The position numbers and the translations under genes were made by a program. A DNA stretch of 33,214 nt from Chiloscyllium plagiosum (taxonomy: Eukaryota), in the NCBI RefSeq assembly GCF_004010195.1, contig NC_057718.1:52310324-52343537 (forward strand), written 5' to 3'. The notes below the pieces were generated by a model, which was given only the letters and a program-made list of their open reading frames with translations, did no database searches and was not told the origin of the DNA. Positions 1-33,214 of the stretch are shown in pieces (positions within the stretch are counted from its first letter, which is position 1; each line of letters begins with the position of its first letter).

Positions 1-467
1 TGGTTTTTTTTGCCTTTGTGGTTCCTCAATTCCACCCACATAGGGTCAGATGATGTGGAGTCTATGTCATTCAGTGCCATAGATTTAATTTTGTTTTAAC
101 TCACCCTCCCAACCCTGCCCCCTCTGCCCACCTCCCTGTCTTTTCGATAAGTTGAAAACCCTTGCATGTTTAACTGCCAGTCCTGACCCCCCTGTAACCA
201 CGTCTCTGTGATGCCTATCAAATCATAATCATTCACGATGATCTGTGCCATTAGTTCGTCTGCTTTGCTACGAATGCTATGAGCATTCAGGTAAAGTGCC
301 TTAATGCTAACTTTCTTATCATTAGAGATATTGGAAGTCATAAGATGTCCTAAGTTATCCTTCCTTTTTGCTGCATTCCCAGTCTGTCTCAAGTTTAAAT
401 CTGCCTGCACATATGCTATCCTGCCGTTTATCTTTCCATTTAACTCCATGCTCCCTGTCGCTTTCAC
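1..467 (-). pseudogene. CR1-type LINE ORF2 N-terminal AP-endonuclease fragment (frameshifted, runs off window)
   Basis: ORF 96-467 reads LYLNAHSIRSKADEL...YDLIGITETWL...YRKDREVGRGG, the typical start of a CR1 APE domain. Confidence 0.9.
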
Positions 468-484
468 TTTCCTTTCCCCCCAAC

Positions 485-640
485 TCAGAAGTTTAAAGTC
501 CTACTGACCACCCTATTTATCCTCTTCGCTAGAACATTGGTACCTGATCGGTTCAGGTGAAGACCGTCCCAACGGTACAGATCCCCCCGGTTCCAAAACT
601 GATACCAATGCCCCATGAAGTGGAATCCCTCTTTCCCACA
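485..640 (-). pseudogene. CR1 ORF1 C-terminal SGNH-esterase fragment, directly upstream of ORF2
   Basis: Manual translation CGKEGFHFMGHWYQFWNRGDLYRWDGLHLNRSGTNVLAKRINRVVSRTLNF* with stop at 485-487. DGLHLN is the SGNH block V motif found in CR1 ORF1. Confidence 0.85.
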
Positions 641-2001
641 CCTTTGAAGTAAAGGCAGTATGCATAGCTCAACTGCTTATAATTTGATACTTACAAACTG
701 CTATAATTGTCTCCAAGTATAAATAGGTTGCATGTTTCTTTTAGCACAATGAGTTTTCCATTGATCTCTAACATTTAAATAACCTGGTCAGGCACTTTTC
801 AACATTTCAAGCTACAGTCCCAAGTTTTGAGAACTTTATAAACCAAAAAGAAATAGTGTTAAAAAAAAGTAATTGCTTACATATCAGAATTGCAACAATG
901 TTATCTTGGGTGTTCATGGCATTACAAACTTGATTTCAATCCTGTAATTCAATATTCTACAGATATTAATCTAAAACGAATAAAATACAATACTCAGTAC
1001 TATCCTATTTGTAAAGTAAACCTGCATAAGATATTTTTAAATTGGTAAGCTCTCTAATGTATGCAAAACAAAATGGAAGAAAGTCAACATTGATTCCTAT
1101 ATTTCTGTTTGCGTGCTCTATTATTCAAAGAGTGTAAGACTGAATTATTATCAATAATTTTGACCTGATGCAGAAAGTGAGGAATTAAATTATATTCTCT
1201 TCAATTGTAGTCAACATAATACTCAGTTGTCATAAAGTACGGTCTTTGTGCATTTCTGGGTGTTATGTGGAAGGAGTGTATTTTGCTCTCCTGTCAAAGA
1301 AACCTTTTTTCTGGACCTTTTAACGGGCCATGCTGACATAAACTCAAGTTGTACAGCTATATCCATAGAAAGGTTTAATTTTGTTATTTAAACCACATAA
1401 TATGCCAATGTATATGAGCTAAACATCAGGCCCTATATCCATGAAGGTCATTAATCTCAGCTTACCTGGGGATCTCCCTTCCATAGTCTTCAAGTTCACT
1501 TCTGTTTTATTCCCACATTTCCAAAATTTCCAGTTCGCGGGCTCCAGACGCCTTATCTTTACCATGGATGTGCACTCCCTTTACACATCCATCTCCCATC
1601 AGAATGGTTTCAGGGTTGTCTGCTTCTTCCTGGAAAAAAAGGCCTGAACCGTCCCTATCCGCCATCTCTTCTCCGCCTGGTCAAGTTAGTCCTCACTTTG
1701 AACAACTTCTCCCACTTTCTTCGGTCAAAGTTATCCCTGGGTCTCCCTGGGGTATGTGGAACATTTTTGTTCCAATCCTACTCAGGTCTCACCCCACTAC
1801 TCTTTTTCCAATAAATTCATTCGTGCTGCTTCCCTCTCTCATCCAGAATTGGAAACGTTATCAATTTTGTTCCAATTTCCACCCGGCTCTCACCTTCACC
1901 TGGTCCATCTGATTCCTCCGTTCCTCAACATCTGTTTCCATTTCTGGGGATAGGTTGACCAGAAGCATGTACGATAAAACTAGTCCACTTGCCTAGTTTC
2001 T

Positions 2002-2610
2002 GAGTTGGGAGGTCATGATGCGGCTGTACAGGACAGTAGTTTGGGCACTTTTGGAATATTGTGTACAATTCTGGTCTCCCTCCGATCGGAAGAATGTTGG
2101 GAAACATGAAAGGGTTCAGAAAAGGTTTATAACGATGTTGCCAGGGTTGGAGGGTTTGAGCTATAGGGAGAGGCTGAATAGGCTGGGGCTGTTTTCCCTG
2201 GAGCATCAGAAGCTAAGGGTCTATATTGAGGTCTATAAAATCATGAGGGGGCATGGATAGGGTAAATAGACAAGGTTTTTTCCCTTGGTTGGGGGATTCC
2301 AGAACTAGAGGACATAGGTTTAGGGTGAGAGGGGAAAAATTTAAAAGGGACGTAAGGGGCAACTTTTTCACGCAGAGGGTGGTGATTGTATGGAATGAGC
2401 TGCCAGAGGACAGAGGAGGTGTTGGAGGCTGGTACAATTGCAACATTTAAGAGGCATTTGGATGGGTACATGAATAGGAAGGATATGGGTCAAGAGCTGG
2501 CAAATGGGACTGGATTAATTTAGGATATCTGGTCGTCACGGATGAGTTGGAACGAAGGGTCTGTTTCCATGCTGTACATCTCGATGACTTGATGATTCTA
2601 TGACTCAATG
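2002..2610 (+). mobile_element. 5'-truncated CR1/HER1 LINE 3' end inserted into the PLE
   Basis: MRLYRTVVWALLEYCVQFWSP...ERVQKRF...LFSLE and TRGHRFRVRGEKFKRDVRGNFFTQRVV, followed by a CR1 3'UTR and a (TCTATGA)-like tail. Confidence 0.9.
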
Positions 2611-2744
2611 TGTTTTGAGGTTGCAACCTTTCACATGGGGGTTTCCAAAATGCCCATCTTTTTCCTCAGACAAGGATTCCCAGCCACTGCGGTTGACAGG
2701 GATCTTATCTGTGTCCAACCCATTTTCTACCTTTCTGCCTTCAC

Positions 2745-3000
2745 AAAACACATACCAACAGATTTAAGAATAGCTTCTTCCCTGCTGTTATTAGACGTAT
2801 GAATGGACCTCTCATATATCAGAGTTGATCTTTCTCTGCACATTCTTTGTCGCTGTAACGCTATATTCTACGTTTTGTTCTGTTACCCTGATGCACTTAT
2901 GTAAGGAATGATTTGTCTGGTTAGCACGCAAAACAGTACTTTTCACTGTATCTTGGTACACGTGACAATAATAAAGCAAATCAAATTTAAAAGAAATCAA
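2745..3000 (+). mobile_element. Rex1/Babar-type LINE 3' end inserted into the PLE
   Basis: Translates KTHTNRFKNSFFPAVIRRMNG (Rex1 C-terminal RFKNSFFP motif). 3'UTR ends in GTGACAATAATAAA plus an (AAATC)-like tail. Confidence 0.7.
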
Positions 3001-3254
3001 AACCCCTTCTCTTCCTTCCCATAACACTGTTCGGCTCCCCCCTCTCAACCCCCCAGTCCTCACTTTCCACCCCCATCAGCCTCAGCATCCAAAGGATCAC
3101 AAGCCACCATTTCTGCCGCCTCCAGCAAGATGCCACTACCAATTTACCTGCACTTCATTGAATCTGATCCACCAGTGACTGCTCAACTGCAGTCTCCTCT
3201 ATCCTAGGGAGACAAAACACCAGCTGGGTGACCATTTTGTGGAACACCTATGTT

Positions 3255-3532
3255 TAGATTAGATTAGATTAGATTAGATTAGATTACAGTGTGGAAACAG
3301 GCCCTTCGGCCCAACAAGTCCACTCCGACCCGTTGAAGCGAAACCCACCCATACCCCTACATTTACCCCTTACCTAACACTATGGGCAATTTAGTATGGC
3401 CAAATCACCTGGCCCTGCACATCTTTGGACTGTGGGAGGAAACCGGAGCACCCGGAGGAAACCCACGCAGACACGGGGAGAATCTGCAAACTCCACACAG
3501 TCAGTCGCCTGAGGCGGGAATTGAACCCGGGT
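3255..3532 (-). mobile_element. HE1 SINE (V-SINE superfamily), 5'-truncated
   Basis: B box GGTTCAATTCC, V-domain GTGTGGAGTTTGCA..TTCTCCCCGTGTCTGCGTGGGTTTCCTCCGGGTGCTCCGGTTTCCTCCCACA, (TCTAA)n tail. TSD CCTATGTT 3247-3254 / CCCATGTT 3533-3540. Confidence 0.9.
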
Positions 3533-4007
3533 CCCATGTTCTGATGGTAAAAATAACCCAGAGTTTCCAGTTGCCTACCACTTTAACACACCACCTTGTT
3601 TGCTTGCCAATATTTCTGCTTTGGGCTTGAGGCAGTGCTCCAGCGAGATTCAGCACAAGTTTCAAGAACAGCATCTCATCTTCTACTTGGCGATCCTGTA
3701 GCCTTCAAACTCAAGATCGAATTCAATAATCTTAGAGCATGAACACCTCCTTCCATGTCCTTTATCTATCGCTATATCCAAGGCCCTGACATGACATGGG
3801 CTGCTTCCAGCACCGTCAACCCATTTTCACCTTCTCATGGCCTCCATTATCAACCTTTCCTCTTGCCTGGCTTACTATCAACCATCCCTTTGTCTGCTGA
3901 ACTTTCTTTCTCTCTCACTGGGCTCCTTCTCTCCTTCTCCACTCACTCCTTTATCACACAATCTCTCCCGGTCATCACCATATATACCAACTTTTCCTAG
4001 CTGCTAC

Positions 4008-4047
4008 CAGTACTGAAGAAGGATCACTGGACTCGAAACATTAATTC
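4008..4047 (+). ncRNA. Minimal hammerhead ribozyme motif, degenerate
   Basis: CTGAAGA (4013-4019)-AGGATCACTGGACTC-GAAA (4035-4038)-CATT. Helix II is imperfect. Confidence 0.6.
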
Positions 4048-4597
4048 TGCTTTCTCTTAACGTATGCTGCCAGGTCCTTCTGGTTTTATGAATGTGTACA
4101 TTAGTGTAGCATAGTTATTTTGAACTTAATGGATTTTGTTGTATCTGGTTATATTGTTTCATTTCCTTCGTGCTAACACAGCTCAGAGTCGTGATAAGAT
4201 AGGAACGCTTGCTAATTTGACTCCTATTTCTATAACAGAATGAAATAAACCAGATAGGTCTTTTGAAATTGTTTTTAATTTCTTTCCACTGAAAGATGTT
4301 GATTTGCTTTAGAATGGTCCAGAACATTTCGATGATGCAGTCAGACATTTAGGGTAATATTAATCACTCAGATGTGACACTACATGTTACCTAAGCAAAC
4401 AACAAATTATTCTGGTGGTGCCTCATTATTTTGTCAGAGATCTATGATGTCAGTAAGCTAAAAGGGACAAACCACAATGAAAAAACACAGTTCCATAAAT
4501 GACTGTCATCTCAGGGAACTATTCAGCAGATGGTTGGAAGTGATGCTCAGCAGTTTTGAAAAAAAACTCTTTATTTTAACCTATTTTCGAATCAAGC

Positions 4598-4680
4598 TGC
4601 CCAGAGATGCTATTATACATTGGTAGGACTTGAACCCACACCTTGTGGTTCAAAGGCTGCCACTGCACCACAACAGCCCT
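4598..4680 (-). mobile_element. tRNA-derived SINE head fragment
   Basis: Minus strand carries an A box TGGTGCAGTGG and a B box GGTTCAAGTCC. No cloverleaf. Confidence 0.5.
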
Positions 4681-5592
4681 CTACCATCATTTTTAAAGGA
4701 ATCAATTATATATTGGATACACACTACCTATCCATTCTAAGATTAACTATGTGTTGTGGGAAGCCAATTATTGCTCAGGATGCCTCTGATCATGCACAGG
4801 GATGTACGGCTGTAAAGGATTATTAACCGTAATTCATCGCAGTCCAATGTGTAATAAGAGAGAGAGAAGTAGAACTTAATCAACAGAGTGATAAAGGTGA
4901 CATGTCAACTAGAGGTCACAAGTTGTTATTCCAAACTTTAAAAATCCTGTAAAACTTGTGAAAGCAACCTTTTACTTGAAATGATCTTGAAATTAATCAT
5001 GACTATTGGACTTTGAGATCAGCCATCTCAAATTCAGTTAGTAATTATACTTGGCTAAATCGATTTGATTCAGTATAAGACATTGGTCTTATAATGTAGG
5101 TAACTTGAATACCAAAAACGTATAAGAGCACTGCATCCATTAAAAATTGGCATATAATTCTGATTGGATTCTAACTATGGACTAAATTATTCATTAGCCT
5201 AGAAATTCAATGGCTCTGAAACTGGTGCACAAGCATTATGAGCCTGAAGTTGACTATCCACCACGTTACTAATGCAGCACTTCGAAGACCACAGCACAAC
5301 CTCAAACTACTTTAGCCAAGAAGGCAAATTTTCAGAAGGGTAGAGATTATTACAAACTTTTTTGTGGTTTAACAATCTCTTCAAGTTTGAGTTCAGCTAT
5401 TATATTTTACCAGTGTATGTTGGAGACACACTTAGCAAAGGTTCACCAAGGTCTCTCTCCGAAATACAGTCAGCCCGACAATTTGTTATCTTCTGACATT
5501 TCATTGCAATATTTTACAGTTAATTAGTCATTGGTTACCTTAACTTCTCATCACATGTATGTTTAATAACCTAGGATATATATGTTCAGCAT

Positions 5593-6321
5593 ATGTCTAC
5601 AGAAATAGTGCCAGAAGACTGGTGGATAGCAAATGTGGTTCCCCTGTTCAAGAAAGGGAGTAGAGACAATCCTGGTAATTATAGACCAGTAAGCCTTACT
5701 TCAGTTGTTGGTAAAGTAATGGAAAAGGTTATAAGAGATAGGATTTATAATCATCTAGAAAAGAATAATTTGATTAGGGATAGTCAGCACGGTTTTGTGA
5801 AGGGTAGGTCGTGCCTCACAAACCTTATTGAGTTCTTTGAGAAGGTGACCAAACAGGTAGATGAGAGTAAACTGGTTGATGTGGTGTATATGGATTTTAG
5901 CAAGGTGTTCGATAAGATTCCCCACAGTAGGCTATTGTACAAAATGCGGAAGAATGGGATTGTGGGAGATATAGCAGTTTGGATCAGTAATTGGCTTGCT
6001 GAAAGAAGACAGAGGGTGGTGGTTGATGGGAAATGTTCATCCTGGAGTCCAGTTACCAGTGGTGTATCACAAGGGTCAGTGTTGGGTCCACTACTGTTCA
6101 TCATTTTTATAAACGACCTGGATGAGGGTGTAGAAGGGTGGATTAGTAAATTTGCAGATGACACTAAGGTCGGTGGAATTGTGGATAGTGACGAAGGATG
6201 TTATAGGTTACAGAGAGACATAGATAAGCTGCAGAGCTGGGCTGAGAGGTGGCAAATGGAGTTTAATGTGGACAAGTGTGAGGTGATTCACTTTGGTCGG
6301 AGTAACCGGAATGCAAAGTAA
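5593..6321 (+). pseudogene. CR1 ORF2 reverse transcriptase domain (242 aa open, premature stop)
   Basis: [56 protein letters not shown]. Confidence 0.95.
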
Positions 6322-6416
6322 CGGGCTAATGGTAAGATTCTTGGTAAAGTAGATGAGCAGAGAGATCTCGGTGTCCAGGTACACAGATCCTTGAAAGTTG
6401 CCACCCAGGTTGACAG

Positions 6417-6596
6417 AGCTTAAAAATGTGTTGCTGGAAAAGCGCAGCAGGTCAGGCAGCATCAAAGGAGAAGGAGAATCAACGTTTCGTGCCTGAAATG
6501 TCGATTCTCCTTCTCCTTTGATGCTGCCTGACCTGCTGCGCTTTTCCAGCAACACATTTTTAAGCTCTGATCCCCAGCATCTGCAGTCCTCACTTT
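6417..6596. mobile_element. PLE-terminus-derived fold-back insertion (family A)
   Basis: 75-bp inverted arms 6414-6488 / 6495-6569 plus a 27-nt one-sided extension. Perfect 15-bp TSD CACCCAGGTTGACAG 6402-6416 / 6597-6611. Homologous to PLE terminus 23548-23660. Confidence 0.92.
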
Positions 6597-7469
6597 CACC
6601 CAGGTTGACAGGGTTGTTAAGAAGGCATATAGTGTTTTAGCTTTTATTAATAGAGGGATCAAGTTCCGGAACCATGAGGTTATGCTACAGCTGTACAAAA
6701 CTCTGGTGCAGCCGCACTTTGAGTATTGCGTACAGTTCTGGTCACCGCATTATAAGAAGGATGTGGAAGCTTTGGAAAGGGTGCAGAGGAGATTTACTAG
6801 GATGTTGCTTGGTATGGAGAGAAGGTCTTTACGAGGAAAGGCTGAGGGACTTGAGGCTGTTTTCGTTGGAGAGAAGAAGGCTGAGAGGTGACTTAACAGA
6901 GACATATAATATATTCAGAGGGTTAGATAGGGTGGACAGGGAGATCCTTTTCCAAGTATGGTGACGGCGAGCATGAGGGGGCATAGCTTTAATTTGAGGG
7001 GTGATAGATTTAGGACAGTAGTAAAGGTATGGAATTCTTCGCCTGCAACGGTAGTAGATTTGCCAACTTTAAGTACATTTAAGTTGCCATTGGACAAGCA
7101 TATCGATGTACATGGAATTAGATGGGCTTCAGATTGGTATGACAGGTCGGCGCAACATTGAGGGCCGAAGGGCCTGTACTGCGCTGTAATGTTCTGTGTC
7201 CTATGTTCTATGTTCTATATTCTATATGTCTCCTATCTAGCATTTCATCACTCTGTGACTGGTTATTCAAGTTATGAAAGTTGTCCAGTTTTACATCTTA
7301 TATTCTTAGCTAGACTCCCACTTAATTGGCTTCATATACATCTTGGCTACAGTACTGGCAACACATCCCTTAATGCTAAAAGAAAATACACATAACGATA
7401 TGGGCCTATTCTAAGGTATTCATGTTCATGGAAACAATAATCTTATCTATTGTCTCACCTCACAACATG

Positions 7470-8190
7470 AGCAATTTGGCTGGCAATTTGCACACATCAG
7501 GCACTGACAAAAATCAAATGTAACAATTACAGATAATCTATTTTTGTGATGTTGACTGGTAAATGATGGTCAAAATACTGGGGATAGCTACTCTGCTCTT
7601 CCCTGAAATCATGCAATGAGTTCTTTTATCTCCATTTGAGACAGCAGATGTGGCTTTGCTTTAACATGTCCCACAAACGATATCTGAATCAGTGCACCAC
7701 TTCTTTAGGACTATACTACAATGTCAACATAGGTTCTTGTGAGCTTACAGCAGTTTATAAAATCATGAGGGGCATGGATAGGGTAAATAGGCAAGGTCTT
7801 TATCCTGGGGTGGGGGAATCCAAAAATAGAGGGTTTGAGGTGAGAGGGGATAGATATAAAAGAGACCTAAGGGGCAACTTTTTCACACAGAAAAATATGT
7901 GTATAGAATGAGATGACAGAGGAAGTCATGAGTCTGATAGAATTACAACATTCAAAGGGCACCTGGATGGATATATAAATAGGAAGAGTTCAGAGGGATA
8001 TGGGTTAAATGTTGGCAAATGGGACTAAGTTTATGCAGGATATTTGATCGGCATGGACGAGTTGGATGAAAGGGTCTGTTACTGTGCTGTATATGTCAAT
8101 GACTCTATGACTCTAAGTCCTGGTGGACCTTGACCTCATAAATTTGTAGCTCAGAAATAAAACTTCTTCCAACTGAGTCATAGATGACAG
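7470..8190 (-). mobile_element. Old Deu-domain SINE (SacSINE1-like), split by a CR1 3' end
   Basis: Minus strand has a tRNA-like head TGACTCAGTTGG..AGGTCAAGGTCC (8120-8190). It continues at 7740-7470 with Deu-like GTTAAAGCAAAGCCACATCTGC..AAAAGAACTCATTGCA..GAAGAGCAG..CAACATCACAAAAATAGATTATCTG. Match is to a remembered consensus. Confidence 0.6.
7743..8115 (+). mobile_element. CR1/HER1 LINE 3' end
   Basis: VYKIMRGMDRVNRQGL..RDLRGNFFTQ, 3'UTR homologous to 2230-2606, ends in GACTCTATGACTCTA. Confidence 0.9.
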
Positions 8191-8294
8191 CAAAATTGAG
8201 ATGGTTAGAGTATATTCATGCAAACCTATTTGAGATTACTTGATCAAAACTGGGTTGCTCTGAACATAGCCAACAAGGAAATCATTTTGGCACA

Positions 8295-8642
8295 CATCCA
8301 TAGATCAGCCGACAGTCCGAATCTTTTTCCCTGAGTTGAAATGTCTAAAAGGGCATATATTTAAGGTGAGAGGGGGAAAGTTCAAAGGAGATGTGAGGGG
8401 CAAGTATTTTACACAGAAAGTGGTAAGAGTCTGCAATGCACTGCCAGGGGTGATGGTTTGAGACAGATATGACAAGGGCATTTAAGAGACTTTGGGTAAT
8501 CACATAAATATGTAAGGAATGGAGAGATACGGACCAAGGGCAGGCAGAAGGGATTAGTTTAATTTGGCATCATGTTTGGCACAACATTATGGGCTGAAGA
8601 GCCTGTTTCTGTGCAGTACAGTTCTGTGTTTTATATTCTATC
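8295..8642 (+). mobile_element. CR1 LINE 3' end (different subfamily)
   Basis: TTTAAGGTGAGAGGGGGAAAGTTCAAAGGAGATGTGAGGGGCAAG..TTTACACAG, terminal GGGCTGAAGAGCCTGTT..TTCTGTGTT tail. Confidence 0.8.
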
Positions 8643-9241
8643 ATAATCAGTGATCCTTAAACATGACCACTGATGGTAACTTCCAAAAATGTGATGTTAA
8701 AAAGTCTCTGAATGTGGAACACTATGGTACTACAAGTGTTTCTTCTAACTCCATAATAAAACTGTAGGATATTACCAGCTAACCTGATCAAAATGCGAGA
8801 GGAAGTAGTCGAAGCAGGTACAATTACAGCATTTAAGAGACATTTGGATGGGTACATAAATAGGAAAGTTCTTTTTTTATTCACGGGATGGAGGTATTGC
8901 TGGCTCGCCAACATTCTTTACTCATTCCTAATTGCCCAGAGGGTGGTTAAGAGTCAACCACATTGCTGTGAGTCTGGAGTCACAGGTAGGATCAACCAAG
9001 CAAGGATGGCAGTTTCCTTCCCTAAAGGATATTAGTGAACCAGATGGGATTTTCTGACAATCAATTCATGGTCATCAGTAGACTCTTCATTTCAGATTTT
9101 CTTTTTTTCTTATTGAATTCAAATTCCACCAGGCTTCGAACCCAGGTCCCCGGATCTTTGGATTAACAGTCCAGCCATAATACCATAAGCTCATTGCATT
9201 ACCTGGATGTAGGTTTGCTTGCTAAGCTGGAAGGTTCATTT

Positions 9242-9281
9242 CCAGACATTTCGTCACCCTACTAGGTAACATCTTCAGTGG
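9242..9281 (-). ncRNA. Minimal type-I hammerhead ribozyme
   Basis: CCA-CTGAAGA-TGTTACCTAGTAGGGTGAC-GAAA-TGTC-TGG. Helix I CCA/TGG, helix II GTTACC/GGTGAC. Confidence 0.75.
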
Positions 9282-9658
9282 GCCTCCGGGCAAAGCACTG
9301 CTGATAATTCCTGCTTTCTATTTATATGCTTCAGTTATTTGGGTTGGTGATGTCATTCCTGTGGTGATGTCATTTCTCAGGGTAGATGGGGTCTGACTCA
9401 ATGTGTCTTTTGATAGAGTTCCGGTTAGAATGCCATGCTTCTAGGAATTCTCGTGCATATCTCTGATTCTAGATTCCTAGAAGCATGGCATTCCAACAAG
9501 AACTCATTCAACAAACACATCCAGTTAGGCCCCATCTACCACCCCCTGAGAAAAGGAACTGGAAGTGACTTCGCCACAGGAAATGACATCACCAACCCAA
9601 AGAAACCCAAACATTTAAATAGAAAGCAAGAATTATCAGCAATGCTTCACGCAGAGGC

Positions 9659-9698
9659 CTACTGAAGATGTTACTTAGTAGGGTGACGAAACGTCTGG
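9659..9698 (+). ncRNA. Minimal type-I hammerhead ribozyme
   Basis: CTA-CTGAAGA (9662-9668)-TGTTACTTAGTAGGGTGAC-GAAA (9688-9691)-CGTC-TGG. Palindromic ACGT replaces helix III. Confidence 0.8.
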
Positions 9699-11156
9699 AA
9701 ATGAACCTTCCAGCTCAGTGAGTAAACCTACATCCAGAACCTCAACCTGAGCTACAAATCTTCTCAAAACTTGCCATTGCATCCCCTTTTAGAGAGATAT
9801 GGGCCAAAACATGGGTAAATGGGACAAATTTATTTTGGAATACCTGGTGGGCATGGACAAGTTGGACCAAAGGGTTTGTTTCCTAGCTGCAAACTCTATG
9901 ACTCTATTACTGTAATCCTAACCATACTTCATGTGTGATCTTCCATTTTCACATTCTGATTGACCCTGTAATAATTGTGATCGCTTCTTTTCCAAATCAT
10001 CCTAAGATTGATTATGCATCTCCAAATGTAATTCAGCAATTATCTATTTTGATTCGATATCAGCACTTAGCATGGATTTGAATTGCAAACATAGCAGGGA
10101 AAATTTTAACTGTCTATAATTTTCTGGTAGGAGATGATTGATTTCAGTTCGATTCCTACCTGCTTGGAATGGATAACAGCACACAAATTTTAACCACTGA
10201 GGTTGATGAATATGCCCCTGACTAGCAGAGGAGACAATGAATCCATCAGCCTGCAGAAGTCACTGATTGCTGGTCTGCACCCAGGTAAATGGAGAACTGG
10301 AAATCCAGGGAGTATACAGAAGAGAGCCATATCATCTGCTGGATATCATTGCTGTAGAATCAGGAGCAAGATTAGTAACCCACTTTACGCTCTACTTGTT
10401 GCCGGCAGATTCATTCCTACCAACCCCCATCTCCAGAGTTACCTTCAGCCACACTAGTTATGCCGTCGGATCAATGTTCATTTTCTGAGGATATGCAGGC
10501 TATCTCAGAACATCTGTATGTTACAAGTTGCTTTCCCAAATAACACTGATAAGTTCTAGGCCCAACTCTCATTGAACCTTCGACTTCCCATTTGAATCAC
10601 AAGCACCATGCTCAGGCTGTAACTAGAGAATAAGCCTAAACGAATTCCTGGAGCAAGTTAGCAAATTCTTTTCAAACAACTCTTGCAAAGTTGAAACGGA
10701 AATGGGTAGCTCTCCAGGCTGAGAAAAAAGGTCATGCCTCCCATTTGTGAGGCTGTCCGAATCCCCTTCTATGAGGCACTCTTGAATCTCTCCCCTCAGA
10801 ACTTATCTATTTGAAAGGAAGATTACAGTTATACAGGCCAGAGGCCCCCTAATAATCAAAGGTTCACTCATGCCAGCTGCCTATCCATGTTAGATGCTCA
10901 ATAGATGAGCATACAGCATGGATTTAAATAGGATGTGGCAAGGAAAAAGAATATTTGTTATTAAGATACAAGAACTACTACTGGAGCAGAGAAGATGAAG
11001 TGGAGATGGAACATAAGTTTTAAATATTACGAGGCATTTTGATGTTTGAATGGGAAAATACTATTTTGCCTTGTTGGAAGGATTATGAACAAAGTTGTAA
11101 ATGTGAACTTGACATCGAGAAGACAGATTCTGACATAAAAAAACTTCTGCAGATAT

Positions 11157-11410
11157 CAAATCCCGCCTCGGGCAACTGTCTGTGTGGAGTTTGTACATTC
11201 TCCCCGTGTCTGCGTGGGTTTCCTCTGGGTACTCCGGTTTCCTCCCATAGTCTAAAGATGTGCAGGTAAGGTGAATTGGCCATGCTAAATTGCCCGTAGT
11301 GTTAGGTGTAGGGGGATGGGTCTGGGTGGGTTGCTCTTCAGAGGGTCGGTGTGGACTTGTTGGGCCGAAGGGCCTGTTTCCACACTCTAAGTAATCGAAT
11401 CTAATATCTG
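11157..11410 (+). mobile_element. HE1 SINE (V-SINE), 5'-truncated
   Basis: V-domain and HER1-derived tail TGGGCCGAAGGGCCTGTTTCC. Inverted homolog of 3255-3532. Confidence 0.9.
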
Positions 11411-11419
11411 AACATACAT

Positions 11420-13040
11420 TTGGAGATGTACAGCACAGAAATAGACCCTTCAATTCAAATCATCTAAGCCGACCAGTCATCCCAATCTGACCTAAACCAT
11501 TTTCCAGCATTTGCTCTGTATTTCTCCAAAGCCTTCCTATTCATATATCCATCCAGATGCCTTTTAAATGTTGTGATTGTACCCACCTCCACCACTCCCT
11601 CTGGCAGCTCGTTCCATACACACACCACCCTCTGCGTGAAAAAATTACCCCTCAGGTCTTTTTAAAATTTTTCCCTTCTCACCTTAAGCCTATATCTTCT
11701 AGGTTTGGATTCACACTGGATTCACATTTGGATTCACAATGACATTGGCTATTCACCCTTTCCATGCCCTTCATGATTTTATAAATCTCAGTATGATCAG
11801 CCTTCAGTCTCTGACACTTGGGGGGAAAGAAGTCCCAGCCTATTCAGCTCTCTGCAGACCCAGCAATATCTTTGTAAATCCTTTCTGCACCATCTCATGT
11901 TTAACAACATCCTCCCTGTAGATTACACACTGTATTCCAAAAGTGGGCTTACCAATGCCCTGACAGCTGCAGCATGATGTCCCAACCCCCATATTCAATG
12001 CACTGACCAAAGAAGGTATGGGTGCCAAATGCCTCCTTCACCACCTAGCTACCTGCGACTCCACTTTCAAGGAACTATGCACCTGCACCCCTCGGTCTCT
12101 TTGCTCGCCAACACTTCCGAGGGCCCTACCATCAAGGGCATAAGTGCCCTGGTTTGCCTTACCAAAATGCAGCACCTCAGATTTAACTAAATTAAACTCT
12201 AACTGCCACTCCTTGGCTAATTTGCCCATCTGATCAAGACCCCGTTGTTCTCTGAGATAATCTTCTTCATTATCCACTACACCACCAATTTTGGTGTCAT
12301 CTGCAAATTTACTAATCATCCTTCCCATATTCATATCCAAATTACTTAAATAAATATTGAAAAGCAATGGACCCAGCACTGATCCTTGTAGCACACCATT
12401 GGTCACAGGCCTCCAATTTGAAAAGTAACCCTCCACCATTACACTCTGTTTTCTACCTTCAAACTAATTTTGGATCCAATTGGCCAGCTCCCCCAGGATC
12501 CCAAATGATCTAACTTTATTAACCAGGAACCTTGCTGAATGCTTTTCTGATGTCCAAACTGCTCTGCCTTTATCAATATTCTTTTCACCTCTTCAAAAAT
12601 CTCTATCAATTTATTGAGACACGATTTCCCATGCACAAAGCCACGTTGACTATCCCTAATCAAACCTTGCCTTTCCAAATGCATGTAAATCCTGTCCCTC
12701 ACAATTCCCTCCAACAAATTACCCACCACTGACGCAAGACTCAATGGTCTACAATTCCTTGGTGTTTCCTTATAGCCTTTATTAAATAATGGCAGCATAC
12801 TAGCCAACTTTCAGTCGTCTGGCATTTTACGTGTGGCTATCGATGATACATATATCACAACAAGGGATCCAGTAATCTCTACCCTAACTTCCCACAAAAT
12901 TCCAGGCAACATCTGATCAGTTCCCATGAATCTATCTATTTTTATGTGTTTTAAGAGCTCCAGCACTTCCTCTTTTGTAATATGAAATCTTTTTAAAACA
13001 TCACTATTTCCTTCCCTAAGTTCCCTGGCTTCCATGTCCT
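11420..13040 (-). mobile_element. Decayed 5'-truncated CR1 LINE (RT to 3' end)
   Basis: Fragmented ORF2: [44 protein letters not shown]1 3'UTR at 11420-11560. Confidence 0.9.
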
Positions 13041-13544
13041 TTAGATTCTACCTAAATCTATTTATATTTGCCAAGATGAAGAAATTCCCTTGCACTAGCT
13101 GCATAATAAGGATGTATTTATCAAGCAATTCAAGCACATAGAAAAACTATTTCTGCACTAAGGTGAGCTGCATGTTTGTGTGTACGATACCCATGCTCCA
13201 TTACAAATTCTGAAGCTGAGAGCAACATTGAAAACAATGAAATCTCAAGCATGTGTAACACTGCTTCTCCATCAGGTGAAGCTTCTGTGACAAATACATT
13301 TCTTGCCATTTAACAAACCAAACCTGAATGCTGTCCAGGTGTTTTTGCATACAGGCACAGAAAGTGTGCTGCTTAATCAGCACATTCCAAAGACATAACT
13401 ACTACCTTGACATACAAGAGCAACACATGCACAGGAATATCACCATCTACAAGTTCCCCTCCAAGTCACACAATATAGTGACTTCCTTTACAATCACTGG
13501 ACCAGGATCTTTGAGCTCCCATTTCAACAGAACAATGGAATTAC

Positions 13545-13942
13545 CAGCATTTATTGCCGTCTCCTAGTTGCTTTCGAGAAGATAGTGGTGAGCTATCTTT
13601 GTGAACCACTGCAGTGTACAGGAGACTTCGTAATAATATAACTGAGTGGTTTGCAAGCTTATTTTAGGGTCAACCACACATTGCGGTGGATCTGGAGACA
13701 CATGTAGGATGGTGAAGATGGCAGATTTCCTTCCCTGAAGGACCTTAGTGAACCAGATGGTTTTTCCCGACAATCGACAATGGTTTCATGGTCATCAGTT
13801 GATTCTTAATTCTAGGTATATTTTTTAATTGAATTCAAATTCCGCCATCTGCCATAGCAGGATTCAAACCCAGTCCCCAGAACATTAGCTGAGTTTCTGG
13901 ATTAACAGCTGAGTGAAAAATACCACTAAGCCATCGCCTTCT
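13545..13942 (-). mobile_element. Full-length shark tRNA-derived SINE
   Basis: A box TGGCTTAGTGG (13923-13933), B box GGTTTGAATCC (13860-13870), tail GGCAATAAATGCTGG. Homologous to 8871-9199. Confidence 0.8.
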
Positions 13943-15224
13943 CTTAGTATAAATGAAGATTGCAAATCTACACTCAACATTTGACAATAGTATGAAGATG
14001 GGAGCAATCACAAGGATAATCTCTGACAGCAATAACTTAAAATCATTTTTAAAACTATAACAGCTCAAATAATTAGACAAAAGTCAAACAAGACCAATTA
14101 TCTGAATATGATACATCTGAAATTATTTTGTTATAAATGCTGTGGACATTGCTGGTGACTGGAACATTGACGGCATTAATATGGAAGTATGCTTTACTAT
14201 TCAGACATATTCTTCTGTTCCATGAATTAAAACAACTTAGAATTATCAGAAAATGGACAGTAATGGTAAACCTCACCAGGATGTGAGATGGATAGGAGCA
14301 GTGAGGTCCATTCAATTTGACCAGCATTACTCAATTACATTGTCAATTGAGTTGAACTTCCAGAATCACGTAAAGAATGCAGATGCTTCTCAAAGCATTT
14401 TCTAATTTAAGATTTTTTTTATGACTTCCCATGGAAAATATTTCTGAAGATACTACCAGACACAGTTATAAGCCAGTATAATGGGAAAATCCAAATTCAA
14501 TTCCTGGTCAATCCTAAGTGAGTCTTAATGTAAAAGCAAAGTTTAGTTTCTATTATTATTCTCATTGCCTTTAAGACAGGAAACGTCCCTGTTTCTGATT
14601 GTTGTAGTGACCATCAATAAAGCTGTATAGATGTTTGTAGCAAGGAGACTCAGTTTTGATCTGCTTTTCAGTGGATATCCTGCAGACATGAATTGTTCAT
14701 GTTCACATATCAAACAAGTGCCATTCTATTCAAAAAGAGCCAGAGAATTCAGAAGAGAAATAAAATAATCTGTCGAAGAAAGGAATTCCAGAGTGTTTCT
14801 TTCTTGAAATCACATTGAGAAATTGGGAGAAGCCCAATGGAATTTCACTCTGCGCATCAAAAAAGACATTTTAATATTAATATATTCCATGAAATGCATA
14901 CATCATTCCTCTAAGAAAATTGATGGAGTAAAAATACAGTAATACCTCTTTAATTTTGAAGGAGAACAGATTCTGAAAGCGAGATAGCAAGAGACTTTTT
15001 TAAGTTGAAAAAAAATGTTTGAGAATGGTGACCCAGCTATAACTCCTATAGCACCAAGGCATGCATGGAGTTTCTATAGGTCTGCCTGGAGTACTGCCTC
15101 CAATACCCATCTGTCATTGGGAGGTGGCTCCAAGTACCTGCCTACCTCCTATCTCAGCTCTAATGCGGGATAAAAGTCAAGTCTTTGTGTCTCCCTCACA
15201 ACTTGTTCCATACCTGTTTTTTTA

Positions 15225-15520
15225 GCATTAGAAAATCTCACTACAATCTTGGTTCCATCATCTAAGTCATTAATGTAGACCATAAACAGTTGAAGGTTCA
15301 GTCATGATCTCTATGAACCCTAATAGTTCAGGTTTGGCAACCAAATGAAGATATTATCCTGACTTTATATCCTCTATTCTGTTTTTCTTTAGCCAAATTA
15401 TCTTTTAAGTAATTTTTCGATTATACCTTATCAAATATCTTTTGTAAAACCAAGCATATTAGTCACTGTTTCCTCTTTATCCATCCTGTACATTAGATCC
15501 AAAAAATATTCAATTGAACT
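15225..15520 (-). mobile_element. Highly decayed CR1 RT fragment
   Basis: Minus strand LFMVYINDLDDGTK at ~15247-15290. Confidence 0.55.
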
Positions 15521-17425
15521 GTTTAAACATCACTTCCCATCATAAACTCCTTGCTCATCATTTGTAGGGCATAAATCCAGACATGGTGATCCTGTAATCT
15601 GCACAAGTGAAGTGAGATGCAGAAACTGTCGGTTGCTGCTAAGTTTTTCTTGATTCCCATATAAGCAGCGTTACAACAATACACCGGTGAAGGACTGAGT
15701 CCGCAATTTTCACTCCGGGACCACGTATGCAAAGGTGGAAAATATGCTACCACCATGGATCCAACCTTTAAAAGTAGTCACGGCCTGTTCAATTTTCGGT
15801 CCTGAGGTGCAGGCTGAATTGGGAATTGTGTTAGGAGGCTGTTCGTTCCCGGACTGGGTAAAAAGCTTGCCTTGTAACTCCAGGGTTGTGATCAGAGTTT
15901 AAAAATGAATAATAAAAAAAGTAAACATTCCTCCTGCTCACTTCCCCATGTCATGCCCATGCCAACCTATGCGCCTTTACCTATCCCATCATCACTCATA
16001 ACCTGTGCCAATCCATTATGCACAACCCCTCACCCACTGCTTCATTATATGCTAATTTTCCCTTTTGTAGCCCCTTTGCTATTTCTTGCCATTCAAACTC
16101 TCTATATACCACTCTATGCTCTTTCCTTTCCATGCCATCTCCATGCTGGCAGTGCCCATTGATGGTGGTTTCACTATATTAAAAAAAATTGATGACAAAA
16201 AAAGTCAACACATTGAAATTCCTTTAAATAATCACTTGCGAAAACAAACATTTCACTGACATGCTGAACCCTTAATTGCTAAATCCTTTTTGTCAGCCAA
16301 CATTTCCATTCAATAAGTACTTGTAGCTGTTTATCAATAGGCATCCCATTGTGAAACCGACAGCTTGGGAAATGAGTCATGCAACACAGTTGGATGATGG
16401 TTTTACATGAATGGGCAATCTGAAATAAGTAGCATGAATTTTTAAATACCACACATTTGTTTGGGAAGTTGATTGATGACACTGTCAGTCCCAGTAAGTG
16501 TATGCATTTTTTAAGGGTAGGCAGGCCTTCTCACAATCCCAGATCATGCCTTACCTCTCCCACTGGTGCCTTACATCCATCAAAGCTGTTCTGAGACCAG
16601 ATTCAAAGGGGTAGCTTATCTCTCCAAAAAGGGGAACATATGAAACATTGCTCCATTCCTCATTTGGCCCAAACTGTCAAACGCATCATGCTGCAGTCAT
16701 GACAACACATGACAGAGGTTAATGCCCTCTGTCCACTTGCCATTGCCTCTCATATGCTCACACTTTGTCTTTCTACTCACTTTCTACTCTTACACTCTTA
16801 CATCAACTTGGTACCTACTTGCCATTCGAACCCTCTATCTACCACAAAGCTCCAAAGTTCCCTTTGAGCTATATGGCCACACAGCCACTGGAAAGCCCTG
16901 TGCGCACCAACTGACATGCTTACGCATGACTTGTGGTTCAAGAAGCCGCTGCTATACATGGGCATCAGAGGTTCACGCAGGAAGATGAAACATTACTGTT
17001 GCCCACCACCTTTTCCCCCTTCACCTCAGTATCCACAAGAACTCATTCCCAATGAAGAAGCTATAATGCACCTCTTTTGCTTTAAGTTATCTATTGTGGA
17101 CTATGCTGCATTCAGAAAAGCAACCATTCATAAAGATACAGTTTTACACTTATGTCTGCTTCTTTACAGGTCTTGTCAGCTTAACATTTCGACTGGGTGA
17201 CAATCATTGACACATGCTGGCAGGTTAACACGTCGAGACAGTTTGAAAGGGCTTTTGCAATTCTAGGCACAATCTTCACAGTTTGCCTTCCTTAAGAGTG
17301 TGTGAGCACTACCAAAACTTCCATGATCACTACTTCAAAAGGATACTGAATGCATTCACCTCTCCCCCAAAAAGATCTCTCTCCCAACTCACAGAACCAT
17401 ATCCACAGGGATACTTCAACTCATT

Positions 17426-17705
17426 GAATGCTTTTTTTAAAGGCAAACATAAGCAGGTTTTTGAACAGTAAACGAATTAAGGGTTATGGTGAGCGGATGA
17501 GTAGGTAGAGCTAAGTCCACAAAAAGAGTCACCTGATGAAGGATCAGCACTCCAAAAGCTTGTACTTCTAAATAAACCTGTTGGACTATAACCTGGCGTT
17601 GTGTGATTTTTGACTTTGTCCACGAAAAGATCAGCCATCATCTTATTGAATTGTAGAACAGTCTCGAAGGGCCAGATGGCCAACTCCTGTTCCTACTTCT
17701 TGTAT
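17426..17705 (+). mobile_element. CR1 3'UTR fragment hosting a 90-bp insertion
   Basis: TTAAGGGTTATGG..AGATCAGCCAT..TATTGAAT..CGAAGGGCCAGATGGCC.ACTCCTG, similar to the reverse complement of 28265-28400. Confidence 0.75.
17528..17617 (+). mobile_element. Solo 90-bp PLE terminus (family D) with a decayed hammerhead
   Basis: CTGATGA (17533-17539)-AGGATCAGCACTCC-AAAA(GAAA)-GCTT, followed by AATAAA. TSD GTCCACAAAAAGA 17515-17527 / GTCCACGAAAAGA 17618-17630. Confidence 0.75.
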
Positions 17706-18355
17706 CTGTCAGGAAGGGGCCAGAGTTGGAACCTGTGATTGGAAAGTGCTTTCAGTGAAAAAGGAATCTGGCCCTTGGTGACTACAGCGTGACCACTTGA
17801 AAGCTCTTTGCCTAACATCCTGTGAGCAGCTCCTGGAAGTTCAGAAAATCCAAAACTAAGTTATATTGATGCGTGAGCAACTATAAAGGGGACCCCAAAT
17901 GACATCTTCAGAAAATCAATCAAGAAATCATCACCTATGCTTGTGGAACAACACATCCTGAAAACCACAAAAATAATTCACCAGTTTTGTTGTTTTCCAT
18001 TATTTATCTCATAACTATGTTTGCTTAACAGTATTTTCTGTGAATGGAGCTGAAAACGAAGATTCCTGGGTTTAAAGCATAGACAAATGGCAATACTTTA
18101 TTGTTTCATTTTTATTCTGATAGAGTTATTGCTTTATTAATAAATTATTAAGTCTTTTGTTTAAGCTCCAAACCAGTGTCATGAATTGATTATTCACAAA
18201 GTTTGCCATTGGTTATTCAAAAGTCTGGTTAAGAACCATTCAGGTCAATTTTGAGTGCCTTTGAAGGCTTTAATTGTTTCAGCTGTCAGACTCCATCTCA
18301 TAACACAGCATTTTTCCATGGTACTGACCATGCTATGGTTCATCATGAAAAAAAA

Positions 18356-18481
18356 GTTCAAAAGAAGGGTCACCGGACACAAATTTTAAATTCTGCTTTC
18401 TCTCCACCGATGCTGCCAGACTTGCTGAGATGTTCCAGAAATTTTTCTTTCAGATTTCCAGCATCCACAGTTCTTTCAGTG
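18356..18481 (+). mobile_element. Solo decayed PLE terminus (family E, as at 4010-4085)
   Basis: GAAGGGTCACCGGACAC..TTCTGCTTTCTCTCCACCGATGCTGCCAGA..TTCCAGCATCC. Possible TSD CATGAAAAAA 18344-18353 / CATGAGAAAA 18482-18491. Confidence 0.65.
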
Positions 18482-18643
18482 CATGAGAAAACCTACACTG
18501 TTTTGATTATCTTAATTCAACAGGATTTCTGCACAGTTTGTGTAATAACTGCAAATTTATGAAATTTTTTTTGGAAAGTAAACAGCTAATTATTTACAGT
18601 AAGAGGTTAAGAGATAAAACAAATCAGTTGCAGTTTTTTCACC

Positions 18644-19076
18644 TAGTGCTTCCCAAGGATGTTTTCTTTGCAAGCATATTTTGGTGTTCTAACGTCACTG
18701 AGAGCCCAGGGAATTGGGAGCATGGGGGTGTGGAGAGAAGATGCCAGTATGTGTAGGGAGGAGGTGGAAACCTTTGAGTGTGGTAGGCAAAGGTGGGCAT
18801 GGGAGAAGTAGTGAAACTTTACAGATGTTTTATCGACAGGATTTTTAAGTAAAAAACACCTGACTTCCCATGCTTTTTTTAAGATGGTTTCAGGCCTACA
18901 AGATAGGGAGTCAGGTCAAGTCAACTTTTTTTTTTAAAAACTAAGAGATTAAAGCATACACGCAGTTAACATTTGGTCAGAGGTCCACTCCAGTCAGTAC
19001 TGCACCAGAGATTGCAATTCCAAATCTTTAGTGATGACCTCATTAAGGGCCATGATCCACAGTTTGAGAAGTCCTA
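18644..19076. mobile_element. Possible old hAT-type MITE
   Basis: Imperfect inverted termini TAGTGCTTCCCAA / TTGAGAAGTCCTA (10/13), resembling Charlie-type TIRs. No clear TSD. Confidence 0.3.
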
Positions 19077-20474
19077 ATCTAAACATTGAAGTGTAATTCT
19101 TCTTCGTTGGGGAAGGTTTGTGTGGCTTCGAGATTTTTTAAAATTTGGATTTCAAAATAGAAACAAATGGGTGTCAGTTATTTCTGCGAAGAGTCAAGAT
19201 TGTCATTCTGGAAGAGTGACTAAATCCAGGCATCAGTCAGAAAACATGTGACTATGGTCACTTGTGGTGTTAAGAGACAGATGCCTACACTGTTGAGTTT
19301 GTCGGAGGTAGGGTACACTTTAAGGCAATTAGCTTTTTTCCAGTTTAGTATGAGCAAGTACTTTTTTTTTCTCCCAGAGTTGAGTTCAGACGTAAGTTTT
19401 ATCTTCTCTCCTGCGAGGAAGATTCCATCTCAAAGGTGCATGACCCATTTGGAACAGTCCAATTTGCTAAGACCTGTCTAAAAGTGTGACCAAATATTCA
19501 ACTGTCAAGGACTATTGTAGATAGTGAAAATTTTTTATTTAGTGTGAGAATTTTTTTAATGAACATACCTCTGATGAGAGGTAGGGGCACCCTTTGGTGG
19601 AGGTAAGATTTCTGTTGGAATGGCGAAAGAGCATGTTAGTGCATAAAAGGTGCATAGACTTCTTTGGGACCGCAGAAGTTTTCAATAAACTGTCCACACA
19701 AATGTGTTGAGTAAAAGTAAAGTGCAAGCATTTCAGAATGTCTACTCACATAAAACCACTGGATATATCAACCACCCAATTTGCTGAACAACTTCAACTG
19801 TTTATAAAATGGAGATGTTTGTTTTCTTAAGGAATTAGGCACTTAAGTGAGATATTTGTTTTTACAAGGCCGGAAGGTGCAGGTTCAAGCCTTCTCTACC
19901 CAGACATGCATTGTCACATGCCCAAATATTTTTTTAAATAAAAACAATATTTACATAAGCAATTGAGTGAAACATTGTTTACATAAGGAGTAGTTGAAGA
20001 TTTTTTTCTGAATAAAACTGTTGTTTGTTTTAATAGCAATAATAATATACAACTTTATTTTCTATCAGCATATTTAAGATATATGGTGAATTAGCATGGA
20101 GCGGAAAGTATGTATGGTAGTGGGAGGTGTGTGAACACGCACCAAGTTGGGATGAACTACAAATGACCATGGAGATGGCGAAAATGGGGATGCAGTGCTA
20201 TGGGAAGCTAGTAAAGGTTGGCACAGGGGTACAAGGGGCCAATGAAGGTTCAGTATAGTGGTATACATTGGCATGCAGCATAAGAGGAGTGATAGAGTGA
20301 GAGCAGGTAAGGAGGACTGTTTAATGCTTAGGTTTCAATCTTCAGTCTTAGATACTGTGCTGGACTCTCCAGACAGGCATTCCAACAGACTGGCTCAAGA
20401 ACTAATAGCCTCCTCCTCTCTTTCCTGGGTCACCTAACCTGGTTCTAGACAGAGAGCTGTAATTATTACATTCT

Positions 20475-20803
20475 GTGTCACCATGTCTTCTCTCCCCTCC
20501 CACTACTCCAGTGGGACTGTCTGCTTTTTCTTGTCTGGCAGTTAAACACACCACTGTTCGGCCGTACTCACATTCTGATCACTTAATCTGCATTACTAGC
20601 AGCTTTTCTCCCCCAGAACCCCATGTCCCTCATCATAACATAAATACCGCCTCCTCCACTCTTCATGTCAGCTCTGAAGAAGAGTCATCTATACTTAAAA
20701 CGTTAGCTTGTTTTCTCTCCATGGATGCTGCTTGACCTGTTGTCCTTTCCAGCACTTTTTTTCTTCAGTAGATATTCCAGCACCTGCTGTAATTTGCTCC
20801 TAC
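20475..20803 (+). mobile_element. Old PLE 3' terminus (family F) with a decayed hammerhead at 20671-20707
   Basis: GCT-CTGAAGA-AGAGTCATCTATACTT-AAAA-CGTT-AGC, then GATGCTG..TTTCCAGCA..TTCCAGCACC. Confidence 0.65.
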
Positions 20804-20925
20804 ATTGTCCCTTGGTGCCTCTATGTTGGGAAGCAGACTCTGTAGGCAGTGACCATCTACATTTCCTGTCCCCATCCATGATGGCTGGCATCAGATACAC
20901 ACCAGCCTCACCACATCATCATGGC

Positions 20926-21152
20926 GGAGAAAGTGAGGACTGCAGATGCTGGAGATCAGAGCTGAAAAATGTGTTGCTGGAAAAGCGCAGCAGGTCAGGC
21001 AGTATCCAAGGAGCAGGAGAATCGATGTTTCAGGCATAAGCCCTTCTTCAGGAAGGGCTGAAGAAGGGCTTATGCCCGAAATGTCGATTCTCCTGCTCCT
21101 TGGATGCTGCCTGACCTGCTGCGCTTTTCCAGCAACACATTTTTCAGCAGAT
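20926..21152. mobile_element. PLE-terminus-derived fold-back insertion (family A) with two back-to-back hammerheads
   Basis: 91-bp arms 20961-21051 / 21058-21148, 6-nt spacer, 35-nt left extension. Perfect 11-bp TSD ATCATCATGGC 20915-20925 / 21153-21163. Confidence 0.92.
21058..21090 (+). ncRNA. Minimal hammerhead core (mirror copy on minus strand at 21019-21051)
   Basis: CTGAAGA-A-GGGC TTAT GCCC-GAAA-TGTC. Mirror copy reads CTGAAGA-AGGGCTTATGCCT-GAAA-CATC. Confidence 0.7.
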
Positions 21153-21196
21153 ATCATCATGGCACAATATGGAGCAACTTGGTCTCCAATTCACCA

Positions 21197-21230
21197 CTTC
21201 GAAGCCGCATTCTGGAGTGCGGCTTCGAAG
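21197..21230. repeat. 34-bp near-perfect palindrome
   Basis: CTTCGAAGCCGCATTC-TG-GAGTGCGGCTTCGAAG, 15/16 paired. Confidence 0.85.
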
Positions 21231-22042
21231 GTACAGTGCGACCTTATATTTCAATGCCATTGCCAGGACACTTTGCACATCGAGATAAGTACCTATCTGA
21301 TGTTTTGGAGCAGGATGAATTTCAAGACTCTCAACTTGCACTGTTAATGCTCACCTCGCCTGCAGCTGCTTGGATGCTCACAGCATCTTTGTCTTGACTT
21401 GTCATTTTTTGCATTGCCACACCATGAAGATAGTACAGGATCATCTCAGTTCTGTCTTGCCTTGCCCCTTAGTGCAGGCACAAAGCCAGGCACCTCTTCA
21501 TGTTTGCCAGCAGTGACTTATCAAGGAGGTGGATTTTGTGGTTTTACCGAACCATGCTATGTCACTGTCACACCTGGACCACAAGCAGCTTACAAAGCAA
21601 ATACACTAAATGTGCTTCGATTAAATGACATGTCTCAGAAGTCTAAGGGGAGTAGTCCTCTGTGAAATCAAATGGGACTATCATCTGGCATGGTTACCAG
21701 CACAATATGACAAGGAGATCATCCAATCTCAGTCCAGAGTCTTGGACGCATTGCTGGGGCCAGTCAGGATCAGGATCGCCATATCATTACTGTCTGGGGA
21801 GTGGGATACAGTCAGTTCTGCAGGTACAGTGCAACCAAACAAGGGACAACGAGTAAGTCAGTTGGGAGCTTTATAGAGAACAGTCAGGCATCTGGTAACT
21901 CATCAGTTGAGGTTCTCATCCAACATGCTCAGGGGAAGGGCAGTACCTGAACAGTGTTATGCTATGCTGGGCATTAGTGAAATGTAGCTGAAAATGTGTT
22001 GCTGGAACAGCGCAGCAGGTCAGGCAGCATCCAGGGAACAGG

Positions 22043-22080
22043 AGAATCGACGTTTCGGGCATAAGCCCTTCTTCAGGAAT
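22043..22080 (-). ncRNA. Minimal hammerhead ribozyme, downstream pseudo-LTR
   Basis: CTGAAGA (22076-22070)-A-GGGC TTAT GCCC-GAAA-CGTC. Core intact, helix I short. Confidence 0.8.
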
Positions 22081-22204
22081 GAGGAAAGTGTGTCCAGCAG
22101 GCTAAGATAAAAGGTAGGGAGGAGGGACTTGGGGGAGGGGCGTTGGAAATGCGTTAGGTGGAAAGAGGTCAAGGTGAGGGTGATAGGTCAGAGTGGGGTG
22201 GGGT

Positions 22205-23509
22205 CGATGGATTTGACTGAGACAAGGTGGGGGGGGGAGGAATGAGGAAACTGGTGAAATCCGAGTTCATCCCTTGTGGTTGGAGGGTTCCTAGGCGGAA
22301 GATGAGGCGCTCTTCCTCCAACCGTCGTGTTGTTGTGGTCTGGCGATGGAGGAGTCAAAAGACCTGCATATCCTTGGTGGAATGGGAGGGGGAGTTGAAA
22401 TGTTGAGCCACAGGGTGGTTGGGTTGGTTGGTCCGGGTGTCCCAGAGGTGTTCTCTGAAACGCTCTGCAAGTAGGCGGCCTGTCTTCCCAATATAGAGGA
22501 AGCCACATCGGGTGCAACGGATGCAATAGATGATGTGTGTGGAGGTGCAGGTGAATTTGTGGCGGATATGGAAGTTTCCTTTGGGGCCTTGGAGGGAAGT
22601 GAGGGGGGAGGTGTGGGCGCAAGTCTTGCACCTCCTGCGATTGCAGATGAAGGTGCCGGGAGTGGAGGTGGGGTTGGTGGGGGGTGTGGATCTGACGAGG
22701 GAGTATGATACGCTGTACATGGAGATTGGTGGGGTGGTAGGTGAGGACCAGTGGGGTTCTGTCCTGGTGGCGGTTGGAGGGGCGGGGCTCAAGGGCGGAG
22801 GAGCGGGAAGTGGAAGAGATGCGGTGGAGGGCATCGTCGCGGCGATCGCGGAGGCGGTTGTCTGAGCGACGATCGCGGAGGCTGCGAGGTCGGTGGGGGT
22901 GGAAGTGATGTCATTGTCCATGGCGGCGGGCGATGTAGCGGCCGCGTGTGTAATGGCGCCGGACTGATTTCGGAGGCCGATGGAAGATTCTGGAACAGTT
23001 GAGGTATCCGGAGTGTGGGGGTAAGTACATGAAAGTTTTTGGTACTTACTGTCTTTAATTTCCGATATGGCTAGGAAGAACTGTTTGTTTAGTGTATGGA
23101 TTCTTCTGTGGATGAAGAATAGTAGAGATCCGTTGCAGGTCTGTGAGAGTGTTGTCCTGAGCTGGGGTAGGTCGAGTTGCAGGGAATGTAGGTAGCGGCG
23201 CATGGCTGCAAGCGTGGAGCGGAGGATCCGGAGGGAGGCCCGTTGCTGGAGGCTTCAGATTTGTTGTAGGTGCTGGTTGTCCTGGTTGGGTCCAAATTTT
23301 GTTGGTCGGAACGTAGTCCGGAGTCCGTGCGGGATCAGTCAGTTCCATAGGCAGTTGCTGAGGAAGGAGATGTGGCTGTGGTAGCGAGTCTGTTTGAGAA
23401 TGTGGCTGAAGAGCTTCTGTGCAGAGGAGATGACTTGGTGTGTGCAGTGAGAGAGGGACTCACTGAAATCTTTGTAGAGGGAGGAAAAGAGCTTCTTCAA
23501 GGAAGGCAT
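22205..23509 (-). pseudogene. PLE polyprotein remnant: N-terminal domain fused to Zn-knuckle and GIY-YIG endonuclease, RT deleted
   Basis: ATG at 23507-23509 (MPSLKKL..HISFLSNCLWN*LIPHG) is in frame with ORF 22355-23203. Motifs CNRRRCKTCAH, IIYCIRCTRCGFLYIGKTGRLLAERFREH, VAQHFN, LEEERLIFRLGTLQPQGMN. TGA stops at 23339-41, 23255-57 and 22355-57. Confidence 0.9.
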
Positions 23510-23637
23510 CCTTGTAAGAGGATTCGCAGTAGGTTAAAATCTTCGAGGAGAAAGTGAGGTCTGCAGATGCTGGAGATCAGAGCTGAAAATGTGTTGCTGG
23601 AACAGCGCAGCAGGTCAGGCAGCATCCAGGGAACAGG

Positions 23638-23675
23638 AGAATCGACGTTTCGGGCATAAGCCCTTCTTCAGGAAT
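23638..23675 (-). ncRNA. Minimal hammerhead ribozyme, upstream pseudo-LTR
   Basis: Identical core to 22043-22080; CTGAAGA at 23671-23665. Confidence 0.8.
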
Positions 23676-23913
23676 GAGGAAAGTGTGTCCAGCAGGCTAA
23701 GATAAAAGGTAGCGAGGAGGGACTTGGGGGAGGGGCGTTGGAAATGCGATAGGTGGAAAGAGGTCAAGGTGAGGGTGATAGGTCAGAGTGGGTTGGGGGC
23801 AGAGAAGTCAGGAAGAAGATTGCAGGTTAGAAAGGCAGTGCTGAGTTCGAGGGATTTGACTGAGACAAGGTGGGGGGAGGGGTAATGAGGAAACTGGTGA
23901 TTAGTGAAATGTA

Positions 23914-24300
23914 CCTCTCCATTTCAAACCTGATATGGTCATAATTGTGAGTAGTCTGTGTGGCTTTGTTCTTGCAGCTGTAGTTACAATCTCCATCAGA
24001 CAGGTAATGATGTAAAGTGGCAATACATTTCTGAATGTGAGTGTGGATTTGCAGTGCAGTGCCACCCATACCAGCAATGTGCCCTTGTAAGTTTTTCTCT
24101 GGCCACATGCACAAAGAAGTCTCATTTGTCGTTGGCAACAATTCACCTGGTGCACAGCTAGCTTTAAAGATGGTGTCAGCAGTGGAAATCCCAGTGGGAC
24201 CAAGCAGTGACAAGTACATACACCGGTGGTGAACAGAAGTTAGTGCAATGTGTGCCATCCAGGCAGAGTGTACACATAATATACTGAGTGCCAAAAAATT
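23914..24300 (-). repeat. Old dispersed repeat, inverted homolog of ~29030-29270 (possibly Harbinger subterminal sequence)
   Basis: Shared blocks TCTTTAAAGC..AGCTGTGCA, TGCAAAT.CA...CACATT.GAAA.GTATTG, TAACT.CAGCT..AAGAAC. Confidence 0.5.
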
Positions 24301-26194
24301 GCATTATAGCTCACTGTGCTCATGGAGATACATAATTTATAAAATTTTCTGAAATAGACACTGAACTAATTTTTGCTAAATGTGTTTATGTACATTTTTA
24401 TTTCAGGAATTTGCATGTCTAGCATTTGACATTAACTATCATTTTCTGGTATCAAGTTCAATCATAATAAATACTTCTTCAGATATTCATATGTATTCCC
24501 GTCTATCAATATTGTCCCAACTAATAGCTTTTGCAAATTCAAATAACTTAGGTTGTCAAAACACAATCATTGCTCTCTAACTTGTCATTTTATAACTCCC
24601 AAGTAGATAAAGTCAATTCATCCAATTAGTCAGTGTGTTCATTCAAATATAGTAAAAGCGACTCAAGAGAATATCAAGTGAGGTGTATCATTACAATCTT
24701 CTCTGTCTTGACATGAACTGGAAAGATCAGCTGCTTGAACAGAAGCACATAGAAGTGATAGCAAACTAGTTAAAACTACTGACCCTCTCGAACTGTTACC
24801 ACTTGAAAGTGTTTTATTGAGGATTTTAAAAATCAAGCTTATATAGTCAATATCAGAATTTTAGGACAGAAAGGTTGAACTCCATCACTTTTTGACTCCA
24901 AATTGAAGGATTGAATGCAATAGGAAAACCAGTCGTCTGAGCCAGAATTGGCTCCTCCACCTCAGTACAGCAGCACCTCCTATGCAGTAGTGAGACATTT
25001 AAATATGCGGTGACTACAAGATCTCAAAACCGGAAATTCAAATTTACCCCTTAAAGTAGTGTATTGCAATTGGCTTTGTGCTGTGGATGATAAATAGAAA
25101 CACTGAGCCAAACAGCTCCACAGGCCATCAACTGAGTCCTCACGAGATTTGAATAGATACTGAGTTGAATTGATAGCTGATTAACTTCTCAAGTATTGTG
25201 GCACCCTCATCTGTCACTTATGAGTGATAGATTTTAGCCCAAGGCTCTTCACCTGAACCTCCAGACTGGAAACACTCTGAAGCTTGAGGAGCTGAAGTAC
25301 TTATCACAAAGTCATGAGTCTGATGACCGTTTCAGTTGAGTTTCTGGTCAATGGCAATCAAGAAGCTCGTGTTGGGAATTTATTCATTTAAATGTTTTTG
25401 AAAGTCAAGGAAACATGGCTCAGCTTTCCATTATTACAGAATCAATAATTAACTGATGTTTTTACTTGATTCCTGGCAGTTTGAAACTAGTTGTTCTCCA
25501 AGTCTTGCTATAAGCTGCTTCATTGTCAAAGAATGGAAGAAATGGAACAATGGAAAATTGTAAGCAGACTGTTTACATTTTCACCAAGGGAAAGTGATTA
25601 AAGAAACAACTGAAAATAGTCTGACTGGTATGACTTGATCACGTCAATGGTCTCTTCTTAATGTGATGATTACTTCCTGTTTTGTAAAACACAGTGGCCA
25701 GCAACCTTCCACTATCTCCAAGACTGCTGAAGGTATTAATTTCAAATGATCTAATCTTTCAGGGATATTTCTGTTCTTTAAATTTCCTTGTCCACCATTA
25801 CTGTTCAGTGCCATGGGTTTCTCCTGTGCTGTTTGGTTGCTGCTGAGGAAGGAGGAAAGTGAAGCTAGTAATTTTTCCATAGGCATAGAGAAACTGATGG
25901 TGGGATGGAGAGATAATGGGGACCAAGACACTCTGTTCAACTTTTTATATCGCATTAACATCATGGAAGCAGATTTCCCACTATTATATCATTACAAAGG
26001 AAACAATTGGCTGATTTATAACTCCAAAAAATTGAATGGGATGTTGAAATATCACCAAAGCTCAAAACCACAGCCTATCTCTAAACAATGTGGGGAAAGG
26101 GGTTAGCACCAGAATAGAGAGGTGTGGGGGGGAATGTCAGATCACGTTGGGGAGCATTAAAATAATGGGACATAACTCTGAGCTGGGTACTGAA

Positions 26195-26818
26195 GAAGCA
26201 GCTGTGGATATAGTGTACAATCCATTGAAGGTGGCAGCACAGGTTGAGAAAGTGACTTACAAGGTATTTGGGTTCTTACATTTATAGTTGGTAACAGAGT
26301 ATAAGAATAAGAGAGTCATTGTGAGCATTTATAAAACACTGGTTCAGCCTCATCCTCTGTACTGTGCCCAGTTCTGTGCTTCATACATTAGCATAAAGTC
26401 TTTACAGAATGTACCAAAAAGATATACATAAATATATCAATGATGGAATTTAATCTTGAAAAGTGTGAGGCAATGAACTTTGAAAGTAATAGCATGACAA
26501 TTATGTACCCAACAAATATTAGGAAACTCAGAGGAACAGAGGGATCTGGAGGTGTTTGTAAATAATAGTTTATTATTGATTGATGTTCCAGGTTAATATT
26601 TATATCGTGTTTTAAGGTCCACACACTTGGCAGAATGCATTGCCTGGAAGTGTCATGTTGATACATTCAACTGAGACATTTAATTGGATAATTCTTTCAA
26701 TTTAATAATGTATATTGTTATGCAGAAAAGGAAAGAGATTGAAACTAAGAGAGCATGCAAAGACAGAATGGACCAAATGGCCTCCTCCTGTACCACAATA
26801 ATACTGTATATTCTAATG
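26195..26818 (+). mobile_element. Decayed, internally rearranged CR1 fragment
   Basis: VYNPLKVAAQVEK..YKTLVQPHPLYCAQF precedes MEFNLEKCEAMNF, the reverse of normal order. CR1 tail GGACCAAATGGCCTCCT. Confidence 0.65.
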
Positions 26819-28264
26819 CCAATTTAAAATCCATAAAATTCTGAAATCCAGAAATGATTTGGTCTCGAGTATTTCTGACTGGAGAGATCATAGTGTATCT
26901 GGCATCATAGACACCTGGCAGCACTGTGATCAGTCTAATGGGGATAATTTAAACCCTAGAAATAAGTGACTTTGGGTCAAGCAGAATGTTAAAAGATCTG
27001 AAATAACAATTTAACCTGCCTCAAATGTACTCATGTCTGATTTTGAAGAGATGAGGGGATAGATAAGCAGGCTGCAGTGAAGAGTTGAATCGGTGATTGA
27101 AACTTCTGATTCTATCTCTCCAAACCAATTTCCTCCTTGTTGTTCAGTGATCACATCCTAGCACCTTGTGATTTTTGACTACCTTGCAATTTTGTCCAAC
27201 CCCGAAAATAATGCCATATTTATCCCAACCACACCAATGGTGATTTCTAACCCCGACAACAGCTACATCTCTTCCTTTTCGACGTTGGTCTTTTCTCCAA
27301 TGCATCCAGATGAGATGAATGCCAAGTCAAACTTTCCAGTCAGAAATTTGAAAATTCAGAGCTCCAAAGTTCTCTGACAACTGTTGTTCCCAATAAATGT
27401 ATATTTGGTCAACATGTCTCCATTTTATATGTTTAGGCTATTTATAATACTTGCATTACCTGTTATAACTGTAATACCAAGGACTATCTAATGGGTATAA
27501 ACACATTTTAGCAATTAAATTGTGCAACTTGGTCATTTTTGATGGAATATTCCAGAGCATCTGGAAATAAGAGCGATTAGGTGCTACAACACCAAATCTG
27601 AGACTTTGAATTTATGTGAATATCCAATGTCCATTTTGACTATGAATGCTACCTTTAACAATTGTTAAAATAAAACTTTCTAGCATTACCTCAGAATCAG
27701 ATTTCTAACTTCAGCAGATGCACCACCAGAAGACACAATTCAGTTCAAATAAATGTCCAGTATTCCAATGTCATATCACAGCAAAGTACTTAATCCAACA
27801 TGATGGATCATGCCAAGGTTGAACGATGTGCAAATGAAGTTCAGCAACAGATATGCCTCAGGAAATAGCTAAATTGCTGAACAAACCCAGCTATCAGATT
27901 ATGGAACAAAGAAGCAGCACCCAATCAAAGAAAAATCAAAACCTGCCCACTCTAAAATTAACTTCAGAAATAGATTATTTGAGCATTCACATAGATTTTG
28001 CAACTGCAGTTATCATATGTTACACAATAACTTTATGATCGGTTCCCTGGGCACTATATTTTTCATATTCTTGTAGCATACAGGACACAACAGATCTTAT
28101 TGCATCCTTATTTTATGCAGTCATGCAATTTCACCACTGTTATGTTGATCTTTGTTATTGAGATGAAATATGCCACTTTATTCTGGCCATATGCTAACAG
28201 AGAGCAGTCACAAAGCACCTTATACAGAGTCCTATTAACTAGCTCTGAATATAGAACAGATACC

Positions 28265-28570
28265 ATTAGACCATAAGACATAGGAGCAGAAATTAGGATA
28301 TTCGGCTCATCGAGTCTGCAACACCATTCAATCATGGCTGGTAAGTTTCTCAATCCCATTCTCCCGCTTTCTCCCTGTAACCCATATCCCCTTGACAATC
28401 AAGAACGTATCTATCTCAGTCTTACATATTTTCAATGATCTGGTCTCCACAGCCTTCAATGACAATAATTCCATAGATTCACCACTTTCTGGCTGAAGAA
28501 GTTTCTCCTTATCTTCATTCTAAAAGCACTTCCCTTTACTCTAAGGCTGTGCCCTCGGGTCCTAGTCTCT
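28265..28570 (-). mobile_element. CR1 LINE 3' end
   Basis: Minus strand ACCCGAGGGCACAGCCTTAGAGTAAAGGG..GAGAAACTTCTTCAGCCAGAAAGTGGTGAATCTATGGAA..CTCCTATGTCTTATGGTCT. Confidence 0.85.
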
Positions 28571-30086
28571 ACAAATTACTATGTTTGCTCATCAGATGCT
28601 ACAGTTTTAGAAACAAAAACTTAGGATGATTACATTTTAACATGAGTGATGAAGCTGACGGTGCCATAATTTGCAAAGACGTCCCAATGAATTCTAAAGA
28701 GCTTTATTTTCATAGAGGCTTTTAAAATAAGCAGGTTCTTTTTTTAAGGAAATATGTTGCCAGGAAACGATACATGTATCTTTATGGTACAATTAATGAA
28801 CTCAGGCTATCCCAACGCTAAACAACTAGTGAAATCCTTTTGAAAGGGAGGGATGAATATTACCAGAAATCGGCCAGAGATGAATTTTGGGGGGGTTCTC
28901 TTTGTGACCTCCAGTGGGTTTACTGATGCTAGTCTCCACAGCTCACCTCATTAACTATACACCATTCTTCTATGACACCCTGCTCATCTTGTCTTCCCTC
29001 TCACTAGAAGATGAAGCATTCTCTATTGCAGGAACTTGCTGGCCAGCACTGTCTTTAAAGCCCAGCTGTGCATAAGGTCATGTGCTGCTGGCCAGGACAA
29101 TGTGTATAGTGGGAGAAAAATGATGAAAATGTTTCAAGGGCATAGGGGTGGCACAGCTCACACTCCGTTGCAAATGCAAGTCCACATTAGGAAAAGTATT
29201 GGTATTTTACATAAACACTTGTGTACCCAACAGTCATTTAACTGCAGCTAGAAGAACCATGCTGTACATGTTACCCAGCCTTAGTGCCATTCAATCTTAG
29301 TAATCCTGTCTAAAGGACTGCCTCTTTTCCCTAATGCCCAGCATAGCATTACACCTTCTTATTGTTCAACAGAGGAGCATCACATACTGAAAAACCTTAT
29401 TTAAAAATATTCTCATTTATTCAGCAATAGCAAAAGAGAAGAAAAATCAAGCAGAGGCTCCTTTACTTCTGGGAACAGAGAGAGGTTCCTGGCCTTCCAT
29501 TAATCAGTAAATGTGTAGTAATGCACCCAACTCGCCTTCCTTAGAATTGAGCGTCCAGCTTGTTGAGCATCTAACATGCAGAAGCTGGTATTCCTCTTGC
29601 TCAATTTCTTCATATTCGTCCTTGGAAGTACCCTGCTGCTCTTCCAACACTTCAGTTTCCATTACATCCTCTCTTTGCCTGCTCAACTTGTGCAGAGAGC
29701 TGCATGCAAGACTTATGCGGCTCCGCACTGTACTGTAAAACCCCATCAGACCTATTCTACCATTGTGTGAGAAACGAAGCTCACTCAATTCAAGAATTTC
29801 AGTCCGAGACAAGATCTGAAGCAGTAGTATCGTTTATTACGTTCTTGCAAGAGGGGTGTGGTGTCTATTTACCAGGTAGTCACACACACATCGAGTTTAA
29901 CGAGTATACAATATTTATGTAATTCGTCTCTCTTCCCTCCTCCCATTGCTCCTCCCCTGTTTACATTTCCCACTACTCTAAGCCTGATGCCCACTACTCT
30001 TGTTTATCTCTAAACTCATCCGGCCTTGTCCATGACAAAATGTTTACCTCTGGCCTCACAAGGCCGTTTGACCACATCCCTCTGTG

Positions 30087-30357
30087 TCTAGATTAGAATG
30101 GTGCTGGAAAAGCACAGCAGTTCAGGCAGCATTCGAGGAGCAGTAAAATCGACTTTTCGGGCAAAAGCCCTACATCAGGAATACAGGCAGAGAGCCTGAA
30201 GGGTGGAAAGATCAGGCTCTCTGCCTGTATTCCTGATGAAGGGCTTTTGCCTGAAAAGTCGATTTTCCTGCTCCTCGGATGCTGCCTGAACTACTGTGCT
30301 TTTCCAGCACCATTCTAATCTAGACTCTGGTTTCCAGCATCTGTAGTCATTGTTTTT
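30087..30357. mobile_element. PLE-terminus-derived fold-back insertion (family B) with two hammerhead cores
   Basis: 114-bp arms 30086-30199 / 30212-30325 plus a 32-nt right extension. TSD ACCACATCCCTCTGTG 30071-30086 / ACCACAGCCCTCTGTG 30358-30373. Confidence 0.92.
30229..30265 (+). ncRNA. Minimal hammerhead core (mirror copy on minus strand at 30146-30182 has CTGATGT)
   Basis: CTGATGA (30233-30239)-A-GGGC TTTT GCCT-GAAA-AGTC. Confidence 0.65.
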
Positions 30358-32452
30358 ACCACAGCCCTCTGTGGTCATTTTGTTATATATCCTTCTTCAC
30401 TGCCATCTGTTTCCCTTCCTTTCTAAAGCAACATTTCCTTTTATTCTTTGCTCAAACTGAGCCTTATGACTTCTTGATTGTGTTTGTTCTTGTTTTTGCA
30501 GAAGCAGGAAACAGATGCTTATAACTACTGTTTTTACAGGCATATCTAACTTAACCCCCTCCCCTCACAGCACCTGACCTATTTGTCTGTAACATCTACC
30601 ATTGTTTGCAGGCACATTTCATTCTTGTATGCACATTTTAGCCAATACAAAAACAATTATATATTTCCTTCACATAGTTTTCATTCTTGTTAACTTAGCT
30701 TTTGGTTGAAACAATTATACACTGGTGTGAGTTCATTTACCTTGCATAAGTAATTATGATTGCAGAAGTAACACTGCTTTACCTATATCCCACAATTGAA
30801 AGTCCTACTTCAGCAGTCCTCTTATCTGCATCACAATGGTCTTGCCAAAGAATGGGCTGCACTCCACTCAGTTTTAGTTAGGGGGATGCACATTGGAGCC
30901 ATAGTTACAGTGAGTAGTCCTTGTTTCCCAATAGTCATTTTGTACGGCACTGACCCTTGAATTACAGAATGAACATATGAGTTCTCAAACATATAGGCAT
31001 CATGAAAACTTCTAACACAGACTTCTAAGATGTGGTACCATTGATCACAGATGGCTTGCACATTAATGAATATGGTAGAGTCAACACAACATGTGCACAG
31101 TCTGTAGTAGCCTACACAAGGGAGGATCCAACAATGTCAGGAAAACCTACAGCTTGGCTGCTGCACCAACCAGTACCAAATGAGATGCAATGCTGAGATC
31201 AGGATCAAATTACATTGGTAACAGTCTTGATATATGTTGTACAGTGAGAGATTAAGTTGAGGGTTGCAAGAGTCCGCCCAGTTCCCCAATGGATTTGAGA
31301 AAGCAGCCAGTCACATAAATGTTTAGCACAGCTGTCACATTGATGGTTATTACAACTCCTTCAGGTTAACGGTCCTCCTTCAGCAATTCACACAGTTCTG
31401 TGACAGAGTCCCAGGACATCTGTAATCTCCCATGACACTACGCTTCAGTTAACTGGAGGAAACTGCATTGAAGATGATACACTAACCTCCTCTGTGCTCT
31501 GAGGGGACCTTCAACGTGACACCTTTATGTGGGGGCTGTTGAGCAGCCTCGGGGTGTTGCTGCTAGTCCGGGGCTTGTAGGCACATTTATTCCTCTTTAA
31601 TTTCTCTGCACTTTTGCAACATTACATAAATAGCAATGATAAACCCAGCTGTGACTGGATCCATTGGTCACAATTCCAATAAATCTCTGTTAGGAATGCC
31701 AGAAATAGGGCAGCTGTTAAGTAATGCAAGCAGAAATTGTTGGCATCATACACAAATTATGGTTTAATATAGTCCCCCTTACAGTGGGACACAGAGGACA
31801 CCAGCAAGGAGGGTAACAGATTGGCTCTCTATGGACCTTTGACATGGGGATCTTAATCTGATAATTGCAGCGCAAACCATGTCTGGTAAATACAGTAGGA
31901 AATTGTAAGTCCTATACAATTACTGCGGCCTTGTTCCTCACCCCACTATCATGAAAAGACAACATTTCATACAAGAGCATGTTTGTAACTATTCACAATT
32001 CAAGGTGAGGGGATATCAACTCAATGCCCTGTGCAACCTTTGGGATCATGGATTGGCTTGTGAATAGTATCTGTAGGTGCCACTTTTAAGGTCACCTGTG
32101 ATTACTTCTGCTTCTCAGAGAACTCTATAACCAATAACCAGTGATATGGTTAAGACTGTTTGTGACTAGAATATGCATCCCAAATAGCTGGACATTACAA
32201 GTGATTTACATGCACAACTCCAATATATTCACAATACAGTCTGTACTTCAATGCTGCTCTTTGAAGCACATTAGCACCTTTCAATAGAATGCTGGTGCCA
32301 GGCACTTTGCATCTATTTCAGTGTGCACAGCATCTCTGCTTTGCCTTGCCTTTTTGTGCTTTGCCCCCTCATTCAGAACTTAAAGACTCACAATTCTTCT
32401 CTCTTGCTTTGCTTTTTATTGCAGTCACAAAGCCAGGCTGATTGTAACCATC

Positions 32453-32617
32453 AGGTAAAAACAAGGATTGCAGATGCTGGAAACCAGAATCTAGATTAGA
32501 GTGGTGCTGGAAAAGCTCTATTCCTGATGAAGGGCTTTTGCCCGAAATGTCAATTTTCCTGCTCCTCGAATGCTGCCTGACCTGCTGTGCTTTTCCAGCA
32601 CCACTCTAATCTAGACT
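32453..32617. mobile_element. Asymmetric PLE fold-back insertion (family B) with one hammerhead
   Basis: 32-bp arms 32485-32516 / 32589-32620. TSD CTGATTGTAA(CCATC) 32438-32452 / CTGATTGTAA(TCGTT) 32618-32632. Confidence 0.85.
32520..32556 (+). ncRNA. Minimal hammerhead ribozyme
   Basis: CTGATGA (32524-32530)-A-GGGC TTTT GCCC-GAAA (32544-32547)-TGTC. Confidence 0.75.
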
Positions 32618-33010
32618 CTGATTGTAATCGTTGTCAGCAGTGAACAGTCAATGAGGTGGACATGTTGCTGTATGGCTTGTGCTACATCAATGCCACTCCT
32701 GCACCACATACCTGCTATGTAAGCACCAGACATACTGCATGAGCATCAATCAAATAACCATCTCTCAAAGTCTAGGTAGAGTCATCCTCAGTCAAGTCCA
32801 TGGATGCACTCTTCAGTCAGGGGGTTCTGACGCAGTACATTCAGGACTGCTACTGACAAATCCTTGGGCATGGCCAGATGGCTAGCTGGGGTAGTCAAGG
32901 TCATGGGATCTCTGTTGTGTGGGGAGTTGGACCATTTGGGGAATCATAAGAAGACAGTTGGGGAGCTGCATGGATATCAGTCAGGGATCTGATCACTTGT
33001 TATTTGTGGC

Positions 33011-33214
33011 AATCTTTGAGGAGAAAGTGAGGTCTGCAGATGCTGGAGATCAGAGCTGAAAATGTGTTGCTGGAAAAGCGCAGCAGGTCAGGCAGCATCC
33101 AGGGAACAGGAGAATCGACGTTTCGGGCATAAGCCCTTCTTCAGGAATGAGGAAAGTGTGTCCAGCAGGCTAAGAACATCATCTATTGCATCCTCTGCAC
33201 CCGATGTGGCCTCC
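33011..33214. mobile_element. Family A PLE: inverted pseudo-LTR (33011-33175, minus) joined to sense GIY-YIG sequence (33176 to window end)
   Basis: 33011-33175 matches 23538-23702. 33176-33214 reads IIYCILCTRCGL, the reverse complement of ~22497-22536. Confidence 0.88.
33111..33148 (-). ncRNA. Minimal hammerhead ribozyme
   Basis: CTGAAGA (33144-33138)-AGGGCTTATGCCC-GAAA-CGTC, identical to the 22043 and 23638 copies. Confidence 0.8.

What the first reader, a model, noticed from the sequence alone, without database searches (positions are those of the whole stretch)
21973..23913. Retrozyme-like RT-less Penelope element: two direct hammerheads bracket a 1595-nt unit carrying only the endonuclease
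Seen: one insertion with a perfect 14-bp TSD and two identical hammerhead cores in direct orientation, with predicted GUC cleavage at 23644 and 22049 on the minus strand, 1595 nt apart. An ATG lies ~135 nt after the first site and no RT motifs are present. Established: PLEs carry minimal hammerheads that act as dimers through the palindromic ACGU, and retrozymes are processed by tandem hammerheads into unit-length and circular RNAs. Inference: the two cores could complement each other in cis and release a circularisable RNA. It would be mobilised in trans by an autonomous RT and would ancestrally have encoded its own GIY-YIG nuclease.
Basis: partly seen in the sequence, partly recalled or inferred. 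Interest (0 to 1): 0.8.

Follow-up and report, generated by a model that had tools for sequence, protein, structure and literature searches.

The report
Internally deleted shark Penelope-like retrotransposon copy
This is a young, decaying copy of a known kind of jumping gene (a Penelope-like retrotransposon, likely from a shark) that has lost its copying enzyme; its two predicted self-cutting RNA motifs are standard parts of such elements, and I found no sign that this shortened form has spread as a family of its own.

Summary
The anatomy is real. There is a 14-bp TSD, two identical minimal hammerhead cores 1595 nt apart, an ATG 135 nt after the first site, no RT core, and breaks at 22839 and 22705. 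It is not 'endonuclease only': the N-terminal domain, linker and an RT-thumb remnant remain, and the endonuclease frame has a premature stop. Two direct hammerheads are the published pLTR-ORF-pLTR layout of Penelope-like elements. The dimer and circle model was already proposed for them in 2014. The family test was negative. In four runs, none of the 32 longest of 5,419 laid contig pieces bridged the RT-removing junction, and relatives continue into the deleted DNA on both sides. Single- or low-copy junctions can be missed this way. A 48-nt deletion in only the 3' pLTR shows this 1595-nt unit was not the circular template of this insertion. Differences from the family majority look neutral (6 of 23 synonymous; two stops). 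Verdict: likely a one-off deleted Neptune-type copy. The scan noted a similar RT-less copy before in another genome (e1-9007410, unchecked). The two larger deletions restore the frame between N-terminal domain and endonuclease, a lead only.

The parts
23900..23913 (.). target-site duplication, 5' side (14 bp, AT-rich)
   Evidence: exact match to 21973-21986
23581..23899 (-). 5' pseudo-LTR: 5'-truncated upstream unit (end of the EN frame plus 3' region), carrying the 48 nt that the 3' copy lacks
   Evidence: alignment to the 3' copy: 3 mismatches in 218 nt, 4 in 54 nt, one 48-nt gap
23644..23671 (-). minimal type I hammerhead core, predicted cleavage after 23644
   Evidence: sequence; helix II pair probability 0.91-1.0, helix I about 0.002, helix III 0 as monomer
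23510..23580 (-). 5' untranslated region; 23580-23546 is the family's optional ~35-nt 'tail'
   Evidence: family copies end with unrelated flanks at 21986 (=23581) and at 23545-23548 (table 7)
22840..23509 (-). ORF start: N-terminal domain and low-complexity linker, stops at 23341 and 23257
   Evidence: tblastn to P0004 1-225 (81%), P0002 1-156, P0001 3-209; stops
22839..22840 (-). junction J1: deletion of the rest of the linker and the whole RT core (about 1.4-1.6 kb by full-length homologs), frameshift
   Evidence: jump from P0001 ~209 to 676 and to P0002 700; family pieces stop at 22839 on both sides and go on into RT or linker
22705..22839 (-). remnant of the RT thumb / RT-EN linker, in a shifted frame
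   Evidence: P0002 700-743, P0007 224-267
22704..22705 (-). junction J2: deletion of about 100 nt; returns the frame to that of the ATG
   Evidence: P0002 743 to 777; loose end at 22705 in 73 contigs, agreement 0.94
22619..22645 (-). CX4CxxC Zn-finger-like linker motif (Neptune/Nematis mark)
   Evidence: translation; definition in PMC8557442
22169..22704 (-). GIY-YIG endonuclease region, premature stop at 22357, frame ends at 22171-22169
   Evidence: Pfam PF01541 E 1.6e-4, 22.3 bits against cut-off 22.6; 83% identity to P0005; stops
21987..22257 (-). 3' pseudo-LTR, with private 48-nt deletion J3 at about 22204/22203
   Evidence: organism B contigs carry the missing letters as a loose end at 22203 (128 contigs)
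22049..22076 (-). second minimal hammerhead core, predicted cleavage after 22049, 63 nt upstream of the element's 3' end
21973..21986 (.). target-site duplication, 3' side; base 21986 also fits the element

Best explanation
This is one decaying insertion of a Neptune-type Penelope-like retrotransposon in the usual partial-tandem layout, which likely lost its reverse transcriptase at this locus alone, probably by template jumps while it was being copied. Shown: TSD, two pLTRs each with a minimal hammerhead, three internal deletions, three stops. Inferred from known PLE biology: the protein of an intact family member nicked an AT-rich site and began reverse transcription internally, at the family's usual 3' end 63 nt past the hammerhead site. 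It copied more than one unit (1913 nt between the TSDs) from an uncleaved tandem RNA, or a circle, of the full-length element. It skipped 48 nt, about 100 nt and about 1.5 kb on the way and stopped 319 nt into the next unit. Loss of the same pieces after insertion is the lesser variant of this reading. The copy has since drifted neutrally. The hammerheads are inherited pLTR parts and are predicted to cut poorly without protein help.
For: Full-length PLE proteins align in three blocks with the RT core missing. Shark relatives with RT joined to this same EN exist (P0005-P0007). None of the 32 longest of 5,419 pieces from four runs crosses 22839; the longest are 55 letters, and loose ends run into RT or linker. 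Relatives also carry the DNA missing at 22705 and 22203. The 48-nt gap is in one pLTR only, whereas a circle of this unit would have put it in both. Of 23 coding differences where at least 90% of X1 depth has another letter, 6 are synonymous, 15 non-synonymous and 2 stops, against a neutral expectation of 28% synonymous. One private letter (23132) is held at depth 10, like the unique flank at 11.5-14.5. Family ends 35 nt apart match the PLE tail (PMC8557442, PMC11167929). Hammerheads in both pLTRs are the rule (PMC4209133).
Against: The junction test is not sensitive to rare forms: run X1 holds this insertion's flank junction (record 2), yet J1 itself did not appear, so a low-copy family would be missed too. 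J1 and J2 together restore the frame between N-terminal domain and EN with no stop in the 44 shifted codons (about 1 in 3 by chance). Another in-frame RT-less PLE protein exists (P0044, 1 of 165 proteins examined). The synonymous count rests on the 40 best-supported of 359 rows. No whole genome was held.
Confidence: 0.8

Rival explanations
1. Low-copy non-autonomous family (SIDE-like): J1 and J2 arose in a source copy that was mobilised in trans by an intact Neptune protein, and only J3 and the stops are private to this locus.
For: Both pLTRs, the 3' end and the 5' region are kept. The TSD is perfect. Three deletions in a copy only about 1-2% diverged are many for one locus. Contig tests drop rare forms. 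R2 SIDEs (PMC6765202) and non-autonomous Chlamys PLEs (PMC8557442) are precedents.
Against: No bridging piece at J1 in four runs of three organisms. J3 shows that deletions arise at this locus. None of 14 or the best 150 protein hits has this fusion.
Confidence: 0.11
2. One reading: a selected, retrozyme-like 1595-nt circle cut out by a cis double hammerhead, coding for its own nuclease and copied by an autonomous RT.
For: The cis dimer fold is nested and possible. The insert is longer than one unit, as rolling copying would give. N-terminal domain and EN are in one frame.
Against: J3 is in one pLTR only. Decay is neutral with three stops. The cis dimer costs 21.5 kcal/mol in the nearest-neighbour model (no tertiary term, no active control). 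No pile-up of read ends in RNA run X21 (a polyA library, 2% read, so weak). For the anole PLE, hammerhead mutants insert normally in vitro (PMC11167929).
Confidence: 0.04
3. The RT-removing deletion is private to the sequenced individual or an assembly collapse, and other individuals carry a longer copy at this site.
For: X1 holds the 3' flank junction but no J1-bridging piece was listed.
Against: Contig assembly is expected to drop a single-copy link between two high-copy stretches (tool note: contigs drop rare variants). Three separate clean junctions with at most 1-nt overlap at J1 do not look like one collapse.
Confidence: 0.05

Closest known systems
Neptune-type EN+ Penelope-like elements (PMC8557442, PMC4209133)
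   Same: Partial tandem with pLTRs, minimal hammerhead in each pLTR, N-terminal domain, CX2-5CxxC linker, C-terminal GIY-YIG, 30-40 nt tail, AT-rich target.
   Different: This copy lacks the RT core and two smaller pieces and has three stops; clade placed by motif only, no RT tree.
Poseidon element of Anolis (PAc; PMC11167929)
   Same: Two family 3' ends about 35 nt apart, downstream of the hammerhead site, as expected from internal RT initiation; AT-rich insertion site.
   Different: In PAc the hammerhead overlaps the start codon and initiation is inside the ORF; here both lie upstream of the ATG. No biochemistry here.
Metazoan non-LTR retrozymes (PMC7229834; bioRxiv 10.64898/2026.07.22.740005)
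   Same: Type I hammerheads in direct orientation, no RT, PLE ancestry, long TSD.
   Different: Retrozymes are short (about 150-450 bp; consensus 51-972 bp), non-coding, low-GC tandem repeats, mostly with canonical hammerheads and abundant circles. This is 1.6 kb of PLE ORF remains, 50-58% GC, with minimal cores and no shown copy number or circle.
R2 SIDEs (short internally deleted elements; as reviewed in PMC6765202)
   Same: Internally deleted, ribozyme-bearing retroelement with both ends kept.
   Different: SIDEs are amplified families; amplification of this form was tested and not seen.

Membership tests
EN+ Penelope-like element (Neptune type) | partial tandem forming pseudo-LTRs | tested here: met
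   23899-23581 repeats 22257-21986
EN+ Penelope-like element (Neptune type) | minimal hammerhead in each pLTR | tested here: met
   definition PMC4209133
EN+ Penelope-like element (Neptune type) | C-terminal GIY-YIG endonuclease | tested here: met
   PF01541 E 1.6e-4, just under the curated cut-off; tblastn E 2e-39 to P0001; premature stop
EN+ Penelope-like element (Neptune type) | CX2-5CxxC linker motif | tested here: met
   CX4CxxC at 22645-22619 (PMC8557442)
EN+ Penelope-like element (Neptune type) | the parent family has RT and EN in one ORF | tested here: met
   P0005-P0007 join RT to this EN; loose ends at 22839 run into RT
EN+ Penelope-like element (Neptune type) | 30-40 nt tail | tested here: met
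   family ends at 21986/23581 and 23545-23548
EN+ Penelope-like element (Neptune type) | RT phylogeny places it in Neptune | not tested
   no reference set of named clades at hand
autonomous PLE copy | intact RT-EN ORF in this copy | tested here: not met
   RT core deleted, three stops
non-LTR retrozyme | short unit (about 150-450 bp; at most 972 bp) | tested here: not met
   1595 nt against PMC7229834 and the bioRxiv survey
non-LTR retrozyme | non-coding, low GC | tested here: not met
   PLE ORF remains; GC 0.58 and 0.50 in the two 1-kb bins
non-LTR retrozyme | canonical type I hammerhead | tested here: not met
   2-bp helix I, no monomer helix III
non-LTR retrozyme | self-cleavage and abundant unit-length circles | not testable with these tools
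   only a polyA library was laid; the unit-end joint is also genomic
non-autonomous internally deleted family (SIDE-like) | same junctions in many copies | tested here: inconclusive
   no bridge at J1 among the 32 longest of 5,419 pieces: against a high-copy family, blind to a rare one
non-autonomous internally deleted family (SIDE-like) | keeps both ends and has its own TSD | tested here: met

The most novel reading that the evidence does not exclude
RT-less 'half-PLEs' recur under selection: frame-compensating deletions fuse the N-terminal RNA-binding and dimerising domain to the GIY-YIG nuclease. This gives a partner protein and a hammerhead-released RNA that borrow only the RT of intact elements, and this locus is a dead daughter of such a low-copy lineage. 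P0044 and the earlier skate-like note would be independent cases.
Probability: 0.06. Interest if true: 0.6.

Novelty: new member of a known kind. Interest (0 to 1): 0.15.

Why it matters
As it stands it matters little: a broken copy of a very abundant repeat. Two small uses remain. First, the family's two 3' ends, 35 nt apart and 63 and 98 nt past the hammerhead site, extend the internal-initiation signature shown for an anole Poseidon to a shark Neptune-type family. Second, differences between the two pLTRs of one insertion test whether PLEs are copied from unit circles or from tandem RNA. If a nuclease-coding, RT-less family were found, it would be a missing step between PLEs and animal retrozymes.

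Tried and rejected
Genome-wide junction search: no genome is held for this window. Rfam: no hammerhead match at E up to 1, uninformative for minimal cores. No RNA holder was listed on record; this blank is no evidence. Back-splice reading of the joint 23580 to 21986 (272 reads in X21): rejected, because it stands in the contigs of all three other runs and is plain pLTR-to-UTR sequence. Junctions as spliced introns: the loose-end letters give no GT-AG ends on either strand (read by eye). Selected fusion protein: rejected for this copy by neutral decay. Of 165 proteins held, 8 had N-terminal, RT and EN hits; 7 were full length and one (P0044) lacked the RT core, with another junction, in a cluster of 1 member on 2 contigs. 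Promoter scan uses a bacterial consensus and is irrelevant here. Pfam found nothing in three other long frames near the element, so no host gene was identified. Earlier-findings search by sequence gave nothing. Lunse et al. on dimer cleavage was not held; I saw only its title in a reference list. Literature searches listed no title or abstract start on an RT-less, nuclease-coding PLE family, but most listed papers were not read and subscription journals and Repbase/Dfam were not searched.

Full report
Observation. The element lies on the minus strand between an exact 14-bp duplication, 23900-23913 and 21973-21986. No repeat of 14 nt or more joined any of about 3000 random zone pairs at that spacing. 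Two identical hammerhead cores lie at 23671-23644 and 22076-22049, 1595 nt apart, inside a 218-nt direct repeat. The ATG is 135 nt after the first predicted site.

What it is. The best named protein relatives come from carpet sharks (Hemiscyllium, Chiloscyllium, Rhincodon), so the window is likely from such a shark; no genome is held. Full-length PLE proteins P0001 and P0002 (RT plus GIY-YIG) align in three blocks: N-terminal domain at 23509-23033, a thumb/linker remnant at 22832-22701 in another frame, and the nuclease at 22699-22253. P0004 extends the first block to 22838 at 81% identity. So the unit is not 'endonuclease only'. J1 removes roughly 1.4-1.6 kb with the whole RT core, and J2 about 100 nt. 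A third gap of 48 nt lies in the 3' pLTR only. J1 and J2 together return the frame, giving 446 codons from the ATG with stops at 23341, 23257 and 22357. A CX4CxxC motif before the nuclease marks the Neptune/Nematis type (PMC8557442; passages and section 6 read). I built no RT tree.

The hammerheads are standard. Cervera and De la Pena (PMC4209133; parts 1-2 of 4 read) report minimal hammerheads in both flanking repeats of PLEs, a palindrome at positions 15.2-16.2, low activity even as dimers, and a model of cleavage, circularisation and more-than-unit copying. Frangieh et al. (PMC11167929; parts 1-2 of 4) found that an anole PLE hammerhead cuts only with protein, is not needed for insertion in vitro, and that RT starts internally at two sites that define the tail. 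Here, family copies end with unrelated flanks at 21986 (219, 114 and 261 contigs in X1, X2, X9) and at 23545-23548. These ends are 35 nt apart, and 63 and 98 nt past the cleavage site, so the element's ends are not set by the ribozyme. In folding, helix II is stable (0.91-1.0), helix I is near zero, and the core is caught in a small hairpin. The cis double hammerhead is nested and possible but costs 21.5 kcal/mol in the 1691-nt RNA, and 9-18 kcal/mol in short in-silico dimers. These figures lack tertiary energy and an active control, so they say 'weak', not 'dead'.

Family or one-off. On 21600-23580, four runs showed a unique flank at depth about 11-15 in X1, summed depths near a million over the 3' part, and 36,000-104,000 over most of the N-terminal part. 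This is the 5'-truncation profile of a very abundant family, though summed depth is no copy number. At 22705, 73 contigs of X1 continue into the deleted DNA (agreement 0.94); at 22203, 128 contigs of X9 do. On 22785-22892, the 32 pieces shown of 5,419 (the longest kept) from X1, X5, X9 and X15 are at most 55 letters and none crosses 22839; loose ends on both sides read on into RT or linker. This argues against a high-copy deletion family. Against my reading: X1 carries this insertion's 3' flank junction (record 2) yet showed no J1 bridge, so the test misses single-copy and perhaps low-copy junctions. J2 had no narrow test. In organism B a flank contig (14 differences in 270) stops at 21986 with 27 unlaid letters, consistent with an empty site; the letters were not shown.

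Circle of this unit. The insert is 1913 nt, one unit plus 319 nt. Rolling copying of a 1595-nt circle would copy the overlap twice from one template, so J3 would be in both pLTRs; it is in one. Either the template was a longer RNA and J3 arose in copying or later, or the two pLTRs came from different units. In both cases this 1595-nt RNA was not the mobile form. In RNA run X21 (polyA, single cell, about 2% read; 2,939 reads laid, 129 at 99% or better) reads lay on both strands, the flank had none, and no place had a pile of ends. The unit-end joint (272 reads) also stands in the contigs of X1, X2 and X9. This neither shows nor excludes circles.

Selection. Table 3 showed 40 of 359 rows. I took the 28 inside the element, dropped 1 outside the frame and 4 with a share under 90%, and classed 23: 6 synonymous, 15 non-synonymous, 2 stops, against 28% synonymous expected under neutrality. 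The pLTRs differ at 3 of 218 and 4 of 54 sites, so the copy is young and drifting. Of 165 proteins held, none has this fusion. One unrelated singleton, P0044 (349 aa, 42-44% to full-length PLEs), joins an N-terminal piece in frame to thumb and nuclease without the RT core. An earlier, unchecked scan note reports a like copy in another genome (e1-9007410). RT-less deletion thus recurs, with no evidence yet of amplification.

Comparison. Animal non-LTR retrozymes are short, non-coding, low-GC tandem repeats with mostly canonical hammerheads (PMC7229834, passages), and are argued to derive from PLE pLTRs (bioRxiv 10.64898/2026.07.22.740005; parts 1-3 of 5 read; its supplements were not seen and may list shark families). 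This element fails on size, coding content, GC and ribozyme type, so it is not filed as a retrozyme; it could at most work like one. Amplified internally deleted forms are known for R2 (PMC6765202, passages) and Chlamys PLEs, so even a family would be a variant of a known kind.

Verdict. Most likely (0.8) a single, decaying, internally deleted Neptune-type PLE copy, with deletions probably made during reverse transcription (inferred). Low-copy non-autonomous family 0.11, private or assembly deletion 0.05, selected nuclease-coding circle 0.04. Interest 0.15.

Noticed in passing
window 6402-6611: Short inverted pair of pLTR 3' ends (75-nt arms, 97% complementary) of the same family with a 15-bp TSD (6402-6416 = 6597-6611), inserted in a LINE RT remnant.
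   Followed up: partly
window 20915-21163: Inverted pLTR pair (91-nt arms, 96%) with two hammerhead cores back to back, tail on one arm only, 11-bp TSD; a hairpin-forming, MITE-like product of PLE insertion.
   Followed up: partly
window 30078-30373 and 32453-32621: Related subfamily (CUGAUGA core, about 85% identical) as an inverted pair with 114-nt arms and a possible 9-bp TSD, and as a rearranged solo copy.
   Followed up: partly
window 33011-33214: A second young copy of the same family (99% over 165 nt, tail included) joined to an inverted piece of the GIY-YIG region; runs off the window end.
   Followed up: partly
window 9203-9737: Inverted pair (141-nt arms, 86%) carrying a different minimal hammerhead with a longer helix II and the same ACGU palindrome; probably another PLE family.
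   Followed up: no
window 1552-2008 and 3134-3710: Older, degraded PLE RT and GIY-YIG remnants on the plus strand.
   Followed up: no
window 21747-21773: Run X1 has two contigs that stop on either side of this stretch, one with 288 unlaid letters, while X2 and X9 run through: a possible polymorphic insertion in the flank.
   Followed up: no
protein P0044: Unrelated 349-aa PLE protein with an in-frame join of N-terminal residues 1-68 to thumb and endonuclease, RT core absent; singleton cluster on 2 contigs.
   Followed up: partly
protein P0004: A shark gene model named 'mucin-2-like' is the N-terminal domain and linker of this PLE family, so a likely misannotation.
   Followed up: partly
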